Positions 1 through 64,000 of a stretch of 64,000 nt of DNA are shown here, piece by piece. The stretch's first letter is position 1. Every line of letters starts with the position of its first letter. A program made the translations under genes and the position numbers. Below the pieces are notes generated by a model. It saw only the letters and a list, made by a program, of their open reading frames with translations, was not told the DNA's origin and ran no database searches. Source of the DNA: Ascidiella aspersa (taxonomy: Eukaryota); the NCBI GenBank assembly GCA_963924565.1, contig OZ004614.1:3100001-3164000 (forward strand), in the 5' to 3' direction.

Positions 1-121
1 CTGACGACCGTAAAGTCCTCAAGATCTTGCTCGACCCAGGATCTGATTCTGTAACCGTCGCGTTTCGCCACTGCACCGTTAGCGCCCCCATGCGGACGTG
101 CCACTTGCACCAATGCAAAAG
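1..121 (+). CDS. SEMA6: Semaphorin-6-like, exon (5' partial): end of Sema domain / start of PSI domain
   Basis: Frame from nt 3 reads DDRKVLKILLDPGSDSVTVAFRHCTVSAPMRTCHLHQCK, matching my recollection of Sema6 ..DKRI..MQLD..S.SLYVAFS.CV..VPL.RC.RH..CK. Donor AG|GTAAGT at 121/122, phase 2. Confidence 0.88.
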
Positions 122-508
122 GTAAGTGTTGTTACTGTTGTAAGTGATGACAATTTTTTGCAGGATGGTTAAAGGTTTTCAGTTGCCCATTGAAAATGTT
201 TCGATTTATTTGGGTATGATTGTTATTACTAGCTTATACATTAAAAAATGAAAACGAAAGAATTTAAACCTTAAAATCGTCGCATACATTTTTATATGCT
301 TTTATGGTCCATATTTAAAACATCAAACCATGAAGTTGTTAGAATATCAAGCTTTTTGTGCTACCTTCTTCTATATGGGCATTGGTATTCTTACTTCGTC
401 TAACTCTAACCTCCAAACATTTGATCCCTAGTTTATTGTCGAATTGATTTTAAATCATGGATTTACTAAGATTACGAAATGATTCTTAACTCCCTTTATT
501 CTTTGCAG

Positions 509-1368
509 CTCTTGTGTCGGATCAGCTGATCCCTACTGCGGATGGGATGGATCCTCTTGTATCCCTTACATCACTCCCAAACCGAGGCTGGAGCAGGATC
601 TTGGCAACGCCATCCGGACTCCTCTTGCATTTCCTCCTTGCGAGATCCCAACATCCTGGTCTGATCCTTCAATCCTCATCTCTTCTGAAGAAGGAGGAGC
701 GGATAAAACAAGCACCAGTCCGACTCCTGTGGGTCCTGCGGGAGAAAAAGAAGACGAAGATGACAAAGATGTTGATCCTGTTGCCGTTGGAGACACACTC
801 GCATTAGCGGGCTCCCAGTACGATTTTAAAGTCCTTATCGCCGCTGTTCTCGGAACGTTTGTTCTCACTGTCCTCCTAATGATCCTCGGGATGTGCTTAA
901 TGTTCCGGTGCAGGAGGAAAGATGAGAGCAGCGACGACCTCTTCAAAAAGAAGCAAATGATGCAAATCCAGATGCACATGGACCAGGACAAGCGCGGATC
1001 TCTGGGAAGAAAGGCGCAGCAGACCTACAGAGGATGTTTGGACTGGTTCTGTCGTCCTAACAACAGGAAGAGCACTCCTGCTCCGACTCCCAAGTTGAGC
1101 AACAAGTCTGATATCCCGGTGGAGGTTTCCCGCTCCCAGAACAATTACTCGGAGGCCCCGACTCTTCAGATGCGCCAGGAGCAAGCAAAGAGGCAAAGAA
1201 GAGCTTCTTCCCGCCAGAACAGCACCACCAGTGTGTCCTCCAACCAGAACATTCCGCGAGTCATGAGGAAGGACAGCGTGCTTTCCACCACTGGAAGGCG
1301 CCCCATGTCCCAGCAACCGCTTCTCAGCCTTAGCAACGAGACGTACGAGCCCGTGACCATTTTCAGCG
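509..1368 (+). CDS. SEMA6: Semaphorin-6-like, exon: PSI domain, stalk, transmembrane helix, start of cytoplasmic tail
   Basis: Acceptor CTTTGCAG| at 508. Reads SCVGSADPYCGWDGSSC...RLEQDLGN (PSI motif DPYCGW plus the Sema6-type EQD..GN), then hydrophobic VLIAAVLGTFVLTVLLMILGMCLMF followed by RCRRK. In frame with ORF 729-1403. Donor G|GTAAGT at 1368/1369, phase 1. No Ig or TSR domain between PSI and TM, as in class 6. Confidence 0.9.
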
Positions 1369-1792
1369 GTAAGTGGTGGAAGTTTACTTCGCTAGATGAT
1401 TGAAATAAATAAAAATTGTGGGAAGATTAGTAAAGATGAAAAAGTGATATGATGCGCCTAATGAGAAATATAGAAATTTTGTCAGAAAATTACCAAAAAG
1501 GACATAAAACTAAACTAAAGGTTAAAGATTATTCGGTTTACTCCATAATCATGGCGAATTTTCTAAAATAGTTTGGTTAAAAAATTACTCTTAAAAACCT
1601 CTCAATTACAACATCTCTTCTAAAGATCTTTCGCTAATTTAAACTAGCATTATTTCAGTATTTATCGTCTTCAGATGCAGCATCTTTATTTTTTAGACTT
1701 AAAATTAAAATCTTGATATTTCAACAAAGCCTTAACCAAACTGTTACAAACCCAAAGACCACAACCTAAACTCCAACTTTTCAAATTGACAG

Positions 1793-2202
1793 ACGGCACG
1801 TTGCCTCACAACCATCACATCACCGATTCCTCCAACATCCCTCTTCATCCTGGAGGCATCGTCATCGACAAGCGCTCTTCCCAAGCGTCATCATCCGGAG
1901 GATCAAACTCTCCTCTCTCCTCCAACGACAGCCACATGGGAGCAGCAGAGACAGGAGTCCTCCCGACTGCATCCGCTAAGATGAGGCGGAGAAACGAAAG
2001 AGCCCAGAATCAGACCAACGAAATCATGCGCGAGTCCGATTGCGCAATCCGTGACTTTCAGATGACCTTGAACCACATGGAGTTCGCCGGTATCCCGACC
2101 CAGGGACGGCGTCCTCTCAGCGTTGCCAGGCAACGGTTGGATTCCAATGATAGCGGGAAAGGAGAAAGTCCTAGGAATTCGCTGAGGACTGATTTGGAGC
2201 AG
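1793..2202 (+). CDS. SEMA6: Semaphorin-6-like, cytoplasmic-tail exon
   Basis: Acceptor TTGACAG| at 1792 (phase 1 gives D-G-T-L-P, the frame of ORF 1786-2217). Donor CAG|GTTGGT at 2202/2203, phase 0. GC-rich between AT-rich introns. Confidence 0.85.
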
Positions 2203-2427
2203 GTTGGTGTTTTTTGAAGTTTTGTGTCTTTATTTTTTTATTTTATTAAAAAACATGGTGACACTTACTTAGGGCTTTTGGGGACTTCATTTATTGTTTT
2301 TTATCGCTTTAATTTATTATTAACGAAAAACATATATTAGCATTTATTATTTAATAAAAAGACCTTAAATTAAAGAATTTCGTGTTTTATCAAGACAACT
2401 AATCAACTCCATCTTCTTATTTTCCAG

Positions 2428-3246
2428 TCTCAAATGCTTGCTCCTCGCAACCCTCGTCCCAACTCACTCAACCTCCAGCGCAACTCTTCAGGAAGACGAA
2501 AGCGGATGCTCTCGGAGCCCTCCTACTCACCAGAGGGCGCCCCATCGGCCTTTATCCCTCCCTTCCAGCGGTTCCACTCCATCCAGCCCCAGATGCAGCC
2601 CCAACACCAGCCCCAGATGCAGCCCCAACACCAGCCCCAAATGACCCCAAACGGCCGAAACACCCGCTCGCAGCCAACAACACCCATAGGTGGCCCAACA
2701 TCGCAGAAACTCGCCTTGTACCAACCTCTACCCGACCAACATCAGCAACAAATATACGGGACTCTTCCCAAACCTGATCTCGCAGTTGCTGGGCGGAGGA
2801 AGCAGCGACAACAAGCCGTCGACCCTGGATTCCACGCGTACGTCCAGCAACGCAGTGACGTCATCAGCAGCAATCGCGTCGCAAACTGTGACGTCACAAA
2901 GCAGCGTCGCGACGCGGTGACGCGATCGTGCGGCTCGCCGGTGAAGAGCGCCGGCGCCCCGAACCGCTACCCCAGTTTGCTGGTCCGAGGCACTCACGCG
3001 GCAAAGACCATTGTACAGCAGCCGCCGCCCAGGTCTCAGGGGAATTCCCCGCCAAAGAACCATTACCCCTCGTTACCCCACCGCAGCTCGTCGGCCCCCT
3101 TCGGGAACAATGGCTTCGAGCGACCGTCGACCCTCCACCGCCGAGAGCAGCTGCCGTCCTTTGTCCGCCAGACTTCGGGACCTTTAGCAGCCGCCGGTCG
3201 ACCAATGTACGTTCCACCGCCTACAGTGCCCACCAGTGGCTTTTAG
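2428..3246 (+). CDS. SEMA6: Semaphorin-6-like, last coding exon (Pro/Gln/Ser-rich tail)
   Basis: Acceptor TTTTCCAG| at 2427, phase 0, in frame with ORF 2434-3246. Ends YVPPPTVPTSGF-TAG. Confidence 0.85.
   Translation, partial: SQMLAPRNPRPNSLNLQRNSSGRRKRMLSEPSYSPEGAPSAFIPPFQRFHSIQPQMQPQHQPQMQPQHQPQMTPNGRNTRSQPTTPIGGPTSQKLALYQPLPDQHQQQIYGTLPKPDLAVAGRRKQRQQAVDPGFHAYVQQRSDVISSNRVANCDVTKQRRDAVTRSCGSPVKSAGAPNRYPSLLVRGTHAAKTIVQQPPPRSQGNSPPKNHYPSLPHRSSSAPFGNNGFERPSTLHRREQLPSFVRQTSGPLAAAGRPMYVPPPTVPTSGF
2584..2643 (+). repeat. 24-bp coding tandem repeat, about 2.5 copies (QPQMQPQH)
   Basis: CAGCCCCAGATGCAGCCCCAACAC twice plus CAGCCCCAAATG. Confidence 0.9.
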
Positions 3247-3950
3247 ACTGGCTAACGATCGACCGCGCGGGGTCGCTAAACAGCCGCGTTTGCTTTTGAG
3301 GAACTTTTAGCGCCGGGATGCGGTTAAAGCCGCTGGCGGTTTCACCGCGTTTTGCGTTTTGGCGAGCGTCGTTTGCAAAACTGAAGTCTCTTGGGTTGGC
3401 GGAAATTAATTTTTCGACAAAAAAGAAAAAAATTTTTTTTTTACCATGAGGAAATCAATTTTTTGACGAGCATTAATCGCAAACCAAGTAACTTCCATTT
3501 GTGTATTTTTTTTACCATATTTAGTTTGCTTTTTTACTAAAAGTGTGCTTTTACATTTGTCAGTCGAAATCAAGAACAGGTGCTAAGAGTTGGTGATTTT
3601 TGTAGCTAAACAGTTTTTTGTGCGGAAATCTATTTAATTTTCGCGTGCGGAAATCTATTCAAACCGTTGCTAATTTGCTTTTCTGCAGTTTCGCATTTCC
3701 AGCGACGCTGCTTTCAATGATTCCAGCTGCTTCCTGTCATTTTAGCGCTTCTCTTTCCAAGTTTTTGCGCCTTAATTTCGCACCGTTATTTTATTATTTC
3801 GCTTAGTATTTTATCGTTGTTCTGTTGCGACGAACGAGCCCCAGTGCTCTGGAATTGCAAAAGTTTTTTTTTTTTGTGGAATTTTCGCTTTATTCTTGGT
3901 ACAGAAAACTGTTCGCTCCACTGTGTGCCTTACATCGCGTAATTTAGAGC

Positions 3951-3956
3951 AATAAA
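3951..3956 (+). promoter_or_regulatory. Candidate polyadenylation signal of the semaphorin gene
   Basis: AATAAA after a ~700-nt U-rich 3'UTR-like stretch, followed by GT/T-rich sequence (TGTTCCTTTTTTGTTGTTG). Confidence 0.55.
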
Positions 3957-6304
3957 AACTTGCTAAAAAAAAACATGTTCCTTTTTTGTTGTTGCAAAGT
4001 GTGCATTCAGGTTAGGTTTAATGACATAATATTTGATAAAATTAATTTTTGCTTTAAAATTACGGCTTCAGTATTTTTATTAAAATTATTGAGAACAGAC
4101 GTGTATTGTGTTCCAACTGTTAGGATTATATTGATAAACTGTATGGCAAATGTAGATATAATTTGTAAAAAAATATAACACAACATACAAGGCATAAAAA
4201 CTAATGGAACCAATCTGATAAGTCTTTATCAGTGTGCAGGAATTTCTAATACCCGAATGGTTTAAGTGGATTGACATCTGAATTCGAATGGATGCAAATA
4301 TATATAACACAGTGTTGCTAAAACAGAAACAGATCAGTGCAAGTTAAACATCTTTGCCAAACGCTAACAGGTAACTAACAAAATGAGCACACTTACACTG
4401 AAATGCGCAAGTTTTAAAATTAGCAAAACAATTAGTTTCATCCTTTACCAAAAAACATTAAATACTTTCAGTATATCATGTTCGTGTGGCGTTTCTTACA
4501 AAAATACTCAAAAAAATAATGATTTATTTGTAAAAATACTATTTGACCAATTTAGTGTTATCTCCTAACCTAGGGCCTAGTTTAATATACCAGCGAATAC
4601 TAGATGATCGCAACTGCATCATGTAGCAAGCAGAGAAGTAATTATTTTATGATAGAAATGATTTGTGATCAATTATTATATGTCCGTCATAAATACTAGT
4701 AGATCCCAGGGAGTAGTAAACGACCGCAACTGCATCATGCACAGTAGCAGGCAAAGGTGCTCGACAAAGAAACACCAATCATAATAAGTGCTTCAAAACA
4801 AGTAGCAACAGAGCATAGAAAGCCACGCCCCTTGAAAGCACACAAGCTCAATTAAGCGCGACGCACAGGCTAAACGTTGTCGCCCGCGGTTCACTGCCAC
4901 TAAACGTCCAACGTTAGCCGGGATGAGCCTCTATGTCCACTGTAACTGGCCTGTTTGGACTTGCACTGAGCCGAGGGTTAAGATGCAGTAGCCCCGCATG
5001 CTTCACTGTCAATAGGAAATTTTCTCGTCAACCCATACTGGGGTATTAGTGTTAAATTGGCGTTCGCGAACTCTATAGGCAGATTGCTGAAGTTATGGTG
5101 TTTTAGTTTGAATGGAAATGTCCCATTTGACCACCGAAGATTTTCGCTGTAATTTGGCTTTTTCCAGGAATTTGAACGTCGAGTGTGGTCTTGCTTTCAC
5201 GACTGTCCGTCATGTAAAAGTCAACGCTAGATTCCATCTCGGTAGACCCTTATTTACACAAAGTATTTAACCAGTGTTTTGACCCCAACTGAAACCTACC
5301 TAGGACATTCCTATGCTTCCTTTTTTGCATTCAAAAAAGAACAAAGTAAAGTGTGTACATCCCTTGTTTGAACAGTGTGTTTTTCGACAGTAAGACATAC
5401 AACATTCCTCTGCTTACAACATTCACAAGCTTATAAAAAAGCGTCACATTACATTACATATTTAATTTAGTACCAGAAACATCTCAAGATAACACACTTG
5501 TCAGAAAAGTTTAAGTTTAGAGTAATTGTATAACCAACGTTCTTACACAAAAGTACAGAGAGTACATTTCTTCTACGTTAACATTATTTCAATAATAACT
5601 AAAAATCTATTTTAGTTGGTTTAAACTTTACACAAAATATTTTAACCTTAACTTCTCTGGTATAAATTATAGTACAAAATAAGTGATATTATTAAGCTAA
5701 ACAAATGTTTTTCCTGACTTGTTGTATCAACAAAGCAAAGGTGAACCCCTTAAGTAATTAAAAGGGGCATCAAAACGCCCCACCGAAGTAAACGTGGGGT
5801 CATGGGACATGCTAGAACGCCTTAAGTCCCGTTTCATAACGACTGGGCCATATACAAGCTGAACGTGGTCGGACCGTTGTGAAGATTCGTGAAACGCGAT
5901 ACACTGACGACCACTTTGTAATGGGTTTGATCTTTGAACCGCACTCAAGTGGCCGATTTTTTGGCCATTTTTATAGGCCGCTCAAAGCGGACCGGCTCGT
6001 TTTCTAGAGTATTTAATTTGTCAATTAAAACAGCATTGAGCACACTTTCTCTGACTATTTTTGAGTAATTTCTCGTGATGTATTAAACTGCAACATCTTT
6101 TTGTTTGTTTGGCAAATTACTGAAACATACAATTAACTTGATTAATTAAGCACAAACAAAATTAATTTGTTACATACTTTTTTGTTTTGTGAAACTTTCA
6201 ACTAAATAACTGGAAATGACTGAAATCATGAGCGAGAAAATAAAAATAAACTTTTACTGGGTGATGTTCAAAATAGGTTGAAAGACGCAGAGTTTGCTTT
6301 GTTT

Positions 6305-6432
6305 TAACCTAAACGACTTTGCCCTTTTTGAAAGCCAGTAAATGTGCGACACGCTGTCCATGAAGTTGTCGTTGGTGCAGAAGACACCACCGTTGGCAGG
6401 AGGAACATCGTACGGTGGCTCACAAACAATCG
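6305..6432 (-). pseudogene. Isolated, frameshifted Sushi/CCP-domain exon remnant
   Basis: Minus-strand acceptor TTTTGCAG| (6440-6433), phase 1, then IVCEPPYDVPPANGGVFCTNDNFMDSV. Removing one base near 6348 continues C-T-F-T-G..G..R-L-G, close to the CCP consensus C.P...P.NG...C......GS.C.F.C..GY.L.G. No partner exons found. Confidence 0.65.
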
Positions 6433-9400
6433 CTGCAAAATGTTAAGCTTTTCTTGCTATGGATTTCGACTGGTGATCTTATGAGAGTCCCTATCGTTAT
6501 CGACTCGAATCTCAAATAGCACCAAAAGCGAACAGTTTATGAAAAGTCCTTGTCCTGGATGTTCAAGCAGAAAACGCATTGATTGTGTAAAGTTGTTAAA
6601 GATTTGAGGTTGCTCGTACTGCGTCGCGACGCCCTTGTGCGTAGTTTCAATTTTCCAAGGACGCACACAAGTTTGCTATACCAGTCCAGATTTCATTGGA
6701 GAGTTATTTATATTTCTTTCGTTTATTGATAATGCAGTTTATAAAGTTCGACAAAAAAGTTATATCTGGGCCTTGATCGTAAATTCTATCCGCATCGCAA
6801 TAGTAAGGCATTACAGTTATCCGCCTGTTATGAAGAAAGTTTGGTGACCTTTGGGTCAAAGGAAAAGTGACAACGCTTGTAGTGGTTGTGATAAAAACAA
6901 ACACTTATTTCGCACTTCATTAAGTGTAGGAGTGCCCGGTCACGCACGAGTGGATTTGGCAACACGCGTTTAAAAATATTTTTTTAAGTTGCCAACGACA
7001 TATAGGCCGTGCAAGTGAGCATTCTGGAAAATTTCGCACGTTTTAATCAGTTGATAAATGACTTTTGACACCTTTCAAAAGGTGCAACGTTTTCATAAAG
7101 TAAATTGTCTTTTATCTTGCAACAAAAAAGGATAACTTACTCCATTTTAGCAAATTATGGCGTCTTATAAACATTCCTTACGAAATATATACTGACTTTA
7201 TCAATTAATCGATTATATTTGTTCTAATAGTAACGTTGGACTATTATTATTTATATTCATTAACCATTTCAAATAAAACAAAACGCTACCGTATACACCC
7301 CTTTGTTCAATCCTTTGCCAAAGAAAATTTGTCTTCAACTTTTTTGGATATTTTCTTACCACCTAAAACACAAAATCATTTGTCCAAGAAAACCGCACTC
7401 GATTTCGCTTTCAAATTTCTTTTTTACTTTACAGGCACGTGTGCTAAAGAATTGGGTTCGATTGATGAATGACGTACTTTCAGGAAATTATGCTTCCCGC
7501 TTATTACCATCACGGTCCCAGTCGTTTATAGTTGTTTAATGCTTGGCTGAGCATTTTAATAAGGTTACCTGCCCACGTTAATAACATTTTAAAGCAGAAG
7601 TATCTCGTTGTACAGTTGAATAAAATATTTGCTTGTACTATTAATACATCCAAGTTGAAGTATCTATTACCATGGATTTCCTGTGATTAACTTCTAATTG
7701 ACAAACTCGATTCAAATGTATATGTTGTAAATAAGCGTTTTAAAACTCTAAAAAGTATACTAATTAGTATAAGTTCGGAGGTCTCACATAAAAAATTTAG
7801 CGTTAGGTTGGTTAAGTATTATTAAAAGTTTAAGTTTACTTGGATTGTCAATATTAACTTTCTTGTGAGCTTAGCCAAAAGTTAAAGTCGTGTTTGTAAA
7901 CGTTGATTTAGCAATTATGCCAAATGTAAATGTAATTGGCCAAAGCTACCCAAAGCCAAACAATTTGGATTGCTGATTGTTTTCTTTACAGCCCTTTTCC
8001 TTAAATTGCGCCAAGAACATAAACTTTTTGCTTGCGTTATCATTTGTTTTAAATGAAACACATCAATCTAGACGCGTAAACACGCCAACCGAACCACAAG
8101 TGCGCAAACCTACGTCATCTTTAAAACAACAGTCGTCAAATAATATCGAATTTCCTAACAAACCCGTGTCACTGTAAACCCCACAAGTGCTTTACCCATT
8201 TGCCGCACCCACATAGGCCACAATTATCCCCTGCAGTACACCAGGTGTTTCAGGTTAAACCCCAGAAGAACAAAGTTTTGAAATGTATCGCTTTAAACAC
8301 GACATTTTAGGTTATTTCAGTGATTCTAACACTGTTTTAAACAAGGACACCCTAGGAAACTATTTTAGGTTCTTGTGGACCAGGGTCGACGTGCAATTTG
8401 TAGAGATTACGTCATTAATTGATATAAAACACGCAGACTTAGGAAACCTGATGTTTGCGGTCCAACATATGTGAAATCCAATAATATCTAAGAAGGCGCC
8501 AAATATATTTTAATTAAACTCATTTATTTCACAAAATTCGTTTCATTTATAAAATAATCACTCCGAATTAAGACTTCATCACTTGTAAATAGTCCACTAA
8601 ACCCCAAGCAATCAACGGACGCCAGTTTAAGAGCGATGTTCCCAGCATCTCTATACAAAACATATACAGGAATTATTAAGCCGTAATTACTTCTGTCACG
8701 TAAGCAAAATATTCCATAAAATGTCAAATATTGGTTAATAAATGCAATTAGAGAAATTTGTCTTCGATTACAGCTGTGGACCACTAAGCCCCGGTTGAGA
8801 TACCAAACCCAGTCTAACATAGATACTTAAAACCATAATGATTCGACAAGACACGAGCAAACTCATTGAGCAAGATTTTAAATATTAACTCCACAAATAC
8901 GATTCATCACCGGCCCCACGTTCACTTTAACCCCTCTCACCCACAGCTCAACATTTACCTCACCAACGAGCGCACATCCACCCCCTCAACTTGACAAGGG
9001 ACCCTACAGCTGACGTTTGTAACCCCACACCCCACACAAACAGCTGAGACACATTAGGGGCTTTGAGCGGTCGCTTTGAAATCTCAGGCCTCTTTTTACC
9101 CCCAGTTTAGTGTTTTTTGCTTTTGTTGCTGGTACTTGACTAAAACGTAAATATACCGGTTATTCTGTCAAGTTTTTTTCGCTACCGTCTTTGTTTACAA
9201 CACAATAACACTTATTTTATAGAATTTACGCGGTCAATTTTGATATCTACAGCTGGCCCCTTTATTCAGTTTACATGGCCCCGATTCTGGCCACTTCTAT
9301 TCCCGTTTTTGCGCTACCGGCTTTGTTTTAAAGATGGTGAAAATTTAGAATCATAAAGACAAAATTAAAAAATGTTAGTTTTTCCACTTTCGTTGAAATA

Positions 9401-10209
9401 GTTTAAACTTGGTGATCAAAAGGTAGCCAAATAATCTTTTTGGTCAGATATTAACAAAGCAGTTTCTCTTTTTTACGCATGTTATTTTGGTTCTTATCAA
9501 AGTCAACATTACCGTGATTTCACCCGTTTTTCTTTTATATATTTTTATGTATGATTTTTTATATATTTGTATCAAAACGGAATTGACTGATTTTGTAACC
9601 ATCTGTTATTGACGAAAAGAAACAAATTATTTTATTAACTGTTTTTTTGCACATTATCTTATAGTTTCGTCCAGATTTTTATTATTTTAAACATCTGGAC
9701 AATAAATACTGTACAGAAAGAGGAGAGACTTCAAGCATTTAAACTGATAAAATTAAACATTGCCATAAATCCGTTTTTGTAGTGTTTTAGAGCAATATTT
9801 ACCTTTATGTCAGTTTATATTGATCCCTTTAAAACCGACTTGAGGAAAACTATTCCACCGTGTCAGGATTTAATGTATATTTCAGATTATATTTTTCAAC
9901 CGGCCCTCAAGGCATTTTCTTATTCTTATGCGGTTCCCAGTCGAAAATAATATCAACCCCTTGCTTCGAAAAATACCAAAATTTTTAACCAGGCTTTCGT
10001 TCATTTACCCTTTTGCCAATTCACGCAACCTTTTATGCGTCCCAAGACATTTCGATGTACCACCACTGACATTGCTGTACGTTTAAGGGAGCTATTACCC
10101 GGCTACGAGTGTTTGCGTTTACGCACGAGCGACTCAGTTGGCGCCTACAATCGCCTGAGCGAGATTCCATGTAGTTTTGTGCCGCAACAAATACAACTAC
10201 AGATACATT

Positions 10210-10486
10210 GGAGGGTCAAAAACCTTGGGGTTGGGGGGGGGGGGGCAATTTAAATCTCAGTTTCTGTCGGTGGTCGTATTTCCCAAGTTCAGAAAGTACA
10301 AATCAATCGGCTGCATTTAAATACAAATGGTATTTTGTATTGATACTTTTGTGCCGGGGGTCAAAACCCAGGAGTGGGGATTTAAATTTAAATCTCAGTC
10401 GGTGGTCGTATTTCGTATTTCGTAGGTTCAGGTAGTGCGAATTAATTCAAAACATTTTAATGCGAATGGTATTTTATAGTTGATAA
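10210..10486. repeat. Diverged local tandem duplication, ~145-bp unit x2
   Basis: GGGTCAAAA..GG..ATTTAAATCTCAGT..GTCGGTGGTCGTATTTC..GTTCAG..AATGGTATTTT.TA.TTGATA occurs at ~10213 and ~10358. Confidence 0.8.
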
Positions 10487-13389
10487 GTTTTTCGCACAAA
10501 GCATTTCACCAGGTAAAAGTTGGACCACGTTTTTACAAACCCATTTTGCCTCTTTACAGGTTTTAAATTGAAATAATCTTGTAAAGCGTAATAAGAATCA
10601 AAGCCCATACAGAAGTAGGTGTCATTTTGTTACTGATCAGGAATTAAGGTCGACATTTATCTTGCAAGGGTCAAGGTGATTTCTATTATTCACATATTCA
10701 GTGCAACAGATAAAGATAATGCGCTATATCACCTAAATTCTATCGAGCATTTTTTGCAAACAAAAAATATTTTCTGCTATTTTGACGTCTAAAGACGTTT
10801 CGCGACGTGTTATTACTCGCCGAGCGTGTTATTACGTCATAAATCGCATTATTAGCATTACAGAGAACAACTACAGGGGTGCCTGGAGTCAAAACTAGTT
10901 TATTTATATGGCAAAACTATAAACTATAAATTAAGTTTAACCAAAGGTGTAATAGAACGCTCGATTAAAACAGGCTTAAAATTTGTATCCAATAAGAAGT
11001 AGAAAAGAAAAAGTCGAATATTGTTGATTAATATTTGCGGATTAAAAGAAAATTAATTCAACAGTATTAATATTCGTCAATACAAGCACCATAACCAACA
11101 AAATTCGATAAAAAGGAGAAACATACAATTCCAAACGTACCCTACAGTAAAAGACAATAAACTATAAAAAAATCTATAAGTAGGTTTTTAAAACACAGGA
11201 TTTTTTTATAGTGCCACCTAATTACCCTGTTGTAAAAAGCCTCCCCCCACATTTGCAGGCACAAGAAAAAAAGGAAAAAATAATATGAAGATCTTTTAAA
11301 GCGGTCATGAAGCGCAAAAGCTTTCCTAAAGTCGAACACAGGCAAAGCAGAGAGGTGGTGGTTGTGGGTGGGAGGTTAAGTTGATCGATTATTATCGAAG
11401 CCGCTTCACCTGTGGCCACAAATCCGCCACCAACAAAAAGGCACCTTCAGCAACAACAACAACACGAAGAGATAAGATATAATCGCACACATCAGGCCAC
11501 CAAGCGTGTGGCATCCTCGAAAAAAAGCGCAAGACCTTATTATTTAGCCATGCTTTTAAAAATTTTTTCCATCGTAAGTTCACCTTACACGGCAGTTTTG
11601 AAACAACCAACTTCATTTTCTGTGTGTGGTTTAATTTTTATCAGGTTATTGAATTTCTGTCGATTAGAGAGGCACATTTTCTTTTTAGGTACAATTATGT
11701 GTCTTTTTCACGTTTACAAAAAAGTTTTTTTCCTATTTCATTTTTTCTTTTCTTTTTTGTCTTATCGGCCGCGAGGCAAGTTTAAATCAAGCAGCTTCTG
11801 TATCGTAAAACTTCACACCCTTTGGTACCGAACTTAAGTAAAAAAAAATGTAGGAAAAAACATATTTAAAAGATGGAGAAACACATTCAAAAGGATTTCA
11901 CGTGTCCAAAGACGCCAAAAATACACAAAAAAACATGAAAAACAAGAAAAAGTCAACACTCAATAGACAAATATACTTCTATTCATCTTGAAACAAACTG
12001 CCGCTCCCAAGCTTTCTGTTTAACCTCCCCTTACGTTGGGCGTAAAACGCGCTTAGCTGGAGCGTGTAATTACGTCAAGACCACCTGGTTGAGTTGACTT
12101 ACAATTATACGTCCCATACAAACCTCGCAGTTTTAACTTAAGCGTGACGTCACGTATAAATACAGGAGTTTACAGAACTTCGAGTTGACGCAAGTACCTA
12201 GCAAGATGTGGGATGTAATATGGGGTTTAAAACGTAAAACTACACGCCAAAAATTTTCGTGTATTAGGCGATTCAAAATTCATGGTTCAAATCAGTGATC
12301 ATTAACGTTTTTTTTATCGCTGGCTGCCTATAGTGTTTTAGTACTGTCGCAAAAATTTAAAGGAATTCTCCATTATTTCAAGACTGTTTTTATTTAAAAA
12401 ATTTAATTTTAGAATTTAGTGATGCTTAATCAATTTAAAAACCCTCCTAGATCTAGCTGCATATTTTAGATTACAAGTTGATATAATATGGCAAAGAGTT
12501 AATATAACTTACTGCAGCCAACATAATATTACATTTGCTAAATTCTAAACTTTCGTTAAACTTTCTAAAAATTCGCGTAAGATTTAAATTTGCCCAAAAA
12601 GCACTAAGTAACTGACGTACAACAGTTTTGTAGGGTTGTGGGGTAACAAAAGAGGATTTGTTGTAACATTTTGTATAACTGTCAAGTTTGAAACGAGGCG
12701 AACTGAAGCAGGAAAACTCAGGAATTTTTCACACAACAATACGGAAAATTTGCATCATCAAATATGATATTATGTAACTGAAGAACATATTTGGCAAACG
12801 AAAGCTGAAACGCGTAATCTAAAACCCTATTTAAAAATTCGTAAGATAACTTAATGAACTCTAAGATTTGGCTTATGGCAATTAATAAATTTGGGTGTTT
12901 AAGTGTTGATAAACACGTAATAATAACCCCTAGAGAACGTACGTAATTTTACTTTTAAAGTTTGTTTAGCAAACTCGGCCTTATGTTATGTAAACAGGAA
13001 TGTATGTAGAAACGCATTTTAAAGCAAACTTGAACACAATTTTAGAAGATTGTGTATTTTAATACATATTGTAATAAACACTGGTGCCTCGTTATAGAGT
13101 TTTTCAAATCCTTGTTAGTAAACGTTGCGTTTGCAGCAATCTCCGACTTATCCTAAACTCAACACACTTTCGTCCACTTCAAACGGCTTGTTTTTCAGGA
13201 GTTAAAGTGGGCTTTAACAGAAGAAGATTGATGCCTTCCGTAATATTCGACCTGCATATTACATTTCCTGAGCTATAGTGGATTGGGAAAAGGAACTTGT
13301 TATATCGAGAGCCTTGTCAGATTAGGGAAAACCTTATATTACTGTTGTCGTCAGATTGTAGAAACCTTACATTACATGAAAGCCTAAAC

Positions 13390-13710
13390 CATGGTTTCTT
13401 AAACTGGGGTCCATGCAACCCTGGGGGCCCGTGAACTAGTTTTAGGGTTCCATAGAGGCCCAATTAAAATATTAGTGTATACTTCGGACATAATCAAGTT
13501 TTCAAATAAAATAGTTAAATTAAAAATAAAACAGTTTTGCACTGAATGCATTTAGACTCAATTTCTCTTTCACATTTTTGGACCGAAATCAGCAGATTTC
13601 TGAAGTCTATTTGTATTGTGAAGTCAACTTATGACGTCACATTTTTGCCTACCGTGGTCCACATGAAGAAAACAATTTTAGGGGTGCGCGGTAAAAAAGT
13701 TTAAGAACCA
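13390..13710 (+). mobile_element. Non-autonomous hAT (Charlie-like) MITE, family H1
   Basis: Termini CATGGTTTCTTAAACT ... AGTTTAAGAACCA resemble CAGTGGTTCTYAAACT-type hAT TIRs. Flanks GCCTAAAC / TTTTAAAC. Colinear copy at 50036-50326, fragments at ~14890-14955 and ~21683-21736. Confidence 0.75.
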
Positions 13711-13856
13711 TTTTAAACTAGTTTTGCTTTGTTTATAGTCTAATATGTACACAAAAAGCTACAAGTTGCAAAATTTTTTGTGCACTTTGGCAAACCTTTT
13801 GTTTCATGAAATGTTTACCCTGGTCTGAAATTTTCATTCAATTTGGAACTTAGAAA

Positions 13857-13935
13857 AATACACCTGATGAAGCACGGTTGTGCGAAAGCTCGTCAACTTA
13901 AAAATACAATTTGTCAACAGTGTCACTTGTTTTCA
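13857..13935 (+). ncRNA. Minimal hammerhead ribozyme motif, family B (Penelope/retrozyme-type)
   Basis: CUGAUGA (13864-13870), A, stem II GCAC-GGUU-GUGC, GAAA, GC, UC. Palindromic AGCU stem III region. The 28-nt core is identical to the minus-strand copy at 54624-54651 and the downstream AATACAATTTGTC..AGTG.CACTTG is shared. Stem I is only 2 bp. Confidence 0.7.
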
Positions 13936-15049
13936 GGTTTACAAAAGAAAACAACTTTATATATTTTTTAAACTTTTTTTTTTTTTGAAAAAGTACAAGA
14001 ATACTGTTACGGCTACGCAAATAATTTATTTACTGTAAATTAAATAATGTTTATTTAAGTCAACATGAAATTTGAGATGAAGTTGATATACTGAGTTAAA
14101 CTTTCAATAAGTTCAACTTAAAAAATTCTTTGTTTATGGCAAAAAATTTAGTTGATCATTGAGAAAATGTTTTCTTAAAAGATCAGAAACCTTACGAATT
14201 GTACACAAAATGACTTTTTTTTATATAATTTTTAGTAACATTTGGTTAATTTACGGAATTCCTACTTGTATAACAGTTTGAACTGAATATGATTTTTTTT
14301 TTAATTAAAAATATTGCTACGGATTTTGACGAGGTTAACAACTAAGTTTTTTGATGCAAATGACGTGACTTTAAATTTAACGACAAAGGACTGAGACCCG
14401 ATTTTTACATTACTTCAAAGTGACTTGAATAGGACTTAAGTCATTTCAAACTGTCTGATTTACAATACTGCTAATCCATCGTTACCTAACGCGTACCTCA
14501 GCCCGAAATAGCTACAAACAACATTTCGAGGAAAAGGCCAAGGCGTTCGAAATACCCTTTACATTCCTCTATAGCGCTGCCGGAAAGCGCACCGTAAATA
14601 TTGATACAGCGATTTCAGGGACTTATGCGATTTTTCGCCTGTAATCTGCCGTAACACCCAAACCCGAGACACAAGTGCGTTTTCGCCTCCCCCTGGATAA
14701 AGCCATCATTCGTCGCCATCCAATATCGTTCAACTCGAGGCGGCGAATGTTTTATCCGTTTGTAGCGGTGTTTTTTTTAAGGTGGGCAATCTTAGGGAAC
14801 CCGTAACACAGCGCATTGCAACTTTTTCTAAAATCATAAAACAAGAAAACCTAAAGCAACCTGCTGTTTTCGAATGAAACTAGCCTAAAGCGGGGGTTCT
14901 TATACTTTTTTTTTACCGCACACCCCTAAAAATATTTTTTGCTTTGCATAGACCTATGTCAACAATACATATATATTTTTTTTTTGCTGATTGTTAATTT
15001 TTACATTTTGAAAGCCGTAGTTCATGAATCCCAAGCTTGTACTGGCAAA

Positions 15050-15501
15050 CACGAAGCGTAAGTATTTCAGCAAAGATTTGGCGACCCAAGTATATCAACT
15101 GATTTCACAAGAAGATATTTCAGCTTAAAAATATTAGAATTTAATTAATACGAAAGATATTTTCCTATTGCCTCCGCACTTTCCTCAAATTTGAAGAAAC
15201 TTTGTTCACAACCAAACTGAATAAACTTAACCATATAAAACTACTGCAGTCGGCTACCCAAGCAAATCAAACTGTGGCCACACAATTTTAGGTTGTGCCC
15301 AATTGGTTGAGAAACACTGTATATTGGCCAATAACAGTTACAGGGTGGCTCAGGTGTGGCACGTTCAAAATCTTGTATTGGAGAAGATCTTTTGCAGAAG
15401 AAATATCAATAAATTTAACCATATATTAAAGTAATGCAGTCGACGACCCAAGCAAATCTAACGGCGGCCAAATTTGTCACGAACCATTGGTTGAAAAGCA
15501 C
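15050..15501 (+). mobile_element. hAT-like MITE family H2: one copy ending GAGAAACACTG (15319) plus a partial 3' duplicate (~15375-15501)
   Basis: AACCATAT..A..TA.TGCAGTCG...ACCCAAGCAAATC.AAC.G.GGCCA..TTGGTTGA.AA.CAC occurs twice here and matches 41414-41732 and 47601-47696 (minus). Confidence 0.7.
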
Positions 15502-18500
15502 GTCTGGGTGATTTTTTAACTTCTTTTCGCCCCATTTCCCATAAAAAGCGAACGCCCCGTTTAATGCAAGACTGGTGCCTTATTCATAGTCGGTTTTGTT
15601 GAAATGTCCGCTCAATAAAAATTGGTTTTCGCTGCTTTGGTCGGATACGAGGCGGAATAAAGCTACAAATCCGTCTAAAACTTAACTTGATATGATGATA
15701 GAAGTGACACCTCTACTTTGCTAGGATTTACGAAGTGCTGTGTGTTTGCTGCACATATAATCAATTGACAAAAGCAGCCAAGTTTTTTCTTTGTCCACTC
15801 AAAACCCATTCAACAAAATAGTTCATTTTTGTAAATATTTACAACACAAACAAAACTGACTGATTTGCCCCGTTGTATGCATCAATGATAAAAATAATTA
15901 ATTAAAAGAATATGTGATTTTTTACCCTTAAAATAATGTGAAAAATATTGGAAGTCTTATAAAATATGTTTTGGTGTTAATTTATCGCGCTCACAATAAT
16001 TATAACGTCAAACTTATTTATTTTGTTGTTATTTTGTGTTTTGTTCTCATTTTAGCTTTGTGTTTTTGTTCTCTTTTTTTTTACAAAAAAATAGTAAAAA
16101 CAATTGGGTCGCAGCTTTGCTGATATAGTTACGCCTAGTATTTGGGTGGCCGCGAAAAAGTGTAAAGAAACACTTCTTAGCCATGCTTAAAGCCTTTTAA
16201 AAGCCCTGGATCAGTTACGGAATATCATTGGGTTCAGGAAAATTTCAAACGTTACTTTCGTTGAAGATTTACCAAACAAAAACATCGCTTCTACACGTCA
16301 ACACAAGAAAGACCACATTTTAACCTTTAATTAAAGGAGTAATAGACAAGGCTTATATCGTAATACGTGTCACAAAATTGGCAAATCTCTATTTTAACGC
16401 TAGAAAGACCACACAACAACCTAAACGACCTTGTAATACGTGTAACAAAATTGGCAAGCACAGGTCATTTACGCTCATGTGAAACACACCTGAACGAAAT
16501 GGCCTTTAAACGAAAAATATTCTGCCGAGATAAGTAAAAATGTCCGTGTATGAAAAAGGCCTTGGTGGCCTATTTTTGGCCTCCAAAATGCGGTCAGCTA
16601 TTTCTACTCAGCCGATATTGGGCTAGTTTTACTTTCCAAAAAAATCTTTTGACTGTTGAAACAGAAGTAAAATAGAGCAAATTGGAAAAAATGTTTGTTG
16701 CTCATGAAAATAGCCTTGCAAAGTGCTTTTATTTCACATTGTTTTTTATTGCATTCCAATATTTTGGACAAAACATATTACGGTGCGATGCGATACCTAA
16801 TGACGTCATTACTATGCGAAAACAAGCCTAATAGAAAAAATCTTGTGGTGGAAAACTGTAAAAATTTGGAAGTTTTTAGTTGGGACCGCTTTTGGAAATG
16901 TCCAGTATGGCAAACATAAACTTATCACAATACCGACGCTAAAAAAATATTTGTGCAATTGTGAATACACATATCATCATCATTAGCATAGCAGTAAAAT
17001 CCATTATGGTTTTAAATAAACTGTTTCGACCTTTATACACGGCTTCCGGGCTTTATAATTTTTCTTCGAATCTCCGTCATGCCTCGTTACCCCCAGGCGC
17101 ATGTAAATATACGGGTTTCGGGTTAAATCGCTTCCAGAGGCGCATTACGTAAACAACCAACTTGTGTGTTCCCGCTAATAACCCTCCACTCCGCAAGTTT
17201 ACAAATATCCTTGCTGCAGCTTCAACCGCGCCGAAGCGCGATTCCAAGAACGCAAGTGCGAAATTGCACATAACAAAATTGCACTTAAGGCTAGCGTAAG
17301 GAGACATACCCGATGACAAGGTTAAGCGCAGAATTTATTTTTAGGCAGTTTAATTAGGAAATATCCAATAATATCGGATCGGAGCCGATACGCCATACTA
17401 AGACCGACATGAAACCTAATTTACAAAATTGCGTGGCTATATCAAGTTTCTTTTTGTTTAACACACATTAAAATAGTAAAAAAAAACTTATTTTGGATAT
17501 GAGTCAAAAATTAGCTTCAAGGAGTATTTTTCAGTATGTAGCCCAATTCTGTAGTTGCGCACAATTACATTAAATCGTTCAATTTTACGGGCTCGCGTTA
17601 CACCATTCACGCATCGTCAAATGCACAACTTCACACCACGAAGCAAGAGATAGCCGCAAAAAGTCGCCAAAAAACGACTTTGCAACAGATAAAAACGTCC
17701 TGAAAACCGCGGCAGTCTAACGTAAAGATGTAAGTGGCTTAAACCGGCTCAAAATTGGGTGTTGTGGCGCTCTTGGGCAACTTGCTGGCTTGCAAATCAA
17801 CATTTTAGGGAAAAATGCATCTATTATATCAAAATGCTGTGGGTTGAAGAATTTTTGCTGTTTTGTGCGGTCCTTTATACTTCATAAAAACGTCAAGCCC
17901 TCGTCATAAAAACATATAGTAAGCAAATTGTTTCATGTGCAAAACGTAAAAAAAAATATAATCTTCTTTTTCGAATAAAGTCATTTGTTCAAACGAGGTA
18001 AGTCAAGTCAAGTCATTTTAAAAACAGTTACACGCAAGCATTTTAGCCTTAAATACGCACTATCCTTTACAAATTAGTAATATTGAGACATTTCCAAATA
18101 GTTTGTCGTGTGTTAAGAGCGATTGTAAAAATACTTTATTGCTGTTCTGTTTAAAGTGTGACGCGAGGTAAAAAAATTGAGAACCACTGGAATGAAGTCA
18201 TTACAACACGGTCGATAACCACCGACCTACACCGACATAAAGTACACCAGGGTCACAAGCAAGCAAAACGAGTTGCAGCAAACAACGTGGTCCTTATGTG
18301 TAATTACAAGCTGCAGGAATTCGCCGGGTCAACCAGCCAACTTGCAGCAGACCCCATTCGCATATTCCCACCAAGCACGCCGCTCATTAAAACCGTGCTC
18401 CGCGGCGCAAAGCCCCAATTATTACGTCACAGTGGCTCGTGTGAGCGAACACAAGGACACGGAATGAGAAAGAGAAATGCGACTTTCAAAATTTTGACAG

Positions 18501-20849
18501 CAGGTGACTGTTTTGCAGCAAAGGGTACCTTTCGGGAACCAGCACCGGTTAATTATTGCGCGGTTGTAAAACGGCAGTTCTAATAACGAGCGCTTGTGGC
18601 TGTGCATGTCACCGCTGCCTCTACACCCGAGTGCCATCGCCCTGTGTTTGCATAGCGAAGTTGCTGTTTGATCTACTGTGTTTGAGCTGTGCATGCGGGG
18701 ACACTGCCCTGCAAATCGCATTGTTTGCGTGTTTGCTTAGCGCTGCACCCGCTAAATGCGATTATAAACCAAGCGAAAAAAGCTCACTGCCTATCCACCG
18801 ATACCTCGACTTGTCTTCACGGCCACGAATAGGCTCCGATTCAGTTTTTTTTTTCGGTGCAATGCATTTTTTACAGATGACGTAACTCTGTGACAAAACG
18901 TGACGTCATAAGTGTTACAAAACGAGACATAATAAATAGTTATCCCTAAGAACACCATACAGTTCGCTAATTTTGTTAAATTTAAGGTTGGAGAGCTGTT
19001 ACTTTCAACACAAAAGATATACATTATAAAGATGTTATCGATTCTCGCAAAGCTCAACAAACACCTTTATATTGTTGGCAAAACCTTCGTTTTCGAGGGT
19101 GAAAATGAGTAATACGACGTACTAGGCTAAAACAAATTGATCAAAAAAGGACATGCTAGAAACCCAATTCAGATTGGCGCGAAGCTCTAAAAGCCCTTGC
19201 ATCTAGGAACAGTTTTATCATAGACGAAAATACAGTTAGGTTATTGGCAAGTGAACCCCAAGAACATATGCCCTACACAAAATACAAAACTTGTGGCGAT
19301 AATCAATCCTAAACGCAACAGAACTATAGTCGGAAAAAGCCCGTTTTCAATTTGTTTGTGCAAGATAAGAAAATAACAACGCAAGCTGATTTTTTTAATC
19401 AAAGCAAACCAACGATTAAAAAGTGCAGAGGCACTTCCTAATTGGCCATATAAACTGGCCTTTTGGGGGAACCACACTGGGTAATCAGTTATTTAACACA
19501 GATAGAATTGTTTACTTGGTCATCAAAAAACGCTGCGCTATCACACATAAGTTAAACCCGACAACCTCGGTTGTACTTTGCCCCCAGCGTATATGGAAAC
19601 GTTTTCTGCCCTTTATAGTTGAATAAACACAAGTTGCTGCAGTATGCACAATTTCGTTGGAATGTCGATAAACGCGGATTGTTTGCAACAAATTTACGGC
19701 GATATCTCATAGATTTGGAAAATTAAACTACTTTATTTTGATCTTCTGAAAACTTTGGCAGTTGAATTGTTTTTAATTTTTGTCATTTTAGTTTTAAAGT
19801 ATTGATTCTCTAAGTTCTTTAACCTAAAAAAACAGTCAGGCCCCACCAGAGCTACAAAGCGCCATAAGGATATGGTTTTGTCTATCTGCACATAAACAAC
19901 TTTGGGAACCACTGGTTTAAAGTGACGACAGTATAATTGTTCAAGCATTCGTGAGGCTGCTTAATTAAAAGCAAAAATATAGTATACGCAAAAATAAAAC
20001 TGTGGCGTTGTAGGTGTGGATACAAGCTCTAGAGTTCGAGTTCTGTGTACATTTTGTAAAGGACCAATGCATTAAAAAATCGCAGCTAGAGATAAATTAA
20101 AATATGGACAGCAGTACTTCTGCTAAAAAGATCAACAGCATCAAACGCACGTTGCAGGAGCAAACACTAGAAACAAATCTATAAATTCGCATGTCGCACA
20201 AGCATTTGTAGGGATACATTACAAACAAACGACAAGCCTAGGGGGCATAAACAGATGTAGCAATCATCACATTTCGAGCGCGCCAAAAGCACCTTTAGGT
20301 TTCATCCGACCGCGGTTCCACATTCGAAACAAACATACATTTTCATGTATTTTTAACAAGGAAAACTCAAAGTTTAAAAACCAGTGTAAAAGCTAGGATC
20401 GGACTTTGTTAAAAGGAATACATTTCCCGAAAATGGCTTCTTAAATTACTGAATTTGCACTAAAATGTATGCATAGAAAAGTTAAAGATGACAAATTTTA
20501 AACTTTTAAACCCGTCAGCAGAGTAGTGATCTACAAGCAGAAACTGCTGACAATGTTTTTTAAATTCAGCAAAGATACACCCTTGTATGTATTTTAAGTA
20601 ACGCTATGATTGTACAACGATTTAAAAGTGAAATGCTGACATTTCGGTCATATTTAACAAATATTACGCACTTACTTGAAAATAGAAGCGGTTGAAATCG
20701 CCTATTGACGTGCGGTTTAAAGCCGCGAAAATGGCCCATTGTCTGTGGTTTCGACGTTCCTTTTTGACCTTACTATAAACAACTATACCGCAGTATGGCA
20801 TGTACAGCATTTTGTACACTCAATAAATGCAATACGAGATACAATAAAC

Positions 20850-21118
20850 TCGGGGTGGGCAATTTTGTTTTGACCGAGGGCCGAAAATATACATACTAGG
20901 AAGTTCAAACCTTATAGAAATGTTGCTAAAATAGCGTTGTTTTGGCAAGTTGCTAAGCGTAGGTGTAGATGAGGATGCCTTACTAAAGCAATGTATTCAA
21001 TAAATATTCTAACAAGAAAAACACGTAAGGCCTAATTTGCATGAAAAAGTTGAATTCCGCGCGCCGGATAACATTGCTTGGCGGGTCTGATCTTTCCGGC
21101 GGACGGTAGTTTGCCCAT
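20850..21118 (+). mobile_element. Degenerate hAT-like MITE
   Basis: Ends GGGGTGGGCAA ... TTGCCCA, with GC-rich GGGCCG/GCGGG subterminal motifs typical of non-autonomous hAT elements. Confidence 0.5.
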
Positions 21119-22789
21119 AGTTATGCACAACCATTTACACACATGAAGCATGAATTCCGTACGAGATATGCTACATATTGAAGCCCCTGATAGAACAAAA
21201 CTAGAGTTTTACAAATATGCTATGTTTCATTTTTTTAGTAGGGCAACATTTTTACAAGTGTCTTTGTTATCTGTCTTTATTATGGTACAATCCATTACCA
21301 TACAACCACGGCCGCCGGTTTTCAACTTTAAAACTTTTAAATATACAGGCAAAATATACCATTGTTGACTGGATGGTCTGGTTTAAACCGGCGAATCTTG
21401 TTTATGTGGTTTGAAAGCTTTCCGTTGGGAGTTATACTGAGATCTAAAGTTACGAGCGAAAATTTCCTGCGGCACACAAAACAGCTGCAAACTGTGCAGG
21501 AAGTTCGGCGATCATTTTTGTAAAATGCAGCAATTTTAGCTTTGTTTTTAATTTTCATTTTGCTTTTTCGATAAAATAAAATTAGATTAACCGAATATAA
21601 AACTAAACTATTTATAGACAAAAATAGCGATTCCCAAAATGGCTTTTTACGTGAGAAAAAAAGACCGTTTACCACTTAAAAAAAACTAGTTCTCGTAAAC
21701 CCAAGAGGTCTATGGACCCCAGTTTAAGAACCCCTGGCCTAAGTGCTAAAAGCTTGGTGCCAGCGAACGTTGAACAATTTAGATCACTTCCTGCCCCTTA
21801 AAACGCGTGCTCTGCACATATTTGACCTCTTAAGTCAATACCATTGTGACGGTGAGGCACGTCACAACAACAAGCATTGTTGTGTCACAACTGAAAGATC
21901 AAACGCTGCGGGTATTTGTTTGTAACCCCCCAACTTTGTGATCTGTTAAAATGAAAGGCGTACAACTCTAATACAGGAAACGACTTAATTAGCCCCGAAG
22001 TTGTGGTATAAACCCATAAAACGGCATTTAATTCTGCTGTTGTGAGCAGATAAAAGTGTGTTCTCACTCGTAAACAACGATTAGATCTACTTGTAATTTA
22101 ACGCTCGGGCGAAGGGGATATTTCTATTGGTTTATTTAAAATGGTGCATGATATTCCTCCAACTGTCATAACAGGGTTGCTATTTATGGCAACCCTGTAC
22201 CGCCACACTTTTCAATTTCGATTGTCGTGGTTATATTTACAACCACCCTGTTAAAAACAGAATTGCCACTTTTCGACCTTCCTTTGTTATCTGGAGTTAT
22301 TTCGTAAAGCAGCAAATATCAACAACACGCGATGTTTCATTTGGTCGCAATTTATGGCCCATGAAAACAGTCACTCCTACTTTTCATCCTTTTTCGGCCA
22401 TTTTTAGGGGAAAAAAGATCTTCTTGAGGAAAAAGGGTTGAAAAGTTAGGGCGATTGCTTATAAAAGTGGCAATTTAAACAAAATGAAAAGGTTTTGAAG
22501 AAAGGGGTTATATTATGTGTTTACTAAATCTGTTTTTAGGGTTTTGTATACAGGTTGCGTAGCCGTACAGCAAAATAAATTTTCTATTACAAACAAACAT
22601 GTAAATAAAGATTTTCGAAATTCACAAACTGTGCATGTCAATAAAACATTTCCAAGAGCGTCGCAAAAAAAATAAAAACCACTTTATAACACAGTTGTCC
22701 GTTTAAAATCTTCTAAACTGCTAACCTTTGGGGGCTGTAGAATCAAAAGCCATACAGTAATAATTTGTGAGCGGCTCGAGTGATTCTTT

Positions 22790-23265
22790 ATTAATTTTTA
22801 ACATGTAGTATTTCTGTTTGGGCTTTGAAATTCCTACAACGTTTAACTATAACCTCCACTCTTTATGCTCCAAAGGTACTATATAGGCGGTCTTTTTAAA
22901 AAGGACCCTTGTAAACAATATTTGGTTTGTTTTCGCGTCAAAGTTCGGTTCAAAAATAGGTGACACATTTTAAACAATTATAGTATTTTTTTATTTATTC
23001 CAAACATGTACTATACTTCTGGATCATAATGGTTGGAGGTTGTAGTAAGAATATCAAACCCATACAGAAGTAGGTATCATTTTGAACGTTTTGAACAACT
23101 CTTTAACTCTTTATTCATTTTCAACATAGTGAGACGCACTGATTCAAAATTATTGCAATTGCTGTTGCGTATTACTACAACCTCCGCCTATAATTCAAAG
23201 ATACTATAGGCGGTCTTTTTAAAAGGTTCCCCGTAAGCACGATTTAGTTTGTTTTCGCGTAAAAG
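22790..23265. mobile_element. Two copies of the abundant foldback MITE family F within a ~325-bp local duplication
   Basis: Plus arm GGATCATAATGGTTGGAGGTTGTAGTAAGAATATCAAACCCATACAGAAGTAGGTATCATTTTGAACG..TTTATTCATTTTCAACAT at 23021-23127. Minus-arm ends ACTA.AACCTCC..CAAAG followed by the same flank TACTATAGGCGGTCTTTTTAAAAGG..GTTTGTTTTCGCGT at ~22846-22943 and ~23174-23265. Confidence 0.75.
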
Positions 23266-23945
23266 GGCGAGGTGTTAGTCGGGTCGGCGCCGGAACCTGA
23301 TGCGCAGTAAAACGGTTGTCATGGCGATCTAATTGCCCCAAAGTGGGTGGCCACAAATTAAGGGAGGCCATTGAAGCAAACTCGGAAAACTAGATAATTG
23401 CACTTAAGAATCAGAGTAAAATGGGACTTATTCTGCTTGTGTGCTCTAATTCTACAGTTCTGTTCCAATTCTGATTTTACGACTTTGTGCAACGCATTTT
23501 TAGTCCTCAGTCAGAACAAGAAATTTGAATTAATACTCTCTAGTCGGAACGACTTGTGTGATGACTATAAAGATTTGCGATCGCCGGCCGGTTATAAAAT
23601 TTTGTGTCGTAGTTCATAACTTGATTATTATCTTTAAACGAAGAAAATATAAATGAACATGAAACAAAACTGTAGCGGGCCTGAATAAAATGCCGCTCAA
23701 TTTAAAATTTTACGAGAATTTAGATTGGAACTGTATCCGACAACATTTTAACTTATAGAGTTTACCTTTATTAAGGAAAGAAGTCTCGGTTCAGTAGAGA
23801 TAACAATGCGGCCTAGATTTGGCCCGTGGTTTGTGGACCCCTTGTTTAGAGTCACACTATGGACGGTGGCGTAACTTTTACAATATTGCGACTTCTGCTT
23901 TTTACTGTGGTTTTTAAACGTTTTAGCAAATATTGTTGATGTGGC

Positions 23946-24079
23946 TTGATAATAAATTGCAAAGCCAAAAAGCTCGAGTAATTCGACAGCATCTTGATTA
24001 AGACGTTTCGATACGAGCTTGTATCATCTTCAGTTAAAGTGATTTACCCGACCTTTTTGGCTCTGCAATTTATTATCAA
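23946..24079 (-). ncRNA. Intact minimal hammerhead ribozyme, family A, bracketed by 38-bp inverted repeats
   Basis: Minus strand: UUAA-CUGAAGA(24033-24027)-U-GAUAC-AAGCUC-GUAUC-GAAA-CG-UC^UUAA. All core nucleotides present, 5-bp stem II, 4-bp stem I, palindromic ACGU stem III, GUC triplet with predicted cut between 24002 and 24001. Arms 23946-23983 and 24042-24079 match at 34/38 as an inverted repeat. Confidence 0.85.
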
Positions 24080-26099
24080 AAATTGTTGATGTTGAAATCT
24101 ACAAATCATTGCAGCTGTGTATACAGTTGACTTTCGCTTTTGGTAAACGATAAGCCCCAGAAAATCAAGTGGTCGCATAAACTGGTCGAAGTAAAATGAA
24201 AGTAAGTTCATTTAAATGATAGGAAGTACATTTGTAATGGGATAATTCGTATTACCCTAAAAACGAAAGTAATTGACTTATTTTGGGACACTCATGTTGT
24301 CACTGGGAACATATACGTACGTAGGAAAACAAATAAAAGAGTAAATCTAGATGTTGGTTTTAGTTTTGATGTTTAGAAAACGTCTCTAAACAAGCACCAT
24401 TATTCTACAGTTTCTTTGTATGTTTCATCACAAGTTGTTGAATTTATTTTGTAGCAACACCGAAGGCGGAATAAAGCTAAAACCTAGCCAAGTGCAAAAC
24501 AGGTTTTGTTTCTGCTTGTTTTGGTTTCGTGTTGTTTGTGTGCTTTATAACAACGTACATTCTCGTGTTATTTGTTCCTAACCAACTGTTGAAGTTAATA
24601 ATTCACCATTGACAAAAAAGTGTTATTTTGCTAGCAACCAACTAGACTTATTACAGCACAAATGACGACCGTTATTTCAACCTAAAGGCCCTGGTTATCA
24701 TTGGATAAGAAGGCCGATAAATCCAGTTATTAGTGTGATTTTAGGGGAATCATTAACTTGTGTGAATTATTGTTTCTTTGTGCACCTAAAATCCACCAAA
24801 ACGGGAGCGATGTAAAAACAGAAGAGTGTGCGAACCATATTTCTAGTAAGGCGTAAGGAAAAAACAGTAAGGAAAAAGCGGAAACAACTTGAAAAACAAG
24901 CACAACCCAAGGCTGTTGGTCTGTCGTAAATTCAAACTAAATATAATAGGAATATCAAGCCCATACACATTATGCTCCAAAACTAAACGTAACTTAAAAC
25001 TAAATGGAAAATAAAATACATAAAATTTAAATCTAAACATAGTTTTCATATTAAAAAAACGCCCTAATGTACCGTTTTCCCGAATTTTTCCACTTCCTCA
25101 AGACATGTAATTTTTTTGGCCATAAAAGTAGCCACAAAAAACGGGAAAACGTTTAAAAGCAGAGGATTCAACTTCTAGTGACGCGCAAACAGTCAGGGGC
25201 AAGGTAAAACAACTTAAACAAGCAAGTCAACAAGGGGACGAACTAGTCGTGGGCATTTAAAGCGCCCTGAAGAGCGGGTACAATGCGGTGCCAAGCGACG
25301 ATTACTACGACGGGGGGGAGGGAAGAATGTGGGCTTCTCACTGCAAATACGGGCCGATATAATCGCTGCAAAGGCCACCTCAAAAAGAGCCAGGCCCACT
25401 TTTTCAAACATGCATGTGCGCAAATTCCCTGCTTTGAAATATAGTTTTTCGTTTTATTTTTGTAATATTGTTTCAAATCCTTTGCAACGTAAACTTAAAT
25501 CAGAGTTCAATATGTATGAGCGGTGTTTGTTTTCAAGTGATTTTTTGTTTAATAATATTGTGCAGAATAATTTCAGTCGTAAATATTGCATAATCTGGAA
25601 CGTTTATTTAGAAAATCTTGCATTTTTGCCTAAGTTCGTTTTGTACGCTAATTTTGTACCGCAAAGACCTGTAATCAAGGTGTTAAAAAAGAAAACAAGG
25701 AGTAGGGCTTTTTAACAACACACATGTGCGAATTTAGTCAACTTACGCCTATATTTTAGCCATAAAATCAGTTTGCCGTCCAAATTTTCGCGGAGAAAAG
25801 GTTAATATAAGTGAGAATCAAATTCATAAAAGCACGATCATGGGGTTTAAAAATAAGGTTTAAAAAACTTTATCAGAACGATAAGTGTTCCGTCCTTTTT
25901 TTGCTCAGAAGGTTAAATTGTCGTAAGAACTGATTTGATTATAACACAAAAAACTAGAAGGACATGGGATTAGTTTTCTCTTATAGTCATGCCTGTACAA
26001 CTGTACATTTTCACCTCAAGCTTGTATTTTTGCTTTAAAATAAAGTTTTCCACGTTATTCTTTAACCGCAACGTTAACAACAGTTTTGAATCGCAAAAT

Positions 26100-26506
26100 C
26101 GAGGCTTTACAACATATGGAGCCGGCCTTTAAACGAAAACGGCCCAGCAGAAGTGAGCGGCGGGTTTCGCCGGTCGGTAAACACGGCGCGAAAAAGAGTA
26201 AATGCCCGCAGTTGCTGCAAAAAAACTCGCCGCCGGCTCGACTTGCCTGACACAAGCGTGAAACCTTGAGCGGAACCGGTCAAACTGACACAGCCAAGTT
26301 ACATTTTCTGCCGAATTTTCACCAAAGTCCGAGGTCGAGTTTTAAGAGTTTTGAGGAGGCATTCTTCTTTCCTGACTCCATCGCGCCTTCCCATTATTCT
26401 TCGCACCTCTGGCGTGACGTTGAGGGCATTGTGACATCACACTACAAGCGCTACTGCTGCTGATAGTTCAACCGACCGAGGAAGTCAAAGTCGCATTAAG
26501 GTAAGA
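26100..26506 (+). promoter_or_regulatory. Candidate promoter and non-coding first exon (possibly of the RBM47-like gene)
   Basis: CpG-rich patch at 26110-26280, pyrimidine-rich stretch at ~26380-26410, strong donor AAG|GTAAGA at 26500/26501, more CpG-rich sequence to ~27150. The RBM47-like ATG lies 1 nt after an acceptor, so an upstream exon or spliced leader is required. The link between the two is not demonstrated. Confidence 0.4.
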
Positions 26507-28420
26507 ATTTTGGTCAAATATAGAAGTTTTACTCAGGCCTGATTTCGCAAAATTTTTGAGAGTTTTTTTTGGAGGATTATAGTTTCTGTGGAAAGTGCTG
26601 GTTGCGCACTTGTCCTTCTGCGCAGCGCTAATTTGCACGACGCAAGTTTTTTCGGATTTTCGGCGAAATTTAAGTTGAATATTGTCGGAGTAACAGCTAA
26701 GTAAGACGAAACCAAGTTTTAGCTCAGATTCAGTTTGAATATCACTCTGCGTATATCTGCATTAGATGAAAGCCTGTGACTCAAAAAAAGTTAAAAACTC
26801 AAAAATAGCCGTTCCGCACTGTACACGACTTTCCCTATTGCTCATAGTTTTCGTACGCCCACGTTAAGCCTATGTAAGTATAGACAGGGGGCGGGGAAAG
26901 TATAATCGGCTGCATCTGAGCCTTTTATCGTGTAATTCAAGCCTACGCTCTCGCATCACTAGCGGATCTCGCATTTTCAAGCGCACTCGAGCGGAACGGA
27001 CGGACGCGTCACGCCCCGGTCACCCGAGCGTGACGTGACGTCATACGCAAGATGCTCGATTCGTCCCAGGCCAAGTCCTTATGAAAATGTAGCGGGTTGT
27101 AGCGGGGCAAGTGTGTTTGTGTTCCGGCGGTGATTTTGGAATTACCGGGGTTCAGAGACTGGAGTCGATATTAAAAGGTTTGAAACAGATAGATCTGTTG
27201 TGCAAACGCAAGGTTTCAGCAGCTTTTGCAGTGACCTCACTCTAAAGTGACTTTTCGTCATATTGCAATAACAGCGACTTCGATGGAAAAAGTAATAGCT
27301 GAAATACATTTTCACGCCAACAGCCTTAGGTATATTAGCAGTTTTTGCTGTAAATCTTATTTTACCAAGTCGTTTAAAGCAAAGATATCACTCTATTTAT
27401 GTGGGGCGGAAATTTATTTTTGAGACAGTCGTTGTTTTTGAAAGACAGGTTCTGTTGTTAAAACATTTTTTTGGTTAGATTCTTGTACAATGTGCCTTTA
27501 TTTTCTTTGATGTTGATGCGTTACTTGAAAAGCAAAACTCTAACTGCGTTTTTGTTATTTTTGAAGCGTTGGTTGTTGAAATAATACCATGAAAGCTAAG
27601 ATTCAGCTCTGTGACTAGAAGTTTTGAAATAAGATTTATCTGCATTTGTTTGCTGCTATTATTTGTTCAGTATTAAGGCCTTATTTTCCTAATTTATGTG
27701 TGTATTACCGAATTAGTAAAGACTGCTATTTCCGCTGTTATAGACATCCAACTGTGAGATATGCAAATACTTGGCTTTTCGTTAAATCTAACAGACGCTG
27801 TTTGTGTCAAATGTTTAACGAAACAAACGTGAGCGCGTTATAATCATTAGCGTTTTACATACAAACTACTATCTATGAAATACATATAAGGGCTTTTTGA
27901 AAAAGCTATGATAACAATAAATGGCCTAGGTTTCATGACAATTGCTGTGATTAAGCCCTTCTTGGTAATTCTGTGCATCTTGCAAATTACAACATAAAAA
28001 CCACACAAAGTAAAACGTAGCTCTGTTAGACGTAAAATAACCAGTGGCTGATTTAGTATTTTGTGGGGGGCATACCAAGTTTCAGCCATGACGTCACAAA
28101 TTTTCGCCATACCCTTAGGAGTCAGGAAATTATACGCTGTGCTTTGTTTGTGGGGTCAACGCAATAGCAGTCAGTTGGCTTAAGTCATAGGGTTGACATT
28201 TCCGATAAATAAAATGGGTGGAAATAAATTAGGACATGGGGTCGGCTTTTCCAAAAAAAAACGGGGTGAAAAGATATGGGGTGGGGCTGGTTAGGGAGAA
28301 AGCTGGCACAATATTTGCAGAGGCCGTGAGCTCTTTCGCTTTGGCGCTTTAACGCTCAACTGTTTCGTTTCGCGACCTGGACATAATAAGGCTTGTAGAC
28401 GTACGTTGGCGAGAAGGGAT

Positions 28421-28468
28421 AATAGAAGTATACACACAAGCCTTAATAGAAGTATACACACAAGCCTT
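28421..28468. repeat. Perfect 24-bp tandem duplication
   Basis: AATAGAAGTATACACACAAGCCTT x2. Confidence 0.95.
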
Positions 28469-29061
28469 AGGGGGGCGGGGGCGACAAAGTACGCCGCGCT
28501 AAAGCCTCTCTCTTGTCTGCGCCGCCGACACAATGGGCTGCTGCTGTGGGGCGTCGTTATTATCGACCGTGATTTCTCCTTTTTTGCCGCGATTCAAAAA
28601 CGGATTTTCGGCTGCTAGGGCAAATAAGGCGGGCGGGTGTTGAGGTCGTTGGCTTGAAGTCGTGGTTCTAAACCTGCAGTACACGTGCAACTAGTGGTAG
28701 GGGGATGATTTCGATTGGTAGCTTTTAGGTCTAATGCTGAGTTTGGGGAAATTAACGCAATATGTGTGTTATGTCTTTATATCATATTCCCTCTTTTGCT
28801 CACTAAACCGAGATACTAATCTAAAGTTTGCCACTAGCGCTGAAAACAAGTAGTGTTTTTTAAGTCAATTTTAGGTTAATAGACTTACGTAAATTGAAGC
28901 AAAGTTTTTTTTTAAACCAGGTGGTACACAGCTCAGTAAAATACACTAGGATACTATAGGCGATTGTATACAGTTGAACCACTGGTTTAAGCGATTACAG
29001 AGAGAGTATGACACACGAATTTTAGGTCATTTTGATTAATTTTCTCAATAAAAATCCTAGC

Positions 29062-29420
29062 CTTAAACTGTCGGAACGTCAATATAGTTAAAAGCCACTA
29101 CTAGGTAATACGTGGCCGGAAAATGTCGAAGTTGCATACAGCAGAACAAACTTTGTAAACATTTAAACGAATTAGGGGCCACGAATTTTAAGTCACGTTT
29201 TGTTTCAATAAATGCATACAAAATATTGAGCGAAAACTTGTCCAAACGTAGCTATAGTAAAAACTCAATAGGTAATACGTATAAAAATTTAGAGGTGAAA
29301 CAAAAAGATGTCGAGGTTAAACAAAAGTTAAAGAAACTTGAAAAAACAAATCTGAGCATTTAAACAGAAAAGCTGAACGTTAAACTGTCGGAACGTAGCT
29401 GTAGTAAAAATCCACTAGGT
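29062..29420. repeat. Three diverged copies of a ~45-bp motif spaced 145-175 bp apart
   Basis: AAACTGTCGGAACGT..(C)TATAGT.AAAA..C.A.TAGGT(AATACG) at ~29063, ~29235, ~29381. Confidence 0.75.
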
Positions 29421-30412
29421 GGTTCTCGACCACAAAAAAATTGAGAATCACAGTCGTAAACAGGGAAAAAGATAGAAGGCCTATTCGCCAAGCGAGGGCT
29501 TAGAGTAGGCGCCTGTGCATTGGGCCGCTTTGTTGCAGCAATTTTCTTCCGTTTGACGCAATCTTTCTCTCTCTAGCGCGACAGGAGACCTTCTGCTATT
29601 GCTGTCCGAGCTATGACGCCGCTTTATGCGATATGTCGTACCTGAAAGGCGATACGACGATGTTTTAGGGGCAGAGAGAGTTTTCGCTGACATTCGACAG
29701 AGCCTTTCATCGGCTCATCTCGCCTTTCAGGGGCAGATAAGCGTATTGGATATTAGGGCGAAGTTGGCTGCGATCGCCTTGCTGGCTTTTTCTGTGTGCT
29801 GGTGAGGCTAAGTTAAAGTTGAAAGCGATATTTTGGCTTGTTTAAATGGTATAGGTACTTTTTGTCAATGGCGAGATTTTACTTCTGCATGGCGTTAAGG
29901 ATGGAATTTAGATTTGTGAGTTTTTACAGTGTGAAATGTTGCATTTTACAAAGTGCTTACGGTAATAATTTGACCTTAACGAGGCTTTTAAGATGAAATT
30001 ATGGTTTTGCCAAGCTTTCTGGCCTGAAATGTTGGCCAGGTTTTACGCTGGAGTTATTCTGTTGTACGATTTTATAGCCAATGCTGATTATATATGTTTC
30101 AACGCTTATATTATGTCCTTACGAGCTTTTAAAGCTTGCAATTTTGTTTTTTGCGATCTTTTTAGGCGATATTCATTGCTTTTATGAGGTTTCAGACTAG
30201 AAGCGTGGCACATGGGCGCCACATTAAACAAGTTCCCGATTTGCTTTCCCATTGCGTTTATAACACTAAATCCGCACAGTTCAACCAAACCGGATTTAAA
30301 TCGCTATAGAGTTTTGCGTTCAGTGGGATTTCAAGCGATTGAATGTTTCATTTAGACAAAAGAGAAAGCTGTCCGTATTCGCTGGGTGTGGATTTGTGCT
30401 ATCGGTGTACGC

Positions 30413-30767
30413 CAGTGTTGTAAAGAAGCCGTTTTGAAATGACTTCGTCAAGTCATTTGAAAGAAAAACTCAAGTTAAAGTCAAGTCATTTTGAATATAT
30501 AACAAGTTAAGTTTAAGTGAAGTCATATTAAGAGCAAGTCAATTTTAAGTCAAGTCCTTATTGATAAGCCAGTCCGAATATAAGCAGTAACTTAAATAAA
30601 AAATGACCAAAACGCAACATATAGCAAACAAATTGCTTTGTATGTACAATACTAAGCAAAATACTCCAATTTAAAAAAAACAACACTGTATTTCAACCCA
30701 AATCATTTGACCAAAAGACTCAAGTCAAGTCAAGTCATTTTAAAACAGTTAATTCATTGCAACACTG
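30413..30767 (+). mobile_element. hAT-like MITE with internal (AAGTC)n subterminal repeats
   Basis: TIR CAGTGTTG ... CAACACTG. Flanks TGTACGC / TTTACGC look like a decayed TSD. Many CAAGTCAAGTCATTT repeats inside. Related fragment at ~17978-18030. Confidence 0.75.
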
Positions 30768-31839
30768 TTTACGCATCTCGAGCTTAGCTTGCGCATAGTT
30801 AGATGTCCCGTGCCCAGCTTTTGCCTGTAACACAGCCCCAGTGCGATTGGGAGGACATTAAAAGCCGAGATATGTCATTTTGCCGTCTGTATGCGCTGCA
30901 AACCGGCTATTTCGAGGACCATTACACTTCATTATGGCCATGGGGGTAACCATTTCAAATGTATATATTGAATTAGGCAACTTTACAGAGCTGCATTCAC
31001 ATATCCAACTTAATGGCAGCGTGCACAAACGGTATAGAAAAGATACTTTTGCGGCCCCTTAGTATTAGTTGATTAGCAGGTCACAAAAAATTGTTTTAAG
31101 CGAGTAACTTCAGCCTTTCAAGTAGTTTATGGGGTATCGATTGAGAACCACCGCCTTAACTAATTACAACCAATGGCGGTCTTTGATGTCGTAGAAAAAT
31201 CGTAATATCTAATAAACAGATACCATATTATATATAAAAATTTCACGAATATTTGGCTGCTTTAGTGGTGTGCAACAATTGATCACGCGAAAAAATTTGA
31301 AAAAAAAACTGTTTTTTCAAAAAATTCAAAAGTAGAAGTTAGGGTTAGTTGCTCTTTCCCCCATTTTAAATATAGTTTTATAAATACGCCTTTCCTTAGT
31401 ATCTGCTGGGATACACATAATTATCTAAAAATCTATGGTAGTCCACTGAAGAAAACAAGTTTAGAAGCTGGTCTAGGGTTTAAAATCCAGGCACAAAAAT
31501 AGGAGCCTACTGCTTTTCAAAGTGGCCGTGTGAACTGGCCCCTAAGCCGTTGATTGTTGCGTAGACGGCGACGCATTGTTTTACTTCCGCGTTCCCACGA
31601 ACGAACGTGGCCCTTTATATTCGCGGAAAAATTACGCGTCGAATTTGCTTCACAGCGCTTTGCAACCACGCTTCTATCGTCAGCCGGCGTTTCGGTGCTT
31701 TTTTGCTGCGTTTATTTTGAGGTCCAACCGCAGGCCAGACTTATCAGAGCGTGGCCTGAGCTGAATACGCAAAGCAGGTTTAATAACACGGAAGTAGCTG
31801 GCTCAGGTCTTCAGCTTCAGCTGCTGATGCTGATGGTAG

Positions 31840-32210
31840 CTAAATGCAAAGTTATTTTGCACAAAAAGGAGCAGGTAAATTTACTTTTAGTACGATGTTG
31901 GCAAATTTGTAACCGTGATTAATAATGAGGTGTAGCAGGTATGAACAAAGAGCTATGACAAACCTATCGGAGGTATGGTACTTCAATGCAAAGTTAGTTT
32001 GTGCAAAAACGCAATTAAATACAACGCGTCCAATTCTCTAGCACTATGTTTTTGGGTGAATTTGTAACCATGATAAAAAGAAAAGACATATAGGAGGCGC
32101 GATATCTCATATGTACACAAGAGATATGAAAACCGCTTTAGAGATATAATTCCCCAATTGAAATAAACTTAATACAAAAACGGCGCAAGTAAATACCACT
32201 TTTATTCGTT
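31840..32210. repeat. Highly diverged tandem array, ~145-170-bp period
   Basis: AATGCAAAGTTA.TTTG...AAAAA.G at 31843 and 31985 with a weaker third at ~32156. AATTTGTAACC.TGAT at 31904 and 32059. Confidence 0.55.
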
Positions 32211-33911
32211 TATAGTACTATATAGGCCATTCACAAAAAATGTGGCAAAATAAAGAAATCTGCAATAGATATAGGGGATGATAGCTTAACTCAAAGTGAA
32301 TTTACACAATTTGAATTGTAATGAATGTCATACAAATGATTTAATTACCGCAAGTGAATAGTATTGAAGATATATGATAACTCATAAGTGGTTTTGTACC
32401 TCAATGTGAAGCAACAACGAGTTATATTACATCAGTGATTTCGCATAGAAGAATATAAAAATAGATAAGGAAAGGCATACGGCAATACGACCCACCCTTG
32501 GAGGTATAATATGCAAAGTGACCCTTTACAAAAATATGTAAGAGATATAAGTGAGGAACAGTTGTTTAAATCATAGTATATTGTATATGTGATTTACCGA
32601 CCGTAGTTAAATAAAGTGACAGTTTACCTTTTTGTGGGAGAAAGTGAATTAAACGACTTAATGGGCTGCCAGGTATACATCAGCAAAACAAGCAATGATG
32701 GTAAAATAACAGAAAAAGGGTTTCGAGGAGAGTAACTGAAAGTGATGCAATGCCAGCTGTTAAAATAATCATATTATTCGTTTTGTTGCTTTAGGATGTG
32801 TCAAATTGAATGGTTCAACGCCTACACCAAACAAGTACCAAAACCGTTTTACAAAATTTGGCAAAGATTATCTAAAAGCCAGGCTAGAAAACACGCCAAA
32901 CATAAGTGTAAGGAAAAATTACTGATCAGTTTTCACAAAGTGTTCCAAAAAGTTTATTTATGAAAGTTCTTTTAGGTTCAGAGTCCGAAACACGCCGAAT
33001 ATTAGTGATGAACAATGAGGCAAGAGTTACCAGTCGAAATTATTTTCAGCAAAGCAGCCACTGGCCTGAAAAGCGTGGGAGGACCACAGACTGCGTTAAG
33101 TCACGTTTCTTTATTCAACCAACTATAAAAATAAGCCGGCAGCTAACCATAGATTATATAGAGTCTAGAGACCACACACGTTTTATTTTGACCCGCTTTT
33201 AAAATATCTAGTGTTTTTCCTTTTTAAATTCAGTGGTGAAATAATGGAGTGTGTAACTGTAACGCATGGGGAAATGGGAAGCAGTCTTTTTGGAGAATTG
33301 TAAATCAGTATTTAGCTGTTAAAAGGAAAAAAACTTGTGCAAAACAGGCAGGGCGTTTTATAACAGGCTACACCAACCAAAATGCTGGAACTGTAATTTA
33401 CCGAATATATAAAAAGCCCATTTGGGAAAAAAATTACGGCCTTAGTTTCTGAGGAAAATCATTTTAAATACATGGCCAGAACAGGCTTTAAAAATTGACC
33501 AGCAAAAACAGCCTAAAACGTCTTAAGTAATTTAGGGTCCTAAAATAACAGATCCGCCTTTTAAACCATTTCCACAGTCACTTTACATGGCTGTTACAAT
33601 TGCGCTTAAATCGGCTCCAAAACGTAGTAATTACCATTAACTTAGAGGTACGAAAGTTTGCGCGTAGATTTGTTGACGAGTCAACAAAGTTCCGGAGGTT
33701 TTTGGCGAAAATCGAACAAAAGTAAACACTCCGTGCTGTTTGGAACGAAAGGGGATGGTCTTGTGTATTCGTGCACATCGATGTTTAACTCGGCGATAAT
33801 GTCGTGGATCTGTCCGGGCATTTTAAGCCATTTAGAGAGCGTTTAAGATACCATGAGGTCACTTTTACCGCATTCAGATAGTATGCGTTATGATATTGAG
33901 TTGAAGCATAC

Positions 33912-34005
33912 TGGCTGGAGGTTGTAGTAAGACGTAATAAGAATATCAAAGCCCATACAGAAGTAGGTATCATTTTGAACGGTTCGAATAACTCGACTTA
34001 TTACA
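33912..34005 (+). mobile_element. Foldback MITE family F arm
   Basis: TGGCTGGAGGTTGTAGTAAGACGTAATAAGAATATCAAAGCCCATACAGAAGTAGGTATCATTTTGAACGGTTCGAATAACTC. Other copies at ~358-427(-), 10586-10629(+), 24948-24982, 39731-39753, 41201-41281(-), 41331-41409(-), 51315-51379(-), 51425-51508(-), 53876-53986, 56132-56338. Confidence 0.8.
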
Positions 34006-36590
34006 TATTGAGTTGAGATAGGGTTTTTGGTAGCCTATGCACATTTTTGTTGCGTCAAATATAAGGTATAACTTGTTCAAACAAACCAGCTCATTTATTT
34101 TATGTAGTTTTATTAGAATCATATCTTCGCCAATTCTTGCATACCAGAAGCATTGTTAGTGTTAGTGGTGTAATGCAGGTTTCGCATAAGGAGTAAAATT
34201 GTATTTATTTAAACAAAAATAGCGTTAGCTGTGAAACGAAATCCTGCAACTAATGTTACAAGTCTCCGCTGGCGCAAAATAATGGCATTATTACCTACGT
34301 TTTAAGGTAAATGTACCTGCCAGCCAGCTTTATTAGGGCTATTGAATGTTGTTCCACTTTTAGCACAATTACCTTAATGAATCTGGGCTGTGTTGTATAG
34401 GCCTCAAAACACCGGGTATACACTATTTGCACTAGTAAAGTTTTGTTTTGTTGGTATTACGCCTCTTGGCGATTCGCGTGCTATTTAAAAGCTCCCGACA
34501 TTACATATTGTTAATTTTTTTAAATTCTTTGATATATATGTAGGTTTTTAACAGGACATGGAGAAAATCATGTTTAATTTACATGGTCCTCATACCTAAC
34601 CGACTATAGAGGATACCACCAATGTTGTTTTATAGAAAACATTATTTGAGACCACAAGAATGGCGAAAGAACTAACAAAAATGTTTGTTGTTAAAATATT
34701 TTTTTTCTAGCTACTTTCGCTACATAATAAACAATGTAGATGTTATTCTTGTCCATGAATGGTTTTATGTAGGGTAACTAAATAAAAGTGGAAAGCTAAC
34801 TATTACATCCATCTTGTGATGTTTTTTTACCCCATGGCCAATTAGAAAAACCACAGGGAAAGCAACTAGTTCCATTTTCCACCCTGTTTGAACAGAACGG
34901 GAAAATAATAGAGTCGTACGCTTCTAGTGCGGCCGCATACACTTTTTTTGAAAAGGCGCGGAGCCGAGAATCAATAGCCAGAGTAAATACACATTAGTCT
35001 GTAATGATTGAAGGCAAAGCTACGGTAGAATTCAAATTCAAACAAAGAGTTTTGCTGACAAGAGAAAGTTAATGATCCCTTCGCAGCTCAGAGAGCCTCA
35101 TACTGACAACCATGACGATTTTTGACATTAGTGGACAAATTTAAAAGGAAACTTAACGTATCGTATAATTCTACAGTTTAAAAAGCATTTTGAGTTTTGA
35201 GATTTCTGCGATGACTTAAAGGTATTTTGTGTCTTGAGATTTCTACAATAATCAAAGGAGATTTATAGGTTTACATTATAAGTTTTTTATCAGTTATAGT
35301 CAGAAGAATAATAACAAAATTTTGTTGTAATATAAACCATCTGGAATCTATGTGGAAGAATATTTTCGCAGCGTTAGATTTGTATTAGTTATTACTACTT
35401 GTAGTTTAATACGTCTACAAACGCCATGTTGAAACTTGACAAAGATCTTAACACCAAATATTCGTTAGCTAATGCTCAATTAATTTTCAAGCAAATAGAA
35501 AACCGTACTACAAGTAAATTATGAAACAAAACGTCTAACTACTTTTAAAAACAACTATATTTACTTGATCCGATCAGCAAAAGTACGTATACGCCGCGAA
35601 TTTGCATAACTGGAAAGCAAGAGAGGGTCTTGAGGCGCGAATAGAGTTATCAGAGTTTATATAAGCTCGGGCCAATAGTGTGCTACAGGAAGCCACGTAT
35701 GACACGGCACATTATCCCTGCTCCGTGCATAGAGTCACAACCTCCCATATGCGACACAGCGCCGCTGCAGCTCTGCACAGTGCCGTGTTCTGACGATAGA
35801 TGTTGCCTGTGATTCTTATGTAGTCTCTGCTCAATGTGTATCCACAGGCATTGTTGTGTGTTGCACAGATGCCATTGTTTTTAAGTCTGAGTCACACCGT
35901 ATTCTGCTATAGGGGCTTCAGTTAGCGGTGTGACAGCAGCTTTGGAAGGGTATAGCAACTGTAAAGTCATGTGTTAGGACGTTAGGAACGTTCTTTTGTA
36001 CGTAGACAGCCATGTTTATGCTCGGCTATAGCAACAGATCACTGTCCCGAAGCCTTTATTTTCGTAAGGCAAGTCAGTCGCTTTCCCCGTCAATTGTTTG
36101 CTGCCAAAGGTTTTCGAAACGGGAAAGTCGCGGCCAATTGTTCGAGGCACGAGATTGAAGCAACTTTGACGCCTTATAAATGGCAGGAAGTGACGAGCGC
36201 AGTGCTTAGACCGCAGAACAGTTGTGGTTGTGTTCACAGGGTCGTGTCTTAATGAGGCTTTAATCTACCGTACAAACGGATAGTAGGAAATTACTGTTAC
36301 AAAGTTTTTTGCGGTTGTGGCGAATCCCAATTGATTTTGAGTTTTTTGTTTTGGCCGGATTTGTAAAATTGTCTGCGTATAGAAATAAAAAAATTATCAC
36401 TGAGTGTTCAAAATGAACGGCTTATGTTGATTACAAGGTCTTTTAATAACATGTTAGCTGTTTCGCTAAACAACACTGTGTTTTTCTTTTGATTTTTCAA
36501 TCTCCTTGCGATTTTTGGAAGCGCAAAATAGGCAAAAAATGCGGAGGATATTTGGTAAAACGGAGCAAAATGCGTTGAACACACACAAAA

Positions 36591-36597
<7 letters not shown>

Positions 36598-36622
<25 letters not shown>
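36598..36622. repeat. (TA)n microsatellite
   Basis: About 12 TA units. Confidence 0.95.
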
Positions 36623-39600
36623 AATATCGTAAGTTCGAACTTAATCGCAGGCTAGACGAAGGCATCCATTATTCAACCACAAATGGAACACAACTAAAAT
36701 TCCTAACACTATGTTTATGGTAGCTCCTTTGCTAAACAACAAAACTCCCTGCCTTTCTTAAAACGTAAAGTATAGTCATTTTTAAATGCGGTGCGAAAAT
36801 TTGGAAAAGGGAGTCAATAAATATGTGTATAAAAGATTTTGAGAAGATATTTTCCATTGTGCAATCACAAGCCAAACAGCAATAAACAAAAAGTTTAACA
36901 CAGCATGTATTCGGTGCAGAAACCTTATAGGGAAGCGCTTAGCCGGGCACACATATAGCGCAAACATTACAAAACAGTAGAAAAATTAAGAAAAAAATCT
37001 GCTTGTGGAAATCACTCGGAAATGCCATATGGAAGTCCTGACTTCAAGCTGTACGTCCCAAAAGCGTAAACTGGACTGGCGGCAGGAACCCGGAGCCAAT
37101 GGAACCTTCCAGGCCATTCAGGGCGCCGAAACGCCCGGCCAGCACCCGGAAAGACCACCTGCTCAAAAGGTGCCTTGTCTGCGCGATGCAGATAAGATAG
37201 GGTAAGTCGTCTGACACGTGTTGTTCTTTCTCGTAGCTCGTATGTGGAGCTTTGAACGGCGCGGAGAAGCCGTAATTGCGAAGTGGCTTCTTTTAACGAC
37301 CGGGCGCTTGGCTAATGACGGAAAAACGAGGTTTTGACGTTCTTTTCATTCCCACAATTGCTCCCCGTCGGGCCCTAGGACCACTTGAAACGTAAATTAC
37401 CTGGGTTCTTTGCGCGTCGCAATTTGACAGATACAGCCGCACATAAATCGGACAACACGCTTTTAAGACAATTCTCGGTTGTTTCTTGTGCTGAATCATG
37501 TATTAATAGCGATCTACCTTTTAAACGCTACACATCACCATTTAGCACTGTGTTTTTTTACGGATTTTTAAGAGTTGTGGATTTTTAAAGTGTTATGTAA
37601 GACGATTGACAACGCTCAACTCCCTCTCAAAGTTATATGTGTTTGTTTGGTTCTATGGCCCCTTACAAATACCTTCAACACTATAACCGCATACTCAACA
37701 AAAAACTCTGATTAGTTTATTAATTTTTGTACGACTTGCAAGTTTTAAGGCTATATTTGAAGGCGAGCAAACACTTAAAAGAAAAACCTAAATATCATTA
37801 CATTAAAAATTGATAAATAAAAATATTGTTAACTAGGAATTTGGTGCGAAGCTTACTGTTACACTCTTTGACGAATAGCTAATAATGAGGCCTTTTGCCC
37901 CCCCTTCCCTTAGAAGACCCCTTTGGGGGCATTTTCTGGTTCTAGAAAAACACAAAAAACGCATAAAAATTGTTTACTTGAGCAACTGTACATGCATTGC
38001 ACCCGAAGATTTTGCGAGTCAATCGTAGCTCATAATTACTTTATATGGTTTGTGGCCATTGCTTCAGGTATCAAATAACCCGTCTAGAAAGTCCTAAAAA
38101 TGTCACTATGGTTTGAGAAAACCGATCTTCGCGTGGTAATTGTTTACTTCGTAGCAATTGTAAATGCATTATACCTGAGCGTACAGCTTTAATGCGCAGC
38201 CTAACGTTTGTGTACCATTTCGTTGTCTTATCTGCGACCACTGAAACGATGCAACATCATGGAAGCCCTAATAGAGAGCTTTTCTCCGACATAAGCATTA
38301 AGTTGTGTAAACCTTACAAGCTTCGAAAAGCTAAAGTTAATACGGGACAATTTAATAGTTGTACAATCATTTTGCATGTTTTATAACTGTAGGTAGTTGT
38401 GTATTACGTTATGCACATATGTATAGGGTTTGGCGATTTGAAACGGTTTCTTGGCCATTGGTATTTCAGAAGAAACAAGGCTGTAATTATTTTTTTTTTT
38501 GAGTTCTGCACCATTAATGACGATAATTAAAAGTAAACTGTTGCTCCAGCCATAGTAATATAGACAAGAAAAAAAAGCTCCCCTGGTAATAATACCATAC
38601 CAGAGGAGCTGTTTTTTTTATTTATATTAATAGTTGCACATTTACTCTACATGCTTAATAACCGTAAGCAGGTGTGTAATACGAGTAGTTTGCTTTAGAA
38701 GCCGTTGAATACTCGGAACACTTTTCCATAATGTGTTCATATCTGTTTCGCTTTATAAAGGCATTAGTAAGAGGAATGCTGCTCAGGTTACAAATGTATT
38801 GGGCAACGCTAAAGCAGTGGGGTGATTTTTATAAAAATACCCCACCCCTCAAGATATACCTCAGAAAGGTTGCCAAATCTTTTGTGACGTTACATGACGC
38901 AAGAAGGATGCTTTGACGTAACACTAACAGTAAGCAATTCCACAGTCGATTTCCGAATTGGACTTACAAGGTTTCTATGGCATAACTTTGAAAAGGAAAA
39001 TTAGTTTATAGAACAGCACAGCGGGCCTGTTTCAATGATCTGTACACATCTGTCCAGCAAGGAGTTTCCAAAGCTTTGCAAAGGCGTACAGATTCGAGAT
39101 AGTTTCCGGGTATGGGCGAATAAGGCTATATACTGGCAGCGCGATGCCTTTATAGCTTCGGCCTATATCCTATAGTATCTATACATCGCTTCTCTTTTGA
39201 AACTTAAGACGCGTCGCACATGTTATAGAACAGGAAGCGGGTTATCCCTGCTGGTTACAGGCTTAAGTTAGATTTATAAGCACGCCAGCTTTACTAGATG
39301 TACCCATGGTAGGCTTTTATCATTTGGGACTTTGTAAACGTTTTTTGTTTTTTATTTGACTTACTAGTTTTCTTTAACTAACAACGCAAATTGATATACA
39401 CCGGGTTGGGTTTTGTAGCATATTGGTTATGGGCTGTAGACGTAGATCAAACAACAAAGTCCATACACAAGTCAAGTAGGTTGCATTTTGCGAACGCTTC
39501 GAACAAAACATTATTCATTTTCAACAAATATTATTATTTATTCGAAACGTTCACAAAATGCCACTTACTTCTGCAATGGATATAGTTGCGCAAATATGAC

Positions 39601-41200
39601 GTAAATGTATTGCGTGTTGATTTAGTCATCGCTGGACACCGTATGAACAATATCCACTTGTTGCATTTCACACATAGGATATCTGTTGCTTTCTCCTTAG
39701 TTGCTACAATAAACCTTATGCTGGAGGGTAATGGCTGGAGGTTTTAGTTAGACATTCCCGGTAAAATTGCTTGTTTATTCTTTAAAAATCGAAACACTTA
39801 ATAGTCCAGAATATAGCACACGCGTTTTACAAGCGTCCCGATGTACACGTTTTGTGAGTCTTGTGACATCTTAAACTGATTGCAAAGCACATCGATGCTT
39901 TTTTGTTCTCAAAACCGTGAACAATTTTACGCGATTTGGGGGTGGTTAGCCTATTTAAAGTAAGAGAATCAAGATAAATGTAAATTTCCAAGCCAAGCCT
40001 GTCACACTAAATGGTTGAACAACAGGAATGGCGGTAAAAGTCTTAGGAAGCAATAAACGACAAGACATCCACTCACAAAATCCTTCCTTTTAGAGTATAA
40101 CGATTTCCGTATCCGAACTGTAATCTCACGACATGGCTTGTAGGTTTAACTCAGCACATCTAGGTCAAAATCTGCCCAAGCAAGCCTGGGAACGGCAATA
40201 ACTTGTAATTTTGGCCGCTACAAATTGCCTTGCCACCATTAGGTCAGTTAATATCGCCAATTTGAAAGGTCAGGGCACTTTTTCAAACAGCTCTCGCGTT
40301 TTTTATGATTCCGCTACCGTTAACATGGCCTTCTAAAGCAGAGGTTCCCATTTTTACCCGTTTTTCGTAAGTTTGATGCTACAATTTGCTATTGTTGAGA
40401 AATAGACGAATGTTAGGTGGGAAAATCATCTTGTTATGCAAGAGTTTGTCTTTACAATCCAAAAATTTAAACATTGCATTTACCAATCTATGTTTTCACT
40501 GCGAATATTCAGTTAAGGCAAAAGTTAAAAAGCAAAAATACAAATATTACGTTTAAAAACAAATATTACGTAAACAGTATTCGTGATACCGAACTTCGAA
40601 CACTAATTTCAAAAAATTTTAATTATCATACCAAAGCAAAATTCGTCGTTGTGATACAAATGTTTCAAATATTCAACTTTGTGATAGAAAAATTGATTGT
40701 TTTGCTATTGAAAAAAATCGAATATTAGCTGCGAAAGTTTGTAATGTAATGCAAAAAGAGGTAAAAGGCTGCCTGACTGCTTTTTAAACGGGCCATTTGC
40801 AGCCGGTTGGTGTCGTATTCACAGCAACTGACCCGAATCGACAGCAATTTGCCATTTTCAGTGACGCGCGTGTCATCGGAAATTCGACGAAAAGGCGGCG
40901 CGTGTTTACAGTTTGATTCGCCGATATCAGATTTCACGTTTCAAGGGCCCAAGTCTCGCTCGTGCGCTTCTAGGTTGAGGTGAACTTTCCCTGTGGGAGA
41001 GAGTGGAACACAAAGTGCCCTGGCGTGTAGTAGAAACATCCGCCTCCTGCGAGATTCGAATGCGTTTTATTGTGGTACCAAGCAAATGCTTTCAACTGTT
41101 AACGCTGGAATTCCGACTACCTCGCTTTGCTGTGACGCTATTTTGGGGATGTTATAAGGCAGTATACTTACTTCAAAACCAGTATACTTAGAATCAGTGC

Positions 41201-41409
41201 ATTTAAAATGAATAAACAGATACTCAAAACGTTTAAAATGCTACCTACTTCTGTATGGGTTGTGATATTCTTACTACGTCTGAAAAAAGTTAGTTTCACA
41301 ACGCGGCGATCGGCATTTCGTTCTCAATATATTTAAAATGAATAAACAGATACTCAAAATGTTTAAAATGCTACCTACTTCTGTATTGGCTTTATTCTTA
41401 CTACGTTCT
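41201..41409 (-). mobile_element. Tandem pair of family F arms, 130 bp apart
   Basis: ATTTAAAATGAATAAACAGATACTCAAAA.GTTTAAAATGCTACCTACTTCTGTAT at 41201 and 41331. Confidence 0.85.
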
Positions 41410-41413
41410 AAGG

Positions 41414-41732
41414 CAGTGTTTCAAAACACGCGACCCCAAAAACTAAAGCATATACGTATAACAGCGAATCTTTGGCGATCGAAATTTCGTCACCCAACTT
41501 TTTGTAAGCCAACAAAACATTAGATATTGACATAGGCCTAAATAAGTTTGTTTTATTAGAGGAGAAGTGTCTTTGTATTGAATATTGCTTCCGAAATATT
41601 CTTAAATTTGGAGAAAATCTTTCTCAAAACCAATCTCAATAAATCTAACCATATGAACTACTGCAGTCGTTTTAATCCAGGTCAAACGGCCACCCAATTT
41701 TTTTGTCGAGACCCATGGGTTAAGGAACACTG
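41414..41732 (+). mobile_element. hAT-like MITE family H2, near-complete copy
   Basis: TIR CAGTGTTTC ... GGAACACTG. Flanks TTCTAAGG / TTTCAAGC (decayed 8-bp TSD). Interior matches 15050-15501. Confidence 0.7.
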
Positions 41733-44700
41733 TTTCAAGCCTCATATACGGTTCCTGAACAGATTCCTTTAAATTTCAGAACCCAACAGATTTCTGAGAG
41801 ATGTGAAAATCGATTTCTTTAGACGCGTTTCTATTATGACACCGTAAACCTTTGGGAATATAACCTACGTGCAAAAGCTACAAATCCATACCTCCGTGTC
41901 TCAATGTAGTTTTGCTTTTAACAGGACCTTTGAAAAGTCAATGGTACATTAAACGTTACAATAATAACAGTAATAAAAACAGCTCCTCTGGTAAATAAAA
42001 ATTATATATAATTACCGTTTATTGATTAATATTTTTCCTTCTAACAACAGTTTATATAAATATTAAAATACTTTATTCTCAATGTCTTGTTAAATAAATC
42101 TTTCCATGTAACATTACTTGCTAATTTTTTTAATGTTTTTACCCTTTATTGGTTTAAATATAATGTACATTATTTTACATGGCATGACACATATGAACAT
42201 ACTAAATTTCACCTCAAAAATAACGAATTTAGCGTCAAGAAATTAAAATGCCAGAAAAAAGTGATTCAAACTGACCCTCATATATAACACTGTTCCACTA
42301 ACAGCGCCAAAAATAGAATAAAAAAAATCAACTTTAAAGTTGCCCAAAAACAGCCAAGTGATTTCATTCAGTCGAAGCAAGGGCGCTGACAGGTCTACAA
42401 ACAATAAACTGTAGCCATTCCGCCACACACAGCAAGCTTCATCAGGCCTAGCATTTACAACAGGGGAGGGAGGGGAGAAGTGTTGACAGGTTGTGCACAT
42501 CGCAGTTCAAAAACACGTTACGACTCGCTTGTTTTTGCATTCGCTGTTCACACACGTCGTTTTAGGGAAAGCGTTAACAGATTCGGATTAAAACTGCGTT
42601 AAAACATGCTTTTTTTAACGAAAAGTTTTGAAATGTCGTTGATTCCTCGTTTAAGCGTTGAAGTCAACCTTGCCTGGCGCTAAACCACAACATAACATTC
42701 TGTAAAAGCTTCGCCCTAAAAGGCCTACAGCAGATAAAAGACGTAATTTTACGTCGGTCGGTAGGTGATTGAAAGCTCTGTCAAGGGTAAAATTATAAAA
42801 GAATCGACACCGCGGTCCGCTGGGAAAAATTTTATGACTACACTATCTTAAAGTCCATGTTTGAAAGCCTTTTTTATATCCCAAAATTTCTTCATGTTAA
42901 ATTAGGACTGATATTCAACACAATGTAGTTGTATAGGTTCTCGTCCGATACTAGGGTAGAATTGCTCCTGGACCAGTATATAACGTAATGTCGGAATTTC
43001 AACAATCCAAGTTTAACCCGGCAATTTATATTTTAAGAAATATTTTTGTAATGGTAGATGAATCATGACTCAATAAATTGAACGGGACTCTTTTTATTTT
43101 GTCTTTACTCAGAAATCAGGAATAAAGGGAATAATATCGTTTTGTGCATTTATTTAATTAAACAAAATATGGTCATCGGGACAAAATACAAGGATCGGAC
43201 ATTTAGATTGCACCTCAATGGACCATATTATCTTTAAACAACTGAACTTAAAATGTGTCTCGCGAGCTGAAATGTTTACCCATTCCTCTAAAAGCCCCCG
43301 TAGAAATGTGATACCCCTATTGCATGGTGGTCGATGGGCGGACTACCCCCAAATCGCCCCAAATCCTGACAAATAACTCGCTGTCATTTCGTCTTCGCTT
43401 TATGTACAAGAGCATTAAACCGACTACAAATAGGCTCTGTTCTGTTTGATTTGGCTTACGACAAACGACTGAGAAATATTTGAGTTGAAATTGATGGGCT
43501 GAGGTTTAACCCGAATTATTATAGGGTCACGTTTGTTCTTTTTTTGCTTGGATATCGAATTTTACCAAGGCGGCATAAAATACAAGGTTGCCACACAATT
43601 ATAAGAAAAAAATTAAAAAACATAGGGTTTTTCATGGACTTTTTAATGCGCTAATCATTTCAAAGACATTTAAAGATTTAAAGACTTTGTGGCTTCAAAT
43701 CTGTAAAATTTTAACTAGGATAATATAATTGGACATTGCTGTATTTGTCTAATTAAATAACTATTTTGTTGGTCATGTAATTTTATTACGACGACAAAGA
43801 GCCTCACTACGCCACAAAAAAGATTTAAGTTCACGTAAAGCGCAATTTGTACAACTTGAAAAACTGTAAAAAACTATGGGCATTGTAACTTAGTGATACC
43901 AAGGCGGCCAAATTGATTTTTTAACTGCTGTCAAACATTATTAATATTGAGTCACAAGTGTTGTTTGTCTAACTCAAAAGCAAGGCGATCTTTCAACATT
44001 ATTTTTAATTCAAAATGGGTGACTTTTAAAAAAGTTATATTGTTTTAGACTGACTAGCTGTTATTCACAGTTCTTACTTTGCCAAAAGAAAACAAAGTTT
44101 TGTAATATTGTTAATTTTGATACCACCGCAACCATGTTTCTAGCATACAATTTTTCAACTTTTTCTGTTATACGGTTTACCAAGTTCAATCTCTATACAT
44201 TGCCACATACTCGTGTCCAAAGTTGTAAAATTCTTGCGTATTGAAGTAGCGTAACGAATTCAACCAGAGTGTATTCGCGCCCTTTAACCCGAAAGCGTAA
44301 TTTCGAAAACAGTCAACATCAGTCTGTGTTCGGGCGCAAAGATGTTGCGTTACGCAAGTTAAAAACAAAAAGAAGATCGCGTGAATTCAAGGCAACGAAG
44401 CATATGTTCGACGTACAACTCCCAAAACAACCTTGTATAGTCGAATGTTTGGACACCGCATATATATACTTGTATGTTTGTGTACTGCTGGATACCGTTA
44501 ATAGTGCCAGTAGACCAATGCAGCTAGATTTTAACACACTAGTTATTATATTTAAAACACACTAGTTATTATACCGTAAAAGCAAGACTGTTTAAGGGTA
44601 TAGTGTTTAAGGTTGTTTATATGGTTAGGTTCCTAAACATTTTGGACTTTGAGAGATGGTTTGTCATCATTAGATAATTCTATTTTTTGACCGTTTGAAA

Positions 44701-46509
44701 ATGTATATTTCTAGGTTTTCGCGCTATTTAGGACTTTTTGGCAACAAAATTAGTATAATGAAGCGGATATGTAAACTATAACCAACAGGGGAAGATGCTT
44801 AAATTCATTGTTTTACATTAAGTTAAATGGTATTATAACCGCTGGATTAAACAAATACCGGTTTGTAACGCTTATAAGTCCTGTTTAACAAAGAAAAACT
44901 GGTTATTGTGCCATGTAGGCCATGTAGGCCATGTAAAACGTCCCAATAAGCCCTTTAGCCTAAAAACTACTGAAACGGTCGCAAGGGTGTTTTTTCACTT
45001 TGCCGAACTTCGAGAAACTGTGCCTTGACGCAAGGCGGGGGTATATTCGAATCTTACCCGTCCTTCGCCCCTTACGCTTCTGTTTGTTTCTTAGCTTGGC
45101 CGCTGAAAGAGTTCCGCTGGGGCCATTGTTACGACACAAAGGTCTCACGCGGCGCCGGCGAAATGTTCAATGCGCGCGCGTGTTTGAATATGTTTTGACA
45201 GAAAGGCGAAATCGCATAGGCGAAGCTTAAACTGCAAACACGCCCAATAATAGGCTTCCCAGCACCCTACCTTAATCCCATTGGGCACAGCCCTAGAGAT
45301 TGAGCCTACTAGGTGTTGTACAACAACGAACTAAAACAGCAAGGCTTGTATTGAGAATTGCCCGGTGTGTTATGGGTGTGTTTTTGTTGTGATGTGATGT
45401 AATTACCAGAAAGCAATAACCTGTCGCATGGGTTAGGGCAGAATATAGAGAATTCGCCTTTAGAGGTAAAAATAATAAAAGGAAAATGAAATTTTGAGCA
45501 AGCAAAATATAATCGGCGAAATAACTTTGTTTAATTTTTTGATCGCTTAAATGTCTTTTTTTTTGAGATTTTCATTAAGCTTTAAATGTTTTCCACTAAC
45601 ATCTGAGTTTAGAATCAAGAATTGGCTTTTTTTTTAAAAGTAGGAAATGTGAAACTTAAATTAAACAATAGAAAAATCAAAGTTAACATAAACTTTTTTT
45701 TTTGTAAAACAAACCCACCTAAGGTTTTAGAAAGCAGAATTGTTTTTTTCGTAAATAAAGAGTTGAATCGAAAGACGAAGGCGCCAAAAAGTAGATATTA
45801 GACAGAATTATTTTATTGAACTAACGATTCTAGTTAATAATAATTAATTTGCCTATTTCAAGTAAATAATGTGAAAGTAAATTTTTGTAAGTAAAATGTA
45901 CAAGTACAAATGAATGTCACAGCAAAGAAAGGATTTCGCCTAGATTTGTTTATTTGAATTTGTTTTTAGTTCAGCTAGGAGGGATTTGGCAATTGGCGGT
46001 CCGTGCAAAGATAATAGCAAGGCAAAAGCTCGGTCTATAGAGTTCAAGACAAACGTTGAATGACAAAAAGTTTGCGGCCGTATAACACAATACACAACGG
46101 TTCAAGCGCTGTCTGGTCAAAAGAAAAAACGACAAAGGGGCAATGTTTTGATGCGCCAGAAATATCGTAGGGCTTTTCTCTTTCAGTTGTTTTTTTTCTC
46201 TTTCAATCGTTTATTATTCGAAGATCTTCGGCCTTATTTTATTACACCCTAGATTTGGAGACTCTAGTAATTTTTAAATATTTAGTAATCAGCGCCATCC
46301 TGTTTTTTTGCGATCTCTATTTAAGCTAAAGTTTATTTGTTTTGTTTAACAGAATTTTACGCAAACTGCAGCAAAGCTTATTAGAAATATATTTGAAGGA
46401 TAGGAAATGTATTTTTAACCAGGCAATTTAATTAAAAATGGTTTGTAACATCAGGATAAAAATCGATTTTTTTTGTTAAAATATTAAGTAGAAAACAACG
46501 ATTAGTAAG

Positions 46510-46755
46510 AATTGCGTTCCACCTTTGGTAAGAAAGGTTTGAATTGATTTCACACACATTAACTGATGATACAAAATAAGTTCGTTACGCACTTGTATCA
46601 TCATCAGTTAATGCGACCGAAATACATTCAAACCTCACTAAAAAGGTTGAATGCAATTGTGTGTTATTATGTGAGGCGTGAATAGCTTCCTGTCACATTA
46701 ACTGAAGATAAATACAATTTCGTATCAAAACGTCTTTATCAAAAAGCTGTAGATC
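46510..46755. ncRNA. Cluster of three decayed family A hammerhead motifs, two forming a ~65-bp inverted repeat
   Basis: Plus CATTAACTGATGATACAA (46557-46574, truncated). Minus CATTAA-CTGATGA-T-GATAC-AAGTGC-GTAAC-GAA (46613-46581). Plus CACATTAA-CTGAAGA-TAAATAC-AATTTC-GTATC-AAAA-CGTC-TTTATCAAAAAGCTGTAGA (46694-46753). IR arms 46510-46574 / 46593-46658. Confidence 0.75.
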
Positions 46756-47600
46756 TATTTTTCTCTGACATTCACTTTTAAGCTACATTACAGACCTGTG
46801 CATAATGTACCTAAATAATGCCTAGTTTTGACAAATGCAAATACGCGAGACGTGCTTTGTAGGTAATTACCCTGAACGGGGTAATTTTGCGTGATTAAAG
46901 GGTGATTTAGACATTTTTTTTTCTGTTTGGTTTTCTGTAACATTAGCCAACCTATTTTCATGGTGGGGATATTTAAATTTAGTTTGTTTTTTTTTTTAAA
47001 AAAAGGGGTAATAAAACTAAGTTTTTTTAGGAAGGAAAATATTAAGCAGTTTGAGAAATACGATTGGTGTGAGAACAAAAAAACTTAAAAAATGAAATAT
47101 TTTTACAATAGTTTTTGGGAGGTTAGCTAAAAAGATAAAAAAGGTTAACTGAAAAGTCAAAAAGGTGATGTTGGTTAAATTTTTAAAAAGAAGTTTACTA
47201 AAACGTCAAAAAGACTTTTTTTTTCTGTAAAAAAATAAATTAAATCGAAAACATTTCGCGAGCATGCTTATCAATTAAACTTATCAAACGCTAGTGAGTC
47301 GACAGCAATAAAGAAGGGCTAAATACAACGATCAATGCACTATTCTAACCCAGGAAAGTTACAGAGCAGAGCAAGCCACAGAACACCGGAGAATCGTCAC
47401 GTCGCTAAAAGTGCACTGACTCAGGTGCCCGGTTCCGCTGCGCGTGTGTGCCTCAGCTTATGCGCGCGTGTTCTCGTGCGTGCGTGTGCGTGTGCAGGTC
47501 ATTTCCTCCTGTTGCAAAAGTGCCTTGGAAGAGGTGCGAAGTTGTGCAGATAGCTGTGGGAGGTTCTGGGTTATGTGAGAACGTTTTCAAAAGCTTAGAT

Positions 47601-47696
47601 CAGTGTTTCTCAGCCATTCGATTCGACCCAAAAATAAGATCGTCGTTTGATTTGGTTGGGTCGCCTTCTGCTGTAGTTTTATATGGTTAGATTTAT
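47601..47696 (-). mobile_element. hAT-like MITE family H2, terminal fragment
   Basis: CAGTGTTTCTCAGCCA..TTTGATTTGGTTGGGTCGCC..TAGTTTTATATGGTTAGATTTAT is the reverse complement of the H2 3' end. Confidence 0.7.
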
Positions 47697-49370
47697 GGAA
47701 GTGGCTTTTTAACCGGATCGGTCTTTTACGCTTGCACCCATTCGTGATTATGCAATGGTTAAGCTTCGCATTTGGGTGGTGGTAGTATACAGTGTTTTTT
47801 TAAGTTGATTCGGGGGACTGTTTTTGGGGGACCGAAAATGTCTCCAGCGGTTTCCCAAATTTTGGACTTGCAACTTTTTGGTCTTTAAATGAAACACTTG
47901 CGGTCTCTTAAAACTACTTAGTGGTCAAAACTGGTATACAATACCACGATTCTTGCATAATTTTAATGTTTTATCCCGAAATGGAACAAAATTACTTTGT
48001 TAGCCGGTTAAATAGCCTCAGGAAGTGACTATTGGCTATTTGCCCGGATCGCTCTTTTACGCTTGCACCTGTTAGTGGTTATATAGCGATTTCAACTACT
48101 TTGCTGTCTGGGTGAATAGCCTTTTTCTAAATTTAATGGATTGGTACTTAAAGGTAAAAAGTCAGAAATGGTTAAAAAGAGTCTTTGACAAGTAAAGCTA
48201 TTCGGCCATGTATGTTATACTAAGGATAAAAAACGACATTTAAAACAATATCAAAGCCTTGAATATTTAAAGCGGTTTTGTAATTTCTACTTCAAAATGC
48301 ATCGTTAAAACACAGCATCTGGCCTCTTTCGAAGTGGCCATGTCAAAAAGCCTATATACTCCCGTCTGGGATTTTCCACCAAGCAAAATGCTGTAGCTGT
48401 ATGAAAGCTGTAAGTCTATCTCAACACACAAGAAAAGGGGCATTTTAGATTGAGATTTGACCAATGTTGAGATACGAAGCAATATTTCCTTCAAAGCCTG
48501 TATTTTTTTACGGCGTGAATGAGGAAACTGCGACAGATTTGTGGGTGGGAGTGTGGCTTCAATATGAGCGCCTGAACCCCGGTGGCTCAGGTTGAATAAA
48601 CCCGAATACAGCATCTTACGATAATAATACATTGGCACAAGGTTGTATTAAGATAACGGTCGTTGAGTGCCAATAAAATACCCGGTTTATTTTTCATATA
48701 GCAGCCAAGCTTTCTTTTGCATTTTGATGATCGGTTATTTGGTTTAAATAGGCTTTCTATTTAACTGTGGTCAACAACAATAGCTTGACTTTTAACAAGT
48801 TCAAATATTACAAAAAATATAGCAGGGAAAATGGATGAACTCAGCATTAATTAAAGTAATTCGTCCTGCGGATTTTATTCGAATGTGATAAAATTGCGAC
48901 ATACGAACTGGTTGTTTTTCGCACGAATACTTATTGTAAAGTCTTAAATAGAAGCTTGTTGAAACTGGAATTATATTGCGACGCAAAAAAGGCAAATACA
49001 GGATCGAAACATAACGCTTTGTAGTTTTCGAGCTTAATAATTGAATAACCCCCTAAAATGCCATGTGCCAAATTCTGTTCCAATAAAAACAAAATCATTT
49101 GTACACGCACACAACCCGAAAGCATCATCTTAACATCTTGACGACTCTTGTTTGTGTTTTAGTCCCATTAAGATGCCAAATCTCTATAGAGTGTTCGCTT
49201 CCTTTAGCAGACTGAAAAGAGAGGAAACGGCTCATTGCTGGTTTGCTCTAAAGTGAATAACAGCAGGTTGGCGCCCGTTTATCGATGTATTGCTTCCCCC
49301 ACACGCGCTTCTTAACTATACAGCGAATAAACAAGCCTGTTTATATCACTTTCGTGATGTGACTTGTGAC

Positions 49371-49478
49371 TAGGGATGTCCCATATTATCTAATCGGAGT
49401 CGATACCCGATGCCAAGTTGTAGTATCGCTACTAGTCCGATACTAGGGTGATATCAGTGTCGATTCGATAGCAAAATT
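49371..49478 (+). mobile_element. hAT-Ac-like terminal fragment (TAGGGATG terminus, CCGATAC/TATCG repeats)
   Basis: Starts TAGGGATGTCC. Colinear with 56968-57075 (TAGGGAAGTCCGATA..). Smaller pieces at ~17370-17410 and ~42936-42990. Confidence 0.65.
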
Positions 49479-49560
49479 ATTTTATGCCATTTCGAGTCAT
49501 ATTTTGCGGACCAATATAGAGTTTTTTTTTGTTTTTTTTGCAGTTGTAGTTTTGCGTTTT

Positions 49561-49700
49561 TTGGACAGTTTTGCGTTTTCTTTGGATGTTTTTGCGCATG
49601 TTAAAGTGTTTTCGCGTTTGTTCGGATGTTGGCGCACAGGTTCGGATATTTTCGCGGATGTTCGGCTGTTTTCGCACACGTTCGGATGTTTTCGCGTTTA
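49561..49700. repeat. 20-bp minisatellite, 7 diverged units
   Basis: Consensus TTCGGATGTTTTCGCGNNNG at exact 20-bp period. Explains the stack of spurious ORFs at 49477-49973. Confidence 0.9.
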
Positions 49701-50035
49701 CTCCTGCGATGTGATGAAAAGCGAAACGACGCACGAATTCCACAAAACTCCCAGCGTTTGAAGGTTTCTTGTCTCACTGACACATGGCATCAACGCACTT
49801 GCAATAACGAACCTGACTTAACAGCGTGTCTTATAAAAATATCTAATAAAAAATCCTTTTTAATAAAAAAAAAAAGAAAATGTATGAACAACAATTTTGT
49901 GCACGTTTTACAAAATAAATACAACAGTTGCTTTACACTAATTTTACAAGAGTTTTTTTTCAATATTGAGTAGTTTATTATGAGTTTCCCATTCGTATTT
50001 AGCTACAGTTGATAACTAAAAACCTGGAATTCGTC

Positions 50036-50326
50036 CTCGGGTTCTTTAATTGGGGTCCGTTGACCCCTTGGGTACAGGAGCTAGTTTTAGGAGGTCCATG
50101 AAAGCCTTTTTGAAGTGTTAGTGTGTAAGCCTAATTGAAATCTTGGAGAAAATTGTAATGAATTTAGAACTAACTTCAGTTTCACATTTGTTGGACCGAA
50201 AGCAGCAGGTTTCTTAAGTCTGCCTGTTGACGACAATTTATGACGTCATCACACAAATGTCCATTGCGACTTTGGTCCACGCTTACAAAACAATTGTCCG
50301 CCTTATAAAAAATTTAAGAAACACTG
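50036..50326 (+). mobile_element. hAT-like MITE family H1, second copy
   Basis: GGGTTCTTTAATTGGGGTCC..CTAGTTTTAGG..TTCACATTT..TTGGACCGAAA.CAGCAG.TTTCT.AAGTCT..TATGACGTCA..GGTCCAC..TTTAAGAAACACTG. Colinear with 13390-13710. Confidence 0.75.
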
Positions 50327-50349
50327 AAGTAGACAAAGCCTCGTTTACT

Positions 50350-50570
50350 TTAAGTTCAGTGGCAAAACGCTCGCCTAATTGCGCGTTATAAGGGTTCAAC
50401 CTTCAGACAGACAAGGCGTCTATCTTTCCTTGTAGAAGGCGAACTCTCGCTGCGAAAATATTTCAAGTCTAATCCCTGCGAGCAATTTGGGCGAACCGCA
50501 GCTTAAGTGAAGTGAGCCTCTGCACAGAAAACAACCCCCAACAGTCGTTGGCCCACGCAACGAGAAAACA
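50350..50570 (+). mobile_element. Possible decayed tRNA-derived SINE
   Basis: A-box-like TAAGTTCAGTGG (50351) and B-box-like GGGTTCAACC (50392) at tRNA-like spacing, followed by a CCTTG..AAGGC segment reminiscent of SINE cores. Single copy in the window, no cloverleaf. Confidence 0.3.
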
Positions 50571-51529
50571 GCCAGCGCCTGTAGTGAGATTAATACAAGG
50601 AAGTAGATGCAGCAATACAGACGAGGAAAATCTCTCTCCGGTAGGGAGATTTTTTAGCTAAGGAAAGGAGTTAACTGGTAGAAAGGGTATTTTGTAGCCC
50701 GGGAGCAATTGGATTTTTCTATGTAAATTCTGACATTTTTTACATAAATGTTTATGTTTTGATGTAAATACATTTATGTTAAAGGTTTTCATGCAATGTT
50801 CTTTGGGTAATATTGGTCATCGCTGTAATAGGCAGCCTGTAGATAAAATGTCAACCTTAAACATTTGCTCAGAGCTGAGGGTGAAGTATGCTCACTTTAA
50901 TTTATTTCACTTGATTTGTTAGGTGTTGTTCTTTAACGACATTTGCCTTTTTTCGCAGCGTGTACAATCTATAAAATATGTATTTTAAAAATGTGATCGC
51001 GCTTCTTAAACCGGCTTAGTTGTGAAGTTTACACTCATCAGGTATATATTAAAAAGCATTGGATCACAGATTTCCGTGTTGCGTTAATGAAAACAACAGA
51101 GATACACTTGTTTAGTTCATAAGTGCGCAACTTTTTTATTGTGATGTTTTATTGTTTTCGCAGCTTGAAGATTCAATAAAGAATGCGTGAAAACTGAAAA
51201 TCGTTTTCAAAATACTTAAGTGTGATTTACACATTGAGTATATACACGACATATTACAAGATAACCGATTGTCTTGATTTTACAAAATCATTGTGTGCAA
51301 AAAAAGAGATAAGAAACGTTCAAAATGCTACCAGTATGGGTTTTAATATTCTTACTACATCTTACCACAACCTCCGACCGTTTTGCTTAAAAGTTTTTTG
51401 TCAGCCACTATGGAGAAAAGAGATGTTGAAAATGAATAAAGAGTATTTCAAAACGTTCAAAATGCTACCTATACTTCAGTATGGCCTTTGATATTCTTCA
51501 TAAGTCTAAATTAATTTTCTCTTTGCAGA

Positions 51530-52603
51530 ATGACAGCCGACGAAGTAGCATCAGAAGTGGGCGTCCCCGTCGAGGGAGCGGAACCGCAGGCCAACCAGGG
51601 ACAGCAGGCCGAGACCCCCCTGGTCACCACCCCGGCCCTCCTAGCCCTGATGAACCGCACCGGGTACGCGATCACCCAGGAAAACGGACAGCGCAAATAC
51701 GGGGGTCCCCCTCCTGGCTGGGACAATAAGCCGGCGCCGAGGGGCACCGAGATCTTCGTGGGGAAAATCCCCAGGGACGTTTTCGAGGACGAGTTGGTTC
51801 CGGTATTCGAGACGGCCGGACGAATCTACGAACTGAGACTCATGATGGACTTTGATGGTAAAAACCGCGGCTATGCGTTTGTAATGTTCACGACCAAAGC
51901 TGAAGCGAAGGGAGCCGTTAAGAAGCTGAACAACTATGAGATTCGCAAGGGAAGGCTGCTAGGAGTTTGCTACAGCGTCGACAACTGCCGCCTTTTCGTC
52001 GGTGGCATCCCAAAGTCAAAGAAGAAGGAGGACATTTTCGCCGAGATGACGAAAGTCACAGAGGGGGTGGTCGACGTCATCGTGTACCCTAGCGCTTCGG
52101 ATAAATCAAAGAACAGGGGGTTCGCGTTCGTGGAGTACGACAGCCATCGAGCCGCTGCCATGGCAAGGAGGAAGCTCATCCCTGGTAGAATCCAGCTCTG
52201 GGGTCATCCCATCGCCGTGGACTGGGCGGAGCCGGAGCAGGAGGTGGATCAGGACATCATGGACCAGGTCAAGGTGCTCTACGTGCGCAACTTGATGCTG
52301 GACACGACGGAAGATCGCCTTCAGGAGGTCTTCAGTCAGTTTGCTCCGGGATGCGTTGAAAGAGTTAAGAAGATAAGAGACTACGCCTTTGTGCATTTCT
52401 CCTCGCGTGAAAAATGCATCGAGGCCATGAGCAAGATAAACGGAACCAGGATTGATGACGCAGAGGTCGAAGTGACCCTGGCTAAGCCGGTCGACAAGAC
52501 CGACTGGAACCGGATGGCCAAGGTCGGAGCCAAGGTGCTTTCCCAGACCGGAGCCGAGGCACAAAGCCCAACGGCCGTTGCCGCTGCCGCTGCTGCTGCT
52601 GCG
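51530..52603 (+). CDS. RBM47: RBM47/A1CF/RBM46-family RNA-binding protein, first coding exon (three RRMs)
   Basis: Acceptor CTTTGCAG| at 51528, ATG at 51530. Contains ALLALM.RTGY...[123 protein letters not shown]; by recollection closest to RBM47. Donor GCG|GTAAGT at 52603/52604, phase 0. Confidence 0.95.
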
Positions 52604-54567
52604 GTAAGTTTGTCGGAGGTTGGAATGTTTTAATTATAAAAGTTTTAAGGCAGCGTTTCTTATTCTGTGTGCCACGGGCAAACGCAAAACATATTCCAAA
52701 AAAATGGACATATATATTTTGAGCATTTTTTTTTATTATTTTATTTCGGCTTAGCAGTGTTTTTTTATTTCGGCTTAGCAGTGGTGACTTTATTGAAAGT
52801 TTTTAACCTAACCACGATTCAAGGTGTTGATGCTTGATTTAAATTAATTTAACTTTGTTTCTCTGTACGGTTAGTTGGGGGACTACTATAACATAAAAGT
52901 ACTAAATCATTAAGTGAACTATATATAATACCCAGTTTTTCTTTAGTCTTGGTATATTCATCAAAGTATTTTATCAAAATCTCCTAAATAAGGTTTGAAT
53001 CTGACAGAGGTGAGAGACAAACACGAAATGTAAACACATTGTTTCGCTCTAGTATTAATAAAGCTTTGTGTTTGCCAAGCGAAATTATACGCTGCCAAAA
53101 GTTGCCAGTTAAGACGTATTTCGACGATGCTAACACGTTTACGTTCGAGCAAACAAAGGGCAATTTTCAGTTGCCTTGGAAAGTAAAGTTTGCTGCGCGT
53201 CTTAACTTACTTCAAGACAGATTAACTTGACATGTAAATGGCTCCCTGTGGATATATCTTATCGAGTTTAAATAAGATCCCACTTTTTTCTTAGGGTAAC
53301 CTGCTTTTTTTTATGGGAGGGCGGTATACAATGAAAGACAAATACAATTAATATCTAACAAACCTGGGCCCATATATTAAACTTACCCATAACCAACATA
53401 ACAAACAGAAAGTAAAAAGATGAACACTGAACGCGTTAACTGTTAACCAGAGCATTTTCATTTTGCTGTTATTAGCTCACGTGTCACATGGCATAGAAAC
53501 TAGATGGTGAAGATTACATTTCGTCGAACCGGCCATCGCGAATGTCTATATCAATCGAGTTTCGATCGATTTCATTTCGACAATACAATATGCCGTTTCA
53601 TTGCGCACAATGGCCTACACACACTATTAAAATGAAAACCTACAACGTTTTTGTATGGTGTCTATTGAAGCTAAACGTTTTGCAAAAAAAAATCGAAATC
53701 GAGTCTTTCCTTTACTAAATTGTAAAATGGAGAAATAAATATATTTAGTCATCATCATAAAAAACGACCAAAGGTATAAAACACAATCGTCCAATATAAA
53801 ACGTTTAATTTTTGCTGCTTTTTATTAAGGAATTAGAGATAATGTAAATTTAACATTGTCGGGTATTTTATTATACGTATTAAGAATATCAAAGTAGGTA
53901 GCATTTTAAACGTTCGTAATATATGTTTATTAACGTACCGGTACACGAACTACGTCTACTAAAACCTCCAACCATTATGTTCCAAAGTCTATTTATTGAG
54001 TATGATAAAATAACATGATTTATAGCAGCCCACTGGTATACTAGACATTGTAAATATACCTTCTAACAAACCACCAATGAAAAAACTAAATCACTGACAA
54101 AATATACAGTAACCGCAACCCCGTCAAGATTGATTTTGTTTTTCTACCCAATAAAGCTAAAATGAACAACTAAAATAACAAAAAAAAAAACAGTTAACCT
54201 CCTTATGGTCAATTATCATTGTCCGATAATATATCCCAAACATGGTAAACACTTTACAGGGCTGATTTATGAATCGATATAACTATTATTAACTGCTTCT
54301 TAGTCTTGTCTACACTGCTTGAAAAATCAATCCACTTCGAGGCAATTCAAAATCGATACATCACGTGCGCCACGAAATGCGGCTTCCTTTATGAATAATT
54401 ATACAAATATTCAGCAAGCAACAGTACAAAGAGACGAAAACGAGGCCAATTTATGTGGAAAATTTCACCATGAATATTTGACGTTCCCTCTATTTTTTTT
54501 CAAATAAAAAACATTAATAAGGAAAAAGATTTGAACTTATTTTGTGGCCTAAAATTAACTTGACTTT

Positions 54568-54676
54568 TAAATAGAGGAATCAAGTGGCACTATATAAAGA
54601 CAAATTGTATTGAGTTATCGGCAAGCTTTCGCACAACCGTGCTTCATCAGGACAAAGTATCTGATTCCTCTATTTA
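54568..54676 (-). ncRNA. Minimal hammerhead ribozyme, family B, bracketed by a perfect 15-bp inverted repeat (intronic, antisense)
   Basis: Minus strand: UUGUC-CUGAUGA(54650-54644)-A-GCAC-GGUU-GUGC-GAAA-GC-UU^GCCGA. Arms TAAATAGAGGAATCA (54568-54582) / TGATTCCTCTATTTA (54662-54676). Stem I has one mismatch and one GU pair. Confidence 0.75.
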
Positions 54677-54840
54677 GAATTAGACTAACACGGCCATATA
54701 CAAAGATTGACTTAACTAAAGTCTTATGACGGGTTTCGTTAAAATATAATTCGGTTAAAAAGATAAGCCAGAAAACGCAAAATGCAGAAAGAAGGAGATC
54801 TGGGTATTTTTCAGTGTCCTCGACTTTTACTTCGCAAAAT

Positions 54841-55072
54841 ACAAATCCTCTTCAGTAGAAAAAGAGTGGCCGAAACAAATGATAAAATATTCATTCTTTT
54901 ATTTGCATACGTTTCGGCGAGTGCCTTGTCATATTCAGTGCGGTAAAATGAGGTTGAGATAAACGCGAATCATTATATAGACGCTCGCACTTGCCGAAAT
55001 GCAAATAAAAGAATGAATCTTTTATCATTTATTTGGGCCACACTTTTCTACTGAAGATTATGAACAAATCCG
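54841..55072. repeat. ~72-bp inverted repeat (54849-54924 / 54987-55057) with broken hammerhead-like motifs at both outer ends
   Basis: Arms are roughly 85-90% identical by eye. Minus outer end reads CTGAAGA-GGATTTGT, plus outer end reads CTGAAGA-ttatga-ACAAATCC-G. Confidence 0.85.
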
Positions 55073-55308
55073 TGTTTAGTGTTCCTTCACAAATCCTCTT
55101 AAAATAGTACTTTGCGTTTCTTAAAGAGTCTCTGTCAGGGGGTCACTCCCTATAAAGGATTAAGAACCACTGTCTTTCTTATAAAAGTACTTCATAAACA
55201 AAAATAGCTGAACGGCTAATTTAATATGCAAGAGCTGGTCAATGGCTAAAACTCTGCTTCTGCACACCCAACAAAATACAACCTTAACCTTTAAACTGCT
55301 ATTTTCAG

Positions 55309-55974
55309 GTTCAAACTCCAGCCGTGGTTCACCAGAACGGTATGATCGTTTACCCAGCTGGGGTGTACGGCGGCGAGATGGGTTACCAGCAGCTGGGGCA
55401 GTACAGCCTCGCCTCAGGGTCCCGCCCCATCCGCGGGGGCTCGATTCGTACGGATCGCGGAGGCCGGGGCGCCAGCGGGGTCCGAACCAACAACCCTAGG
55501 AACAGCTACTTGGGCTACAGCGCGGGCAAGGCGACGTATGGACGCTACTACTCCAAAAACAACCTGGACCGCGTTGGCTTGGTGGACATGAACGGAATGG
55601 AGATTATACCGCCGCCTGGTTTACTTAACGGACAGGCCGCTATGCCCACTATTAACGACGGTTTGGCGGCTATTTATAAGGGTGCAGCCGGTATACCGAC
55701 CCTAGCCCAAGCGGGACAGCCCCTAAACCCCTACGCGCCGGCCCAAGTGACCCCTAGCGGGGTGCCCAACCTCCCAGGGGCCCAGGTTCTGCAGACGGTG
55801 CTTCCCCAGGCCCTTCCCGAGGCCGTGCTGGAAGAGATATGCCAGCGACAGATGTGGGGAAGTCCCACTTACCAGCTACTGGCCACCGCCACCCCTGACA
55901 GTCGCCAGCTTTATCTCTACAAGGTCTCGATACCGGCCATTGCGAACCTCTTTCCGCAGCAGCCCTTCTTTCAA
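55309..55974 (+). CDS. RBM47: RBM47/A1CF-family protein, second coding exon (RG-rich linker, first half of dsRBD-like domain)
   Basis: Acceptor ATTTTCAG| at 55308, phase 0, in frame with ORF 55324-56052. Contains RGGRG, PRNSYLGYSAGKATYGRY and VLEEICQRQMWGSPTYQL...DSRQLYLYKVSIPA. Donor CAA|GTAAGT at 55974/55975. Confidence 0.93.
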
Positions 55975-56131
55975 GTAAGTTTTTGTGTTTTTTGTTTTGC
56001 TACAGTTGGACTAACCCTGAAGAATCCTATATATAGACTGAAGAGACTATAGGATTAAAGGTACAATCAAACCTAGGGGCCACTCTAAAATAGCATTTGG
56101 TCCAGCTCCAGAGCCACAAAATACTCATTTA

Positions 56132-56338
56132 ATGTAGTAGGAATTTATCAAAGCCTATATAGAAGCAGATAACATTTTGGACGTTTCGAATAACTTTTGT
56201 TGTATTCACTTTTTAACACCAATGTTAAAAATTAATGAGCTGTTCGAAAACGTTCAAAATACAAACTACTTCTATACGAACGTTGCTATTCCCACTACGT
56301 CTAACTGAAACCGCAGGCGCCAACCATTATGTTCCAAA
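56132..56338. mobile_element. Foldback MITE family F, plus arm then minus arm (palindromic), inside an RBM47 intron
   Basis: TGTAGTAGGAAT..TCAAAGCCTATATAGAAG..CATTTTGGACGTTTCGAATA (+) followed by TTCGAAAACGTTCAAAAT..ACTTCTATAC..ACTACGTCTAACT..CAACCATTATGTTCCAAA (-). Confidence 0.75.
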
Positions 56339-56444
56339 AAACTATTAAATGGCTTTCTCCTAAGAGTATTTGGATCCCCTATTAATACTGCGCTCCTGGT
56401 CAGTTTTTGTACGTAAAAATAACGCACCTCTTATTTGCTTGCAG

Positions 56445-56591
56445 CCCAACAAATTATGTGTAACTGTGGAAGAAGCAAAGTCCTACGCAGCCGAATATGT
56501 CTTATCTCAACTGGCCCTACAAGCCGATGGGTCCCCGGCCGTTGTTCCCATGCCAACTACAGTCCTGGCGCCTCCTGCCCAAGCATATCAG
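56445..56591 (+). CDS. RBM47: RBM47/A1CF-family protein, third coding exon (second half of dsRBD-like domain)
   Basis: Acceptor GCTTGCAG| at 56444, phase 0. PNKLCVTVEEAKSYAAEYVLSQL resembles A1CF/RBM46 P.KL....EAK..AA...L. Donor CAG|GTACAG at 56591/56592. Confidence 0.9.
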
Positions 56592-56596
56592 GTACA

Positions 56597-58480
56597 GATC
56601 TTTTGGGTTAAACCATAATGCTAAATTCAGGCTGAAAATCTCAAACAAATAATGGCAAAACTGTCCATTTGGCGGCGTGTTTTGCGGTGCGGTACAACTG
56701 CACCAAATTCGGGATTCAGTTGTAGGGATCTTGGCTGCCTAATATCCTTCAATATATATTGTCTGAATGTTTTGAGTTGTAATTATAACCCTAAATTCAG
56801 GCTAAAATCGCAAAACACGGTCCCGGTCAAGTCTATCAGGTACGTTGGGCGATATTATAAAGTAGCGAATAATTTAAACGCTCGAATTACGCATATACAC
56901 TTATTAGTGATTACACATTGAGTTTGGATTTTTATCCAAGCATGTCAGGTAAAGTTGGCGTTGTTAATAGGGAAGTCCGATAGTATCGGTTCGGAGCCGA
57001 TACTTGATTCCAAGTCTTGGTATCGGTGCTCGTCCGATACAAGATTAGTATCGCTGTCGGTCCAATACCAAATTAATTTTTTTATTTTCCCATGTTTTGC
57101 AACAAAGTGCAACGATTTCTACCTTACAAGGTAAATCGCCTTTGCTAAAAAAAAATGTGTGCAAACACAAAAACGTTGTTTTTAATGGTAGTTCAGATAT
57201 AACAGCATTTTGCCGGTTTGGGGAAATATGTCAATTTTAAGTGGGTTGCAGGTTTACTAATATATGTGTGTACTGTCGCTATGTGCAACTATTAATATAT
57301 CAAAACTTTATCTAGTGAAATATAGAAGGAAACTTGTTTATCATGAAGACTTGTCAACTGAACACAACATAATACATTGATATAAAAAATATAATCACCA
57401 CTGTCTATAAATTGTTTAGGAAATTGCTTTTAGCATTACGTCAACTTTAACCTTGTGCTAGTTTCCGGGTTCGTTCAACGCTGAAAGCCTTGTTAAAAGG
57501 AAAACGGCGTTTGCAAGCAGCGCGTAAAAAATGCGTGGTAGCCGTAAAATTGGTTTAATGGGAAGGGTAGCGCGCCTGCTGGTACAGGAATGCAGCGCAC
57601 AGATCACAGCAGCAAAAAAACATGTTGTTTAGCTCGAACGACCTTGCCTAAAGAACTGCTGCCTTGTTTGCTTGCTGCAGAACAACCACTTATAAAGGCC
57701 GGTCGAACACGTCAAAGAAATTAAAAAAACGAACGTCACAAGATAATAATCGCCCTTTGCACCCCTTTGTACCGGGAATGCGCAAACTGCCTTTATCTGT
57801 AACTTTATTTGAGCTGTTTTTTAGTGTCAGGTGTTCTGACATCACATGCAACGGGCGATTCGCAAATAATTAACCTGCAATTGTGCGCGCACAGTACAGG
57901 ACTATGCCGAAATCCTGCCAAATATGGCCTTGCATATGCTGGGGGCGTAATGTGTGTGCTGCAGGATTAGCCAGGTTGACTTAGCGATGCCTAATGGTCC
58001 ACGCCGCCTGTCAAGGGGCAAACAAATTGCAATTCTATGAGCGCGATAGCGTTGTTTTGCAGCGCAAACAACCTGCCTGCACATAATGAAAAAACTCTGT
58101 TGAATCGTGATTTTTGCAGTGTGGTACAATTGCAGCAAAGTTCGGTTTTAATTTTAGGGATCTTGGCTGCCAAATATCCTTTCAATCAATATTTTTTCCA
58201 AATCACGCAGTTCATCTTTGGGGGCGAAACCTTAATGCTAAATTCGGGCTGAAAATCTCAAGCACATAATGGCAACTGCCTATTTGATGGCGCGTTTTGT
58301 GGTATGGTACAACTGCAGCTAATTAGGGACTCAGATTTAGGGATTTTGGCTGCCTAATATTCTTCAATATATATAGCCGGAATCACCCTGGTGATCTTTT
58401 GAGTTGTAATTATAACCCTAAAATCAGGCTAAAAATCACAAAACACGTCAATTTGTGCATAATGGCAAAACTGGTTGGTT
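56597..58480. repeat. ~185-bp satellite-like unit: one copy at 56597-56820 and about two copies at 58080-58480
   Basis: TAATGCTAAATTC.GGCTGAAAATCTCAA.CA.ATAATGGCAA..GGTACAACTGCA..TAGGGAT.TTGGCTGCCTAATAT.CTTCAATATATA..TTTGAGTTGTAATTATAACCCTAAA.TCAGGCTAAAA recurs. The intervening 56820-58080 is unrelated. Confidence 0.85.
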
Positions 58481-58743
58481 ATAGCATTTGTGGCGAGTGT
58501 GTGACAATTCATATTAGGTATTCAGTTTGAAACGTTTCTTTTAAAAAACATTTTTGGCTAAAATTCCATAAAATAGTATTTGGCAAAATCATGTTAAATT
58601 AAGGATAAATTTACCGCAGTTGCCTTTCCAGCTTTGGAAATCAAACTCTAGTCTTTGTATAACACCGGTTGCAGTTGTGTAGTAAAAACAAAGCAAAATA
58701 TTAGAGTATAAGCAAACTAATTACCTTGTTTTGTTGTTTTTAG

Positions 58744-58899
58744 TTCGCACAGCCAGCTCCTATACAGCTCCGTTCAAGTCCAACTTCGGTTGCTACGCCA
58801 CAGCATACAGCTTACGTGCCAGTCACTACTCCTTCTCCAACTATTCCCATGTCCTTCGTCGATTCCATGGGCCAGCCCATTGCAGTAATGTACCAGTGA
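58744..58899 (+). CDS. RBM47: RBM47/A1CF-family protein, probable last coding exon
   Basis: Acceptor TTGTTGTTTTTAG| at 58743, phase 0. FAQPAPIQLRSSPTSVATPQHTAYVPVTTPSPTIPMSFVDSMGQPIAVMYQ-TGA continues the Pro/Ala/Gln/Thr-rich composition. AATAAA at 59041. An alternative in-frame AG lies at 58751-58752. Confidence 0.75.
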   Translation, partial: FAQPAPIQLRSSPTSVATPQHTAYVPVTTPSPTIPMSFVDSMGQPIAVMYQ

Positions 58900-61511
58900 G
58901 AATGCCACTGCTGAAAACAACACTCCTTTGCACCAAGCTAGGACCTCTTAGTTGGCATTATTCAACTTACAATTCTAATTGTGACGTCACAAGTGCGCTG
59001 AGTGTCAGGCTACAGGCAGCAGTCGTTTTCAGGTCTTGGTAATAAATGGCCGCGAACTCCGCTGAAAAATTGTGTCGAGTGTTTTTGCGTTTTAGAAGCT
59101 GTGCGTTTTTGTTTTTTGTCAAGGTGTGATATAGCTTTTACGTGTTCGATTCTGACAGAGCATTATAAAGTGAAGACGCTGTTTTTTGGTCTCTTGACGT
59201 TGTACTTGTTTTTGTCGTGCCTGCTTTTGGCATTAAGAGGCCTGCATGTAAACCAACTCTCACCTTGGTATGAATGTTATGCTGTTTTGTATCACTTTTT
59301 TGCGTTTTTCGGGGGGAAAGTATGCTCGTTTGACGCACTTTTTTGAAAAAAAAAATTTTTTTTTCCTTATTTCTTTTAATTTTGCCACGCGATAATTTTT
59401 TACTCACAGTATGAATCGGTTTTCTGTAGTAGAAATATCTCCGAAAGATAATTGTCGCGTTTTTTGTGCCTTTCATTTTATTGCTTTTATTCCGTATGCT
59501 TTCTTTGTACTGTCTCTGTGCTAAAATGTGCAGTTTGCTGTTTTTAAGTGCCTAAAAATCGTTTAAACGCTGTCAAAAAACTGTTCGCGGGTCGAATTTG
59601 GCAAAAGCTATTTGTTGTTACTGTATTTCCCCTCACATTTAAGTAATACCACGCAAAGAAGCGTGTCAACTTTAAAGTGGTATTTTGTTGCATTATCATA
59701 TGACTCTACTAAGGTAAATTTCACAATTTAATCAACAAATGTGGGTACATTTTACAGACTGCCCAGAACTTAAGTTTGGCCAAAAATGAACTAAAAATTG
59801 TGCTTCTAAAAAACGCATATTTTTGAATATATACCATTCGCGAAGCACGTTTTTTTATCAGGACATCGCAGTATCTCATCCACATATTCACACAGCCATC
59901 ATCCACACTCGCACGCTTCTTATCAATTTATCCTTCTGTCGTTTATAGCCCCATATGTTGGCGTTATAGACCTGAGTTCAATACATGTAGTGCAATGCGT
60001 GACATAATTGTGCTTTGTCATATGTTTATTGGAGTGCAAAGTATTGCAGAATCAGTATTTAAGTCATTAAACGATACGTTAGCGACATCTAGCGACTAGA
60101 AAAAGGCTTAACATCCTAATTTTTTCAACAGTCTATAATATTTAAGGTCAGTATCCATAACTTCTGATATAAGTCGATTAGGACTACGTGAAGACTTTTC
60201 ATGCCTTATGTGGAGTTGAAAACAATAATAGGCTACTTACCGGACCGGTGGCTTGCCGGGAAAAAAACGGTTTTAGGGATAGTAAATACAAAACTTAAAT
60301 TGACATTTATACTGACACTTTACTTGCTCCATTAACATAAAGGTAAAAATGTTGACCTACCTCCAAGTGGCGGCACCAACTCCTTAATGGAAACTGGTTG
60401 TCTGAGGACTGGGTCTGAACAATTACTAGAACATATACTGGTAAAAATACAGGCACTACACATTTACTCCTTACTTAAATTTTCCCTTCTTGAAGTAAGT
60501 AAAAAAATATCGCAAGTGTAGTCCTATTGCGCCTTCTAAAATGTCGTGTGCCGCATTTCGCATATCACGCAGCCATTTATTTTAAAATTAAAGGACATGC
60601 ATAGCTATGATGTAGTTTTAGCAAACCTATCGAATAGGGGCTGTGTTAAACCTTGATAATATTTTTGAACGGGGGACTGTGATCCAGTTGTAAAAGCAGG
60701 CCGGAACGGCGGCCAGGTAAAATAATTGTTATCGTGACGCCATGGGTAAAGAGGCCAGCGTCCGAAAACTATACTTGCCTTTTCTTAATAACATTATTTG
60801 TGCGCGACATCGAACAACCAAGGTTTTTTAAGGTTGTTTGTTTCTTAACTAACTTTGTGACGTTATCTCTAATATATTCATACGATTTAATATAAAAAAT
60901 ATTTTGCTTTTTTTCATAAGTGATTAAACAAAGGTTGGGGACCACTTAAACGAATATTTAAACGTTGGCGAATTTATAATAGGGTTAAAATGTATTGCAA
61001 CAGCGACAAGAAAAATTTGGTGAAGCATTTGAAATATAAAAGAAGTTATTTTCTTTCTCAGCCCGTAAGTATGTTTGCTTGGTCTGGAGCCAGTAAGCAG
61101 TCATGCACTAGTCAATTAGAGCAAAGAGTAAGATTTTATGCGAAAAATTCTATTTATATAATTATTCCTAGCAACCTTTTGCTTGTACACACCAAATATA
61201 CACTTTTTTTTACATAATCTGCGATATTGGGAGAGGGATTGAAAAGTTAAAAACAAGATCCCCATAGAAACAATATTCGTGCTTGAAACGTTGTGATTTT
61301 CTTGTTTATCGTAGAATTGGAAAATGAACAAGACAGAAATGTTGGAAAAATTAAGTGTATTGGCCTTCCTTTCGCGTTTGTAAGTTGTGTTTATTAAAGT
61401 ATTTACTGTTTATCTATTCACCTACAACTGTACAATGTTTTTGTTGTGATATTTCTGCTGTAAATTAACCTTTGACTGTCATTTGTAATATAATGACAAC
61501 ATGGATTTATT

Positions 61512-61716
61512 TGGCGCTCGTCTAGAATCCTACCACAACGAACATTATTTTGGTTAGGGTGCCGGTTAGCGTTTGGGTTTGGGTGAGTCCAGTAATAGTG
61601 TTAAACAATATTACTTGACCTACCCACACCCAAACACTAACCGACACCCTAACCCACATATTATGCATTGCTTAATAATCATTTCAACGTTGTGGTAGGA
61701 TTCTAGACCAGCGCCA
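61512..61716. mobile_element. Foldback MITE with 29-bp TIRs and internal palindrome carrying GGTTAGGG/CCCTAACC
   Basis: TGGCGCTCGTCTAGAATCCTACCACAACG ... CGTTGTGGTAGGATTCTAGACCAGCGCCA (28/29). Inner arms 61552-61600 / 61605-61654 are also complementary. Confidence 0.9.
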
Positions 61717-61896
61717 TTTATTTTAATTGAAACCGGTTTTGTGATTATTAAAAGCTAGAATGGTCAATGTATTTGCAACATTTGTTTAGTTAGCAATAAT
61801 TAGTTTATTTGCCGAAATAGCAATTTGATTTAAATCTGTTTGCAAGAATGGATAGTACATCCTTTTTCTTACAATCTAAAGATTGTCATTTTTTAC

Positions 61897-62103
61897 GGGT
61901 AACACTAATTTACGGAATGATGAATGGTCGGAACGCTCACAGTATTATTATTAAATATAATAACACTTGACCCACCTTCACCCAAACGCTAACCATCACC
62001 CTAACCCAAATATTGTGTGTTGGTTTAATAATTGTTTTAACGGGGTAACACTTAAATTAGTGAGCGTTCCGACCATTCATAATTCTGTAAATTAGTGTTA
62101 CCC
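61897..62103. mobile_element. Foldback MITE with ~44-bp TIRs; same internal core as 61512-61716 but unrelated TIRs
   Basis: GGGTAACACTAATTTACGGAATGATGAATGGTCGGAACGCTCAC ... GTGAGCGTTCCGACCATTCATAATTCTGTAAATTAGTGTTACCC. Core ACTTGACC.ACC..CACCCAAAC.CTAACC...ACCCTAACCCA.ATATT.TG..TTG.TTAATAAT is shared. Confidence 0.9.
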
Positions 62104-62184
62104 TTTTTCACTGGAAATGAATTTTATAATGTTACTTCTAGCGATTCGTGTTTAATTTAGACAGTTTATTTATTTCAAGTCTTA

Positions 62185-62465
62185 GGTGCTGGTCTTGAAT
62201 CTTACCATAACGTTGAAACCAATATTAAAGGAACGCACAATATTTGGTTTAGGATGTCGGTTTGTGTTTTACTGTTTGGGTAAGGGTGGGTCAAGTACTA
62301 TTAATAATATTGCTAAAAATCGCCAAACCGCACCCTAACTCAAATAATGTTCGTTGTGGTAGGATTCTAGACTTGACCCACCCGTACTAATTTGTGTCCT
62401 GACCCAAACTATGATAGCAATGTAAATTCCCAGACAAAAATGTTAAAGGTTTCTAGACCAGCGCC
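62185..62465. mobile_element. Inverted, rearranged copy of the 61512-61716 foldback element
   Basis: GGTGCTGGTCTTGAATCTTACCATAACG at 62185, CGTTGTGGTAGGATTCTAGAC at 62352-62372, second terminus TTCTAGACCAGCGCC at 62451-62465. Confidence 0.8.
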
Positions 62466-62710
62466 GAAAAAAAATGAGGATTGTTTCATTTCAATAAATT
62501 GTAGCTCGTTGAATGCCTTTAATTGCAAAAAGTTAAGCCACACATGCGCTTACATTTTTGGTATATTACTTCATACATCAACACATTTATAAATATTAGA
62601 AATAATTTTATTGTGGCTGCGGAAAAATTTTAGCATGAACTTATAACCTATAACAGGCCACAATTTCTGCATATACATCTCCCCATGCAATACCAAAAGT
62701 TCCCGCTATA

Positions 62711-62845
62711 GAATTGTTAAGCTTGGAAATGAGAAGATTACGGGCAGACCTTATAGAAGTTTGGAAAATTATGCATGGAAAGTTAAATAAAGAAGATTTT
62801 TTTATTCTTAGAAGCAACAAAACACAAGGTCATTCTTTTAAATGC
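62711..62845 (+). mobile_element. CR1-type LINE ORF2 C-terminal remnant
   Basis: Translates ELLSLEMRRLRADLIEVWKIMHGKLNKEDFFILRSNKTQGHSFKC, matching the CR1 ORF2 motif L.SLE.RRLRGDLIE.YKI..G......F......TRGH..KL. Confidence 0.8.
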
Positions 62846-63150
62846 AATATCTAAGTTCCCAATATAGAATTGCCATATGTACTCTCATGTATTTTATTCT
62901 ATATATATTTGTTTTGCTGTAAACCATTTTTTTAAAGAATAGAAACATTCATTATCAATTTTAGGTTAGGTGTGCAATGATGTTTGTTGATCCTGTGGAT
63001 ATTATTATTTTAAGAAACTCACAACCCGATTAGCTGTTTACAATAATAGAAACACATTTATTGTTAAATTCAATACATAAATCTTATTATATACAGTTTT
63101 TAATTATTATTCTTTCAGGTCCAGGTTGAATTTGTTTTTTATGAACTGAG

Positions 63151-64000
63151 ATGCCTATTCGGCCCAACATAAACCCAAACATGGATTTACCGCCTCGGCC
63201 GATGCCATTCATGGTGCCGCCGGACTATAGAATTCACCAAATGAACCGAAGACTACAGGAAAGGGTGGAAGAGTGCGACAACCAATGGTGGAACAGCTTT
63301 GCCAACGAGTTCTTCGACGACAAAGCCACTTTCACCTTGTCGTTTTTGCTCGAAGATGGTTTTAAACGCTATACAATCGGACGCACACTGATTCCAAGAT
63401 TCTTCCGAACAATGTTCGACAGCGGCGTCGTTGACATGCATCTGGAGCTGCGTCTCTCGAAGGAGTTTCAAAGTGCTGTTGGGGTTACGCTAGACTGCGA
63501 GCACACCACCATGGTAATGCACCATGCCAAGCCCGTGCCCACTAAGGTGTGCTCCGAAGGTCATTTGTGCGTTGACTTTATCGCCGACGAAATGATGCGA
63601 ATACGATCGTGGCATTTTTCCATCCGCAACCACCTTGAATATATTCCTAAGCAGGCTCCGATGCAAAACCCTGGAATGCTCGAAGACCTGTGTAAGAACA
63701 CCACAAGACAGGGACTAACCTCACCCATGCTAAACTACCTAAAAATGTGCGTTATTATCGAACCAATGAAAGAACTAATGTCTCGGCAGAAAGCCTGCAA
63801 CATGGACCCGAGAGACTGCCTAAAAAACTGCCTATTTCAGAAATGGCAACGTATGCTAAATCCACCAGAAACAACCCGACCACCAAAGCGTCCGTCAAGA
63901 AAGCGCAAAAATTCGAGCAACACAAACCAGGTAAACTCGGTTCAAGTGCCGAAGAAGAAAGGCTTCGCAACCTCCGATGTAATGATGGTCGGCGAACCAA
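63151..64000 (+). CDS. LDB: LIM domain-binding protein (LDB1/LDB2/Chip family), 3' partial
   Basis: Open frame from ATG 63151 to the window end: DYRIHQMNRRLQERVEECDNQWWNSFANEFFDD..LEDGFKRYTIGRTLIPRFFR (dimerisation domain), MMRIRSWHFSIRNHLEYIP, LNYLKMCVIIEPMKELMSRQK..PRDCLKNCLFQKWQRM (LCCD region), KRPSRKRK (NLS), DVMMVGEP (start of LIM-interaction domain). Acceptor TCTTTCAG| at 63118. Absent from the ORF track because there is no stop in the window. Confidence 0.95.
   Translation, partial: MPIRPNINPNMDLPPRPMPFMVPPDYRIHQMNRRLQERVEECDNQWWNSFANEFFDDKATFTLSFLLEDGFKRYTIGRTLIPRFFRTMFDSGVVDMHLELRLSKEFQSAVGVTLDCEHTTMVMHHAKPVPTKVCSEGHLCVDFIADEMMRIRSWHFSIRNHLEYIPKQAPMQNPGMLEDLCKNTTRQGLTSPMLNYLKMCVIIEPMKELMSRQKACNMDPRDCLKNCLFQKWQRMLNPPETTRPPKRPSRKRKNSSNTNQVNSVQVPKKKGFATSDVMMVGEP

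What the first reader, a model, noticed from the sequence alone, without database searches (positions are those of the whole stretch)
23946..24079. Hammerhead ribozyme cassette at the tip of a copy-specific inverted repeat: a candidate undescribed mini-element architecture
Seen: a ~60-nt cassette (CAC[A/T]TTAA-CTGA[A/T]GA-T-GATAC-loop-GTATC-GAAA-CGTC-TT[A/T]ATCAA.A.GCTGT.GA) holding a complete minimal hammerhead sits between 38-bp inverted arms. The 134-nt unit could fold as one rod in which the arms clamp and extend the weak 4-bp stem I. The same cassette recurs at 46.6-46.7 kb, where similarity stops at the cassette edge and the inverted arms are a different sequence. An unrelated hammerhead (family B, 54568-54676) has the same arm-core-arm layout. 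Established: minimal type I hammerheads with a very short palindromic stem III occur in Penelope-like element pLTRs and metazoan non-LTR retrozymes and are thought to cleave as dimers; Penelope insertions often have inverted ends. Inference: these are non-autonomous ribozyme cassettes whose insertion copies flanking DNA in inverted orientation, or which survive only where a hairpin clamp forms. No RT or GIY-YIG ORF is visible in the window.
Basis: partly seen in the sequence, partly recalled or inferred. Interest (0 to 1): 0.85.

Follow-up and report, generated by a model that had tools for sequence, protein, structure and literature searches.

The report
Truncated Penelope retroelement tail with hammerhead
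The 134-base hairpin is an ordinary, heavily shortened insertion of a Penelope-like retrotransposon: its ribozyme-bearing 3' tail sits beside a short inverted copy of that same tail, a layout already described for this element class.

Summary
The sequence is as described. A complete minimal hammerhead lies on the minus strand (24037-23998, predicted cut 24002|24001) between 39-nt inverted arms. The arms are not copy-specific and are not copied flanking DNA. The 3' arm is the element's own tail, present in nearly all of 30 sampled copies. A 26-nt tail probe that overlaps the first 17 nt of the arm matches 2,201 genomic sites. The 5' arm is an inverted, 5'-truncated copy of that tail. An 11-bp target-site duplication (23932-23942 / 24082-24092) brackets the composite, so it is one insertion.

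Longer copies continue upstream into an ORF with a reverse transcriptase domain, followed by a GIY-YIG-like block. That makes it a Penelope-like element (PLE), with the hammerhead about 100 nt past the stop codon. Variable 5' truncation, adjacent inverted truncated copies, an optional ~30-nt tail extension and minimal hammerheads without loop 3 are all published PLE features.

"Family B" is the tail of a second PLE family. The 46.7-kb copy is an older, degenerate relative whose similarity runs through the whole tail.

One loose end remains: about 40% of copies begin exactly at the hammerhead's 5' edge, just downstream of a TATA/TCAGT-like pair.

Other first readers flagged PLE hairpins elsewhere in this genome.

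The parts
23943..24042 (-). 5'-truncated copy of a Penelope-like element: hammerhead plus 3' tail. It corresponds to reference L035:600-1960 positions 1197-1300. The last few bases may overlap the target-site duplication.
   Evidence: BLASTN to the L035 reference: 94.2% over 104 nt. The same segment is shared by 30 genomic copies.
23998..24037 (-). Minimal hammerhead. Helix I 5' strand 24037-24034; CUGAAGA 24033-24027; bulged U 24026; helix II with loop 24025-24010; GAAA 24009-24006; C15.2-G16.2-U16.1-C17 24005-24002; predicted cut between 24002 and 24001; helix I 3' strand 24001-23998.
   Evidence: Direct reading. Descriptor scan: 1 hit in the window against 0 in 200 simulated sequences. The 32-nt core occurs 224 times exactly and 1,788 times with up to 3 mismatches in the genome; the reversed control gives 0.
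24041..24079 (+). Inverted, 5'-truncated copy of the element's tail only (reference positions 1255-1293).
   Evidence: BLASTN: 92.3% over 39 nt in opposite orientation. Inverted repeat I1.
23946..23984 (-). Tail segment of the direct copy that pairs with the inverted copy.
   Evidence: The same tail sequence is seen in nearly all of 30 sampled copies. A 26-nt tail probe that overlaps its first 17 nt occurs 2,201 times.
23932..23942 (.). Target-site duplication, copy 1 (ACATCAACAAT read on the minus strand).
   Evidence: Direct repeat D5; flank comparison.
24082..24092 (.). Target-site duplication, copy 2.
46692..46811 (+). Older, degenerate copy of the same or a sister family: hammerhead remnant plus full tail including the optional extension. 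The core is inactivated (GAAA to AAAA).
   Evidence: BLASTN: 77.5% over reference positions 1196-1323; sequence.
46581..46645 (-). Inverted fragment (reference positions 1167-1232) next to the 46.7-kb copy. It is part of a head-to-head remnant at 46540-46620.
   Evidence: BLASTN: 76%; sequence.
54565..54660 (-). Family B: hammerhead-bearing tail of a second Penelope-like family. An inverted partial tail copy lies immediately upstream, at 54661 and above.
   Evidence: About 90% identity to segments lying about 170 nt downstream of RVT_1 + GIY-YIG ORFs in L063-L074. 1,696 first-look candidates in the genome.

Best explanation
The unit is one dead-on-arrival insertion of an endonuclease-encoding Penelope-like retroelement (PLE).

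Shown:
- The cassette and the 3' arm are the last ~100 nt of a PLE whose longer copies carry an RT ORF followed by a GIY-YIG-like block. The minimal hammerhead starts about 100 nt after the stop codon.
- The 5' arm is a 39-nt inverted copy of the same tail.
- An 11-bp target-site duplication flanks the composite.
- Across the genome such pairs always have their heads together and their tails facing the flanking DNA.

Inferred:
- The element's enzyme nicked both strands of the target, and both 3' ends primed reverse transcription at the tail's internal start site. This is the behaviour reported for an Anolis PLE in vitro.
- One cDNA ran about 100 nt, to the 5' edge of the hammerhead. The other aborted after 39 nt. 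The two were then joined head to head.
- The hammerhead belongs to the source element's RNA, where it can be active only as a dimer because it has no loop 3. In this fragment it has no role, and the hairpin is a by-product of insertion rather than a clamp for helix I.
For: - Arms shared: nearly all of 30 sampled copies carry the tail sequence. A 26-nt tail probe overlapping the first 17 nt of the arm has 2,201 matches.
- Coding partner, RT: the L043 ORF (399 aa) hits RVT_1 at 37.7 bits, above the cut-off.
- Coding partner, endonuclease: the L051 ORF aligns collinearly with the RT C-terminus (E=1e-5) and with the Pfam-positive GIY-YIG block (E=2e-4) of the L063 ORF. The ORF ends at L035:1706, and the hammerhead starts at about L035:1805.
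- Variable 5' truncation, and two alternative 3' ends about 30 nt apart (reference positions ~1293 and ~1323).
- Adjacent inverted 5'-truncated copies in 16-18 of 30 loci, with variable inner junctions.
- Direct repeats of 8-14 bp flank the composites.
- 14 of 14 close pairs of tail probes, and 3 of 3 pairs of cores, lie in '- then +' order.
- Hammerhead and tail are 96% identical between two subfamily consensuses, against 69% for the 3' UTR before them and 90% for the ORF end.
- Literature: min-HHRs in PLE repeats, with motifs on opposite strands 100-700 bp apart (PMC4209133). An inverted 5'-truncated copy at the 5' end and a 30-40-bp tail (PMC8557442). Cleavage and extension of both strands, and two RT start sites that define the tail (PMC11167929).
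Against: - Pfam's GIY-YIG model does not hit this family's ORF directly. The endonuclease assignment rests on a pairwise alignment and the visible Y-x10-YIG motif.
- Self-cleavage is untested. The double-hammerhead fold scores only -8.1 kcal/mol, against -32.7 for the unconstrained dimer.
- No RNA data could be obtained.
- The two-ended priming step is taken from another PLE's biochemistry and is not shown here.
Confidence: 0.93

Rival explanations
1. This is an undescribed non-autonomous ribozyme cassette that copies flanking DNA in inverted orientation on insertion, or that survives only where copy-specific arms clamp and extend helix I.
For: The window copy does fold as a rod (-59.8 kcal/mol, z = -10.4). 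Two hammerhead families in the window show an arm-core-arm layout.
Against: - Both arms are element sequence shared genome-wide.
- The target-site duplication lies outside both arms.
- Inner junctions differ between copies, and many copies have no inverted partner.
- The predicted fold does not form hammerhead helix I.
- Any inverted repeat gives such a z-score.
Confidence: 0.02
2. A MITE or other DNA transposon with terminal inverted repeats that happens to carry a hammerhead-like sequence.
For: It has terminal inverted sequence plus a flanking direct repeat.
Against: - Most copies continue unidirectionally upstream into an RT-encoding ORF, with variable 5' ends.
- The inverted part varies in length from about 39 to more than 350 nt and is absent in about 40% of copies.
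- Flanking repeats vary from 8 to 14 bp.
- There are two alternative 3' ends.
Confidence: 0.02
3. The ~100-130-nt 'hammerhead + tail' units are not random truncations. They are full-length cDNAs of short RNAs that start at a promoter inside the PLE tail, which makes them a retrozyme-like non-autonomous offshoot mobilised by the PLE enzyme.
For: - 5' boundaries cluster at the hammerhead's 5' edge. Ten of 30 loci start at reference positions 1193-1199.
- Probe counts fall from 1,555 to 889 within 8 nt, compared with 2,201 to 1,555 over the preceding ~48 nt.
- A TATAAG lies 26-27 nt before a TCAGTC, conserved in both subfamilies.
- A 2026 preprint derives vertebrate non-LTR retrozymes from PLE pLTRs.
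Against: - No transcript data are available.
- The three probes differ in intrinsic conservation.
- Reverse transcriptase stalling or template switching just past the structured hammerhead would give the same step.
- Mini copies lack the putative promoter and so cannot propagate themselves.
- This rival is compatible with the best explanation rather than exclusive of it.
Confidence: 0.3

Closest known systems
Minimal hammerheads (min-HHR) of metazoan Penelope-like elements (Cervera & de la Pena 2014, PMC4209133)
   Same: - CUGANGA and GAAA boxes.
- No loop 3, with a palindromic ACGU for a dimeric helix III.
[quoted passage not shown]
- A G10.1-C11.1 pair.
- Helix I of 4-5 bp.
- Thousands of mostly solitary copies per genome, some paired on opposite strands 100-700 bp apart.
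- Location in the terminal repeats of RT + GIY-YIG elements.
   Different: Nothing structural. Helix II is 5 bp here, against 7-8 bp in the Schistosoma families. This particular family's sequence is probably undescribed.
Canonical EN+ PLE insertion architecture (Evgen'ev & Arkhipova 2005; Craig et al. 2021, PMC8557442; PAc biochemistry, PMC11167929)
   Same: - High 5' truncation.
- An inverted 5'-truncated copy abutting the 5' end.
- An optional 30-40-bp tail, often at one end only.
- A single target duplication around the composite.
   Different: The window copy is an extreme case, about 100 nt plus 39 nt, so that only the hammerhead and tail remain. Direct pLTR tandems were not examined here.
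Non-LTR retrozymes of animals (Cervera & de la Pena 2020; Li et al. 2026 preprint)
   Same: Short non-coding units carrying a type I hammerhead with a weak helix III, related to PLE pLTRs.
   Different: Retrozymes are head-to-tail tandem arrays that yield circular RNAs. Here the copies are dispersed singletons or head-to-head pairs, with no tandem arrays among the 60 loci sampled for this family.
MITEs
   Same: Short, non-coding, with inverted ends and flanking direct repeats.
   Different: The inverted part is a variable-length by-product, not a fixed terminal repeat. The family has a retroelement master with RT.

Membership tests
Penelope-like element (EN+) | Reverse transcriptase ORF | tested here: met
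   L043:2-1198 (399 aa) hits RVT_1 at 37.7 bits (cut-off 29.6), E=2.3e-9. The ORF is contiguous with the tail in L035, L043 and L051.
Penelope-like element (EN+) | GIY-YIG endonuclease C-terminal to the RT | tested here: met
   Indirect evidence. There is no direct Pfam hit. The L051 ORF residues 209-277 align (E=2e-4) with residues 385-459 of the L063 ORF, which is where PF01541 scores 31.5 bits. BLASTP to the GIY-YIG ORFs in L090 and L075 gives E=3e-6 and 1e-5. A VVY...YIGQT...R...EH motif is visible.
Penelope-like element (EN+) | Variable 5' truncation with a fixed 3' end | tested here: met
   5' starts range from reference position 846 to 1199. 3' ends fall at about 1293 or about 1323.
Penelope-like element (EN+) | Optional 30-40-bp tail extension | tested here: met
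   Two 3' termini lie about 30 nt apart. In several composites the extension is present on one side only.
Penelope-like element (EN+) | Inverted 5'-truncated copy adjacent to the 5' end | tested here: met
   Seen in 16-18 of 30 loci. 14 of 14 close probe pairs are head to head.
Penelope-like element (EN+) | Direct pseudo-LTRs (partial tandem) | not tested
min-HHR (PLE hammerhead) | Catalytic boxes CUGANGA ... GAAA ... U-H | tested here: met
   Window 24033-24002, minus strand.
min-HHR (PLE hammerhead) | No loop 3, palindromic positions 15.2-16.2, bulge between 9 and 10.1, G10.1-C11.1 pair, helix I of 4-5 bp | tested here: met
   GAAA-CG-UC; bulged U at 24026; G24025 pairs with C24010; helix I is 4 bp in the window copy and 5 bp in the majority type.
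min-HHR (PLE hammerhead) | Self-cleavage (as a dimer) | not testable with these tools
   Energy evaluation only: the double-hammerhead fold scores -8.1 kcal/mol, against -32.7 for the alternative. Published min-HHRs cleave poorly in vitro.
Rfam hammerhead families (Hammerhead_1 and the other Rfam hammerhead models) | Match to the covariance model | tested here: not met
   No hit at the gathering threshold or at E<=10. These models require a closed helix III, which min-HHRs lack.
MITE | Fixed terminal inverted repeats present in all copies | tested here: not met
   The inverted segment varies in length or is absent.
Non-LTR retrozyme | Head-to-tail tandem arrays of hammerhead units | tested here: not met
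   No tandem array appears in the window or in the 60 loci sampled for this family. Pairs are inverted.

The most novel reading that the evidence does not exclude
The PLE tail carries its own TATA + TCAGT-type start site immediately 5' of the hammerhead. About 40% of the family's roughly 1,500-2,200 copies would then be full-length cDNAs of short tail-initiated RNAs with the ribozyme at their extreme 5' end. That would be an invertebrate, dispersed (non-tandem) counterpart of the step by which PLE repeats give rise to retrozyme-like non-autonomous units.
Probability: 0.25. Interest if true: 0.4.

Novelty: new member of a known kind. Interest (0 to 1): 0.15.

Why it matters
It matters little beyond annotation. 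These hairpins with embedded hammerhead cores should be masked as Penelope-like fragments. They should not be read as new ribozyme elements, microRNA-like hairpins (Rfam gives weak miRNA-model hits here) or MITEs.

The genome offers a clean natural data set for how PLEs integrate: roughly 1,800 cores, strictly head-to-head pairs, and target duplications around the composites. That pattern agrees with two-ended target-primed reverse transcription.

The sharp 5' boundary at the ribozyme edge is a small, testable lead on where PLE transcripts start.

Tried and rejected
- Rfam at the gathering threshold and at E<=10 gave no hammerhead hit, only weak miRNA-model hits caused by the hairpin.
- The GIY-YIG loci first fetched (L061-L090) do not contain family A. 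They turned out to carry family B.
- Pfam on the family-A endonuclease ORF gave no GIY-YIG hit. Pairwise comparison was used instead.
- Further genome loci could not be cut. I did not try another tool for the same letters, so full-length copies and pLTRs were not examined.
- My first dimer-structure evaluation was mis-specified, with crossing pairs. It was redone correctly.
- A type III reading that uses the upstream GUC at the 5'-boundary hotspot was considered and rejected. Only 7 nt separate it from CUGAAGA, which is too short for a helix I hairpin.
- The bacterial promoter/terminator scan was not used, as it is irrelevant to a eukaryote.

Full report
**What is there**

The window is G000:C8:3100001-3164000, from a 308.6-Mb eukaryotic assembly. 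At 23946-24079 there are two 39-nt arms, 90% complementary and 56 nt apart.

Read on the minus strand, the centre holds these parts:
- Helix I 5' strand: UUAA, 24037-24034
- CUGAAGA: 24033-24027
- Bulged U: 24026
- Helix II: GAUAC / GUAUC with loop AAGCUC, 24025-24010
- GAAA: 24009-24006
- C-G-U-C: 24005-24002
- Helix I 3' strand: UUAA, 24001-23998

There is no loop 3. The ACGU is palindromic, so helix III can form only between two molecules.

A descriptor that encodes these features finds exactly this one site in the 64-kb window and none in 200 simulated sequences. Rfam's hammerhead models do not report it, even at E<=10. That is expected, because they need a closed helix III.

**The arms are not copy-specific**

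The 71-nt core has 1,906 first-look candidates in the genome. The 32-nt catalytic centre occurs 224 times exactly and 1,788 times with up to 3 mismatches. The reversed control pattern gives 0.

I extracted 30 copies with their flanks. In nearly all of them the sequence 3' of the cassette is the same as the window's 3' arm, and it often continues about 30 nt further. A 26-nt probe in that tail, overlapping the first 17 nt of the arm, matches 2,201 sites.

The window's other arm is the reverse complement of that same tail. It corresponds to reference positions 1255-1293 of L035:600-1960, at 92% identity over 39 nt. The direct copy covers positions 1197-1300 at 94%.

An 11-bp direct repeat, ACATCAACAAT, lies just outside both arms at 23932-23942 and 24082-24092. 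The pair therefore went in as one insertion. Neither arm is copied target DNA.

**What the element is**

Copies extend upstream to different lengths. The findings in the longer ones are:
- In L035 an ORF ends at 1706, and the hammerhead begins near 1805.
- The L043 ORF (399 aa) contains RVT_1 above Pfam's cut-off.
- Pfam does not detect GIY-YIG in this family directly.
- The 309-aa L051 ORF aligns collinearly with another ORF from this genome, L063, which has both RVT_1 and GIY-YIG above cut-off. One block matches the RT C-terminus (E=1e-5). A second matches exactly the GIY-YIG stretch (E=2e-4).
- The motif VVYKLSCSCGASYIGQT...R...EH is visible.

RT followed by a C-terminal GIY-YIG domain is the canonical architecture of endonuclease-encoding Penelope-like elements. 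From my own knowledge, YGLPKIHK and RYVDD-type motifs like those in the L043 ORF are typical of PLE reverse transcriptases.

**Insertion anatomy across copies**

In the 30 core-selected loci:
- 5' starts range from reference position 846 to 1199.
- 3' ends fall at two positions about 30 nt apart, near 1293 and 1323.
- 16-18 loci carry an inverted, 5'-truncated copy abutting the 5' end. Its outer end is again one of the two canonical termini, and its inner junction varies from 938 to 1277.
- Direct repeats of 8-14 bp flank several composites: L003, L007, L015, L019, L021 and L028, plus the window copy.

Among the first 100 exact tail-probe matches there are 14 close pairs. All 14 are in '- then +' order, meaning heads together and tails outward. 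The same holds for 3 of 3 core pairs.

These are the published PLE hallmarks:
- High 5' truncation, an inverted 5'-truncated copy at the 5' end, and a 30-40-bp tail often present at one end only (PMC8557442).
- A tail that corresponds to two adjacent internal RT start sites, and an enzyme that cleaves and extends both target strands (PMC11167929).
- Minimal hammerheads in the repeats, mostly as solitary truncated copies, sometimes paired on opposite strands 100-700 bp apart (PMC4209133).

**Mechanism**

Shown: one insertion event, tails outward, and variable inner junctions.

Inferred: both nicked target ends primed cDNA synthesis at the tail's start site. One cDNA reached the 5' edge of the hammerhead, about 100 nt. 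The other stopped after 39 nt. The two were joined head to head.

The hairpin is therefore a by-product. In the minimum-free-energy fold of the 134-nt RNA the arms and helix II form, but hammerhead helix I does not. Any inverted repeat would give a comparable z-score.

The double-hammerhead conformation scores -8.1 kcal/mol in the majority-type copy and -6.3 in the window copy. Unconstrained dimers score -32.7 and -26.3. That is in line with the weak in vitro activity reported for min-HHRs. Cleavage here is unproven.

There is evidence of constraint on the 3' module. Between two subfamily consensuses the hammerhead is 96% identical, the tail 96% and the optional tail 93%. The ORF end is 90%, and the 3' UTR preceding the hammerhead is 69%.

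At 46692-46811 similarity to the family runs at 77.5% through the whole tail, including the optional extension. It does not stop at the cassette edge. Its core is dead (GAAA to AAAA) and helix II is damaged. An inverted fragment at 46581-46645 and a head-to-head remnant at 46540-46620 lie next to it.

Family B (54565-54660, minus strand; also 13863-13932) is about 90% identical to segments that lie about 170 nt downstream of the RVT_1 + GIY-YIG ORFs of L063-L074, often with an inverted partner. It has 1,696 first-look candidates. It is the tail of a second PLE family, which explains why it shows the same layout. In the window's family-B copy helix I is degraded. In L063 it is 5-6 bp.

No RT or EN coding sequence lies in the window.

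**Loose end**

5' boundaries pile up just 5' of the hammerhead:
- Ten of 30 loci start at reference positions 1193-1199.
- Tail probe (about 1246-1271): 2,201 matches.
- Hammerhead 5'-edge probe (about 1198-1223): 1,555 matches.
- The same probe shifted 8 nt upstream: 889 matches.

In both subfamilies a TATAAG lies 26-27 nt before a TCAGTC at that boundary. This could be a transcription start inside the tail, or a point where reverse transcriptase stops or switches template. RNA data could not be obtained.

**Limits**

After no further genome loci could be cut. Full-length copies, direct pLTRs and clade placement were therefore not examined.

**Verdict**

This is a real minimal hammerhead in an ordinary, extremely truncated Penelope-like insertion. 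The proposed new architecture is not supported, and interest is low. Two first-reader notes on other parts of this genome (s1-790953, s1-802395) independently describe Penelope-like hairpins with minimal hammerheads, and one mentions a TATA box.

Noticed in passing
Genome-wide; in the window at 24042 (minus strand) and 46692 (plus strand): 5' ends of family-A copies cluster at the 5' edge of the hammerhead. Probe counts run 2,201, then 1,555, then 889, and the last drop happens within 8 nt. The boundary lies just downstream of a conserved TATAAG (26-27 nt upstream) and a TCAGTC. This may be an internal start site or a stop point for reverse transcriptase.
   Followed up: partly
window 54565-54676 and 13863-13932; L063:1180-1275: The family B hammerhead is the 3' tail of a second Penelope-like family whose ORF has RVT_1 and GIY-YIG above Pfam cut-offs. 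The window's 54.6-kb copy has a degraded helix I, whereas the L063 copy has 5-6 bp.
   Followed up: partly
window 46533-46811: A cluster of three degenerate hammerhead-tail fragments. There is a head-to-head remnant at 46540-46620 (a CUGAUGA variant), an inverted piece at 46581-46645, and a direct copy at 46692-46811 with GAAA changed to AAAA.
   Followed up: partly
Genome-wide: Every closely spaced pair of family-A tails or cores in the listed matches is oriented heads together and tails outward (14 of 14 and 3 of 3). No tail-to-tail pairs were seen.
   Followed up: partly
window 38557-38642: A near-perfect ~70-nt hairpin gives weak hits to the mir-994 and mir-3660 models on both strands (E about 0.02-0.03, far below gathering). 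It is probably another inverted-repeat relic rather than a miRNA.
   Followed up: no
window 43996-44041 (minus strand): A weak match to the histone 3' UTR stem-loop model: 21.6 bits against a gathering score of 34, E=0.2.
   Followed up: no
L004:1880-1930 (G000:C7): At the 5' end of this longer copy, a short piece of the ORF region is present in inverted orientation. This is another instance of head-to-head joining, here inside the coding part.
   Followed up: no
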